Below are positions 1 through 48,003 of a DNA stretch of 48,003 nt, piece after piece. Both the position numbers and the translations under genes were made by a program. The stretch's first letter is position 1. Each line of letters starts with the position of its first letter. Location of the stretch: the sequence record DRR723986_15922; one strand, written 5' to 3'. Under the pieces are notes generated by a model. The model searched no databases and was not told the origin of the DNA. It was given only the letters and a program-made list of their open reading frames with translations.

Positions 1-1
1 G

Positions 2-3000
2 GTGGGGCCAAACGGCTGTGGCAAATCCAACATTATCGACGCCGTGCGCTGGGTGCTTGGTGAATCCAAGGCATCGGAGTTGCGTGGTGAGTCAATGCAA
101 GACGTGATCTTCAATGGTTCGACCAACCGCAAGGCAGCCTCACGCGCCAGCGTCGAATTGGTGTTCGACAACACTGAAGGGCGGGCCGGTGGCAGCTGGA
201 ACCAATATTCGGAAATATCAGTGAAACGCGTGTTGACACGCGATGGCGCCTCAACTTACTACATTAATCAGCAGGCTGTTCGCCGCCGCGATGTTCAGGA
301 TATTTTCCTGGGTACCGGTCTAGGGCCACGTGCTTACGCGATTATTGGACAAGGCATGATTGCCCGAATTATTGAAGCGCGCCCGGAAGAGCTGCGAATT
401 TTTCTGGAAGAAGCTGCGGGGGTGTCCAAGTACAAGGAACGACGCAGGGAAACAGGCAATCGCTTGGCAGATACGCGCGACAACCTCACCCGTATCGAAG
501 ACATTCTTCGCGAATTGACCAGTCAGATTGAGCGATTGGAGCAGCAGGCTACGGTTGCCCGCCAATTCAAAGAACTTGAAGAGGCTAAAAACACCAAGCA
601 GCGTCTGCTGTGGTACATCCGGTATTCGGAGGCACTGGAGCAGAAAAATACCGGTCAGGCCAAACTTGAACGCGCCAAGGCCGACCTTGAAGCCATTCAA
701 AGCAGGTCCATCAGCACACAAACAGAGCTTTTTGCGGTGCGTGAAAGGCAGGTGGATGCCCAGCAACAGCTGGAGAACGACCAAACACAATGGATAGAAG
801 CCAACCGCCAGGTTAGCCGTCTCGAAGCAGATTTGCGTGTCATGGCTGAATCGCGTGCCCGTTTGGGCGCCAGAGTGGCCGAGCTTGAACTTGAAATTCA
901 AAATTGGACTGTACGACAGGAAGATGCCAAGGCTCGGTTGGAAGAGCTCAGCGGATCCACTGAGGAAATGCAAGCCGAGCTTGAAGAGCGGATCATAGCC
1001 CTCGAAGAGGCTGAGCTCGCAGTGGAACCGGTCGAGCAGGCCCTGCAGGCTGCGCGCTCCGCAGTGGACCAAGAGCGCGCTGGTGTCATGCAGATTCAGC
1101 AGGCACTGAGTCAGGTGTCTTCTCAACAAGAATCGGCGAGCCGTGCTGAAAGCACCATTCAAGTGAAGCTGGACAGGCTTGAAAGTGAAAAACTACAAAT
1201 CGCAGCACCCTCTGCACATGAAATGGATGAGGTTCAATCCCGAGTTCGGTCACTTGAGCGCGAACTTGGCGATGCTGCGGGAAATCTCAATGAACTTGAG
1301 AATAAATTGGCAGCGGGTAGTGCTGAACTTGACCATGTTCAAGCCGCGTTCAATAACGAACGGGACAAACACGCCAACGCACAGGCCCAATTGCAAGCCT
1401 TGGAAAAATTGAATGAGCAACTTGCAGAAAGTGCAGAGTTAAAGCCTTGGATTGAAAGCAGTGGACTCAGCGACACCCCTCGTCTTTTGGGAAAGCTTCA
1501 GGTCGAACGCGGCTGGGAAAGAGCACTTGAATCGGCGTTACGTGAATCGTTGGACAGTTTTCAGGTGCGAACTCTTGACATGGTTGAGGGCTTTGCCAAA
1601 CAACCACCTCCTGCGCGCGTCGCTTTCATGGAATCAATGAGTCAGGGTGGCAACTCGCACCTTTCTGTTGGACCCGAAGACCTGGCCAGTTTGGTGCGCA
1701 GTCCAGACTCGGCCATCCAGCAGTCCTTGATCCAATCATTGGCCGGTTACCTACTGGCGCCCGATTTACAAGCTGCGCTGGCAAAAAGGAAAAACCTGAA
1801 GCCAGGACAAAAGGTATTCACCCCTCAAGGACATTGTGTCAGTGCAACAGGTGTGTCTTTCTACGCCGCCGACAATGCTCAAAGCGGACGGCTTGAGCGA
1901 CAACAGCAAATCGAAGCCTTGCGTACTGAAGTTCGTGCACTCGATATGCTAAAGAATGAATCGATGGCCAAGCGGGACCAGTTGCAATTACGGACCGGGG
2001 AGATCAAAGCCAATGTGGTTCAGGCGAGAAATCTCGTTGAAAGTTTGACCAAGAGACAGCACGAAGCGCAAGTACAACTGATTCGCCTGCAGGAACAGCA
2101 AAGTAGAGCAGACAGTCGCCGAGAACAAATTGGGCTGGACTTGGCGTTGTTGCAGAGTGAACTTGAGGAACAACGGGCCATTTTGCTGGAGTCAGAGGAC
2201 AAATATGCAGAGTTGGATGAGCAGCTTGCGGTGGCCAGTGATGCGCTGGAAAGCCGAAAAGACAAAGTAACCGAGGCGGAGCAAGCGCTTCGTGACAAAC
2301 AGGCGCAAGTGCAAAATGCGCTGCGCAGAAAGCAGGACGCTGAATTCAACATTCGCAACCAGGAATCACGCCAACGTGAATGTGAGCGAGACATCGCTTT
2401 TGCCAGCAGTCAAATTCAGCAAATTCAACAACGCAAACAACTGGCACTGGCGGAACTTGAGGGACTTTCAGAAACTGAAGGCCAAGAAGCGCTGCAAGCC
2501 GCCCTGGAAGAACGGGTAATCGCTGAAGAAAAGGTAGCGGTCTCCCGCGACGCGCTCGAACAGATTATGGCCAAGGTTTCCGAGCTCGAGCGTGCCGAGA
2601 AAGAGAGTGACAAGCTGGCAGATCCTCTGCGTGACGCGGTCCAAGATCTTGCATTGAAAATTCAGGCTGCAGAACTCACCATTGAACAGTACAAAAATTT
2701 GATGGATGAAGTACAGGCTGATGTAAACGAATTGGCCCACCAGTTCGTTGCCATGGAGGTGCCTCCCAAAGCATCGGTTCTCCAGGCTGAGGTCACCCGT
2801 CTTACCAATGGCATGCAAGAGTTGGGGGCAGTTAACCTGGCTGCGTTGGACGAATTGGCGGCGGCAACAGAGAGAAAGTCATTCCTTGATCAACAGGCTG
2901 CCGACCTGATGGAGGCGATGGAAACCCTTGAGGATGCAATTCGCAAAATTGACAAGGAAACACGTGATCTTCTTTCTGAAACCTTCGGTGTGGTTAACGG

Positions 3001-3438
3001 ACACTTCTCACGCCTGTTCCCCAAACTATTTGGTGGGGGTGAGGCTCGACTGGTCATGACTGGCGATGAAATTCTTGATGCTGGCGTGCAAGTATTCGCC
3101 CAACCTCCAGGCAAGAAAAACGGCACTATTCACCTGTTATCCGGCGGCGAAAAGGCCCTGACGGCCACTGCGCTCGTTTTCGCGATCTTTGAACTCAACC
3201 CCGCACCGTTCTGCCTGCTCGACGAGGTCGATGCTCCGCTGGACGATGCAAACACCGAGCGCTTCACTCGCTTGGTCAAACAAATGTCTGAACAAACTCA
3301 GTTTTTGTTCATTTCCCACAATAAAATCGCTATGGAAATGGCGCAGCAGTTGATTGGCGTCACAATGCAGGAGAAAGGAGTTTCCCGCATTGTGGCTGTG
3401 GATCTAGCGGCTGCAGAAAAAATGGCAACGGAAACCGT

Positions 3439-3442
<4 letters not shown>
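2..3442 (+). CDS. smc: Chromosome segregation protein SMC (5'-truncated by the window edge)
   Basis: Walker A GPNGCGKSN at the very start, long coiled coils around a hinge, C-terminal signature LSGGEK and Walker B LLDEVDAPLD; the GTG at 2 is an internal Val. Confidence 0.97.
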
Positions 3443-6590
<3,148 letters not shown>

Positions 6591-6663
6591 GCTGTGGAAC
6601 TGAACTGAAACTATCGCGTTTATTTGTATTATTTTCCTTTCGAAGACTATGGAGTGACTGGCC

Positions 6664-7539
6664 ATGACCCGAGTTAGAAAAGCTGTGTTTCCTGTTGCGG
6701 GTATGGGTACCCGATTTCTGCCTGCCACCAAAGCAAGCCCCAAAGAAATGATGCCGGTGGTCGACAAACCGCTGATTCAATATGCAGTCGAAGAAGCACT
6801 TGAGGCAGGTTTGAGCGAGCTTGTGTTCATCACAGGTCGAAGCAAGCGCTCAATTGAGGATCATTTCGACAAGGCCTATGAACTCGAAGCAGAATTGCAA
6901 GCTCGTGGCAAAACGGCGTTGCTTGAAATTGTAAAAAATATCGTACCTAGCCATGTAAATTGCATTTACATTCGTCAAATGGAGCCTTTGGGACTTGGTC
7001 ACGCGGTGCTTTGTGCAGAGCCCGTAGTGGGCACTGAACCCTTTGCTGTGCTGTTGGCTGACGACCTGATGGATGTGGACAAAGGCACCCCCTCGGTGAC
7101 TCACCAAATGGTGAAAGTCTTCGAGCGCGAACACGCCAGTGTATTGGCCGTTCAAGAAGTGGATCCTGCTGAAACCAAGTCCTACGGCATTGTGTCAAGC
7201 ACCCCCTGGAACAATCGTTCCGAACGGGTGAATGCAATTGTGGAAAAGCCAGACCCCAAAGATGCACCAACCAATCTCGCTGTGGTAGGTCGCTATGTGC
7301 TGAATTCTCAAATTTTTGATCACATTCGAAAAACGGGTAAAGGTGCTGGCGGAGAAATACAGTTGACGGACGGTATCGCCTCACTGCTTGAAGACCAACC
7401 GGTATTGGCCTATCGATTCACGGGAACACGCTTCGATTGTGGTTCAAAAATGGGTTACCTGAAGGCGACTGTGGAACTTGGCCTTAAGCATCATGAAGTC
7501 GCGGCAGAGTTCGCTCAATACCTTAAAGACAGGAAATAA
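6664..7539 (+). CDS. galU: UTP--glucose-1-phosphate uridylyltransferase
   Basis: [43 protein letters not shown]. Confidence 0.97.
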
Positions 7540-7542
7540 AAC

Positions 7543-8289
7543 ATGTACGCAGTGTTGGGTGGAAGTGGCTTAAGCCAATTGCCTGGTTTTGAAATCACCA
7601 TGCGAAAGGTTCAGCGCACACCTTATGGCGAACCATCCGGTGCGCTTACGATCGGTATTCTGGCCGGTCATGAAATTGTGTTTCTCGCACGCCATGGTTA
7701 TGGGCACACCATCGCTCCGCATCAAATCAACTACAGAGCCAATATTTGGGCTTTGTCCCAGTTGAATATTGACGGTATTTTGTCAGTGGCTTCAGTGGGT
7801 GGTATTCGCCCAGATTTAAAACCTGGGCAGTTGGTGGTCCCTGATCAAATCCTCGACTATACGCACGGGCGTAGCTCTACTTTTTTCGAAGGCGACAATC
7901 AAGCTGTTCAACACATCGACTTTACGTGGCCGTACGATCAGGCGCTGCGAACATCCTTGTGTCTTGCTGCTGACTCTGTAGGCGAGCAAGTGGTGCAGGG
8001 CGGTTGTTACGCCTGTACCCAAGGCCCTCGCCTTGAAACTGCAGCGGAAGTAAGGCGTTTGGCGCGCGATGGCGCGGACATTGTGGGCATGACCGGCATG
8101 CCTGAGGCCAGTCTGGCCCGTGAACTTGAAATACCATATGCACATCTCACTTTGGTGGTTAACCAGGCTGCAGGCGTAGGTGAAAGTGCACAAGAGATTT
8201 CTCATGCCCAAATCAGCAAGACGGTACACGAGGGGATGGGCCGGGTCATGGGAATCATCAAATCGATGGTACAACTGCACGATGAATAA
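7543..8289 (+). CDS. mtnP: S-methyl-5'-thioinosine/methylthioadenosine phosphorylase (PNP/MTAP family)
   Basis: GGSG, RHG..H...PH.INYRAN, QGPRLETAAE, VGMTGMPE, VVNQAAG. Confidence 0.9.
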   Translation: MYAVLGGSGLSQLPGFEITMRKVQRTPYGEPSGALTIGILAGHEIVFLARHGYGHTIAPHQINYRANIWALSQLNIDGILSVASVGGIRPDLKPGQLVVPDQILDYTHGRSSTFFEGDNQAVQHIDFTWPYDQALRTSLCLAADSVGEQVVQGGCYACTQGPRLETAAEVRRLARDGADIVGMTGMPEASLARELEIPYAHLTLVVNQAAGVGESAQEISHAQISKTVHEGMGRVMGIIKSMVQLHDE

Positions 8290-8320
8290 AGGGGCAGGGT
8301 GTTCTGTCTACCCCTTCATC
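8281..8320. terminator. Imperfect hairpin between convergent mtnP and glnD (possible bidirectional terminator)
   Basis: gatgaa..aagggg ... ccccttcatc inverted repeat at the convergent junction; no strong U-tract. Confidence 0.4.
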
Positions 8321-8324
8321 AGTC

Positions 8325-10934
8325 TCAAATTGAAAGTAATTCCAGGAGATCTGCTTCCAATTGAATTTGAAGTTTTCCCGAACTCAGAGACTGCCCATAC
8401 AACAAGAAAGTATCTTCAGCCCGTTCACCCAATGTCATGATTTTGGCAGTTTGTACATTGACCTTGTATTGGGCCAGCAGGCGCGTAATGGAGTAAAGCA
8501 GGCCAGTGCGGTCTGTGGCTGATACTGTCAACAAATATTGATTGCCTTTTTCATCCGGCTTTAGGTCCACCGAGGGGCGTACCGGAAAATGTCGGGATTG
8601 CCTGGACATTCTTCCGAAGACCGGTGGTTCAAGTGGTTGACGCTTGATCAGCCTGTCTTGAAGTTCCGCCTCCAACAGCGACAGGGTTTCACGGTAAAAC
8701 TCATTGTGGCTGTCGTGTTGAATCAGAAAAGAATCCAAAGCATAGCCATGAGAAGTGGTATGAATTTTTGCATCCAGAATACTGAGATTTTTGGAATCAA
8801 AGTATCCGCAAATGCGTGCAAACAAGTCCATCTCGTCCCGGGTATAAACCATCAACTCCAAGCCTTCCCCAATAGGCGACAGGCGAGCCTTGACGATGGG
8901 CTGCTCTGCATCCACTCGCCAATACAAATGCCTTGTGTGCCAGGCAATGTCGCTGGGTCCTTGCCGAAGAAAATACGACACATCGAGCTGCGCCCACAGT
9001 TTGTCCTGAACGTCATCTGAGAGTGCGTACAACCGAAGGATTCGGCGTGCCTCCGCCTGTTGTTCTGCGAGCATTTGTCGATGATTGGGTGCCTCACCTC
9101 CCAAATACTTCAATGTCAGACGGTAAAGGTCCTCCAGCAGTTTACCCTTCCATGCATTCCAAACCTTTGGACTGGTGCCGCGGATATCGGCCACTGTCAG
9201 CAAGTACAGGGCCGTCAAATTGCGTGGAGTTTTCACCAGCGCTGCAAACTCTTTCAGTACTTCCACATCCGAAAGGTCTTTTTTCTGGGCGGTGTTTGAC
9301 ATCGTCAAATGATGCTTCACCAGAAAAGCAACCAGGTCTGTGTTCTCCTGATTCAATCCATGGTCTTTACAAAACTTGCGAGCATCCACCTCACCCAAAA
9401 CACTGTGATCGCCGCCCCGGCCTTTGGCCACATCATGAAACAAAGCAGCAATGTACAAAAGCCAATGATCATCGAAATTGGCCATCAATTGACTGCAATA
9501 CGGGTACTCGTGGGCATGTTCAGCCATCGTAAATCGGCGCAAATTACGCACGACTGTCAAAATATGCTGGTCTACCGTGTAGACGTGAAACAAGTCATGC
9601 TGCATTTGCCCCACAATTTTCCGGAACACGGGTAGATATCTACCCAGCACGCTGGTCTCGTTCATACGCCGCAATTCGTGAACGATGCCCTGTGGTTGCT
9701 TGAAAAACTCGATAAACAACGCTTTGTTGACCGGGTTTTTTCTGAAATCGCTGTTGATTTTGACTCTGCTGTGCCACAACTGGCGCAACATTCTTGCACT
9801 CATACCCTTTAACCGGGGGTTCTGCTGCATCACGATGAAGGCGCGAAGCATCGCCGACGGGTTATTGGCAAACACGTCGTCATTTCTGATGTCCAGCAAG
9901 GAATCTGTTTCCTGGAACTCATCGTCGATTACCACAGGCTCAGCGTTGGCTCCGAAAATCGACAACTCGATGTTTTGAAGCAATATAGTGTTGAGTTGCA
10001 TGACTGCCTTGGCAGCCAAATAATACTGTTGCATTAGTTGTTCACTTGAACGTTTCGCAGCAGTAGGGCGGTAACCCAAAGACTCGGCCAACTGGGTTTG
10101 CACATCATAGACAAGCCTGTCTTCCCGGCGACCAGTGGTGACATGTAACTGATATCGGATTTTCTTGAGCGTTCTCTCGTTGTTTCTCAGCTTCGCCGCT
10201 TCAAATGGAGTGATCAAGCCCTTCTTGGCCATTTCAGCCCAGCTGTTGCCCAGATTGGCCGCCCGACATACCCACAATATGACGTGAAGGTCTCGAAGGC
10301 CTCCCGGGCTTTCTTTGCAGTTGGGTTCCAGGCTGTAGGGGGTTTCCTGGTATTTGGCATGGCGCTGCCTGAGTTCCAGGGTTTTCTTGCGGAAGAAGGT
10401 TTTTACCTCAAGTAACCTCTTAAGACTAGCGGATAGTGATTTGAAATTCTGCCTGTTTCCTACGAGCAGTCGAGATTCAACCAGTGCTGTTTGAACCGTA
10501 ATGTCCTTGCTGGCCTCTTCGATACATTGGTCGGGTGTTCTAACGCTATGTCCAATTTCAAGACCAATATCCCAACCAGAGCCACAAAAAGTCTCCAGCT
10601 TTTCCGTGTTCACCTCGTTGGGCTCCTGATCAATCAGGATCAACACGTCCACATCTGAGAAGGGAAACAGTTCACCTCGGCCGTAGCCACCCACAGCGAC
10701 CAAGCTGTATTCCTCTGGCATTTCAAGCGACTGCCACAAAGACACCAAAGCCTCATCCACAGAAATACAGCGTTTTTTCAGCACTGATTCAACAGCAGAG
10801 GCGGGTGTATTTTGGTCAAACGGAGTAAGCCAGTGATGTGCCTGGCTTTTTAATTGGGTTTTGATGCGGATCCGTACCGCATTGAGGTCGGGCGCGGCTG
10901 AATCATTGGCCGCAATCACTGGTTTGTTGCTCAA
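8325..10934 (-). CDS. glnD: [Protein-PII] uridylyltransferase/uridylyl-removing enzyme
   Basis: NTase motif AVGGYGRGELFPFSDVD, KESPGGLRD, HD motif (HVYTVDQH, LFHDVAKGRGGDH), two C-terminal ACT domains; TTG start 1 nt after map stop. Confidence 0.96.
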   Translation of the reverse strand: MSNKPVIAANDSAAPDLNAVRIRIKTQLKSQAHHWLTPFDQNTPASAVESVLKKRCISVDEALVSLWQSLEMPEEYSLVAVGGYGRGELFPFSDVDVLILIDQEPNEVNTEKLETFCGSGWDIGLEIGHSVRTPDQCIEEASKDITVQTALVESRLLVGNRQNFKSLSASLKRLLEVKTFFRKKTLELRQRHAKYQETPYSLEPNCKESPGGLRDLHVILWVCRAANLGNSWAEMAKKGLITPFEAAKLRNNERTLKKIRYQLHVTTGRREDRLVYDVQTQLAESLGYRPTAAKRSSEQLMQQYYLAAKAVMQLNTILLQNIELSIFGANAEPVVIDDEFQETDSLLDIRNDDVFANNPSAMLRAFIVMQQNPRLKGMSARMLRQLWHSRVKINSDFRKNPVNKALFIEFFKQPQGIVHELRRMNETSVLGRYLPVFRKIVGQMQHDLFHVYTVDQHILTVVRNLRRFTMAEHAHEYPYCSQLMANFDDHWLLYIAALFHDVAKGRGGDHSVLGEVDARKFCKDHGLNQENTDLVAFLVKHHLTMSNTAQKKDLSDVEVLKEFAALVKTPRNLTALYLLTVADIRGTSPKVWNAWKGKLLEDLYRLTLKYLGGEAPNHRQMLAEQQAEARRILRLYALSDDVQDKLWAQLDVSYFLRQGPSDIAWHTRHLYWRVDAEQPIVKARLSPIGEGLELMVYTRDEMDLFARICGYFDSKNLSILDAKIHTTSHGYALDSFLIQHDSHNEFYRETLSLLEAELQDRLIKRQPLEPPVFGRMSRQSRHFPVRPSVDLKPDEKGNQYLLTVSATDRTGLLYSITRLLAQYKVNVQTAKIMTLGERAEDTFLLYGQSLSSGKLQIQLEADLLELLSI

Positions 10935-10935
10935 A

Positions 10936-11745
10936 TCAAGCTGCCTGTGTTTTCAAACGAGGGTTTGCCGGAGTGCCTGCCGACTGAGTCAGAATCTCAT
11001 AGCCATCCGCTGTGACCAGCACCGTGTGCTCCCACTGTGCCGACAAACTGTGGTCTTTGGTCACAATGGTCCAGCCATCCGGCATTTCCTTGATCTCCCG
11101 GCGGCCCGCATTCAGCATGGGTTCGATGGTGAAAATCATGCCTTCTTGCAACCTCACTCCCGTGCCAGGCTTGCCATAGTGCAGCACCTGTGGTTCTTCA
11201 TGAAACTTGGTGCCAATGCCATGGCCACAAAATTCCCGAACTACCGAGTAGCCGAAGCCCTCCGCAAATTTCTGAATCGCAGCGCCAACGTCACCCAAGG
11301 TTGCGCCTGGTCGCACTTGTTCAATACCAATCCACATGGCTTCGAAGGTAATTTCACACAATCTTCTCGCGGCAAGCGAGCCTTCGCCCACGATAAACAT
11401 GCGACTGGTGTCACCGTGATAACCGTCTTTGATGACTGTGATATCGATATTGATAATGTCGCCGTTCTTCAGCTTTTTAGGGCCGGGTACTCCGTGACAA
11501 ATTTGATGGTTGACCGATGTACAAATTGATTTGGGGTAGGGCGTGTAGCCCGGTGGCGCATAATTCAACGGGGCGGGTATGGTCCCCTGTACATTGACCA
11601 TGTAATCGTGGCAAAGCCTATCGAGTTCTTCGGTGGTAATGCCTGCCACCACGTGTGGACCGATAAAATCCAGCACTTCTGAGGCCAATCGGCCAGCAAC
11701 ACGCATTTTTTCAATGTCGTGCTCGTTTTTAATCACAATATCCAT
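10936..11745 (-). CDS. map: Methionine aminopeptidase type I
   Basis: CTSVNHQICHGVP, DGYHGDTSRM, GHGIG..FHEEP, TIEPM, SAQWEHT. Confidence 0.98.
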   Translation of the reverse strand: MDIVIKNEHDIEKMRVAGRLASEVLDFIGPHVVAGITTEELDRLCHDYMVNVQGTIPAPLNYAPPGYTPYPKSICTSVNHQICHGVPGPKKLKNGDIINIDITVIKDGYHGDTSRMFIVGEGSLAARRLCEITFEAMWIGIEQVRPGATLGDVGAAIQKFAEGFGYSVVREFCGHGIGTKFHEEPQVLHYGKPGTGVRLQEGMIFTIEPMLNAGRREIKEMPDGWTIVTKDHSLSAQWEHTVLVTADGYEILTQSAGTPANPRLKTQAA

Positions 11746-11764
11746 GGTTTTGTTTAATTCCTGC

Positions 11765-11794
11765 TTGAGCTAACGTATTTTAACCGAGTATAAT
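11765..11794 (+). promoter_or_regulatory. Putative sigma70 promoter of rpsB-tsf
   Basis: TTGAGC (11765-11770), 18-nt spacer, TATAAT (11789-11794), followed by GC-rich discriminator-like ctcgggc. Confidence 0.65.
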
Positions 11795-11799
11795 CTCGG

Positions 11800-11952
11800 G
11801 CTGCTCTGGCGCTATGGCTAACTGGCTTGGTTAGTTGACGCTCAAGAGTAAATTTAATGGTTTGTGCGACAGGGTGCTAGTTTTTGTTGGTTTTTAAACC
11901 CAGTGCTGGCCCAGTACAAACCCATTCAACCCTGTCTATACTGGAGAAATTC
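11800..11952 (+). ncRNA. rpsB 5' leader (t44-like S2 autoregulatory element)
   Basis: Long structured UTR before rpsB; GACAGGGT (11868-11875) pairs with ACCCTGTC (11929-11936); upstream hairpin ggctaac/gttagtt; position matches the known t44 leader. Confidence 0.6.
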
Positions 11953-12708
11953 ATGGCAGCATCAATGCGCGAAATGCTGGAAGCTGGTTGCCACTTTGGC
12001 CACCAAACTCGCTTCTGGAACCCAAAAATGGCCCCATACATTTACGGCCATCGTAACAAAATCCACATTATCAACCTGGAAAAAACCGTCGTAATGCTCG
12101 ACGATGCGCTGAAATTCGTGAAGCGCCTGTCAGCCAATCGCGGCAACATCCTGTTTGTATGCACCAAGCGTCAAGCCAAAGAAATCATCGCTGAAGAAGC
12201 ACAGCGTTGTGGCATGCCCTATGTTGACCAGCGTTGGCTGGGCGGTATGTTGACCAACTTCAAAACCGTAAAAACATCGATCAAGCGCCTGAAAGACATG
12301 GAAGCGATCATCGCTGACGGTGGCACAGAGCGCATGTCCAAAAAAGAAGCGCTGATGTTCGCCCGTGAACTCGAAAAGCTGAACCAGTCAATCGGTGGCA
12401 TCAAAGACATGCCCACTTTGCCTGACGCAATTTTCGTGTGCGACGTCGGATATCACAAGATTGCAATTACCGAAGCCGAAAAGCTTGGCATTCCGGTAGT
12501 GGGTGTTGTGGACACCAACCACTCACCAGCAGGCGTTAGCTACATTGTTCCCGGCAACGATGACTCTGCCCGCGCCATTCGTTTGTACGCCCGTTCCGTA
12601 GCTGATGCCGTATTGGCAGGCCGCGACCAGGCTGTAAATGATGTGGTTGAAGCCATTAAAGGCGGCGACGACTTCGTTGAAGTGTCTGAAGAGGGAGCCG
12701 AAGGCTAA
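11953..12708 (+). CDS. rpsB: 30S ribosomal protein S2
   Basis: [44 protein letters not shown] 11953 after GGAGA SD (ORF-track start 11884 is too far upstream). Confidence 0.98.
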
Positions 12709-12728
12709 TTTGGCCTTTGCCTTCCGAT

Positions 12729-12754
12729 GGGGCGATCAATCGCCCCTTTTTTTT
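12729..12754 (+). terminator. Intrinsic terminator/attenuator between rpsB and tsf
   Basis: ggggcgat-ca-atcgcccc followed by T8. Confidence 0.85.
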
Positions 12755-12788
12755 GTCTAATTCAGAATTCGACTTAAGGAGAAATTCA

Positions 12789-13679
12789 ATGGCTGAAATT
12801 ACAGCAGCAATGGTTAAAGTACTGCGCGAGAAAACAGACGCGCCCATGATGGAATGCAAGAAAGCACTGACTGAAGCCGCCGGCGACATGGACAAGGCCG
12901 AAGAAATTTTGCGCGTCAAACTTGGCAGCAAAGCCAGCAAGGCAGCCACCCGCGTAACAGCTGAAGGCCTGATCGGTATTTATATAAATGATTCCAATAA
13001 GTTGGGAACAATTGTAGAAGTTAACTGTGAAACTGACTTCGTGGCCAAGAACGATGACTTCCTGGCCTTCGTGGCCAATGTAGCGAAGTTGATTGCTGAC
13101 CACAACCCAGCCAATGTTGAAGCACTATCTGCCTTGCCTTTGGGTGACGGTACTGTTGAAACCGTTCGCTCCGCTTTGATCGGCAAGATCGGCGAAAACA
13201 TGTCTGTGCGCCGATTCAAACGCGTGGAAGCCAAAGGCAGCCTGAGTTCATACATCCACGGCGGCAAAATTGGCGTGCTGGTTGATTACACCGGCTCCGA
13301 TGAAAACGTGGGCAAAGACGTCGCCCTGCACATTGCGGCGACAAAGCCCAAGGCCTTGCATGAAAGTGGCGTACCTCAGGAAGACATCGACCGTGAGCGC
13401 TCTGTGGCCAAGGCCAAAGCGGAAGAATCCGGCAAGCCGGCCGATATCGCCGAGAAGATGGTTGAGGGTTCTATCAAGAAGTTCTTGAAGGAAGTCGCAC
13501 TGTTGTCTCAGCCTTTTGTGAAAGACGACAAGCTGACTGTTGAAGCCATGCTGAAGAGCAAGGGTAGCGAAGTCAACGGCTTTGATCTGTTCATCGTCGG
13601 TGAAGGCATTGAAAAGAAGGTCAACGATTTCGCCGCTGAAGTTGCCGCACAAGCTGCTGCCGCTGCCGCTGGCCGTTAA
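12789..13679 (+). CDS. tsf: Elongation factor Ts
   Basis: [41 protein letters not shown] 12789 after AAGGAG. Confidence 0.98.
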
Positions 13680-13694
13680 TTCCTTTGCGTGAAG

Positions 13695-13725
13695 AGGGGT
13701 TTCTCGATACGGGAAACCCCTTTTT
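13695..13725 (+). terminator. Intrinsic terminator after tsf
   Basis: ggggtttctcg-ata-cgggaaacccc followed by T5. Confidence 0.85.
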
Positions 13726-13794
13726 ATTTATACGCCTACGAAGTTTTGTACTTTACGTTATAGAATCCTGACAGTGATCCAATAAGAGGCTTGA

Positions 13795-14505
13795 ATGACA
13801 GCATACAAACGTGTGTTACTCAAATTGTCAGGCGAAGCCCTGATGGGCGAAGACTCCTACGGCATCAACCGTCAAACCATTGAAAGAATGGTTGCTGAAG
13901 TTGCAGAAGTCTCCGCATCAGGAGTGGAATTGGCAGTTGTTATCGGTGGTGGCAATATTTTCCGAGGAATTGCCCCTGGCGCCGCGGGCATGGACAGGGC
14001 TACGGCGGATTACATGGGCATGATGGCCACCGTGATGAATGCATTGGCATTGCAGGACGCGTTCCGGCGTGCAGGAGTTGAAGCAAGGGTGCAGTCAGCG
14101 CTCAACATTGAGCAGGTTGTTGAACCCTACATTCGTCCCAAGGCAATTCGCTATCTCGAAGAAGGCAAGGTCGTCATATTCGCAGCGGGAACCGGAAACC
14201 CATTTTTTACAACCGACACGGCAGCGGCATTGAGAGGTTCTGAAATTGGTGCAGAGGTGGTGCTAAAGGCCACCAAAGTTGACGGAATCTATACCGCGGA
14301 TCCCAACAAAGATCCAACGGCCACCCGGTATGAAAGAATTTCGTTCAATGAAGCCATTTCAAAAAACCTCGAGGTCATGGATGCAACGGCTTTCGCCCTG
14401 TGTCGAGACCAAAAACTCCCGATTCGGGTATTTTCCATCAACAAACCGGGTGCGTTGCACCGCGCGGTTGCAGGTGAAAACGAGGGCACCTTGGTGCACA
14501 TGTAA
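13795..14505 (+). CDS. pyrH: UMP kinase
   Basis: [44 protein letters not shown] -10-like at 13761. Confidence 0.98.
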
Positions 14506-14571
14506 CTAACTGACCACTCAATCGACTGATTAATCTTCTAATTAATCCACTAAGGCAGTGAGAATTCAATC

Positions 14572-15132
14572 ATGAGCGTTGCAAACATTCGTAAAACGAC
14601 TGAAGAAAAAATGGTGAAATCCATTGAATCCCTGAAAACCGATTTGCAGAAAGTACGCACTGGGCGCGCCCATACCGGTATTCTGGATCATGTTCAAGTT
14701 GATTACTATGGTTCCATGGTGCCCATATCACAGGTTGCCAACCTGAGCCTGGCCGATGCCAGGACCATCGTGGTTCAGCCTTGGGAAAAAAATATGGCCA
14801 ATGCCGTCGAAAAGGCAATTCGTGAATCGGATCTCGGTTTGAACCCGGCATCGATGGGTGAAACCATTCGCGTTCCCATGCCCGCACTGACCGAAGAGCG
14901 ACGCAGGGAACTCACCAAATTCATCAAAGGGGAAGGCGAGCAAACCAAGGTGGCGATTCGCAACCTCCGTCGCGACGCCAATGAAGCACTGAAACGCTTG
15001 GTTAGCGACAAGGAGATTTCTGAGGATGACGAGCGCCGCGCTCAGGCGGATATTCAAAAATTGACCGACAAGTTTGTGTCTGAAGTCGATCAGGTTTTGC
15101 AGTCCAAAGAAGCTGAAATCATGACGGTTTAA
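14572..15132 (+). CDS. frr: Ribosome recycling factor
   Basis: [29 protein letters not shown]. Confidence 0.98.
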
Positions 15133-15139
15133 GTCGTTC

Positions 15140-15928
15140 ATGACCGTCTACACCAGCTCGACCCTGGATGTGCCTAGCACATCCAACATTCCAAAGCACG
15201 TTGCAATCGTGATGGATGGAAACGGCCGTTGGGCCAAAAGCCGACTGATGCCCCGATTCGCCGGGCATAAGCGAGGGGTGGATGCGGTAAGACGTACCGT
15301 TCAGGCTTGTTGTGAATTGGGAGTGGAGCACCTCACGCTGTTTGCTTTTTCTTCCGAGAATTGGCGCCGGCCGCCCGAGGAAGTCAGCCTGCTGATGCGC
15401 CTGTTCATACGTGTGCTGCGCAAGGATGTCGAGGCCATGCACCGTGAGAACATTTGCCTTCGAATTATTGGCGACACTACCGCCTTCGAGCCCGAATTGC
15501 AGGCTGCTATTGCTTCAGCGCAGGATCTGACCAAAAACAATACCCGGCTATACCTTAATATTGCTGCCAATTATGGTGGTCGCTGGGATATTCTTCAGGC
15601 GACAAAAAACATGCTGAAAAGCAATCCCGAGTTGATCAACAACCCGGATCAAATTTCAGAAACAGATCTTTCCAGGCATTTGTGTCTTCAAGGTAGCCCT
15701 GAGCCAGACCTTTTTATACGCACAGGTGGTGAACAACGAGTATCCAATTTCCTGTTATGGCAGTTGGCGTACACTGAATTTTATTTCACAGATAAGTTTT
15801 GGCCCGATTTCGGCAAGCCGATGCTGCTTGAGGCCATCGATTCCTATAACAACAGAGAACGACGCTTTGGTCGAACCTCCGAGCAAATTCAGCCACCTGC
15901 GGCCAATGTTCGGCAATCTGCCAAGTGA
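15140..15928 (+). CDS. uppS: Undecaprenyl diphosphate synthase
   Basis: [51 protein letters not shown]. Confidence 0.97.
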
Positions 15929-15952
15929 TTCGGTTCTCAATCGAGACATATC

Positions 15953-16795
15953 ATGCTTAGAACGCGTGTGATCACCGCTGTGATCCTGCTGATCGTGTTG
16001 CTAGTAGTTCTGATGTATGGCGGCGAAATCGGCTGGAACCTGTTCATATTGACGGTGTTGGTGGGTGCATTCTGGGAATGGGCACGCCTCGGTCTTTTTG
16101 GATCCACCCAAGCCGTGGCCTATGCAGTTGCGGGGGGCTTGCTCTGTGTTCTTCTCGAACGTTTGCTCGACTTGCAAACTCAGGCTTTTCCTCTACTGGC
16201 TGTGGCCAGTGTGTTTTGGGTTGCGTTTGCACCGTGGTGCCTTCGAAACGTATCAGTTGGGGTGCTGGCCCACAAGGGTTTGTACGGTCTGGTCGGGTTT
16301 GTTCTCATTGCTGCGGCGGGTCTGGCACTGGTCATCACAAAGACCTACGGCATTGTTTTTCTGCTCAGCACCATCGCCATTTGTTTTGCTGCTGACATCT
16401 TTGCCTATTTCTTTGGGAAAACCTTTGGCAAACGGAAACTTGCACCGCGTATTTCTCCAGGAAAAAGCTGGGAGGGGGCAATTGGCGGGGCGCTCAGTGT
16501 TGTGGCACTGAGTTGGTTGATTGTTTCGTTGTCGGCGACTTATCCGGAGTTGGAAAACACCTGGCAGGCCATGGCCTATGATCGGTGGCACCCCATGGTG
16601 TTCACTTTCTGGTTGATTGTATTAAGTGCGTACAGTGTGGTGGGTGACCTGTTTGAATCCATGCTCAAACGAAGGGCAGGGTTGAAGGACAGCAGTCAAC
16701 TGTTGCCCGGTCATGGAGGCGTTCTCGACAGGATTGATGCGCAATTGCCGGTGTTGCCCCTTGCAATTTTGCTGGTTAGTGCAATTGTGGCTTGA
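15953..16795 (+). CDS. cdsA: Phosphatidate cytidylyltransferase
   Basis: Multi-TM; ISPGKSWEG, GDLFESMLKR..G.KDS..LLPGHGGVLDRID. Confidence 0.96.
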   Translation: MLRTRVITAVILLIVLLVVLMYGGEIGWNLFILTVLVGAFWEWARLGLFGSTQAVAYAVAGGLLCVLLERLLDLQTQAFPLLAVASVFWVAFAPWCLRNVSVGVLAHKGLYGLVGFVLIAAAGLALVITKTYGIVFLLSTIAICFAADIFAYFFGKTFGKRKLAPRISPGKSWEGAIGGALSVVALSWLIVSLSATYPELENTWQAMAYDRWHPMVFTFWLIVLSAYSVVGDLFESMLKRRAGLKDSSQLLPGHGGVLDRIDAQLPVLPLAILLVSAIVA

Positions 16796-16803
16796 GTTGA
16801 ACA

Positions 16804-18003
16804 ATGGATTTGCAGAATTTACTAATTTTGGGCGCCACGGGCACCATTGGTGTCAATACTCTTGATGTGATCGCAAGGCATCCTGATCGCTTTCAAGTGT
16901 ATGGCCTGGCTGCGGGGAAAAACATTGAGTTGTTGTATTCACAGGCCTGCACTCATCGCCCCAAAGCATTGATTATTTGCGACAGCAAGGCACTGGATCA
17001 GTGGCACGCCTCAGGTTTCAGCGCGAAGCTTCGCGAACAACTCGGCTATCTTCCCGAAATCGGTGGTCAGGGAGAACTGGAATCGCTTTGTCAAAGCCAG
17101 CAAATTGATGTTGTTGTGGCTGCAATCGTGGGCTCTGCAGGGCTAAAACCAACGCTCAGCGCGCTACAGGCCGGCAAACGGGTGCTGTTGGCCAACAAAG
17201 AGTCGCTTGTTCTTGCCGGGCAGTTCATGATTCAAGCCTGTTTGCGCTCCGGCGCGACAATATTGCCCGTTGATTCCGAACACAATGCGATTTATCAGTG
17301 TTTGCCCGCGGATTATGATTTGAGCAAGGCATCCGAATACGGTGTAGAAAGGTTGATCTTAACCGCATCTGGGGGCCCTTTCAGGAGCAAAAGCCTCGCG
17401 GAACTTTCTCAAGTCAGTCCTGCCCAAGCGATAGCGCATCCAAATTGGGTCATGGGAAGAAAAATTTCAGTGGACAGCGCCACCATGGCGAACAAAGGAC
17501 TGGAGTTGATCGAAGCTTTGTGGTTGTTCGGATTGCCCGCCAGGCAACTCTCTGTGTTGGTTCATCCACAATCAATCGTTCACTCATTGGTGGAGTACCG
17601 CGACGGCAGCATGCTGGCGCAATTGGGTTGTCCTGACATGCGAACGCCGATTGCCCATGTTTTGGGTCTGCCGGATCGAATTGAATCCGGTTCACCACGT
17701 TTGAATTTGGCCACCTTGGGAAAACTCGACTTCGAAGAACCCGATTTGAGTCGCTTCCCGATGCTGAAACTTGCGTTTGATGTATTGGAAAAACCTGACA
17801 CCATGGCGCCAGTGTTCAATGCAGCCAATGAAATAGCTGTGGACTTGTTTTTGAACGAAAAGATTGCTTATATGGACATTGTGAAGTTGACCCAAATGTG
17901 TATGTCCCGTTTCGCGTCAACCTCGATTACAAACCTCGATGATGCATTTGCACTGGACGTTGAGGTGCGCGCATTTGCAACCGAATGCGCCGAAAAGTTT
18001 TAA
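16804..18003 (+). CDS. dxr: 1-deoxy-D-xylulose-5-phosphate reductoisomerase
   Basis: GATGTIG, LANKE, LPVDSEH, TASGGPF, HPNWVMG.KISVDSATM.NKGLE, NAANE. Confidence 0.97.
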   Translation: MDLQNLLILGATGTIGVNTLDVIARHPDRFQVYGLAAGKNIELLYSQACTHRPKALIICDSKALDQWHASGFSAKLREQLGYLPEIGGQGELESLCQSQQIDVVVAAIVGSAGLKPTLSALQAGKRVLLANKESLVLAGQFMIQACLRSGATILPVDSEHNAIYQCLPADYDLSKASEYGVERLILTASGGPFRSKSLAELSQVSPAQAIAHPNWVMGRKISVDSATMANKGLELIEALWLFGLPARQLSVLVHPQSIVHSLVEYRDGSMLAQLGCPDMRTPIAHVLGLPDRIESGSPRLNLATLGKLDFEEPDLSRFPMLKLAFDVLEKPDTMAPVFNAANEIAVDLFLNEKIAYMDIVKLTQMCMSRFASTSITNLDDAFALDVEVRAFATECAEKF

Positions 18004-18016
18004 ACACAGGATTTAA

Positions 18017-19360
18017 ATGCTGAATTCAATTGTTTCATTCCTGATTGCCCTCGGTATTCTGGTTTTCATCCATGAGTATGGCCACTATTCGGTTGCCCGC
18101 TTCTATGGGGTGAGGGTCATTCGGTTTTCCGTGGGCTTTGGCAAACCAATATTTCGGTGGATTAACAGGAAAACCAAGGTGGAATGGACGGTTTCCTGGA
18201 TTCCTTTGGGTGGCTACGTGCGAATGCTGGATGAGCGTGACCCGGATAGTTTAAAGGGTCACGACATCGATCTCTCTGAATCATTCAACCGCAAACCCGT
18301 TGGTCAGCGCATCGCCATTGTACTGGCCGGCCCTTTGGCCAACCTCATTCTTGCGGCGCTCATCTACGGCTTTTTGGCTTACATGCAACCTATGGGGCTG
18401 GCCACGCAGGTCTCTCAGCCGCCCCTCAATACAGGTGCTGCAAGTGCGGGTTTGATGAGTGGTGATGAAATCACCGAGGTCAATGGTGATCGGACCAAGA
18501 ATTGGAATGAGGTGTCGTGGGCACTGATCAAGGCTCGTCTTTTCCGAGATGATGTGACGATTAAAGTCAATCGCGGCGGATATGAATTATTTCTCGAACC
18601 CATTCAATCGTCGGCAATTGAAGCGGAGTTAGGGCCATCGTTGACACGTGAACTCGGTTTTTCCCCAATCGAGAAAAGTGTAATCGTCCGGGCCGTGAGC
18701 GAGGGTAGTGCGGCAGCAGGCGCCGGTTTTTTAGTCAAGGATCAAATACTAAGCGTAGATGGTATTCCTGTTGAAACCTCCGCCCAATTTACCACCTTGA
18801 TCAAAGAACGCGCAGCATTGGAGACCACGGTGCGCATTCGTCGCAATGAACAGGACATCAGCTTAATGGCTGTGCCTGAGCGAACTCGACTTGACAACGG
18901 CGAGATCATCGGCCGGCTTGGTCTGTCCATTGGTGGCGAGTCAGTGGTTGTGAGTCATCCCCTGAATCCGATTGAATCGATCATTGAGGGCACCGGTAGA
19001 ATGATTGAAGTTAGCGTATTTTCGCTGGCCGCCTTGGGTAAAATGGTGACCGGTGATTTGTCCTGGAACCACCTGAGCGGACCGGTGTCCATTGCATCGG
19101 CTGCAGGTGAATCATCGAGCCTCGGGATTCTTCCTTTTTTCGGTTTTCTTGCCATGGTTTCTGTTAGCCTAGGCATTTTGAATCTTTTGCCAATCCCTCT
19201 CTTGGACGGCGGACACTTGATGTATTATTTGGCCGAAATCGTCAGAGGCAAGCCAGTTGATGAAGTTTGGCAGATTCGAGGTCAAAAACTGGGTATTTTG
19301 CTGATTGGCATATTAACCAGTGTTGCTTTTTTTAATGATATACAAAGGCTAATTTTCTAA
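18017..19360 (+). CDS. rseP: RIP metalloprotease RseP
   Basis: HEYGH, IPLGGYV, two PDZ-like domains, NLLPIPLLDGG. Confidence 0.96.
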   Translation: MLNSIVSFLIALGILVFIHEYGHYSVARFYGVRVIRFSVGFGKPIFRWINRKTKVEWTVSWIPLGGYVRMLDERDPDSLKGHDIDLSESFNRKPVGQRIAIVLAGPLANLILAALIYGFLAYMQPMGLATQVSQPPLNTGAASAGLMSGDEITEVNGDRTKNWNEVSWALIKARLFRDDVTIKVNRGGYELFLEPIQSSAIEAELGPSLTRELGFSPIEKSVIVRAVSEGSAAAGAGFLVKDQILSVDGIPVETSAQFTTLIKERAALETTVRIRRNEQDISLMAVPERTRLDNGEIIGRLGLSIGGESVVVSHPLNPIESIIEGTGRMIEVSVFSLAALGKMVTGDLSWNHLSGPVSIASAAGESSSLGILPFFGFLAMVSVSLGILNLLPIPLLDGGHLMYYLAEIVRGKPVDEVWQIRGQKLGILLIGILTSVAFFNDIQRLIF

Positions 19361-19411
19361 GGGCCTTCACATATTGGTTCCAGCCTGACGGGGCTGGTAG
19401 GAACGATCTGA

Positions 19412-21718
19412 ATGACAATAAGAAGTACTCTGTTTCCAGCGCGCTTGGTTTACCCAGTCGTGGCCACCTGTGCTTTGTCGGTGGGCGTTGTGCACGCCCA
19501 GGCAACCCAGTTTGTGGTGAAAGACATCGAGGTTGAAGGCCTTCGCCGCACTGAGGCGGGCACGGTATTCAGTTACCTGCCCATTCGCGTGGGTGACACC
19601 TTCACCGACGAAAAAGCCTTACAGGCTATCCGTTCACTTTTTGCAACCGGATTTTTTGAAGATGTCAAAATTTCTGCCAAAGGTGACGTACTGGTAGTTA
19701 CCGTGGTTGAGAGACCGGCAATTGCCTCCGTCGAAATCAACGGGACCAAAGAATTCGACAAAGAAACCCTCAAAGAGGCGCTGAAGGGCGTCGGTATTGG
19801 TGAATCCCTGATTTTTGACAGATCGCTTCTTGACAAGGCGGAGCAGGAATTGAAGCGCCAATACCTGTCCCGAAGCAAATATGGCGCGCAGGTCCAAACC
19901 CGTGTTGACCAACTGGCCCGTAATCGCGTTGGCATTACGTTTAACGTCGATGAGGGCGAATCAGCCTCAATCAAGCAGTTGAAGATTCTGGGGGCAAAAG
20001 ACTTCGAGGAAGAGGAACTGCTGGAGGAGTTCGAGCTGAGCACTGGCGGCTGGATGTCGTGGTACAGCAAGAATGATCAGTATTCCCGGCAAAAGTTGAG
20101 TGGAGACATTGAAAAGCTACGCTCCTTTTACTTGAACCGCGGTTATGCCGATTTCAGCATCGAGAACACTCAGGTTCAAATTGCGCCCAACAAGCAAGAC
20201 ATCTTCATTACCATCACCATCAAGGAAGGAGAGAAATTCACCTTCGGCGACATTGAGCTCTCTGGTCAATTACTGGGGCGCGACGATGAGTTGCGTTCGC
20301 TGATCAAGATGAAGAAAGGCGAGACCTTCAATGGCGAATTGTTGACGGACAGCTCCAAAGCCATTCAGGACCGCTTGGGTAATTATGGCTACGCATTTGC
20401 CAATGCCAATGTGATTCCCGACATCGATCGTGAAAAACGGGTAGTGAACATCAACATGGCAGTGGACACCGGCAAAAGGGTGTATGTTCGCCGCATGAAT
20501 GTGGGCGGCAACACCCGCACCAAGGATGAAGTGATTCGCCGTGAATTCCGTCAGTTCGAATCGTCCTGGTACGACTCCAGAAAAATTCAGCTGTCCAAGG
20601 AGCGCGTGGATCGTTTGGGTTATTTCTCCAACGTGGATATCGAAACCCAACCGGTACCTGGCACATCGGATCAAATCGATGTAAACATGCAAGTTGAGGA
20701 AAAACCGACTGGCAACCTCTTGCTGGGTGCAGGTATCTCAAGTACCGATAGCTTGGTGCTGTCGGCAGCCATTCAGCAGCAAAACCTGTTTGGAACCGGT
20801 AAAACAGTCGGCCTGGAGTTAAACACGAGCAAGGTCAACCGCACAATATCGTTTTCCCAGACAGACCCATACTTCACGATTGACGGGGTTTCCCGCAGCT
20901 TCGAGGTATACAACCGCCGCACAGACCCCAGCGAGTTGAATCTGGGTGACTACATCATTGAAACCACAGGTGCAGGCCTGCGCTTTGGTTATCCAATTAG
21001 CGAATTTGAGCGTATTTCGTTCGGAGCGGGTTACGAAGGTACAGACCTTGAAGTGGGCCCATTCAGCCCAGATCGCTTTCAGCGCTATGTGAACGACTTT
21101 GGCAATTCGAGTTATGCCGTTTTGCTCAACGCTGGATACTCATTTGACTCACGCGACTCGGCCATTGCCCCGACACGCGGTCGTGTAACCCGATTGACCG
21201 CTGAATACGCAACCCCCCTTGGCGATCAAGAGTTTATTCGCACCACTTACCAGGAACAGTTTTATTTCCCGATTGGCAAGCTGTACACCCTGGCCTTGAA
21301 TGGTGAGGTAACAGGTGGTTTTGGTTTGGGCGACTCGCCTTACCCGATTTTCCGCAATGTGTATGCAGGTGGTATTGGTACTGTCAGAGGCTATCGCTCG
21401 TCCACGCTGGGGCCACGCGATGCTGACAATGTACCCATTGGTGGCTCTAAGCGCGTTATTGCGAATGCAGAGTTTTTCTTCCCGATCCCAGGTATGTCAA
21501 AAGACCGTACCTTCAGGGCGTTTACCTTCCTTGATGCAGGTAACGTGTTCCAAACCAATGAAAAAATCAAGTTTGGTGAACTGCGTTACTCAACCGGTGT
21601 GGGTATTTCCTGGCTGTCGCCAGTTGGGCCTTTGAAGTTCAGTTTGGGCGTGCCGCTGAACCGGGAGCCACAAGACGAAACCCAACGAGTTCAGTTCACG
21701 ATTGGTACTGGCTTCTAA
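19412..21718 (+). CDS. bamA: Outer membrane protein assembly factor BamA
   Basis: Signal peptide, POTRA repeats (GLRRTE, TGFFEDV), VRGY motif, C-terminal FTIGTGF. Confidence 0.97.
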   Translation: MTIRSTLFPARLVYPVVATCALSVGVVHAQATQFVVKDIEVEGLRRTEAGTVFSYLPIRVGDTFTDEKALQAIRSLFATGFFEDVKISAKGDVLVVTVVERPAIASVEINGTKEFDKETLKEALKGVGIGESLIFDRSLLDKAEQELKRQYLSRSKYGAQVQTRVDQLARNRVGITFNVDEGESASIKQLKILGAKDFEEEELLEEFELSTGGWMSWYSKNDQYSRQKLSGDIEKLRSFYLNRGYADFSIENTQVQIAPNKQDIFITITIKEGEKFTFGDIELSGQLLGRDDELRSLIKMKKGETFNGELLTDSSKAIQDRLGNYGYAFANANVIPDIDREKRVVNINMAVDTGKRVYVRRMNVGGNTRTKDEVIRREFRQFESSWYDSRKIQLSKERVDRLGYFSNVDIETQPVPGTSDQIDVNMQVEEKPTGNLLLGAGISSTDSLVLSAAIQQQNLFGTGKTVGLELNTSKVNRTISFSQTDPYFTIDGVSRSFEVYNRRTDPSELNLGDYIIETTGAGLRFGYPISEFERISFGAGYEGTDLEVGPFSPDRFQRYVNDFGNSSYAVLLNAGYSFDSRDSAIAPTRGRVTRLTAEYATPLGDQEFIRTTYQEQFYFPIGKLYTLALNGEVTGGFGLGDSPYPIFRNVYAGGIGTVRGYRSSTLGPRDADNVPIGGSKRVIANAEFFFPIPGMSKDRTFRAFTFLDAGNVFQTNEKIKFGELRYSTGVGISWLSPVGPLKFSLGVPLNREPQDETQRVQFTIGTGF

Positions 21719-21738
21719 ATTCGAACAAATATTGGAGA

Positions 21739-22260
21739 ATGGTTTTGAATAGTGTGAAAAAATTGTTGATTGGTAGTGCTTTGTCGTTGGCGGTTGTACT
21801 GCCGACTATGTCCCACGCTCAGGCAGCAACAAAGATTGGATTTGTAAATACAGAGCGCATTCTGCGTGATTCCAAGTTTGCCGTTGAATCACAAAAGAAA
21901 CTGGAACGTGATTTTTCCAAGCGTCAGAAAGAACTGGAAGACCTGGCCACCAAGGTGAAAGCCGAGGCCACCAAGCTGGACAAAGATGCAATTACTTTGC
22001 CGGAAGCAGAGAAGGTACGTCGTCAGCGTGATCTGGCTGAAATGGACCGTGATTTCCAACGCAAGCGTCGCGAGTTTGAAGAGGACCTGGCACAACGCAA
22101 GAATCAGGTTGTGGGTGAGTTGGTCGAACGCGCCAATCGCGTAATTCGTCAAATTGCCGAAAAGGAAAATTACGACATCATTTTCCAGGAAGCAGTTTAT
22201 GCCAACAAGCGTATCGACATCACAGACCAAGTTCTCAGCAGCTTGGATAACGCGAAGTAA
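21739..22260 (+). CDS. skp: Periplasmic chaperone Skp/OmpH
   Basis: Signal peptide, KIGFVNTERI, coiled coil, IDITDQV; position after bamA. Confidence 0.93.
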   Translation: MVLNSVKKLLIGSALSLAVVLPTMSHAQAATKIGFVNTERILRDSKFAVESQKKLERDFSKRQKELEDLATKVKAEATKLDKDAITLPEAEKVRRQRDLAEMDRDFQRKRREFEEDLAQRKNQVVGELVERANRVIRQIAEKENYDIIFQEAVYANKRIDITDQVLSSLDNAK

Positions 22261-22269
22261 ACGGCGTCA

Positions 22270-23355
22270 ATGAATTTTATTGAAACGAAGCTCAGTGCGC
22301 TACTTGAACAGTTTGGCGGTCGACTGGCTTCGTTTGGTGGTGAACCAGCGCTCCCAGGCGACATTCGCCTGGCAGGAATCCAGCCTCTGGAGAATGCAGG
22401 GGCGACACACCTCGGCTTCCTGGCCAACCCCAAATTTCGCGATCAATTGCTTTCAAGCAAAGCGGCTGTGGTTCTTGTTCGGGAATCCCAGTTTGAGTCG
22501 CTTTGCCAATATCTCAAAGACAGCACCGGTTCCGTCCCCACCACATTGGCATGGCTGGTCAATGACCCGTATTTGTACTATGCCAAGGTACAACAGTGGT
22601 GGGTAGCCAACAGTGAGTTCAAACCTGCCCCAGGCATTCATCCGAGAGCGGTTGTAGATCCATCAGCCACAATTGCATCCAGTGCGACGATTGCGGCCAA
22701 TTGCGTGATTGGCGCTAATACCAAGGTGGGTGAGGGTAGCCGGATTGAAGCGGGTGTTGTTCTTGGCAACCATGTTGAAGTGGGTGCAAACACCCGTATT
22801 TATCCCAATGCAACGGTGTACGACGAATGCAAGATAGGATCGAATTGTGTTGTACACGCTGGCGTGGTGATCGGTGCGGACGGTTTTGGCTTTGCCAATG
22901 AAAAGGGGGCCTGGGTCAAAATACCGCAGGTGGGTCGTGTGCTGATTGCAGACCATGTGGAAATTGGTGCCAACACCACCATTGATCGTGGTGCTCTGGA
23001 TGACACCCTAATCGGTTTCGGCGTGAAGCTGGATAATCAAATCCAGATCGCTCACAATGTGACGGTGGGAGAGCACTCCGCCATGGCCGGCTGCGTCGGC
23101 ATTGCAGGCAGTACTAGTATTGGCGCGCGTTGCACGGTGGGCGGTGCCGCCATGGTGTTCGGTCACCTCAATATTCCGGATGGAACCCATGTGTCCGGGG
23201 CGTCGGTGGTCATGAGCAGTATTAAGGAACCGGGTGCTTTCACCGGAATATTCCCCTTGCAAGAGCACAAGGATTGGGAGAAAACTGCGGTAACTCTCAA
23301 ACAATTACTCAAGTTGCGCGGCGAAGTGCGTGAATTGAAGAATAAGCTGAAATAA
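22270..23355 (+). CDS. lpxD: UDP-3-O-acylglucosamine N-acyltransferase
   Basis: Hexapeptide repeats, [31 protein letters not shown]. Confidence 0.96.
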
Positions 23356-23391
23356 CAATAAACCCAAATTAAAAGTGTGAACTCAGAAGCT

Positions 23392-23841
23392 ATGAATACG
23401 CCAGTTATGGACATCAAAGGCATTTTGGAAAATTTGCCGCACCGTTACCCTTTTGTGCTCGTGGATCGAGTGCTCGAGCTTGAACCCAATGTTCGAATTC
23501 TTGCCCAGAAAAACGTGACCTACAACGAGCCATTCTTTCCCGGGCACTTTCCGATTCATCCGGTCATGCCTGGCGTGTTGATCATGGAAGCCTTGGCGCA
23601 GGCCGCTGGGCTGCTGTCGTTTAAATCCATGGAAGCCGCGCCCGACAAGAACCTGGTGTATTACTTCGTGGGTATCGACAATTGTCGTTTCAAGCGCCCC
23701 GTGGTGCCTGGTGATGTGTTGATGCTGGATGTTCAGGTGGAGCGTGTTTCGCGTGGTATCTGGAAGTACGCCGCGAAAGCGCTGGTGGATGGCAATGTGG
23801 TCGCGCTTGCTGACTTGATGTGCACGGCCCGCGAAGTGTAA
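23392..23841 (+). CDS. fabZ: 3-hydroxyacyl-ACP dehydratase
   Basis: [33 protein letters not shown]; start uncertain (GTG 23377 or ATG 23392/23407). Confidence 0.96.
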
Positions 23842-23854
23842 GGAACACGTTTAA

Positions 23855-24643
23855 ATGCCCATACATGCATCTGCAATAGTTGATCCGAAGGCTGAGCTCG
23901 ATAGTACAGTGGAGGTTGGTCCGTTTTCGGTCATTGGCCCCCATGTCAAAATCGGTGCGCGTACCAAAGTGGGGCCCCACATGATTATCAGTGGCCACAC
24001 CACCATTGGTGAGGACAATGTATTTCATGGCTCGGCCACCATTGGCGGAGACCCACAAGACAAAAAATACAAAGGGGAACCCACTGAACTGATTATTGGC
24101 GACCGAAATACGGTTCGGGAATACTGCACTTTTAATACGGGCACCGTGCAGGATGGTGGCAAAACCACCATGGCCAACGACAACTGGATTATGGCGTATG
24201 TGCACATTGCGCACGACTGCCACATTGGAAGCAACACCATCATCGCCAACAGCGTACAACTGGCAGGCCACGTCATTATTGGTGACTGGGTTATTCTCGG
24301 TGGCATGAGCGGCGTACACCAATTCATTCGCGTGGGCGACCATGCCATGACAGCATTTCAAACCAAGCTGATGCAAGACGTTCCTCCCTTCGTGATGGCC
24401 GCTGGTTACCCGGCTGCGCCCGCTGGAATCAATTCGGAAGGGTTGAAACGAAGAGGCTTTTCACCGGACGCGATTTTGAATATCAAACGTGCCTACAAGG
24501 CGATTTATCGACAGGGGCTAAGCATCGCGGAGGCAAAAGAAGCCATTGATTCCCTGGCCACTGCCGCACCCGACGACGCAAAGCCACACCTTGTTCAAAT
24601 GAAAGCATTTCTTGACGAAGCCACTCGCGGCATCATTCGTTAA
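23855..24643 (+). CDS. lpxA: UDP-N-acetylglucosamine O-acyltransferase
   Basis: Hexapeptide repeats, PQDKKY, HIAHDC, LAGHV, VHQF, GLKRRGF. Confidence 0.97.
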
Positions 24644-24646
24644 GCC

Positions 24647-25816
24647 ATGGCGTACACCCGTACACCTTACAGCACTCAGCCTGCGGACCTGGCGATTGCC
24701 GTGGGCGAGGCCTCAGGAGACTGGATAGGCGCCTTGGCCATTGAGCATTTGATCCAAACCCAAACGCTGTCAATGGAAGGTATTGCAGGCCCCAAGCTTC
24801 GTGATTTGGGTGTGAAACCCTTGCACGGTTCAGAGGAGTTGTCGGTGCGGGGCTATGTCGAGGTGTTGCGCCATTTGCCGCGTTTACTGAAAATGCGCAG
24901 AAATCTCATTCAGCATTGGTCAACGGCCAATCGCCCTAAGGTATTTGTGGGTGTAGACGCTCCCGATTTCAATTTAAACCTAGAATTGGCCTTGCGGGAG
25001 ACCGGTGTGCCCACGGTCCATGTGGTGTGCCCATCTATTTGGGCGTGGCGCATGGAGCGAATTCACAAGATAAAAGCTGCCTGCAGCCATGTGTTGTGCA
25101 TTTTCCCATTTGAGCCTGAAATTTTAGCCAAGGAGGGAATTTCAGCCACCTATATTGGCCACCCCATGGCTGCACTGGTACCCGAAACAATCGACCCGAT
25201 TGCGTATCGCGCTGGCCTGGGTTTGCAACGCGAGGGGCAATTACTGGCTGTGTTGCCCGGTAGCCGTGGTGCCGAAGTCAAACACATTGGCCCCGCATTT
25301 GTTCAAGCCTGCATTGAATTACTCAAACAAAAGCCAGACTTGCGTTTTGTAACACCCATGCCACCGGCCAGTAAATTGCTCGACATGTTCAGAACCATGA
25401 TCCCTGTACAGCTACTGGATCGCTGGACATTGATCGAAGGCAAGTCTCATGAATGCATGGCCGCAGCCGATGCAGTGATGTTGGCCAGCGGCACCGCCAC
25501 GCTCGAAGCGATGATGTACCGCAAACCCATGGTCATTGCCTACAAAATGCCCTGGCTAAGCTACCAAATGATGAAAGGCAAGGGTTATCAGCCTTATGTC
25601 GGATTGCCCAACATTTTGCTGAATGAGTTTGCGGTGCCTGAACTACTGCAGGATGGTGCGACGCCCACTGCGCTGGCCAATGAAGCATTGTTCCAACTCG
25701 ACAATGATGCCAATCGTGATCGGCTTCAGACGGCCTTTGCAGAACAACACCAACGTTTGTTAAAACCTTCTGGAGAAATTGCCAGCCGTGTTATTCAGCA
25801 GGTGATGAATGGTTGA
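24647..25816 (+). CDS. lpxB: Lipid-A-disaccharide synthase
   Basis: GEASGD, DAPDFN, PSIWAWR, LPGSR..E, ASGTATLE, LPNIL. Confidence 0.95.
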   Translation: MAYTRTPYSTQPADLAIAVGEASGDWIGALAIEHLIQTQTLSMEGIAGPKLRDLGVKPLHGSEELSVRGYVEVLRHLPRLLKMRRNLIQHWSTANRPKVFVGVDAPDFNLNLELALRETGVPTVHVVCPSIWAWRMERIHKIKAACSHVLCIFPFEPEILAKEGISATYIGHPMAALVPETIDPIAYRAGLGLQREGQLLAVLPGSRGAEVKHIGPAFVQACIELLKQKPDLRFVTPMPPASKLLDMFRTMIPVQLLDRWTLIEGKSHECMAAADAVMLASGTATLEAMMYRKPMVIAYKMPWLSYQMMKGKGYQPYVGLPNILLNEFAVPELLQDGATPTALANEALFQLDNDANRDRLQTAFAEQHQRLLKPSGEIASRVIQQVMNG

Positions 25817-26465
25817 ATTTCAGGATTGGCTTGAAATACAGGCCTATGCTTCACAACATGGTTTGCTGGTCATTGGTGTAGATGAAGCGGGTCGCGGCCC
25901 ATTGTGTGGACCAGTAGTTGCCGGTGCAGCATTACTGGAGCGGCCCAATACCATCGAAGGATTGGCCTGTTCAAAAACACTCACCGCCAAGAAGCGAGAC
26001 GCGCTTGCGAGCGCAATTCACGCGCATGCCAGGGCATGCGCTGTGGCTCAGGCCTCTGTAGAGGAAATTGATCAGTTGAATATACTTCAAGCCAGTTTGT
26101 TGGCCATGTGGCGAGCGGTTGATTTGGTAGTTCAGCAAGCCGCCCTGAGGCCAGAGCAGTGTTTGATTGCGGTGGACGGCAACAAATTACCAAAATGGTC
26201 CTACCGAGCGGTGGCTGTAGTAAAAGGGGATACCAAAGTTCCTGCCATTTCAGCCGCTTCAATTCTGGCCAAAGTAGCTCGCGACGAATGGTGTAAAACC
26301 CATGCGCTGCAATACCCACAGTATGAACTGGATGTGCACATGGGCTACCCCACCGCACGCCACATGGCTTTGCTGGCAAAACACGGAGCAACCCAGGTTC
26401 ACCGAAAATCGTTCCGTCCTGTGAGAGAAGCCTTGGAGCGGACGCAGCAGAACTTGTCGTTCTAA
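25809..26465 (+). CDS. rnhB: Ribonuclease HII
   Basis: GVDEAGRGPLCGPV, IDQLNILQAS, VKGD, ISAASILAKVARD, HMGYPT, HRKSF. Confidence 0.95.
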   Translation: MVEFQDWLEIQAYASQHGLLVIGVDEAGRGPLCGPVVAGAALLERPNTIEGLACSKTLTAKKRDALASAIHAHARACAVAQASVEEIDQLNILQASLLAMWRAVDLVVQQAALRPEQCLIAVDGNKLPKWSYRAVAVVKGDTKVPAISAASILAKVARDEWCKTHALQYPQYELDVHMGYPTARHMALLAKHGATQVHRKSFRPVREALERTQQNLSF

Positions 26466-26473
26466 GGAAAATC

Positions 26474-27295
26474 ATGAGTTACGAACGCAACTTCATGCTT
26501 ATTCAATCGGCACAGAATGAGCGGCTAAAAACAGCCATCAAATTGCTGAATTCAAACCACACGTTACGCAACAGCGGCCTGGCCGCTGCCGAGGGATTAC
26601 ACCTCGCTGAAATACTTCTGCACCTGCCGGGTGTGCACATCGAATCGGTCTGGATTCCTCAAAGTTTGTTGAACAAGCCTGAATGGTTAACCATGTCGGC
26701 CCTGAGCGATGTGCTGGACAACGGAGAGGTGCGCTGTTTGGTGCTTAGCGATGCACTTTATTCAAAGCTTAGCAAACTGAGCACTCCCACCGGGCCAATG
26801 ATCTTTTTTAAGCCTGTGGACGCCAGCACTGCCATTGACTTAAATCGGGATATCGCCTTACTGGATGGCATTCAAGATCCAGGCAATGTGGGCACCTTGT
26901 TGCGAAATTGTGCAGCAGCAGGGGTTCACCAAGTGGCTTTGAGCAACCACAGCGCGTGGGTATGGAGTGACAAGGTGCTGCGAGCAGGCATGGGTGCCCA
27001 GTTCGGCTTGCAGCTGTATGCTGAGGATGACTTGCTGAAGGCACTTTCAGCAGCCGCACTAAAAACACCGGTGCGCGTGACCAGCCTGCATCCCAAAAGC
27101 GTTGACCTGTTCAACGCCAATTTAAGGCCTGCGGGTGTGTGGGTATTCGGCAGCGAGGGGCAGGGCGTTAGTCAAGCCTGGCTGGACCGCGCCAGCGAAC
27201 ACATTCGAATTCCACAAAGCCAGACCATTGAAAGCCTGAATGTAGGCAGCAGCAGCGCAGTGTGTTTGTTTGAACAATTCAGGCAAAGGCGGTAA
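26474..27295 (+). CDS. TrmH/SpoU family RNA methyltransferase
   Basis: IQDPGNVGTLLR, VFGSEGQG, ESLNV. Confidence 0.92.
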   Translation: MSYERNFMLIQSAQNERLKTAIKLLNSNHTLRNSGLAAAEGLHLAEILLHLPGVHIESVWIPQSLLNKPEWLTMSALSDVLDNGEVRCLVLSDALYSKLSKLSTPTGPMIFFKPVDASTAIDLNRDIALLDGIQDPGNVGTLLRNCAAAGVHQVALSNHSAWVWSDKVLRAGMGAQFGLQLYAEDDLLKALSAAALKTPVRVTSLHPKSVDLFNANLRPAGVWVFGSEGQGVSQAWLDRASEHIRIPQSQTIESLNVGSSSAVCLFEQFRQRR

Positions 27296-27306
27296 AATCA
27301 AATACA

Positions 27307-27322
27307 CTGTACACTTAAACAG
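27307..27322. promoter_or_regulatory. LexA (SOS) box upstream of the photolyase gene
   Basis: CTGT-acacttaa-ACAG (CTGT-N8-ACAG), extended palindrome caCTGT...ACAGtg, in the 47-bp intergenic gap 20 nt before the ATG. Confidence 0.8.
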
Positions 27323-27342
27323 TGGTATCTGGATTTCGCTGC

Positions 27343-29022
27343 ATGCACCTGCACCTTGTTTGGCTGAAAAAAGACCTACGCCTGAGCGACCATGCTCCCT
27401 GGCATGCGGCGATCGCATCCGCCAGGGACAATCAGGGTTGCGTCGCCGCCTTGTATTGCCTTGAACCCAAACTGATCAAGCAGCCCGACAGTGCCCCACA
27501 ACATTTTGAGTTTGCCCGTGAGTGTCTACAGGAATTGGCGGAGCAAATGCCAGAGCACGTGCCTTTGCTGCTGGCCAAAGCCAATGCCACTGTGGCCTTG
27601 CAAACACTGACCTTGTGCTACGAGCGAATCACCATTTACAGCCATGAGGAAACAGGTAATTGGGCCAGCTATGAGCGTGACAAGGAAGTGAGGGTCTGGT
27701 GTGAACGCGAGTCGATACCTTGGTTTGAATTCCAAAACAATGCAGTGATACGCAGGCTAAAAAATCGCGATGAATGGGGTAAGTTGTGGCTGGACACCAT
27801 GCGTAAACCCCTGCTGCCGGTACCGGATTTTTCAGAATTACCCCAAGTCACCTGGTTTGACTTTCCACAACAATTGCAAGAAAAGCTGGAAATCAACGGA
27901 TTGCCTTGTGTGCAGCTAAACCGTTCACTTTGGCCGCAATGGGCACAATTTGTACATTTTTACCCGAAACATTTAACTGACAAGGCTTTACGTCAACGTG
28001 GTGGGCGCCAACAGGCACAGGCCTGTTTGAAGGAGTTTTTGAATGAACGCGGAATGAACTACCGTTTTGAGATGTCCAGCCCCTTGAGCGCTGAGTCAGC
28101 CTGCTCACGCCTGTCGCCTTACCTTGCTTTTGGTGTCATTTCCATTCGGGAAGTGCTGGAGGCATTGGGCTTGGCCCGTCAGCAACTGGCAGAAAGCGGA
28201 TTGTCACCCAAAGCACAAACACAGTGGAAGCAATCCCTGAAATCGTTCGAGAGCCGTTTGCATTGGCATTGCCACTTCATTCAAAAACTGGAAAGCGAAC
28301 CCGAGCTTGAATTTAGATCAGCCCATCGTGGTTTGAATGCCATGCGCAATTTCGCCGAGCTTGGCCCGGAAGAAAATCAAAAAGCACTGGCCTGGATAGA
28401 AGGGCGTACCGGTTTTCCCATGGTGGATGCCTGCATGCGAATGTTGCGCGCCACGGGTTGGGTTAACTTCCGCATGCGTGCCATGCTTGTGGCATTTGCG
28501 TCTTACCAACTCTGGCTGGATTGGCGACACACGGCGCCCATGTTGGCGCGTGAATTTCTCGACTACGAGCCTGGCATTCACTACCCGCAATTTCAAATGC
28601 AGTCGGGCGTCACAGGTATTAACACCTTGCGCATTTACAACCCGGTGAAACAAGCCAAAGATCATGATCCCAAAGGAGTGTTCATCAGGCGCTGGATACC
28701 AGAGCTGAAAAACATCCCCGATCCATGGATAGGGGAGCCCTGGAATACGCCACAACTCATTCAGCAAGAGTGCGGATGCGTGATTGGGGTGGACTACCCG
28801 TGGCCTGTAGTGGATCCCGATTCAGCCATTTCGAAAGCGCGGTCCAAAATTACCGAATTCAGGCACCGCAAAGGTTTTGTGGAGGAATCACAGCGTGTTT
28901 ATGAAAAACACGGCTCCAGAAACCCCAACCGCAATGGCAGTGTCACCCCTAAACGGCGCAGCCAGAAGAAACGATCCGACGAGTCAATGATCGAGACCGA
29001 TACACAGCAAAGTTTATTTTGA
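27343..29022 (+). CDS. Cryptochrome/DNA photolyase family FAD-binding protein
   Basis: VWLKKDLRLSDH, SRLSPYLAFG, GRTGFPMVDACMR, GWVNFRMRAM, FLDYEPGIH, GINTLRIYNPVKQ..DHDP.G.FIRRWIPEL; ATG 27343 preferred to GTG 27322. Confidence 0.93.
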   Translation: MHLHLVWLKKDLRLSDHAPWHAAIASARDNQGCVAALYCLEPKLIKQPDSAPQHFEFARECLQELAEQMPEHVPLLLAKANATVALQTLTLCYERITIYSHEETGNWASYERDKEVRVWCERESIPWFEFQNNAVIRRLKNRDEWGKLWLDTMRKPLLPVPDFSELPQVTWFDFPQQLQEKLEINGLPCVQLNRSLWPQWAQFVHFYPKHLTDKALRQRGGRQQAQACLKEFLNERGMNYRFEMSSPLSAESACSRLSPYLAFGVISIREVLEALGLARQQLAESGLSPKAQTQWKQSLKSFESRLHWHCHFIQKLESEPELEFRSAHRGLNAMRNFAELGPEENQKALAWIEGRTGFPMVDACMRMLRATGWVNFRMRAMLVAFASYQLWLDWRHTAPMLAREFLDYEPGIHYPQFQMQSGVTGINTLRIYNPVKQAKDHDPKGVFIRRWIPELKNIPDPWIGEPWNTPQLIQQECGCVIGVDYPWPVVDPDSAISKARSKITEFRHRKGFVEESQRVYEKHGSRNPNRNGSVTPKRRSQKKRSDESMIETDTQQSLF

Positions 29023-29045
29023 ACCAGATTGATGAAGGCGCAAAT

Positions 29046-29882
29046 TCAGTAAATTGGGGAGCCCAAATTCAATTGTTGCAGAATCGTGGTCGAGATTTCT
29101 TCAATGGATTTGCTGGTCGAGCTAAGCCAGCTGATTCCCTCTCGGCGCATCATGAACTCGGCTGCCCGGATTTCTTGCCTGCAATTTTCAAGCGACGCAT
29201 ACTTGCTGCCTGGACGTCGCTCGTTGCGTATCTCGCTCAAGCGTTCTGGTGATATTGAAAGTCCAAAAATCTTGTCCTTGAACGGGGGTAGGGCCGCTGG
29301 CAACTCTCCACGCTCGAAGTCCTCTGGAATCAACGGGTAATTGGCGGCCTTGATGCCATATTGCATTGCCAGATAAAGGCTGGTTGGTGTTTTACCAGAC
29401 CGGGAAACACCCACCAAAATGACATCGGCTGCCTGTAGGTCCTTGTGAGTTTGACCATCGTCATGCGCCAGTGTGTAGTTAATCGCTTCAATGCGGTTTT
29501 TGTACTGCTCGTTGTCAGCAATGGTGTGCGAACGGCCAATGCGATGTGTGCTTTTGATGTCCAGTTCTTTTTCCAAGGGTTCCACAAAGGTGAGGAACAA
29601 ATCCATGAACACACCATCAGCCTGTTTCACGACGTCGTTGATGACCGTGTTCACCAGGGTGCTGAACACGATGGGTTTTTGGCCATCGTATTTCGCAATG
29701 TCATTGATCTTTTGTCGGGCTGAAATTGCCTTCACTTCTGAATCAATAAAGGGAATGCGAATTTGCTTGAAACGTATGCCTTCAAATTGGGACAACACCG
29801 AGTGGCCGAGGGTTTCCGCCGTAATGCCAGTGCCGTCTGACACAAAAACCACGGTGCGCTCCTGGCTTACATTTTCTGACAT
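29046..29882 (-). CDS. ppsR: PEP synthase regulatory protein (kinase/pyrophosphorylase)
   Basis: [37 protein letters not shown]; divergent from ppsA. Confidence 0.95.
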
Positions 29883-30018
29883 GAATCAATCCTGTGTGTA
29901 TCGGTGGCAAAAGATCGGGTTACAGTTACAATCATAAAAAGAAATCAGGGGAAATAGTCGATGCGCGTGCTCCCAAATCGCCGCATTCACTATTTCTTTT
30001 GAACTATAAGGTGAATCA

Positions 30019-32427
30019 ATGTCAACAAATCAAGGAGTTAGCCCAACAGCTCTTGTTGCGCCATTCGAAAAGCTTCGAATGGAAGATGTAGAAACTGTCG
30101 GCGGTAAAAACTCGTCTTTGGGAGAAATGATCTCCCAATTGGCCGAAACTGGCGTGCGAGTGCCTGGCGGCTTTGCCACCACAGCCCATGCCTTCCGCGA
30201 ATTCCTGAAAGCCAACAATCTGGTTGAGCGTATCAACGCCAAGCTGGACGCCCTGAACGTAGACGATGTTCGCGCACTGACCCAAGCAGGTGCCGAGATT
30301 CGCCAATGGGTTGTCGAGGCTCCCTTGCCAGCGGATCTCGAACAGGAAATTCGCAGCGCCTACGCCACGATGATGGCTCAAAGCGGCGGTGACATTTCGG
30401 TGGCTGTTCGCTCCTCCGCCACCGCTGAAGATTTGCCGGATGCTTCTTTTGCCGGTCAGCAAGAATCTTTCCTGAACGTGACGGGCATCGATGATGTTCT
30501 GGAAAAAATCAAGGAAGTGTTCGCTTCGTTGTACAACGATCGCGCCATTTCTTACCGCGTACACAAAGGATTTGCGCACGCGGACGTGGCTTTGAGTGCA
30601 GGTGTGCAGCGCATGGTTCGCTCTGACAAAGCTGCCTCTGGTGTCATGTTTACCATGGACACTGAAAGCGGATTTGATCAAGTGGTGTTCATCACTTCCA
30701 GCTACGGATTGGGTGAAACCGTGGTGCAAGGCGCAGTGAACCCCGATGAGTTCTACGTATTCAAGCCCACATTGGCTGCGGGAAAATACCCCATCATTCG
30801 CCGTCAAATTGGATCTAAATTGATCAAGATGGAATTTGATGCGTTGAAGGAAAGCGGCAAGAGTGTTCGCACCGTGGACGTGCCTGCCGAACAGCGTAAC
30901 CGTTATTCGCTGAATGACGATGACGTCATCGAACTGGCCAAGTACGCCATGATCATCGAGAAGCATTATGGCCGTCCAATGGATATTGAGTGGGGCAAAG
31001 ACGGGATCGATGGCAAGCTCTATATTTTGCAAGCTCGTCCTGAAACCGTAAATTCCCAAAAAGACAATGATGTGCAGCTGCGCTACAAACTCAAAGGCAA
31101 CTCTGCGATTCTGAGCTCTGGCCGCGCCATCGGTCAGAAGATTGGCGCGGGCTCAGTGCGGGTGATCAATGATTCTTCGGAAATGGACCGTGTACAGGCC
31201 GGCGACATTTTGGTGACCGACATGACCGACCCCAACTGGGAACCAGTCATGAAGCGCGCGGCAGCCATTGTGACCAACCGAGGTGGCCGCACCTGCCACG
31301 CCGCAATTATCGCCCGTGAACTTGGTATTCCCGCGGTTGTAGGTTGTGGCGATGCCACCGAGAAACTCACGGAAGGCATGCTGGTGACGGTTAGCTGCTC
31401 CGAAGGTGACACCGGCTATATTTACGAAGGTCTTCTGGAAACCGAAGTCAGTGAAGTCAAGCGCGGCGCATTGCCTGAAATTCCTGTGAAGATCATGATG
31501 AACGTGGGCAACCCTCAGTTGGCCTTTGAGTTTTGCCAATTGCCCAACAAGGGCGTTGGTTTGGCACGCTTGGAATTTATTATTAACAACGCCATCGGCA
31601 TTCACCCGAAAGCAATTCTTGATTATCCGAACGTGGATGCCGACTTGAAGAAAGCCGTGGAAAGTGTGGCGCGTGGCCATGCCAGCCCGGTTGCATTTTT
31701 TGTGGATAAATTGGCGGAGGGCGTGGCCACAATCGCCGCTGCGTTCTACCCAAAGCCGGTTATTGTTCGCATGTCCGATTTCAAGTCCAATGAATACCGC
31801 AAGCTGATCGGCGGCAGTCGCTACGAACCTGAAGAAGAAAACCCGATGCTGGGCTTCCGCGGCGCAGCCAGATACATCTCTGAGGAATTCGCAGAGTGTT
31901 TCGAAATGGAATGTTTGGCCCTCAAGCGAGTTCGTGAGCAAATGGGCCTGGACAATGTGCAAATCATGATTCCATTTGTTCGTACCTTGAATCAGGCCGC
32001 ACGGGTGGTTGACCTGTTGGCACGAAACGGTTTGAAGCGCGGCGATAACGGGTTGAAAGTGGTCATGATGTGCGAAGTACCTTCCAATGCAGTGCTGGCC
32101 GACCAGTTCCTCGAATATTTCGATGGTTTCTCGGTGGGTTCCAACGACCTGACCCAGCTTACCCTGGGCCTGGACCGGGATTCAGGGCTGGATATTTTGG
32201 CTGCTGATTTCGACGAACGAGACCCTGCCGTGCGCGCCCTGTTGAGCAAGGCCATCGAGGCTTGCAAATCCAAAGGCAAATACGTGGGTATTTGCGGGCA
32301 AGGACCTTCCGATCATCCGGATTTTGCGTTGTGGCTGGCGGGCGAGGGAATTGAATCGATTTCCTTGAACCCCGATACCGTGATTGACACTTGGCAGAAA
32401 TTGGCTGACAAGTTCAACAAAAAGTAA
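30019..32427 (+). CDS. ppsA: Phosphoenolpyruvate synthase
   Basis: [25 protein letters not shown], phospho-His [35 protein letters not shown]. Confidence 0.98.
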
Positions 32428-32442
32428 ACAGGAGTTACACCA

Positions 32443-32865
32443 TTGAGCAATTTGTCACTGTGGTTGGTATTGGCGGGTATTTTGTTGATTGCCGAAATGA
32501 CCACAGGCACGTTTTATCTGCTCATGGTGTCCTTGGGAGCGGCCATTGGTGCATTGATGGCCTATCTAGGCTACGGTCTTGAAATTCAAATTGGCGCAGC
32601 CGCTGTGTTTGCAGTGGCTGGCAGCCTTCTTCTTCGTAACCGTTCAGTCAAACGAAGCACCACAGACAAACAACACGATGTGCTCGACATTGGCAACAAA
32701 CTTGAAATTCCTAGCTGGAATACGGGTGGACGTACCAATGTTCAATACCGTGGTGCCACTTGGGCAGCAGAGAGCACCGACAGCACGCCTGTAACTGGCC
32801 TGCATCAAATTGTCGATGTTCAGGGCAATGTCCTGAAAGTTAAAAGCGTTTCGACACACGCGTAA
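32443..32865 (+). CDS. NfeD family membrane protein
   Basis: E..TGTFYLL, three TM helices, C-terminal OB-like YRGATW; TTG start after AGGAG; paired with SPFH gene. Confidence 0.88.
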   Translation: MSNLSLWLVLAGILLIAEMTTGTFYLLMVSLGAAIGALMAYLGYGLEIQIGAAAVFAVAGSLLLRNRSVKRSTTDKQHDVLDIGNKLEIPSWNTGGRTNVQYRGATWAAESTDSTPVTGLHQIVDVQGNVLKVKSVSTHA

Positions 32866-32911
32866 TCGGCCAAGCCTCGTCCCCGGGTCCGCCAATCAAA
32901 GGAGAAAATTC

Positions 32912-33817
32912 ATGGAAGTTTCAATTGTCATATTGATATTGGCGATTGTGTTCGTCAGCCAGGCGCTGCGTATTGTGCCTCAGCAAAGTGCATGGGTGGT
33001 TGAGCGTTTGGGCAAATACGACCGCACCTTGCAGGCTGGTCTGAACTTTTTAGTGCCATTCATCGAGCGTGTTTCCTACAAACATTCGTTAAAAGAAATT
33101 CCCTTGGATGTACCCAGCCAGGTGTGTATTACCAAGGACAACACTCAGCTTCAGGTTGATGGCATTTTGTATTTTCAGGTGACTGACGCGATGCGGGCCA
33201 GCTACGGCTCAAGCGACTACATCAGTGCGATCACCCAACTGGCGCAAACCACCTTGCGATCGATTATTGGTCGCATGGAGTTGGACAAAACCTTTGAAGA
33301 GCGCGACATGATCAACGCGGCGATTGTAAATGCTTTGGATGAAGCGGCACTGAACTGGGGCGTTAAGGTATTGCGATATGAAATCAAAGACTTGACGCCA
33401 CCACGTGAGATTTTACTTTCAATGCAGGCGCAAATTACGGCGGAACGTGAAAAGCGCGCCCTGATTGCCGCTTCAGAAGGGCGCAAGCAGGAACAAATCA
33501 ATATTGCCAACGGTGAACGGGAATCTGCAATTGCCCGCTCCGAAGGTGACCGAATTGCTGCCATCAACCGCGCCCAGGGTGAAGCTGGCGCGATTCGGGA
33601 AATTGCCGAAGCCACTGCCGATGCATTGCGAAAAGTGGCCGCAGCGGTGGCGGAACCTGGGGGTATGGAAGCAGTGAACCTGAAGGTGGCAGAGCAGTAC
33701 ATCGAGGCCTTTTCTGGAGTGGCCAAGGCAGGCAATACCTTGATACTGCCGGGCGACCTTTCCAACATGGGTTCCATGGTGGCGGCAGCGATGCAGGTGG
33801 TGAAGCAGGGGAAATAA
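32912..33817 (+). CDS. SPFH/band 7 domain protein (QmcA-like)
   Basis: VVERLGKY, Q.CITKDN, AQTTLRSIIG, WGVKVLRYEIKD, AEREKRA. Confidence 0.93.
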   Translation: MEVSIVILILAIVFVSQALRIVPQQSAWVVERLGKYDRTLQAGLNFLVPFIERVSYKHSLKEIPLDVPSQVCITKDNTQLQVDGILYFQVTDAMRASYGSSDYISAITQLAQTTLRSIIGRMELDKTFEERDMINAAIVNALDEAALNWGVKVLRYEIKDLTPPREILLSMQAQITAEREKRALIAASEGRKQEQINIANGERESAIARSEGDRIAAINRAQGEAGAIREIAEATADALRKVAAAVAEPGGMEAVNLKVAEQYIEAFSGVAKAGNTLILPGDLSNMGSMVAAAMQVVKQGK

Positions 33818-33833
33818 TTCTCCTGCAGCGAGT

Positions 33834-34283
33834 TCAGGTGCGGTGAATCTTCATCAACCGTTCCTGCTCTCGCTTCCAATCCTTGTCCTTCAGGGTATCC
33901 CGTTTGTCATGCTGCTTTTTGCCCTTAGCAAGAGCCATGTCTACTTTCACCCGGCCATTTTTGAAATGCAGGTTCAGGGGTACCAGTGAATAACCCCTTT
34001 GTTCGACCTTACCAATTAGCCGGTTAATTTCCTTTTTGTGCATCAATAACTTGCGTGTACGGGTATTGACGGGATTGACGTGAGTTGACGCACTGGTCAG
34101 TGGCGAAATGTGGCAGTTCAGTAACCACAACTCACCATTGCGAACCACAATGTGGCTTTCCTTGATTTGAACGCGGCCATCGCGAATGGATTTGACCTCC
34201 CAGCCTTCCAGCACAATACCCGCCTCATACTTCTCTTCAATGAAGTAATCAAAACCTGCTTTTTTGTTGTCAATAATGCTCAT
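33834..34283 (-). CDS. smpB: SsrA-binding protein
   Basis: [41 protein letters not shown]. Confidence 0.97.
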
Positions 34284-34384
34284 GAATTCGGTGAAAACGT
34301 CCTTTGGGTGCGGCGCAGCGTGAAAAACGCTAAAATAGAGAGTTTAATCCTTTCTCCGAGCGGGAAACAAACCCTTCAGCATTC

Positions 34385-34830
34385 ATGGCCATTGTAGAAA
34401 AATCCGTGTTGGTTCATTTTTCCACGCAACAAATGTTTGATTTGGTGCGGGCCGTGGCCGATTATCCTCAGTTTTTACCTTGGTGCGGCGCCGGAAGCGT
34501 GGAGCCTGTCGATATCCATACAGAAAAAGCGACCGTAGAAATTGCATTCAAAGGTGTCAAGCAAAGCTTTTGCACCATGAATCGGCTCAACCCCGGCACG
34601 GAAATTCACATGACCTTGGTAGAGGGTCCGTTCACGCATCTGGAAGGTATCTGGCAGTTCATTGAACTCACGCCTGAGGCCTGCAAAGTACATTTCAAAC
34701 TGGAGTATGAGTTTTCAAGCAAAGTGCTCGAGCAACTCGTAGGACCTGTTTTTACCAGCTTGGCCAACAGTTTTGTGGATTCATTCATTAAACGTGCTGA
34801 ATCACTACACAGCACGGGAGCAGGGCGATA

Positions 34831-34831
<1 letters not shown>
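34385..34831 (+). CDS. ratA: RatA/PasT (START-domain, Coq10-like) protein
   Basis: MFDLV..V..YPQFLPWC, GPF.HLEG.W.F; divergent from smpB. Confidence 0.92.
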
Positions 34832-36737
<1,906 letters not shown>

Positions 36738-36763
36738 CAAGGCCTGAGCACAGCGAAGCAACC

Positions 36764-37756
36764 ATGCAAAAACCTGACATTCCGCACAACGAAGAAGAAA
36801 GAACACGGGCTATCCAGAACTTGGGGATGATTTACTCGCCCTCTGAAGCCCGGTTTGATCGCATCACGCGTTTGGTTTGTCGGCATTTTGATATCGACAC
36901 GGCGCTGGTCACCATTGTGTACAAGGAAATTCAATGGTTCAAATCCCTGCAGGGCCTGAATGCCTGCTCCACTGACAGGGAGGTATCTTTCTGTGGACAC
37001 GCCATTCTCAGCGATGAACCACTGATTGTGGAAAATGCGCTGCTGGACCCCCGGTTCATGGACAACCCATTGGTCGTTGATGGACCTAGAATCCGGTTTT
37101 ATGCAGGTCAGCCCATCCGGGATGCATTCGGTATTACCATTGGTACACTTTGCGTGATTGACAGCGTGCCACGGGCTTTTTCTCAGGAAGACCGGCAGGA
37201 TTTGCGAGATTTTGCACGCCTGGTTGAGGCGGAAATTGCGAAACCTGTGGACGATAACATCGTCACGCGGTTCGTTCGCTCACTCAACGAGCACCAACGC
37301 TCCTTGCTGATTGACCCAATTGTGGGTTCTTGGAACCGACGCGGCTTTGAGGCACTTCTGGACAAAGAGCTGGAGCATGCTTCGCGAAAGGGAGAAGATC
37401 TTTCCCTGTTGCATGTCAAACTCAGTTCATTTGACTTGATTTTGAACAGGTTTGGTCATGATCGAATCATTGACTTCACCAAATTCACCGCGGCCATCAT
37501 TCGGGATGCTTTGCCAAATGGATCGAGCGTTGGCTCTTTGGGGGCGGATGCTTTTGTAGCAGTTTGCTCGGGCATGACCAGTTCAGAGGTGGCTCGTTTA
37601 CTGGAGCAACTCAAAACAAGCTTTGCTGAAACAACTCTGGAAACACATGGCGTAAAAGCACTGGTTGACGTGGAAATCAATTTTCTCACCCTGTCCGGCG
37701 AGGACCTACGGTGTACGGCCGTGCAGGCAGTGGATCGCATACTCAGCCTTAGCTAA
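36764..37756 (+). CDS. GAF domain plus degenerate GGDEF domain protein
   Basis: GAF: FDRITRL, QWFKS, SFCGHAI, DPRF.DNPLV, IRFYAG, GTLCVID; GGDEF-like [12 protein letters not shown], signature replaced by GADAF. Confidence 0.85.
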
Positions 37757-37812
37757 ACCAGGTACAACGTTGCCTTGGGCCAATTACCTTTAATACATTC
37801 AAAGAACGCTTC

Positions 37813-39435
37813 ATGAATCATCAGAAAATTTTGGTACTCGACTTCGGGTCACAGGTCACACAACTTATTGCTCGACGCGTGCGTGAATGTGGGGTTTTCT
37901 GCGAAATTTTGCCCTGCGACGTAGACCCGGAACGCATCAGGGAATACGGAGCATCTGGCATTGTGTTGTCGGGTAGCCACCAGTCTGCTTATGAAGAAAG
38001 CACCGACCGGGCGCCCGAGTTGGTGTTTAATCTTGGCGTACCTGTGCTGGGTATTTGCTACGGCATGCAGACCATGGCCATGCAACTCGGCGGCAAAGTT
38101 GAAGCGGGTACGGTTCGGGAATTTGGCCATGCCCAAATTCGGGCTCACGGCCACACAAAACTGTTTGATGGCATTCAAGACGAGACCAACGAGCAAGGCC
38201 ATGGTCTGTTGAATGTGTGGATGAGCCACGGTGACAAGGTGACCGAGCTTCCCCCAAACTTCAAGTTGATGGCTTCTACACCCTCATGCCCAATCGCCGG
38301 CATGGCGGATGAAACACGCGGGTTTTATGCCGTGCAGTTTCACCCCGAAGTGACACACACCAAGAAGGGCAAGGAGATACTGGCTCGCTTTGTTCGCGAT
38401 ATTTGCGGCTGTAAAGGTGATTGGTCCATGCCCGGTTTTGTGGATGAAGCCGTTGAAAAGATTCGTGCCCAAGTCGGCACCGATGAAGTGATTCTGGGCC
38501 TTTCCGGTGGCGTAGATTCTTCAGTGGCAGCCGCATTGATTCACAAGGCAATTGGCGACCAACTAACCTGCGTATTTGTAGACCACGGCTTGCTTCGTTT
38601 TAAAGAAGGCGAACAGGTCATGGAAACCTTTGCCAAACATTTGGGTGTGCGTGTTGTGCATGTCAACGCCACGGAGGAATTCATGGGACAGCTGAAAGGC
38701 GTTACCGACCCCGAGGCCAAACGCAAAATTATTGGTAAAGCATTCGTGGATGTATTCCAGCGCGAGGCTGGCATGCGAGCCAACGCCAAGTGGCTTGCAC
38801 AGGGCACCATTTACCCGGACGTCATTGAATCAGCAGGCGCAAAAACAGGCAAAGCCACCAGCATCAAGAGCCACCACAATGTGGGCGGCTTGCCGGATAC
38901 GCTGAACCTGAAATTGCTTGAACCCTTGCGCGATTTGTTCAAGGACGAAGTGCGTAAGCTTGGCGTTGAACTTGGCCTTGACCCTGAAATGGTTTACCGC
39001 CACCCATTCCCCGGGCCTGGTCTTGGTGTTCGTATTTTGGGTGAAGTAAAAGCCGAATACGCGGAAATTTTGCAGCGTGCCGATGCCGTATTCATTGAAG
39101 AATTGCGAAATACCAAAGCCACAGCCAAAGACGCCGCGGCTGAATTGTGCACCGAGGAACAAATCGGAAAAAGCTGGTATGACCTGACCAGCCAGGCCTT
39201 TGCAGTGTTCTTGCCAGTGAAATCGGTGGGTGTGATGGGCGATGGTCGCACCTACGAATACGTGGTGGCCATTCGCGCAGTACAAACCCAAGACTTCATG
39301 ACAGCACACTGGGCTCACCTGCCTTATGCGTTGTTGGGCCGTATCTCCAATCGCATCATCAATGAAGTAAAAGGTGTAAACCGGGTGGTCTACGACGTAT
39401 CGGGTAAACCACCTGCGACCATTGAGTGGGAATAA
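37813..39435 (+). CDS. guaA: GMP synthase (glutamine-hydrolysing)
   Basis: [51 protein letters not shown]. Confidence 0.98.
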
Positions 39436-39478
39436 GCCAATAAAGCACATCCCATCACTTACCCCAGCCTTACAGAAG

Positions 39479-39501
39479 AGCCCGCAAATGCGGGCTTTTT
39501 T
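39479..39501 (+). terminator. Intrinsic terminator after guaA
   Basis: agcccgca-aa-tgcgggct followed by T-tract. Confidence 0.85.
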
Positions 39502-39629
39502 CCATTCAGGGGGTGAGGTTTGCCCTAATTCCCGAATGAAAACACACATGCCACCATCGTTGACAATATTTAACCATCGGCGCAGCCCGGCACCGGTTGG
39601 CACAACGACAATGACAACATGGAGAACCC

Positions 39630-40400
39630 ATGGCAGAAGTAGTGTTGGAGACAAGGGCGCTGACCAAGGAATTCAAAGGATTCACTGCGGTCAGCGATGT
39701 GAATTTAAAGGTACAGCGGGGACACATACACGCGCTAATCGGCCCCAACGGTGCGGGTAAAACGACCTGCTTCAATTTGTTGACTAAATTTTTAACGCCC
39801 ACTTCGGGCCAAATTCTGTTCAACGGCAAAGACATCACCAGTGCAAAGCCAGCCCAAATCGCCAGGCAAGGCATTATTCGGTCGTTTCAAATTTCCGCAG
39901 TATTCCCACACCTCACTGTGCTTGAAAATGTACGTATTGGCCTGCAGCGTCCATTGGGTAATTCGTTTCATTTCTGGAAAAGTGAGAAAAAACTCTCGGT
40001 GCTCAATGACAAGGCCATGGCTTTGCTCGCGCTGGTTGACCTGGAAAGCTTCGCAGACACTCTGACCGTGGACCTGCCGTACGGTAGAAAACGTGCGCTT
40101 GAAATTGCAACCACATTGGGCATGGAACCTGAATTGATGCTGCTGGATGAACCCACCCAGGGCATGGGCCACGAGGATGTGGACCGCGTAACCCAATTGA
40201 TCAAGAAAGTATCCGTCGGCAGAACCATATTGATGGTTGAACACAATATGAATGTGGTGGCGGGTATTAGCGATCGCATCTCCGTGCTTCAACGCGGTGC
40301 AGTGCTGGCTGAAGGCAGTTATGCCGAGGTTTCACGTAACCCCGAGGTGATGGAGGCCTACATGGGCTCAAGCACCGGCGTACTTGAGGGTGCGCACTGA
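39630..40400 (+). CDS. Liv-type ABC transporter ATP-binding protein (LivG-like)
   Basis: GPNGAGKTT, RSFQ, LPYGRKRALE, LLDEP, VEH. Confidence 0.92.
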   Translation: MAEVVLETRALTKEFKGFTAVSDVNLKVQRGHIHALIGPNGAGKTTCFNLLTKFLTPTSGQILFNGKDITSAKPAQIARQGIIRSFQISAVFPHLTVLENVRIGLQRPLGNSFHFWKSEKKLSVLNDKAMALLALVDLESFADTLTVDLPYGRKRALEIATTLGMEPELMLLDEPTQGMGHEDVDRVTQLIKKVSVGRTILMVEHNMNVVAGISDRISVLQRGAVLAEGSYAEVSRNPEVMEAYMGSSTGVLEGAH

Positions 40401-41122
40401 TGAATAAAGTATCGACGGGCACTGCGCTTGAAATCGCCGGGCTTAACGCTTGGTATGGCGAATCACACATTTTGCACAACCTGAACCTGACCGTTAAAAC
40501 CGGGGAGGTGGTCACACTGCTTGGGCGAAATGGAGCAGGGCGCACCAGTACCCTGCGCGCAATCATGGGATTGACAGGTTCACGGAAAGGATCGATCAAG
40601 ATCAACGGCACCGAGGCAATCAATATGCCCACCCACAAAATTGCCCACTTGGGTGTAGGTTACTGCCCGGAAGAACGTGGCATATTTTCCTCGCTGTCTG
40701 CAGAAGAGAACCTGATGCTCCCCCCCTATGTTTCAAAAACCGACCGGGGTATGAGTGTTGCAGAAATATATGAGATGTTCCCCAACCTGGCCGAACGCAA
40801 GAAAAGCCAGGGCACGCGTTTGTCTGGCGGTGAACAGCAAATGCTGGCCGTCGCACGCATTCTGAGAACTGGCGCCAAACTCTTGCTGCTGGATGAAATT
40901 TCTGAGGGGCTTGCACCGGTGATTGTTCAAGCTCTGGCCAAAATGATCACCACCCTGAAATCGAAGGGTTACACCATTGTGATGGTAGAACAGAATTTTC
41001 GTTTTGCAGCCCCCCTGGCTGACCGGTTTTACGTGGTGGAACACGGCCAAATTGTGGAGGCTTTTTCTTCCTCGGAACTCGATGAAAAAATGCCCGTTCT
41101 GCATTCGCTGCTGGGCGTATAA
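40400..41122 (+). CDS. Liv-type ABC transporter ATP-binding protein (LivF-like)
   Basis: GRNGAGRTS, LSGGEQQMLA, LLDEISEGLAP, VEQN. Confidence 0.92.
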   Translation: MNKVSTGTALEIAGLNAWYGESHILHNLNLTVKTGEVVTLLGRNGAGRTSTLRAIMGLTGSRKGSIKINGTEAINMPTHKIAHLGVGYCPEERGIFSSLSAEENLMLPPYVSKTDRGMSVAEIYEMFPNLAERKKSQGTRLSGGEQQMLAVARILRTGAKLLLLDEISEGLAPVIVQALAKMITTLKSKGYTIVMVEQNFRFAAPLADRFYVVEHGQIVEAFSSSELDEKMPVLHSLLGV

Positions 41123-41161
41123 AAACCAACCTTTCAAGGGATTGGACTTAAACCAAAGGAG

Positions 41162-42373
41162 ATGATGATGAAATTAAAACCAATCGCAACCGGACTGGCC
41201 ACGCTTTTTGCATTCGCTGTCGGCTCAGCTCAGGCACAAATTTCCAATGACACGATCAAGATTGGAATCATCACTGACATGTCTGGCCTATATGCCGACA
41301 TTGATGGGCCTGGTGGTGTAGAAGCCGTGAAAATGGCGATTGCCGACTTCGGTGGCACATTGAATGGCAAAAAAATTGAGTTGGTGTTTGCTGACCACCA
41401 AAACAAAGCCGATATTGCAGCCAGCAAGGCACGCGAGTGGTTTGACACTGAAGGTGTCGACATGCTGATTTCAGGTACCAACTCCGGAACGGCTTTGGCA
41501 ATGGCCAAAGTAGCGGATGAAAAGAAAAAGCCCAACTTTGTAATTGGTGCTGGTACCGCCCGCATCACCAATGAAGAATGCAACCCATACAGCATCCACT
41601 ACGCCTATGACACAGTAGCGATGGCCAAAGGCACCGGCTCGGCAGTGGTCAAACAAGGCGGAAAAAGCTGGTATTTCCTGACCGCGGACTATGCTTTTGG
41701 CACCTCGCTGGAAACCGACACCACCGCAGTCGTTAAGGCCAACGGTGGCACGGTGAAAGGGGCTATCCGCCATCCACTGTCAGCGTCGGATTTCTCCAGC
41801 TTCATGCTTCAGGCACAGGCGTCCGGCGCTCAAATTCTGGGCTTGGCCAATGCTGGCGGAGATACAGTCAACTCCATCAAGGCCGCCAATGAATTTGGTG
41901 TCACAGGCAGCATGAAGCTCGCCGGTTTGCTGATGTTCATTAACGACGTGCATGCCTTGGGCTTGGGACAAACCAAGGGGATGTATCTCACCGACAGCTG
42001 GTATTGGGATCAAAACGACGAAACCCGCAAGTGGTCCAAGCGCTTCTTCGACAAAATGAAAAAAATGCCCAGTAGCTTGCAAGCGGCCGATTACTCTGCG
42101 ACTTTGCAATATTTGAATGCAGTGAAAACAGCAGGTACGGATGATGGCGCCAAAGTAATGGAAACGCTGCGCAAGCAAAAGGTGAACGACATGTATGCCA
42201 AGAACGGATACTACCGTGCCGATGGCAGCATGATTCACGACATGTTCCTGATGCAGGTAAAAGACCCCAAGGAATCCAAAAAGCCGTGGGACTATCTGAA
42301 GGTTGTTCAAGCCATTCCAGGCGAACAGGCGTTTACCACCAAAGCTGAGACCAAGTGTGCGTTGTGGAAGTGA
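41162..42373 (+). CDS. Liv-type ABC transporter periplasmic substrate-binding protein
   Basis: Signal peptide (AQA), DMSGLYAD, ADHQNKAD, TADYAFG, ANAGGD, WYWD. Confidence 0.92.
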   Translation: MMMKLKPIATGLATLFAFAVGSAQAQISNDTIKIGIITDMSGLYADIDGPGGVEAVKMAIADFGGTLNGKKIELVFADHQNKADIAASKAREWFDTEGVDMLISGTNSGTALAMAKVADEKKKPNFVIGAGTARITNEECNPYSIHYAYDTVAMAKGTGSAVVKQGGKSWYFLTADYAFGTSLETDTTAVVKANGGTVKGAIRHPLSASDFSSFMLQAQASGAQILGLANAGGDTVNSIKAANEFGVTGSMKLAGLLMFINDVHALGLGQTKGMYLTDSWYWDQNDETRKWSKRFFDKMKKMPSSLQAADYSATLQYLNAVKTAGTDDGAKVMETLRKQKVNDMYAKNGYYRADGSMIHDMFLMQVKDPKESKKPWDYLKVVQAIPGEQAFTTKAETKCALWK

Positions 42374-42399
42374 TGCATTAAAACCAACACAATACCAAT

Positions 42400-42426
42400 G
42401 CCCCTGAGGTTTAACGACCCAGGGGC
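42400..42426 (+). promoter_or_regulatory. Intercistronic hairpin after the SBP gene (mRNA stabiliser or partial terminator)
   Basis: gcccctg-a-ggt-ttaacg-acc-caggggc followed by ttt. Confidence 0.55.
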
Positions 42427-42444
42427 TTTGCGGGACACGTACTC

Positions 42445-43329
42445 ATGGAAATTTTTGGAATTCCCTTGCAGGCCTTTCTTGGGCAGTTACTGCTTGGTTT
42501 GGTGAATGGCTCGTTTTATGCCATGTTGTCACTCGGTCTTGCTGTTATTTTTGGCTTGCTCAACGTGATCAATTTTGCCCACGGCGCGCTGTACATGATG
42601 GGTGCATTTTTCGCCTGGATGGGCATGGCCTATTTCAACCTGAATTATTGGGTGATGTTGTTGCTTGCGCCGCTTCTGGTGGGCGCCTTCGGGATACTGA
42701 TTGAAAAAACAATGTTGCGCTGGCTTTACAAGCTTGACCACTTGTATGGCTTGTTGCTGACCTTCGGCATTACCTTAATGCTGGAAGGAATATTCCGCTC
42801 GATTTATGGTGTATCCGGTCAACCCTATTCAGTGCCAGAGGCCTTGCAGGGTGCGACCAACCTAGGCTTCATGATTTTGCCGAACTATCGCGCCTGGGTC
42901 GTGGTGGCCTCGCTGGTAGTTTGTTTTGCCACGTGGATCATGATTGAAAAAACAAAACTTGGAGCCTTGCTTCGCGCCGGTACTGAGAATCCGCGACTGG
43001 TGGAGGCCTTCGGTATCAATGTGCCCTTGATGGTGACGCTGACCTACGGCTTTGGTGTGGCACTGGCCGCATTCGCGGGCGTGCTGGCTGCGCCAGTCAT
43101 TCAGATCTCGCCGTTGATGGGCTCCAACCTCATCATCACCGTGTTTGCGGTTGTGGTGATTGGTGGAATGGGGTCTATTCTGGGTTCAATCATTACCGGG
43201 CTCACCTTGGGCATTGTGGAAGGATTGACCCGTGTGTTTTATCCGGAATTGTCAGCCACAGTAGTGTTCATCATCATGGCGATTGTGCTCATGATTCGCC
43301 CGGCCGGTCTGTTCGGTCGCGAGAAATAA
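42445..43329 (+). CDS. Liv-type ABC transporter permease (LivH-like)
   Basis: GL.VIFGLLNVINFAHG, LRAGTEN, FAVVVIGGMGS, RPAGLFG. Confidence 0.92.
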   Translation: MEIFGIPLQAFLGQLLLGLVNGSFYAMLSLGLAVIFGLLNVINFAHGALYMMGAFFAWMGMAYFNLNYWVMLLLAPLLVGAFGILIEKTMLRWLYKLDHLYGLLLTFGITLMLEGIFRSIYGVSGQPYSVPEALQGATNLGFMILPNYRAWVVVASLVVCFATWIMIEKTKLGALLRAGTENPRLVEAFGINVPLMVTLTYGFGVALAAFAGVLAAPVIQISPLMGSNLIITVFAVVVIGGMGSILGSIITGLTLGIVEGLTRVFYPELSATVVFIIMAIVLMIRPAGLFGREK

Positions 43330-43339
43330 AGGGTTTGAC

Positions 43340-44326
43340 ATGATGAACAAAAATACAATTATCTCGATTGCTGCAATTATTCTCGCCCTAGCGGCGCCGT
43401 TCTTTATGTACCCGGTGCTGCTCATGAAACTGCTGTGTTTCGCGCTGTTTGCGTGTGCATTCAACTTGTTGATTGGCTACACCGGTTTACTTTCCTTCGG
43501 TCATGCAGCCTTCCTGGGTGGTGCAGGCTACATCGCGGGCTATGTCATTCGAGACCTTGGGATGCCGTTTGAGCTTGGCCTGTTGGCAGGTGTAGCATTC
43601 GCAGCGCTCATTGGTTTAGTCATGGGTGCTCTGGCCATTCGGCGGCAAGGCATTTACTTCACCATGATTACACTGGCCTTGGCACAAATGCTGTATTTCA
43701 TTTTTTTACAGGCGCCATTTACTGGCGGTGAAGATGGTTTACAAGGCATACCGCGCGGCACCTTGTTTGGTGTTGTCGACCTCAGCAACGACTTGACACT
43801 TTACTTCGTCGTACTGGCCATTTGCATCGCAGGCTACGCCCTGATTGTTCGCACTGTGCATTCTCCATTCGGGCAGGTTCTCAAGGCCATCAAGGAAAAT
43901 GAACCACGCGCCATATCACTGGGTTATGACGTGGACAAATACAAGTTGCTGGTGTTTGTTCTGTCAGCGGCGTTGTCGGGTTTGGCCGGTGCAACCAAAG
44001 CTTCGGTGCTTGGCTTTGAAACATTGACGGATGTGCACTGGACGATGTCTGGCCTGGTGGTGCTAATGACCTTGGTGGGCGGCCTGGGCACTCTCGCGGG
44101 CCCCATTGTGGGTGCGATTGTGATCATCGCCCTGGAAAATCGAATTGGTGAATTTGGCACCTGGATGGCAGTGACCACCGACATTGCCTGGTTCCGCTCA
44201 TTGGGGGAACAGGTCACGATCGTGACTGGTTTCATTTTCATTGTGGTGGTGCTGGCCTTCCGGCGTGGAATTGTTGGAGAAATTCTTGCATGGAACCAAC
44301 GCAGGCTGCTCAAAGCAGGTCAGTAA
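43340..44326 (+). CDS. Liv-type ABC transporter permease (LivM-like)
   Basis: NLLIGYTGLLSFGHAAF, GIYFTMITLA, TGGEDG, AIKENE.RA.SLGY, GG.GT..GP. Confidence 0.92.
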   Translation: MMNKNTIISIAAIILALAAPFFMYPVLLMKLLCFALFACAFNLLIGYTGLLSFGHAAFLGGAGYIAGYVIRDLGMPFELGLLAGVAFAALIGLVMGALAIRRQGIYFTMITLALAQMLYFIFLQAPFTGGEDGLQGIPRGTLFGVVDLSNDLTLYFVVLAICIAGYALIVRTVHSPFGQVLKAIKENEPRAISLGYDVDKYKLLVFVLSAALSGLAGATKASVLGFETLTDVHWTMSGLVVLMTLVGGLGTLAGPIVGAIVIIALENRIGEFGTWMAVTTDIAWFRSLGEQVTIVTGFIFIVVVLAFRRGIVGEILAWNQRRLLKAGQ

Positions 44327-44349
44327 ACTGAAGCTGCCCACTGACCAAG

Positions 44350-44375
44350 AACCCGGCCTGGTGCCGGGTTTTTTT
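44350..44375 (+). terminator. Intrinsic terminator after the ABC operon
   Basis: aacccggc-ctggt-gccgggtt followed by T5. Confidence 0.87.
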
Positions 44376-44417
44376 ATGTCAAACTGAGAACACTTTATTC
44401 GGCTTACTTTGAAAACA

Positions 44418-45188
44418 ATGCAAACCCGCAAGCTGTCCGACAAATTTTCGATACTGGCCCACCAAGGCCAGCCAGAGGACACGCCATGGATGGAACTTGC
44501 ATTGCAGCAGGCGAGGCTTGCCGCACAGGCTGGCGAAGTACCGATTGGCGCAGTTGTGGTAATCGATGGCAAAGCCGTTGCCAGGGCACACAACGCACCA
44601 GTTTCATTGAACGATGCCTGCGCACACGCTGAAATTCAGGCCATTCGCCAAGCCTGTCAGGCGGTTGGCAATTACCGCCTGGGTGCACAAGCCACCCTAT
44701 ACGTCACACTACAACCCTGCCTCATGTGCATTGGTGCAATTTTGCATGCGCGGCTGGGTCGCGTGGTGGTGGGTTGTGCACAGTCACGCTACAACGGGGA
44801 TTTGAAACAGTCCTTGTCAGTGTTCGAGCAAGCGCAAGCCTGGCACCCCTGTGTTTTTGAAACTGATTGTATGGGACAGGAAAGTGAAGAATTGCTGGGC
44901 AATTTTTTCAAAGCGCGCCGCAAGCAGCGAGAAGAAACTGTTGCTGAATTGGGCAGTCTGATGCACCTGCCCAATGCCAACAAACAAACAATTGACGTAC
45001 TTGCGCAACTTGGCTTTCACACTCCGCATGATTTTTTACAGACAGGACTGCAGCAAGCCAGTGAAAGATTGGCTGAACATAGCCGCGTGTTGAAAGCAGG
45101 GCAGCACACCCAGCAGGCCGCCATTCTGGCCAGTTTGTGCGATTATTTCAACGGAGAACCCGTGCGTTCGTGGAAACAGTATCTGTAA
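44418..45188 (+). CDS. tadA: tRNA adenosine(34) deaminase TadA-like protein with C-terminal HhH (Cdd1/TfoX_C-like) extension
   Basis: GEVPIGAV, HAE, NYRL, TLYVTLQPCLMC, NFFKARR, then about 80 extra residues; adjacent to ldcA; start uncertain (44409 TTG, 44418 ATG or 44490 ATG). Confidence 0.85.
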   Translation: MQTRKLSDKFSILAHQGQPEDTPWMELALQQARLAAQAGEVPIGAVVVIDGKAVARAHNAPVSLNDACAHAEIQAIRQACQAVGNYRLGAQATLYVTLQPCLMCIGAILHARLGRVVVGCAQSRYNGDLKQSLSVFEQAQAWHPCVFETDCMGQESEELLGNFFKARRKQREETVAELGSLMHLPNANKQTIDVLAQLGFHTPHDFLQTGLQQASERLAEHSRVLKAGQHTQQAAILASLCDYFNGEPVRSWKQYL

Positions 45189-45213
45189 GCTTACTTTTTA
45201 AACCGGAATTGAA

Positions 45214-46194
45214 TTGAACAGCAAACCGCCCATCTCGACAAACCAGGCCCTGAACCAGCTGGTCATGTTTTCGCCCAGTGGCGCGCTGGTTGATGAAACC
45301 TTGCTCGACCGGGCCTGCAACCATTTGAGCAGTCAACATGGGTTCAATGTGATTGAAATGCCTGAATCACGCCGGCGCACACAGCGCTTTGCAGGTGACG
45401 ATGCCACGCGTATGGCCAGCATTGAAAATGCATTTGCCATGAATACCCCCAGCCTGCTGATGGCCACCCGAGGGGGTTACGGCTTAAGCCGATTGATGCC
45501 ACTGTTGAATTTTCCGGAACTTGCTGCATTGCTGAATGCAAATGCGCATGTGTTGTGCGGCCACAGCGACATTACGAGCCTGCAATTGGCGTTGCTGAAA
45601 GTTGGCGCACAACCTGCCACCTTGTTGCACGGGCCCATGGCTTGCTTCGATTTTGGAGCAGAGCAGGGTGCCGACCCACTCACGCTTGAACACTTTTTGC
45701 GTGCCGTAGAAAAACAGGCAGTACATATTGAATGGCCTGCTGAATGCATCGGACTGAGCGCAGAACAACAAAGCAGTGCAATTGAAGGTCCGGTATGGGG
45801 TGGCAACCTCACCTTGCTGTGCAGTCTTTTGGGAACCCCTTGGTTACCCAGTGTGTCTGGCGGCATCTTGGTGCTTGAAGATGTGAACGAGCCAACCTAC
45901 AAAATTGAGCGCATGCTGCTTCAGTTGCTGCACGCCGGCGTGTTGACCCAACAAAAGGCCATTGTGTTGGGTAATTTTTGTGAACCCAAACCTGGCGCAC
46001 ACGACAATGGCTACAACTTGCACAGCGCCGCTGAATTTGTTCAAAGCCAACTGACACATGTACCCGTATTGTTGAATTTTCCATTTGGTCACTGCACCCC
46101 CAAGGCTTGCTGGTTTCAGGGCGGGCAGGGCACCTTGACCATGACTGGCGGGCACAAGGAATTCAACGCACGCCTGGTTCAAACCGTTCGCTAG
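45214..46194 (+). CDS. ldcA: LD-carboxypeptidase (peptidase S66)
   Basis: RFAGDD..R, ATRGGYG, GHSDIT (Ser), GGNL, LEDVNE (Glu), FGH (His); TTG start. Confidence 0.9.
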   Translation: MNSKPPISTNQALNQLVMFSPSGALVDETLLDRACNHLSSQHGFNVIEMPESRRRTQRFAGDDATRMASIENAFAMNTPSLLMATRGGYGLSRLMPLLNFPELAALLNANAHVLCGHSDITSLQLALLKVGAQPATLLHGPMACFDFGAEQGADPLTLEHFLRAVEKQAVHIEWPAECIGLSAEQQSSAIEGPVWGGNLTLLCSLLGTPWLPSVSGGILVLEDVNEPTYKIERMLLQLLHAGVLTQQKAIVLGNFCEPKPGAHDNGYNLHSAAEFVQSQLTHVPVLLNFPFGHCTPKACWFQGGQGTLTMTGGHKEFNARLVQTVR

Positions 46195-46284
46195 TCGCAA
46201 CCTCCGAGCCCACATTCAACGCACTCAAAGCCCGGGCATGTATAATGCCCCCTTCGTTAAAAATCACTGAATTTTCCAATACTT

Positions 46285-47883
46285 ATGCTCACCGCAGCCA
46301 ATATCACCATGCAGTTCGGCGCCAAGCCGCTTTTTGAAAATATCAATGCCAAATTTGGCGATGGCAACCGCTATGGTTTGATTGGCGCAAACGGCTGCGG
46401 CAAATCCACTTTCATGAAAATTCTGGGTGGCGACCTGGAGCCCAGCAGCGGCACTGTAGTGATCGAGCCCAATGTGCGGCTGGGAAAGTTAAGCCAGGAT
46501 CAATTTGCGTTTGAAGAACACCGCGTGCTGGATGTGGTCATGATGGGCCACAAGGAAATGTGGGCTGCAATGACGGAACGCGATGCCTTGTATGCGAACC
46601 CCGAAGCCACCGACGACGACTACATGCGCGCAGCTGACCTTGAAGCGGTGTATGCCGAATTCGGCGGCTACGAAGCCGAGGCCCGGGCAGGTGAGTTGCT
46701 GCTGGGTGCGGGTATTCCGCTTGAAAACCACAATGGCCCAATGAGTGAAATTGCCCCAGGCTGGAAGCTGCGGGTGCTTCTGGCACAAGCCCTGTTCTCG
46801 AAACCTGATGTGCTGTTGCTGGATGAACCCACCAACAACCTGGATATCAATACGATTGCCTGGCTGGAAAACGTACTAAACCAGTATGAGAGCACCATGA
46901 TCATCATCAGCCACGACCGCCACTTTCTCAATGAAGTGTGCACCCACATGGCTGATCTGGATTACGGTACATTGCAAGTAGTACCCGGTAATTACGACGA
47001 TTACATGCTGGCTGCTGCCCAGGCACGCGAACGAGCACAAGCATCCAATGCGCGTGCCAAAGAACGTATTTCCGATCTGCAAGACTTTGTACGCCGTTTT
47101 GCAGCCAACAAATCGAAGGCGCGTCAGGCGACATCACGTCAAAAGCAGATCGAGAAAATCAAACAGGAAACAGTGGTGCTTAAGCCATCGTCACGTCAAA
47201 ACCCCTTCATTCGCTTTGAACAAAAAAAGAAGATGCATCGTTTGGCTGTTGAACTCGACAACGTCAGTTTGGCTTACGGCGATAACAAAGTGATTCGCGA
47301 TTTTTCCATCATGGTGGAAGCTGGCGACAAAGTGGGTATCGTGGGTGCCAACGGCATGGGTAAAACCACACTACTGAAGCTGCTGGCCAAGGCTTTGGAG
47401 CCAACTTATGGTGAAGTAAAGTGGTCAGAGAATGCAGACCTGGGTTACATGGCACAAGACGTAAGCGATGAATTCAATGTGCCTTTGAATTTGCGTGAAT
47501 GGACCGAGCGCTTTGCCCAGGACGGCGACGACGATCAAGCCATTCGCGGCATTCTGGGGCGCTTGCTGTTCTCGAATGACGAAATTTCCAAGCAGGTGAA
47601 AGTGTGTTCAGGTGGTGAGAAAAACCGACTGGTGTTTGGTCGCCTGATGCTGGGGCGTCACAATGTGTTGCTGCTGGACGAGCCTACGAACCACCTGGAC
47701 ATGGAGTCGATCGAGTCGCTTCAATATGCACTGGAGAAATACGAAGGCACAGTGTTTGTGGTGTCACATGACCGCCAGTTTGTTTCTGGCATTGCCACGA
47801 GAATTTTTGAAATGCGTGAAGACGGCATTACCGATTACCGCGGTACCTACGAAGAATACCGGGAGAGTTTGGGGCTGAATTGA
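46285..47883 (+). CDS. ybiT: ABC-F family ATPase (YbiT-like)
   Basis: Two ABC domains without [32 protein letters not shown], linker [35 protein letters not shown]. Confidence 0.88.
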
Positions 47884-48003
47884 CAAAGGATTGCCACTAG
47901 TGCTGCGGACTTGATGGGGACGCAAAAGGCATTGCCCGTCTGCCTTGATCAAGTCGAATTCCCCTGTTTGCTACTGGCTCAGGGCATGCGAAACGCGAGC
48001 GCG

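What the first reader, a model, noticed from the sequence alone, without database searches (positions are those of the whole stretch)
27296..29022. Candidate SOS-induced, sliding-clamp-tethered photolyase
Seen: a photolyase/cryptochrome gene between the trmH-family gene and ppsR, with a perfect CTGT-N8-ACAG palindrome (27307-27322) in its 47-bp upstream gap. It also has a basic, low-complexity C-terminal tail (KHGSRNPNRNGSVTPKRRSQKKRS) ending in QQSLF-stop (29005-29022). Established: CTGT-N8-ACAG is the LexA operator of beta/gammaproteobacteria, and terminal QxxLF (consensus QL[S/D]LF) is the beta-clamp (DnaN) binding motif of SOS/translesion polymerases and other repair factors. Inference: the enzyme is induced by DNA damage and recruited to clamps at stalled forks or ssDNA gaps, reversing UV dimers as an error-free competitor of translesion synthesis. 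The GINTLRIYNPVKQ motif resembles a divergent clade that I recall as Vibrio Cry2-like, possibly ssDNA-preferring, rather than class I CPD photolyases. I do not know of a described clamp-binding photolyase.
Basis: partly seen in the sequence, partly recalled or inferred. Interest (0 to 1): 0.8.

Follow-up and report, generated by a model that had tools for sequence, protein, structure and literature searches.

The report
Clamp-hooked, SOS-boxed photolyase-like flavoprotein
A photolyase-like protein of unknown job in a freshwater/marine bacterium ends in a conserved peptide of the kind that hooks repair proteins onto the DNA sliding clamp, and in this lineage its gene sits behind a DNA-damage (LexA) switch, which gives a first testable clue to what this orphan branch of the photolyase family does.

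Summary
In detail: gene 27343-29022 (+, 559 aa), perfect CTGT-N8-ACAG at 27307-27322 in the 47-bp gap, tail ending QQSLF-stop. The organism is a Limnobacter (Burkholderiales). The clamp idea is well supported by comparison: a QxxLF / QLxLx[LF] peptide lies in the last 16 residues of 119 of 121 close homologues (0.8 expected) and 61 of 150 distant representatives (1.2 expected), behind a hypervariable basic linker predicted disordered, with synonymous codon turnover inside the motif. Canonical class I photolyases lack such a tail. The LexA box is probably real but local. The genome's own lexA and recA carry the same box. The box follows a promoter-like -10 and is kept in one Limnobacter subclade (12 exact plus 2 one-mismatch of 20 genomes). 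It is absent from 76 loci outside the genus, so tail and box do not co-occur family-wide. The protein is not a canonical photolyase: the CPD-contact residues are replaced (E274 to invariant Arg, N341 to Phe), as described for the orphan 'NewCRY'/VcCry2 subfamily. Clamp binding and induction are untested; the complex-modelling job was not folded. I found no paper linking photolyases or cryptochromes to clamp-binding motifs, and this scan had not noted it before.

The parts
26474..27295 (+). Upstream neighbour: SpoU/TrmH-family RNA methyltransferase gene. Its last codons hold the promoter-like site of the next gene.
   Evidence: ORF. NCBIfam hits to RlmB/TrmH models fall below cut-off. The orthologous neighbour L054 matches PF00588.
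27270..27298 (+). Sigma-70-like promoter: TTGAAC, 17 nt, TAAAAT (9 of 12). The -10 overlaps the stop codon of the upstream gene.
   Evidence: The region holds 3 promoter-like sites against 1.9 expected, so this is a consensus match only.
27307..27322 (.). LexA-box-type palindrome CTGTACACTTAAACAG (extended ACTGT-N8-ACAGT at 27306-27323). It begins 9 nt after the -10 hexamer and ends 21 nt before the ATG.
   Evidence: The same box type lies before lexA and recA of the near-identical genome G001. It is conserved at -32 to -38 in 12 (exact) plus 2 (one mismatch) of 20 Limnobacter genomes, which form one clade.
27343..29022 (+). Cryptochrome/photolyase-family gene, 559 aa (P0001), NewCRY-like.
27355..27747 (+). 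N-terminal photolyase alpha/beta (antenna) domain, residues 5-135.
   Evidence: PF00875, E 1.4e-14.
28246..28851 (+). FAD-binding domain, residues 302-503. Non-canonical pocket residues: R305, F376, A380, H413, F417.
   Evidence: PF03441, E 5.6e-66. Alignment to E. coli Phr. Invariance in 71 clade members.
28909..28938 (+). Family-wide conserved HGSRNPNRNG segment (residues 523-532), the end of the folded core.
   Evidence: Invariant G524, S525, R526, R530 in alignment A1. pLDDT falls from 95 to 79 here.
28939..29004 (+). Hypervariable Lys/Arg-rich linker, residues 533-554, predicted disordered.
   Evidence: pLDDT 51-61. No conservation among orthologues.
29005..29019 (+). Terminal pentapeptide QQSLF (residues 555-559), a candidate beta-clamp-binding motif, followed by the stop at 29020-29022.
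29046..29882 (-). Downstream convergent neighbour ppsR.
   Evidence: NF049928, 428 bits, over cut-off.

Best explanation
The gene encodes a two-domain flavoprotein of the cryptochrome/photolyase family. It belongs to, or lies next to, the orphan 'NewCRY' (VcCry2-type) branch, whose lesion-binding pocket differs from that of CPD photolyases. After the folded core comes a floppy, basic, fast-evolving linker tipped with a conserved Q-x-S/D-L-F (in relatives QLxLxL/F) peptide. I read this as a true beta-clamp-binding motif that tethers the enzyme to DnaN rings on DNA, so it works on DNA at or behind replication and repair sites and is not a free signalling cryptochrome. In one subclade of Limnobacter the promoter has in addition acquired a LexA operator over the transcription start, so there the protein is made when DNA is damaged. 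Shown: motif, linker, disorder prediction, conservation, box, and the box type of the organism's SOS genes. Inferred: clamp binding, LexA repression, action on DNA. Unknown: the substrate. My best guess is a UV or photo-oxidative DNA lesion other than a standard duplex CPD.
For: Motif conservation: 119 of 121 homologues (clusters at 90% identity) have QxxLF or QxxLx[LFWM] in the last 16 residues, against a mean of 0.8 (maximum 4) in 200 tail shuffles. 61 of 150 representatives at 50% identity have it, against 1.2 (maximum 6). The same pattern occurs in 2% of internal 16-residue windows. Forms alternate between the pentapeptide (QQSLF 23, QGSLF 16, QLDLF 12, QLSLF 10) and the hexapeptide (QLSLGL 13, QLSLGF 6), the two known shapes of clamp motifs (consensus recalled). 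In 22 Limnobacter genomes Q1, L4 and F5 are kept in 22 of 22 and S3 in 21 of 22. Ser uses both codon families (AGT, AGC, TCG, TCC) while the preceding linker is unalignable. The tail is predicted disordered (pLDDT 51-61, core 93.7). This genome's own DinB ends ...QLFLDLEDAP, and DnaN keeps the ...MPMRI end. Control: 3 of 30 class I photolyases of the same order match the loose pattern, all inside the folded last helix and none on a linker. The two paralogues in G001 have no tail. LexA: lexA is present with CTGTATATAATCACAG 24 nt before it, and recA has a box 55 nt upstream. The box here follows a TTGAAC-17-TAAAAT site by 9 nt. It is kept where the flanks are unalignable (L149, L150), and its carriers form one clade. 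Family: R305 replaces E274 (invariant in 71 of 71), F376 replaces N341 and H413 replaces N378, as published for NewCRY (passages read).
Against: No binding, expression or activity data exist. The genome-wide count of CTGT-N8-ACAG in G001 (50) is only twice the reversed-pattern control (26), so most such sites are chance. The promoter match is not significant on its own. The box is absent upstream of 76 homologous loci outside Limnobacter and of 6 of 20 Limnobacter genomes, so SOS control is not a family trait. About 60% of distant representatives, and 12 of 16 loci labelled as other phyla, lack the motif, so the core function does not need it. Neighbouring genes are heterogeneous and of a light-stress kind (lipocalin 7, another photolyase 6 of 77), not replication or repair genes. 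Position 2 is Q here, not the commonest L. Published opinion sees only signalling as feasible for NewCRY.
Confidence: 0.55

Rival explanations
1. One reading: a genuine photolyase that reverses CPD or (6-4) dimers, preferring ssDNA, is induced by SOS and is recruited to clamps at stalled forks as an error-free competitor of translesion synthesis.
For: The CPF fold has an intact FAD domain. The tail and the box are as above. Secondary literature calls VcCry2 an ssDNA photolyase (passages read).
Against: The CPD-contact residues E274, N341, M345 and W384 and the electron-transfer Trp W382 of E. coli Phr are replaced or deleted, and the replacements are invariant. Emmerich et al. state that NewCRY lacks the residues essential for light-driven repair. 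The genome already has a canonical class I photolyase. A V. cholerae cry2 mutant showed no blue-light phenotype. Only one Y-family polymerase is found in G001, and no perfect LexA box lies near it.
Confidence: 0.2
2. The terminal peptide is not a clamp hook. It may be an intramolecular lid (as the C-terminal tail of Drosophila CRY docks in the lesion pocket), a handle for another partner, or a degradation tag.
For: Cryptochrome C-terminal tails are known regulatory elements (recalled). Many clade members work without the motif.
Against: The alternation of QxSLF with QLxLxL/F, an extreme C-terminal or near-terminal position followed by acidic residues, and a long disordered basic linker are the signature of clamp motifs. 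The organism's own DinB carries QLFLDL. The AF2 model does not dock the tail anywhere with confidence (pLDDT about 51).
Confidence: 0.15
3. The palindrome is not a working LexA operator. The gene is expressed constitutively or under light or oxidative-stress control, as NewCRY genes are elsewhere.
For: Perfect boxes are about as frequent in G001 as base composition predicts. VcCry2 is reported as blue-light induced.
Against: The half-sites are kept while the spacer and flanks change across a clade of 17 rows. The extended ACTGT...ACAGT matches the recA, nrdB-like and other promoter-proximal boxes of the genome. The box sits over the predicted start site.
Confidence: 0.2

Closest known systems
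NewCRY subfamily of the photolyase-cryptochrome superfamily (type member VcCry2 = VC1392 of Vibrio cholerae; Emmerich et al. 2020, PMC7736829, passages read)
   Same: Two-domain CPF protein formerly annotated as a CPD photolyase. It lacks the Glu (EcPhr E274) and Asn (N341) that hold the dimer. It co-occurs with a class I photolyase in the same genome. No solved structure is closer than 20-23% identity.
   Different: The passages of that paper returned by the term look-ups mention no C-terminal motif, and 'clamp' occurs nowhere in its text; it proposes signalling only. Here the tail argues for work on DNA.
Beta-clamp clients with terminal clamp-binding motifs (E. coli Pol II ...QLGLF, Pol IV ...QLVLGL, Hda QLSLPL, MutS QMSLL; Dalrymple et al. 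2001, recalled, not read here)
   Same: Q-x-x-L-F or Q-L-x-L-x-L at the end of a flexible region, conserved while the linker drifts. G001's own DinB ends in QLFLDL.
   Different: The carrier is a photolyase-family flavoprotein, a class not found among clamp clients in my searches.
Class I CPD photolyase (E. coli Phr, PDB 1DNP)
   Same: Same fold (Foldseek TM 0.67-0.79). W277, R342 and W359 equivalents are kept.
   Different: 27% identity. NCBIfam score is 153.8 against a cut-off of 506. E274, N341, M345, N378, W382, W384 and W306 are not conserved. Phr has no tail.
Beta/gammaproteobacterial LexA regulon (operator CTGT-N8-ACAG)
   Same: Same operator type as before this organism's lexA and recA.
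   Different: I found no paper reporting a LexA-box-bearing cryptochrome/photolyase-family gene: the two searches made returned one paper each, and the one I read in passages gives its photolyase genes no SOS box. Here the link is confined to part of one genus.

Membership tests
Cryptochrome/photolyase family (CPF) | N-terminal photolyase alpha/beta domain plus C-terminal FAD-binding helical domain | tested here: met
   PF00875 (E 1.4e-14) and PF03441 (E 5.6e-66). AF2 model has pLDDT 93.7. Foldseek finds only CPF structures, E about 1e-23.
Class I CPD photolyase | Score above the curated family cut-off (PRK10674) | tested here: not met
   153.8 bits against a cut-off of 506. The G001 paralogue L003 scores 387.5.
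Class I CPD photolyase | CPD-contact residues E274, N341, M345, W384 and flavin-N5 partner N378 (E. coli numbering) | tested here: not met
   hhalign of the 71-sequence profile to E. coli Phr gives R305, F376, A380, F417 and H413. R305 and H413 are invariant.
Class I CPD photolyase | Trp triad W382-W359-W306 for photoreduction | tested here: not met
   Only W359 (W394) is kept. W382 falls in a 2-residue deletion, and W306 aligns to a non-Trp position.
DASH cryptochrome / ssDNA photolyase | Score above the TIGR02765 cut-off | tested here: not met
   142.6 bits against a cut-off of 317.
NewCRY (VcCry2-type) | Loss of the conserved Glu (E274) and Asn (N341) of the active site | tested here: met
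.
NewCRY (VcCry2-type) | Found beside a class I or (6-4) photolyase in the same genome | tested here: met
   G001 holds a canonical class I-type photolyase on contig C2.
NewCRY (VcCry2-type) | Same sequence-similarity cluster as VcCry2 | not testable with these tools
   The VcCry2 sequence could not be fetched. Supplements with member lists are closed.
Beta-clamp-binding proteins | Q-x-[SD]-L-F or Q-L-x-L-x-[LF] peptide in a flexible terminal region | tested here: met
   QQSLF occupies residues 555-559, and pLDDT is 51-61 for 531-559.
Beta-clamp-binding proteins | Motif conserved in orthologues against a diverging background | tested here: met
Beta-clamp-binding proteins | Physical, motif-dependent binding to DnaN | not testable with these tools
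   The one complex-modelling job was returned as not folded. No wet-lab data exist.
LexA (SOS) regulon | Operator of the organism's own LexA type in the promoter region | tested here: met
LexA (SOS) regulon | Operator conserved in related species | tested here: met
   12 exact plus 2 one-mismatch of 20 Limnobacter genomes, forming one clade. None in 76 loci outside the genus.
LexA (SOS) regulon | LexA binding and damage induction | not testable with these tools
   The RNA-labelled runs were long contigs and gave no information on transcription.

The most novel reading that the evidence does not exclude
The whole NewCRY branch (reported as about 8% of the photolyase-cryptochrome superfamily) is not a set of free signalling cryptochromes. 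It is a family of clamp-tethered DNA flavoproteins. Light or redox-driven release of the C-terminal tail would make clamp docking conditional, so the protein would be a photoreceptor or enzyme that talks directly to the replisome. Long metagenomic relatives that replace the bacterial hook by RanBP2/NZF-type zinc fingers or a UBA-like domain would reach the eukaryotic clamp through ubiquitin, as some PCNA-directed repair factors do.
Probability: 0.12. Interest if true: 0.9.

Novelty: new variant of a known kind. Interest (0 to 1): 0.68.

Why it matters
VcCry2-type proteins have had no assigned function since their first purification, and the branch is large. A conserved clamp-docking tail turns 'function unknown, perhaps signalling' into concrete experiments: DnaN binding, repair assays on clamp-loaded or gapped DNA, and tail-deletion phenotypes. 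It would also add a light-dependent flavoprotein to the list of sliding-clamp clients. The Limnobacter LexA box is a clean natural case of a regulatory rewiring that ties such a protein to the DNA-damage response.

Tried and rejected
Complex modelling of DnaN with the tail: the job was returned 'NOT FOLDED' on a likeness rule and was counted. I did not attempt the pairing with any other tool.

Transcription evidence: four runs labelled RNA held the stretch only as contigs of 3.7 to 28 kb that span all the genes. They say nothing about transcription, start sites or induction.

Whole genome of the window: not held. The near-identical G001 was used instead.

Conserved gene partner: the upstream neighbours of 77 loci are heterogeneous and none is a replication or repair gene. 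The downstream set was listed but not scanned.

LexA boxes outside Limnobacter: none exact in up to 2.5 kb upstream of 76 loci. Near-matches are no more frequent than in a coding control: 3 against 5 of 76 with one mismatch.

Hairpin reading of the palindrome: the scan calls it terminator-like on the minus strand. No minus-strand gene ends there, and on the plus strand no T-run follows it, so I rejected this reading.

Protein atlas: it returned only generic photolyase clusters.

Cluster look-up of the zinc-finger relatives: it gave no organism names.

Dalrymple et al. 2001 was not held, so the clamp-motif consensus is quoted from memory.

Earlier notes of this scan: none links a photolyase with a clamp motif or a LexA box.
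Full report
WHAT IS THERE. The window region was read directly. A 559-codon frame runs from ATG 27343 to the stop at 29020-29022. The mechanical ORF list starts it at GTG 27322, but all orthologues begin MHLHLVWLKK at the ATG. The upstream gene (26474-27295) is a SpoU/TrmH-family methyltransferase, and the convergent downstream gene (29046-29882, minus strand) is ppsR. The 47-bp gap holds CTGTACACTTAAACAG at 27307-27322, which extends to ACTGT-N8-ACAGT. The protein ends ...HGSRNPNRNGSVTPKRRSQKKRSDESMIETDTQQSLF.

WHOSE GENE. The nearest homologues carry Limnobacter names. No assembly is held for the window itself. Genome G001 shares 90% of its sampled words and encodes the same protein with one visible difference in the tail (Ile for Thr before the motif). 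I used G001 as the stand-in genome.

WHICH FAMILY. Pfam finds the photolyase N-terminal domain and the FAD-binding domain. Every curated subfamily model is missed by a wide margin: class I 153.8 bits against a cut-off of 506, 8-HDF type 143 against 885, DASH 142.6 against 317, plant cryptochrome 136.5 against 604. The best solved structures are 20-27% identical and come from all classes alike. An AlphaFold2 model built on 71 clade members is confident (pLDDT 93.7, pTM 0.91) up to about residue 530.

I fetched E. coli phr from the K-12 record and aligned it by BLASTP and by profile. With literature numbering (one less than the Met-included numbers of the alignment), the mapping is:
- E274 aligns to R305.
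- N341 aligns to F376.
- M345 aligns to A380.
- N378 aligns to H413.
- W382 falls in a two-residue deletion.
- W384 aligns to F417.
- W306 is not kept.
- W277, R342 and W359 are kept.

The replacements are not decay. R305 and H413 are invariant, and F376 and A380 are at least 90% conserved, in 71 diverse members. This is what Emmerich et al. 2020 describe for their 'NewCRY' subfamily. [quoted passage not shown] G001 indeed also holds a canonical class I-type photolyase with all the classical residues and no tail, and a third, tail-less divergent paralogue. I could not fetch VcCry2 itself, so membership rests on the published diagnostic residues and not on a direct comparison.

THE TAIL. This is the strongest result. 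Among the 121 nearest homologues (clusters at 90% identity, 46-88% identical to the query), 119 carry QxxLF or QxxLx[L/F/W/M] within the last 16 residues. Shuffling each protein's last 60 residues gives 0.8 on average and at most 4. Among 150 representatives of 50%-identity clusters, drawn from an exhaustive HMMER search, 61 carry it against 1.2 expected. The same pattern hits 2% of internal windows.

The commonest forms are QQSLF, QGSLF, QLSLGL, QLDLF, QLSLF and QLSLGF. Orthologues thus switch between the pentapeptide and hexapeptide shapes known for beta-clamp ligands (consensus QL[S/D]LF and QLxLxL, recalled from Dalrymple et al. 2001, which was not held). The motif ends 0-2 residues from the C-terminus in 146 of the 179 motif-bearing proteins and is often followed by acidic residues.

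The motif sits behind the family-wide HGSRNPxREG segment and a Lys/Arg-rich linker that cannot be aligned even within the genus. That linker is modelled with pLDDT 51-61. In 22 Limnobacter genomes Q1, L4 and F5 are kept in all and Ser3 in 21. Gln, Leu and Phe codons vary synonymously, and Ser uses both codon families. The metatranscriptome-labelled contigs carry a synonymous change in the Leu codon.

Among 78 complete named loci from species-representative genomes (2 of 80 are cut at the 3' end and were dropped), 57 of 62 with proteobacterial labels have the motif. Four of the five 'misses' end in QxSLL or QQELL. Only 4 of 16 loci labelled Planctomycetota, Verrucomicrobiota, Gemmatimonadales and others have it; most of these stop shortly after HGSR.

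As a control, 30 class I photolyases from the same order give 3 pattern hits, all inside the folded last helix and none on a linker. As an in-genome reference, the single Y-family polymerase of G001 ends ...QLFLDLEDAP, and DnaN ends ...MPMRI.

I handed DnaN (18-sequence alignment) and the tail to the complex predictor. The job was returned unfolded on a likeness rule, so physical docking remains untested.

THE LEXA BOX. G001 has one lexA over the family cut-off, with CTGTATATAATCACAG 24 nt before it. Further promoter-proximal boxes of the extended ACTGT...ACAGT form lie before:
- recA (55 nt upstream);
- a ribonucleotide reductase beta gene;
- a YghX-like hydrolase gene;
- an integrase-like gene.

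The organism therefore uses the E. coli-type operator. The genome-wide count (50) is only twice that of the reversed pattern (26), so most sites are chance, and position and conservation must decide. Here the box starts 9 nt after a TTGAAC-17-TAAAAT promoter-like site whose -10 overlaps the stop codon of the upstream gene. That placement, over the expected start site, suits a repressor. The promoter match by itself is not significant.

The gene is found in 22 of 26 Limnobacter genomes, and 20 have a readable upstream region. Of these, 12 have an exact box at -32 to -38 and 2 have one mismatch at the same place. One (L148) has a two-mismatch remnant, seen by eye. Five have nothing there. The spacer varies (ACACTTAA, ATACTTGA, ACAATTAA, AAACTTGA, TTTAATAC) while the half-sites hold, and in L149 and L150 the surrounding intergenic DNA is otherwise unalignable. 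On a maximum-likelihood tree the box-bearing genomes form one clade of 17 rows (support 81/81), and the five box-less species branch below it.

Outside the genus no exact box occurs in 177 kb of upstream flanks of 76 loci. One-mismatch sites within 200 nt are no commoner than in a coding control (3 against 5 of 76). SOS control is thus a probable, lineage-specific acquisition.

MECHANISM AND RIVALS. I commit to the following, at about 0.55 for the package. The protein is a flavoprotein that works on DNA, is tethered to DnaN through its tail, and in this Limnobacter clade is derepressed by DNA damage. I put the tail being a true clamp hook at about 0.7 and the box being a working operator at about 0.7.

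That the protein simply reverses CPD or (6-4) dimers is less likely (about 0.2), because the pocket is rebuilt with other invariant residues and a canonical enzyme is present. The invariance does argue for a specific ligand or chemistry.

The alternatives are a tail that acts as an intramolecular lid or binds another partner (about 0.15) and a silent palindrome (about 0.2). Competition with translesion synthesis is unsupported: G001 shows only DinB, with no perfect box nearby.

LITERATURE. I ran these full-text searches:
- photolyase with 'clamp-binding motif': 2 papers, irrelevant on reading passages.
- photolyase with 'sliding clamp' and DnaN: 4 papers, titles only.
- photolyase with 'beta-clamp': 10 papers, titles and abstract starts only.
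- cryptochrome with 'clamp-binding': 0 papers.
- photolyase with LexA and SOS box or SOS regulon: 1 paper each. Passages of one were read and it shows no SOS-boxed photolyase.

None describes such a link. Subscription journals and the closed supplements are outside this search. Earlier notes of this scan list clamp tails on other proteins, and NewCRY genes in light-stress clusters, but no clamp-tailed or LexA-boxed photolyase.

VERDICT. This is a new variant of known kinds: a known docking motif and a known operator on an orphan photolyase-family branch. Interest is fairly high, because it makes the function of NewCRY proteins directly testable.

Noticed in passing
Proteins P0150, P0192, P0202, P0219, P0222, P0224 (RanBP2-type finger) and P0270 (UBA-like); P0188, P0232, P0250 and P0256 by eye: Long (580-750 aa) metagenomic members of the same clade end in W-x-C-x2-C-T-F-x-N...C-x2-C zinc fingers (Pfam Zn_ribbon_RanBP, 17-23 bits, below the cut-off of 27) or a UBA-like domain, in place of the bacterial tail. 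The Thr-Phe signature is that of ubiquitin-binding NZF fingers (recalled). They may be eukaryotic, but the look-up gave no organism.
   Followed up: partly
G001 contigs C2 and C51 (loci L003, L002): The same genome has a canonical class I-type photolyase (500 aa, all classical residues, no tail). It also has a third divergent CPF paralogue (about 459 aa, 45% identical to the query in the FAD domain, no tail).
   Followed up: partly
G001 loci L047, L024, L030, L044, L014: Extended LexA-type boxes also lie just upstream of a ribonucleotide reductase beta gene, a YghX-like hydrolase gene and an integrase-like gene, and at two sites whose downstream genes I did not identify.
   Followed up: partly
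window 9194-9209: The second CTGT-N8-ACAG of the window (CTGTCAGCAAGTACAG) lies inside a 794-codon open frame in the G001 copy, and half of its spacer is G+C (4 of 8). It is probably a chance match.
   Followed up: partly
G001:C6 (locus L217): Only one Y-family polymerase (DinB-like) was found in G001. It ends ...QLFLDLEDAP, and no perfect LexA box lies near it.
   Followed up: partly
L079 (Betaproteobacteria bacterium MOLA814), 28 nt before the start: A one-mismatch box, CTGTGAACGTGAACGG, sits at the same distance from the start as the Limnobacter box. It may be chance or an independent degenerate operator.
   Followed up: no
G001:C45 (locus L041, about 2001-2016): An ACTGT-N8-ACAGT palindrome abuts what looks by eye like the 3' end of a tRNA gene. 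The tRNA was not checked with a tRNA finder.
   Followed up: no
Upstream neighbours of 77 homologous loci: The commonest upstream neighbours are lipocalin-like genes (7), a second photolyase-family gene (6), SpoU methylases (5) and Band 7 genes (3). This is a light or membrane-stress flavour and not a replication context.
   Followed up: partly

Follow-up and report, generated by a model that had tools for sequence, protein, structure and literature searches.

A rebuilt RNA-contact loop with glutamine at the D108 position in the probable housekeeping tRNA adenosine deaminase TadA of Limnobacter

The stretch of DNA analysed in the present study (the window; 48,003 nucleotides, sequence record DRR723986_15922) carries a tadA gene followed on the same strand by ldcA, whose product gave Pfam matches to Peptidase_S66 and S66C and an NCBIfam match to PRK11253 at 1.6e-82 (Table 1). 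According to the open reading frame list and its translation, the tadA frame extends to an in-frame TTG at 44409 (ORF 44409..45188, plus strand, 259 aa), and residues are numbered in this frame throughout; tadA homologues are mostly 256 aa long, and their Met corresponds to the ATG at 44418. Canonical TadAs begin near residue 20 of the Limnobacter numbering. The strand predicted in the N-terminal extension was taken from the AF2 secondary structure (block pLDDT 95) and its K-F pair from the consensus of the deaminase alignment A1. Note that the hairpin in the gap between livM and tadA is a consensus match only and is not significant, since shuffled sequences gave on average 1.7 such elements, compared with the single one observed.

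Table 1 Features of the tadA locus (positions in the window; residues numbered from the TTG codon)
Feature	Position	Strand	Remarks
Terminator-like hairpin and T-run, livM/tadA gap	44355..44380	+	Consensus match, not significant
N-terminal extension, clade-specific, residues 1-22	44409..44474	+	Conserved K-F; predicted beta-strand 13-17
tadA coding sequence	44418..45188	+	Likely ATG start, 256 aa; stop codon 45186-45188
TadA-fold zinc deaminase domain, residues 23-175	44475..44933	+	NCBIfam, PDB, Foldseek
Catalytic H73-A74-E75 (CAC GCT GAA)	44625..44633	+	Zinc-ligand His, proton-shuttle Glu
Q102-P-C104-L-M-C107	44712..44729	+	Both zinc-ligand Cys intact; Gln for Glu of EPC
Strand-4/helix-4 substrate loop G122-C-A-Q-S-R-Y-N-G-D-L-K-Q134	44772..44810	+	Remodelled, one-residue insertion
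Gln125 codon CAG	44781..44783	+	Pairs with EcTadA D108 (1z3a alignment)
A144-W145-H146 in place of canonical L-N-H	44838..44846	+	Genus/outgroup tallies
C-terminal domain, 84 residues, all-helical	44934..45185	+	Divergent Cdd1/TfoX_C-like helix-hairpin-helix-type module
ldcA, muramoyltetrapeptide LD-carboxypeptidase	45214..46194	+	Conserved neighbour downstream of tadA

The deaminase domain was matched by the Pfam models MafB19-deam (1.7e-28) and dCMP_cyt_deam_1 (5.3e-24), the NCBIfam TadA model NF008113 aligned to residues 23-176, and the TadAs of the PDB were found by HMMER at 1.9e-29 to 1e-24. The AF2 model of the protein (pLDDT 94.1) resembled RNA-bound SaTadA 2b3j_A in Foldseek (E 2.7e-15, TM score (target) 0.91, rmsd 2.2, 153 columns), a likeness that takes in the helix following strand 5, and all ranks from 1 to 26 among the matches listed were TadA or TadA-derived. 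The catalytic HAE and PCxxC motifs, described as intact in the preliminary description, are indeed so when the codons are read directly, and both are invariant across the 81 sequences aligned in A1. The signatures of the TadA/Tad2 clade (Iyer et al. 2011, PMC3239186) comprise Glu ahead of strand 1, Asn in strand 2, a basic position following strand 4, Glu and Phe in the first of the C-terminal helices, and "EPClMC". In A1, E43, N62, F166 and F167 are invariant, and R127, in the column of K110, provides the basic residue; the Limnobacter protein lacks the Glu of EPClMC and the acidic residue at D108 within the D-P-K-T-G turn. An acidic residue at 108 is a conserved contact and not a strict definition of the family, because natural Asn variants are in print. 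The equivalog model NF008113 gave 128.3 bits for the window protein and 129.3 bits for that of the nearest genome (G001), both below the 150-bit cut-off; this cut-off is strict, since of the 12 control genomes with a match only 6 reached it. In the sources, some relatives are entered as "nucleoside deaminase" and others as "tRNA(Arg) A34 adenosine deaminase TadA".

Few stretches of the essential enzyme TadA are as conserved as its RNA-contact loop. Alignment confirmed that this loop is the part of the Limnobacter protein that has been replaced, with Gln125 occupying the position of EcTadA D108 (SaTadA D104) and with the D-P-K-T-G-A-C-G-S stretch gone. When aligned by HMMER with 1z3a, the E. 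coli TadA, G-C-A-Q-S-R-Y stands against G-A-R-D-A-K followed by a gap, so that C123 pairs with A106, Q125 with D108 and R127 with K110, and Y128 is a one-residue insertion. The alignment to Agrobacterium TadA 2a8n gave a register shifted by one, with S against D. The register was therefore settled by transitional sequences, the deep-branching Limnobacter TadAs, which read G-x-x-D-S-R-[FY] where canonical proteins have G-A-x-D-P-K-T-G. Thus, the Gln assigned by eye to the D108 position in the preliminary description stood, down to the position of its codon, but the residues after the insertion had been placed one off because that alignment was ungapped. The reported loss of the KTGAAGS motif was borne out (the loop reads Q-S-R-Y-N-G-D-L-K), and the three further substitutions listed with it, LEPC to LQPC, DPTAHAE to DACAHAE and MNH to AWH, were all found.

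These states are not a peculiarity of one sequence. A survey of 25 Limnobacter species genomes against 35 other Burkholderiales genera (outgroups) indicated that Gln at 108 together with the rebuilt loop is a genus-wide state, as judged from aligned proteins. Of the Limnobacter species, 20 had Q at the D108 position, four had D and one had E; of the outgroups, 34 had D and one had E, so that Q was absent from all 35 genera. At residue 102, the Glu of EPC, Limnobacter had Q in 22 species and A, M and E in one each, whereas LEPC was present in 35/35 outgroups. S126, R127 and Y/F128 were each found in 25/25 Limnobacter species against P in 31/35, K in 35/35 and T in 32/35 in the corresponding outgroup columns, and A144, W145 and H146 (25/25, 22/25 and 22/25) stood against L in 33/35, N in 34/35 and H in 32/35. 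The A106 column held Cys in 16 of the 25 species. The RNA-contact loop of the neighbouring genera was identical in type in all 35 sampled. Since every outgroup is acidic at 108 and has LEPC, and Q and LQPC occur in 20/25 and 22/25 Limnobacter species, the loop change cannot be put down to chance.

D108, the P-K-T-G turn, the L-N-H Asn and the E-P-C Glu, all changed in Limnobacter, either touch the RNA in the solved structure or belong to near-invariant motifs, so that, judging from the sequence, a different or broader substrate range is conceivable; this, like the NF008113 score below the equivalog cut-off, is an observation that runs against a housekeeping role. The genomic data nevertheless make it probable, with rather high confidence, that the gene encodes the single essential tRNA-Arg(ACG) A34 deaminase of Limnobacter, having diverged without leaving the ancestral tadA-ldcA locus. 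Genome-level counts were taken from G001 and its relatives rather than from the window's own assembly; G001 (110 contigs) contains 90% of the window's sampled 31-letter words, and its TadA protein is 99.6-100% identical. It has one TadA-like gene, the only other match being much weaker (52 bits, 378-aa frame) and presumably the riboflavin deaminase RibD. A second tadA was found neither in G001 with the family model nor in the 25 genus genomes by protein search at E<=1e-10. Exactly one TadA match was present in 25/26 genus genomes, and the genome with none is 85% complete. The pairing with ldcA directly downstream was seen at 24/25 genus loci and at 2/5 outgroup loci (L066 and L068), where the tadA is canonical.

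The substrate has been retained as well. Of the 40 tRNA genes detected in G001, Arg-ACG is the sole one with A34; Arg-CCG, Arg-UCU and Arg-CCU tRNAs are present, and Arg-GCG was not found among these 40 genes, although a tRNA may have been missed in an assembly of 110 contigs. CGT, CGC and CGA together account for 596 of the 814 Arg codons (73%) in 35 window ORFs, with CGC the commonest (310), so this share of the Arg codons needs tRNA-Arg(ACG). The Limnobacter tRNA-Arg(ACG) is identical to an E. coli tRNA-Arg at 63/77 positions and has an identical 7-nt anticodon loop. Its full-length identity is 95% or more in 24/26 genus genomes and reaches 99% in the Asp-bearing G007, G008 and G026. Hence, the caution voiced in the preliminary description, that the gene beside ldcA may be the housekeeping orthologue, was upheld by the sole copy, the locus and the retained tRNA, the search for which it had proposed.

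The same tRNA data led to the rejection of two candidate causes. Co-evolution with the tRNA does not explain the new loop, the anticodon loop being that of E. coli and the tRNA being 99% identical between Asp- and Gln-bearing species; and additional A34 tRNAs that could drive a widened specificity were not found among the 40 tRNA genes of G001 (110 contigs, where a miss is possible). In contigs from one transcriptome and three metatranscriptomes, no T-to-C change at the place of A34 (L026:1540) was seen among the 26 of 122 pieces listed, but contigs drop minority variants and metatranscriptomes sum the tRNAs of many organisms, so that this comparison speaks neither for nor against editing. On the L026 strand, T-to-C corresponds to A-to-G in the tRNA sense.

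The locus and the substrate also bear on the idea that the original tadA was ousted by a CDA-fold deaminase of foreign or paralogous origin, possibly with another function. A long internal branch does separate the rebuilt-loop clade from every canonical TadA sampled (SH-aLRT 100), and the equivalog score is low, both of which such a replacement would explain; however, the position and orientation beside ldcA are those of canonical outgroup tadA, the gene is the only TadA-like one in genomes that retain and heavily use tRNA-Arg(ACG), the best sequence and structure matches are all to TadA, and intermediates such as L065 keep both D108 and LEPC. Replacement is therefore regarded as scarcely credible, and divergence of the resident gene is retained as the preferred reading.

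The intermediates give some indication of the probable order of events. A new motif, [Q/D/E]-S-R-[Y/F]-N-x-[D/N]-L, itself conserved and one residue longer, would have supplanted D-P-K-T-G-A-C-G-S. Because four deep-branching species retain Asp, the Asp at the D108 position probably outlasted the rebuilding of the loop, and its change to Gln would have been a later step, subsequently fixed in the genus crown. Canonical-loop TadAs with the same C-terminal domain also exist (P0095, P0128 and P0132, the last with a cluster mate named TadA [Burkholderiales bacterium]). In an unconstrained quick tree, these domain-bearing canonical-loop proteins were not adjacent to the rebuilt clade; a tree constrained to a single clade of all domain-bearing TadAs was slightly better and was not rejected (p-AU 0.573), in a test on 149 columns with a clade defined after inspection of the tree, which does not fix the order of events.

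The C-terminal domain itself (AF2 pLDDT 95.5) carries the conserved motifs L-P-N-[AV]-N-K and, at its end, G-E-P-V-R-S-W-K-x-Y-L (alignment A2). The Cdd1 model (PF11731) matched 22 of 23 members at E<=1, the best at 5.8e-5, but the window domain is under the Pfam gathering scores of both Cdd1 (14.8 against 25.5 bits) and TfoX_C (PF04994; 15.5 against 23.1 bits). When 1.84 billion proteins were searched with the A2 profile, five proteins some 100 aa long were retrieved (E 5.6e-5 to 8e-4), and each is in turn Cdd1 at E 1e-28 to 4e-33. The hairpin of the helix-hairpin-helix (HhH) motif is Gly-hydrophobic-Gly (G-x-G). In the Limnobacter domain it is N-x-N, with N14 invariant and N16 nearly so in A2. 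Over 23 sequences, the domain has a median net charge of -2 and a median pI of 5.76, and this mild acidity makes a simple nucleic-acid clamp a poor fit. In structural comparison, Foldseek gave no match to the PDB at E<=0.001, the top rows, below significance, being two small Listeria proteins and the thumbs of Y-family polymerases (E of about 1). Of the 48,161 chains compared by VIA-align, the Rev1 thumb had the highest Z (5.5), a value shared by unrelated helical repeats and lying in a range common for helical models. The fold searches thus yield no fold assignment, and the HhH reading depends on the sequence profiles; the fused HhH domain of the preliminary description stands as a likeness to Cdd1/TfoX_C, but a weak and sub-threshold one.

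Since the domain occurs on canonical-loop TadAs, it can precede the loop change, which counts in favour of compensated neutral drift, where the accessory domain or the N-terminal extension would have taken over part of the tRNA binding and freed the old loop. Q125, Q102 and W145 would then carry no adaptive meaning of their own. Both Gln positions do vary among rebuilt-loop proteins: position 125 is Q in 64, E in five, D in five and R, H and N in one each of 77 proteins, and position 102 may be Q, M, E, R, S or I. Against drift, S-R-[YF] is invariant in 25/25 species, and one genome (G017, 65% complete) keeps the rebuilt loop with the C-terminal domain absent, so the new loop does not strictly depend on this domain. 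Moreover, the crown species keep Q although their TadAs are only about 52-100% identical, and together with the invariant S-R-[YF] this implies derived states that are under constraint rather than drifting. Neutral drift is a possible explanation, but a doubtful one.

For the preferred reading, a conserved housekeeping deaminase with a new loop, the following mechanism is proposed. The chemistry would be unchanged, with zinc held by H73, C104 and C107 and with E75 as the proton shuttle, and the predicted reaction is the conversion of A34 to inosine in an anticodon loop identical to that of E. coli. What would be altered is the way in which the RNA is held: by the new loop, by A-W-H instead of L-N-H, by the loss of the Glu of E-P-C, and by the 20-residue N-terminal extension and the 84-residue Cdd1/TfoX_C-like C-terminal domain. 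The amide of Gln125 may still hydrogen-bond the 2'-OH of U33, R127 could act in the role of K110, and the extra domain may give binding or stability that permitted replacement of the old loop. With E102Q and D125Q, two negative charges close to the substrate disappear, which may also raise the general affinity for nucleic acids.

The interest of position 108 comes from adenine base editors. SaTadA D104, equivalent to EcTadA D108, hydrogen-bonds the U33 2'-OH, and the first round of ABE development gave the D108N mutation (PMC10586758); A106V and D108N are the core mutations of these editors (PMC9880001), and N108Q was engineered in ABE9 (bioRxiv 10.1101/2022.08.12.503700). In the accessible text of these sources, the ribose contact, the founding D108N/A106V changes and the engineered 108Q all agree with what the preliminary description had stated. 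At the same time, a non-acidic residue at 108 is less exceptional than was supposed: the available part of PMC9880001 reports Asn at 108 in 6 of 54 natural orthologues screened, and its natural incidence also appears in what is accessible of PMC10586758 and bioRxiv 10.1101/2020.12.24.424366.

A widened specificity, in which a rebuilt loop bearing Cys106, Gln108 (E. coli numbering) and one more aromatic residue, together with the HhH-like domain, would let the enzyme act also on mRNA stem-loops or ssDNA and produce natural A-to-I editing or mutator activity, is judged improbable from the sequence comparisons. Both founding base-editor positions are changed (A106 to C in 16/25, D108 to Q in 20/25), acidic residues near the pocket are neutralised by E102Q and D125Q, and the weak neighbours of the domain (Y-family polymerase thumbs, Cdd1 and TfoX_C) are DNA-binding HhH modules. 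However, mutator activity would be costly in an essential single-copy enzyme, the domain is acidic with N-x-N instead of G-x-G in its hairpin, neither structure search gave it a significant neighbour (Foldseek E of about 1, best Z 5.5), and the same domain is also attached to TadAs with fully canonical loops. Moreover, as far as the accessible text of PMC9880001 goes, natural Asn-108 orthologues needed the engineered A-to-V change in the base-editor screen.

The strand-4/helix-4 loop carries a base-stacking Tyr in APOBECs. The features that can be cited for a TadA part-way to a DNA adenine deaminase are the larger residue 106, the amide at 108, the removal of two pocket charges, the added loop aromatic and the tethered HhH-type module. 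That the Limnobacter enzyme is such an intermediate, active in the cell on ssDNA or on RNA beyond tRNA-Arg, is considered very improbable. No result obtained here requires DNA-compatible or relaxed specificity; conserved editing of tRNA-Arg is favoured by the sole TadA, the canonical and unchanged substrate tRNA and the strong conservation of the new loop.

Compared with known systems, the protein is closest in build to bacterial TadAs (1z3a, 2b3j and 2a8n; TM 0.87-0.91 and 37-48% identity in Foldseek alignments), with which it shares the HAE/PCxxC site, the basic residue after strand 4, the E and F-F of the C-terminal helix and a single copy alongside tRNA-Arg(ACG). It differs from them in the replaced loop longer by one residue, in Gln for the U33-binding Asp, Gln for the EPC Glu and Trp for the LNH Asn, in its N- and C-terminal additions, and in its 128.3 bits against the 150-bit cut-off. 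In engineered TadA*, the same two positions are altered, with an acid-to-amide change at 108 (Gln as in ABE9, according to the accessible part of that report) and a residue larger than Ala at 106; in the Limnobacter protein, by contrast, the changes arose naturally and have become fixed in a gene with an essential housekeeping role, they are C and Q rather than V and N, and a wholly different loop surrounds them. The natural Asn-108 orthologues are likewise wild-type tRNA deaminases with a non-acidic amide at position 108, but this amide is Asn, the available text of the sources makes no mention of Gln, and the rest of their loop is apparently kept.

The C-terminal domain is like that of Cdd1/TfoX in its approximately 85 residues, all helical, its L-P-x-h-x-K hairpin and its C-terminal G-x-x-x-x-x-W, but scores below gathering thresholds, has Asn for Gly in the hairpin, is acidic and is fused to a deaminase. 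Only an analogy can be drawn with eukaryotic ADAT2/ADAT3, in which a TadA-type core and added domains take part in substrate binding (bioRxiv 10.1101/2022.06.16.496122, as far as its accessible text goes); that enzyme is, however, a TadA-descended heterodimer with many tRNA substrates, and its added domains are unrelated to the Limnobacter one.

A genus-wide exchange of the loop with the substrate tRNA unchanged implies a second way to hold the anticodon loop, and Limnobacter thus offers a natural experiment on which RNA contacts are really needed. Limnobacter may be misread as being without tadA, because its proteins fall under the curated threshold and some are named only "nucleoside deaminase". 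For base-editor engineering, the genus provides wild-type sequences in which a new loop is combined with Cys and Gln at positions 106 and 108, a sequence space that was apparently not sampled by the orthologue screen, as far as the available part of PMC9880001 goes. If activity on DNA or other RNA were true of this enzyme, it would have no demonstrated precedent among wild-type bacterial housekeeping TadAs, and the protein would be a new base-editor scaffold.

Sequence and structure comparisons all indicate that the protein encoded in the window is a TadA. Its residues 24–171 matched the Pfam families MafB19-deam (1.7e-28) and the cytidine/deoxycytidylate deaminase zinc-binding region (5.3e-24), the top NCBIfam model was the TadA equivalog NF008113 (128.3 bits, below the 150-bit cut-off), and the closest solved structures were all TadA enzymes, from A. 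tumefaciens (2a8n, 1.9e-29), S. aureus (2b3j, 2.6e-28) and E. coli (1z3a, 8.4e-28). The AlphaFold2 model, built on 81 sequences (mean pLDDT 94.1, pTM 0.80), superposed on RNA-bound S. aureus TadA (SaTadA) with a target-normalised TM of 0.91. According to the source-assigned names of its close relatives, the gene belongs to Limnobacter, order Burkholderiales; the homologues mostly have 256 residues, their first Met corresponding to the ATG at 44418 of the window ORF. A terminator-like hairpin with a T-run, a consensus match only (1 found against 1.7 expected), lies between livM and tadA, and transcription of tadA and the downstream LD-carboxypeptidase gene ldcA may be separate from that of the liv genes.

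Features of the tadA region (residues numbered from the TTG start; strand given where reported)
Feature	Position	Strand	Remark
Terminator-like hairpin and T-run	44355–44380		between livM and tadA
tadA ORF	44409..45188	+	259 residues from TTG at 44409
N-terminal extension	44409–44474		about 20 residues
H-A-E	44625–44633	+	codons read directly
Q-P-C-L-M-C	44712–44729	+	codons read directly
Cys123 codon	44775–44777		EcTadA A106 position
Gln125 codon CAG	44781–44783	+	codons read directly
A-W-H	44838–44846	+	codons read directly

The preliminary description had placed Gln at the position of E. coli TadA (EcTadA) D108 within a remodelled loop. When the window protein was aligned to the E. coli enzyme with HMMER, Gln125 paired with D108, Cys123 with A106 and Arg127 with K110, and Tyr128 fell in a one-residue insertion; the ungapped register drawn earlier is off by one residue beyond K110. 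Since the alignment to Agrobacterium TadA was shifted by one residue, the pairwise register alone is unsafe. It was settled by deep-branching members of the same clade, which read G-x-x-D-S-R-[F/Y] where the canonical counterpart is G-A-x-D-P-K-T-G, so that the assignment of Gln125 to D108 is correct. The LQPC, DACAHAE and AWH changes listed alongside it are each found in the window protein.

To see how unusual this residue is, genomes surrounding the one nearest to the window (G001) were sampled at one per genus or family, and all their TadA matches were collected. The D108 position was occupied by Asp in 34 and Glu in 1 of the 35 outgroup genera of Burkholderiales, and by Gln in 20, Asp in 4 and Glu in 1 of the 25 Limnobacter species. 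The residue preceding P-C was Glu in all 35 outgroup genera; in the 25 Limnobacter species it was Gln in 22 and Ala, Met or Glu in one each. The outgroup loop was D-P-K-T-G-A-[C/A]-G-S with nearly no exceptions, and the rebuilt Limnobacter loop was itself conserved (S126, R127 and Y/F128 in 25/25, N129 in 21/25, L132 in 23/25), as was A-W-H (A144 in 25/25, W145 in 22/25). Among 121 proteins examined from a large protein search, 77 carried the S-R loop, with Q 64, E 5, D 5, R 1, H 1 and N 1 at position 125; the other 44 had E 22, D 21 and A 1, with the single Ala coming from a fragment that diverges at this point. Position 125 is thus Asp/Glu across wider bacteria, and Gln is a Limnobacter trait. 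The change of the whole loop is more striking than residue 108 by itself.

Where EcTadA has A106, the second of the founding base-editor sites, 16 of the 25 Limnobacter species carry Cys, 5 carry Ser and 4 carry Ala; of the 35 outgroups, 29 have Ala and 6 have Thr. The rebuilt-loop clade also has the N-terminal extension with a conserved Lys-Phe, which canonical TadAs do not have; its residues 13–17 are confidently predicted to form a beta-strand (block pLDDT 95). In genome G049, rated 100% complete, the TadA match at one locus (L089, C5:465100-465800) was limited to query residues 19–127 and its frame diverged directly after D-P-K; this tadA may be broken or rearranged.

The evidence points to a housekeeping enzyme. 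Genome-level results were drawn from G001, in which 90% of the words sampled from the window occur and the same protein is encoded at 99.6–100% identity. A TadA model search found a single TadA-like gene there, the sole other match being much weaker (52 bits, 378-residue frame) and presumably RibD, a riboflavin deaminase. With the window protein as query (E<=1e-10), 25/26 genus genomes gave exactly one match, and the genome that gave none is 85% complete. The recommended check for tRNA-Arg(ACG) located the gene in G001 as the only A34 tRNA among the 40 tRNA genes found, together with Arg-CCG, Arg-UCU and Arg-CCU; Arg-GCG was not found among them. CGT, CGC and CGA account for 596/814 Arg codons in 35 non-overlapping window ORFs (CGC commonest, 310), and this heavy use means that inosine-34 decoding is needed. 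The Limnobacter tRNA-Arg(ACG) is identical to an E. coli tRNA-Arg at 63/77 positions; all seven bases of the anticodon loop agree, and one stem pair shows a compensated change. It has full-length identity of at least 95% in 24/26 genus genomes and is 99% identical in the three complete Asp-bearing species. The substrate tRNA was unaltered when the loop or residue 125 changed. The adjacency of ldcA had raised the suspicion of a housekeeping orthologue, and indeed ldcA directly follows tadA in 24/25 genus loci and canonical tadA in 2/5 outgroup loci. The window gene is the housekeeping TadA. In the one true transcriptome among the runs (X12), two long contigs broke inside the tRNA-Arg gene (L026 1498–1574), at 1551 and 1502, one of them terminating in sequencing-adapter letters; the breaks, seen in contigs only, may represent short tRNA-derived fragments.

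Residues 176–259 form a separate helical domain in the predicted structure (pLDDT 95.5 for the domain modelled by itself from 23 sequences). Cdd1 (PF11731) was matched weakly but consistently by 22/23 domain members at E<=1 (best 5.8e-5) and TfoX_C by 12/23 (best 1.4e-4), the window domain itself scoring 14.8 and 15.5 bits, respectively, which is below the Pfam gathering cut-offs. The domain profile retrieved only 22 proteins at E<=0.001 from 1.84 billion representatives: the top 10 were TadA fusions or fragments thereof, and five of about 100 residues were true Cdd1 proteins (E 1e-28 to 4e-33). Structure searches with the domain gave no significant match, either by Foldseek (best E ~1, Y-family polymerase thumb domains) or by VIA-align (best Z 5.5, Rev1 thumb). 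On profile similarity, the domain is assigned as a divergent Cdd1/TfoX_C-like module, for which nucleic-acid binding is plausible. Helix-hairpin-helix motifs usually carry Gly in the hairpin; here the hairpin is L-P-N-[A/V]-N-K, with Asn in its place, and the domain is mildly acidic (median net charge -2, pI 5.76); both features are awkward for the idea of a nucleic-acid clamp. No published account of TadA fused to a helix-hairpin-helix domain was found among the best 10 of 173 literature matches; passages of PMC3239186 list TadA clade signatures and mention only RadC, not TadA, as a helix-hairpin-helix fusion. Several of the nearest canonical TadAs (P0080, P0085, P0089, P0092, P0104, P0116 and P0120; 392–454 residues) carry a C-terminal alpha/beta-hydrolase domain (PF00561), so TadA fusions seem common among these relatives.

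Three TadAs (P0095, P0128 and P0132, the last with a cluster mate named TadA in a Burkholderiales metagenome bin) combine the same C-terminal domain with fully canonical loops, retaining D-x-K/R-x-G and LEPC, and the Asn-His pair in 2/3. In a quick maximum-likelihood tree, the rebuilt-loop proteins formed one group (SH-aLRT 100), and the canonical-loop fusions were scattered with weak support among canonical TadAs; forcing all domain-bearing proteins into a single clade, defined after inspection of the tree and with loop columns included, gave a slightly better likelihood and was not rejected (p-AU 0.573). The TadA of the Limnobacter genome G017 (65% complete; L065 1489–2040) combines A-W-H and a rebuilt loop reading S-R-F-N with Asp at 108 and LEPC, and is without the C-terminal domain, ldcA starting three bases past its stop codon; it represents either an intermediate state or clean loss of the domain. 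The simplest reading would be domain gain, then loop replacement, then the E-to-Q change in EPC and D108-to-Q in the genus crown, with G017 having lost the domain.

As regards function, D104 of SaTadA (EcTadA D108) bonds the U33 2'-OH, the first DNA activity came from D108N, and some TadAs naturally carry Asn here (PMC10586758). Asn was already present there in 6 of 54 screened orthologues (PMC9880001), a modelling preprint remarked on its high natural incidence and on its stronger bonding of the U33 2'-OH than the wild-type residue (bioRxiv 10.1101/2020.12.24.424366), and ABE9 includes engineered N108Q (bioRxiv 10.1101/2022.08.12.503700). No published account of Limnobacter TadA was found by title or abstract among 6 literature matches; published supplementary orthologue tables may contain Gln-108 sequences. 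The window TadA keeps its fold and catalytic site intact, is encoded by a single-copy gene, coexists with a canonical, heavily used tRNA-Arg(ACG) and has a new loop that is under constraint. A34 would still be flipped into the zinc site and converted to inosine, Arg127 would take the place of Lys110, and the Gln125 amide could still bond the U33 2'-OH; contacts once provided by the old K-T-G-A-x-G-S turn may come from the conserved aromatic residue 128, from Trp145, or from the N-terminal strand or C-terminal domain. The loss of two negative charges near the substrate could raise affinity for any nucleic-acid backbone, and herein would lie a kernel of truth in the earlier proposal of relaxed specificity. 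A specificity that is altered, or compatible with DNA, is possible though unsupported; the initial observation is confirmed and its interpretation partly supported. In our reading, Limnobacter TadA is a genus-wide alternative way to hold the same anticodon loop, plus an accessory domain.
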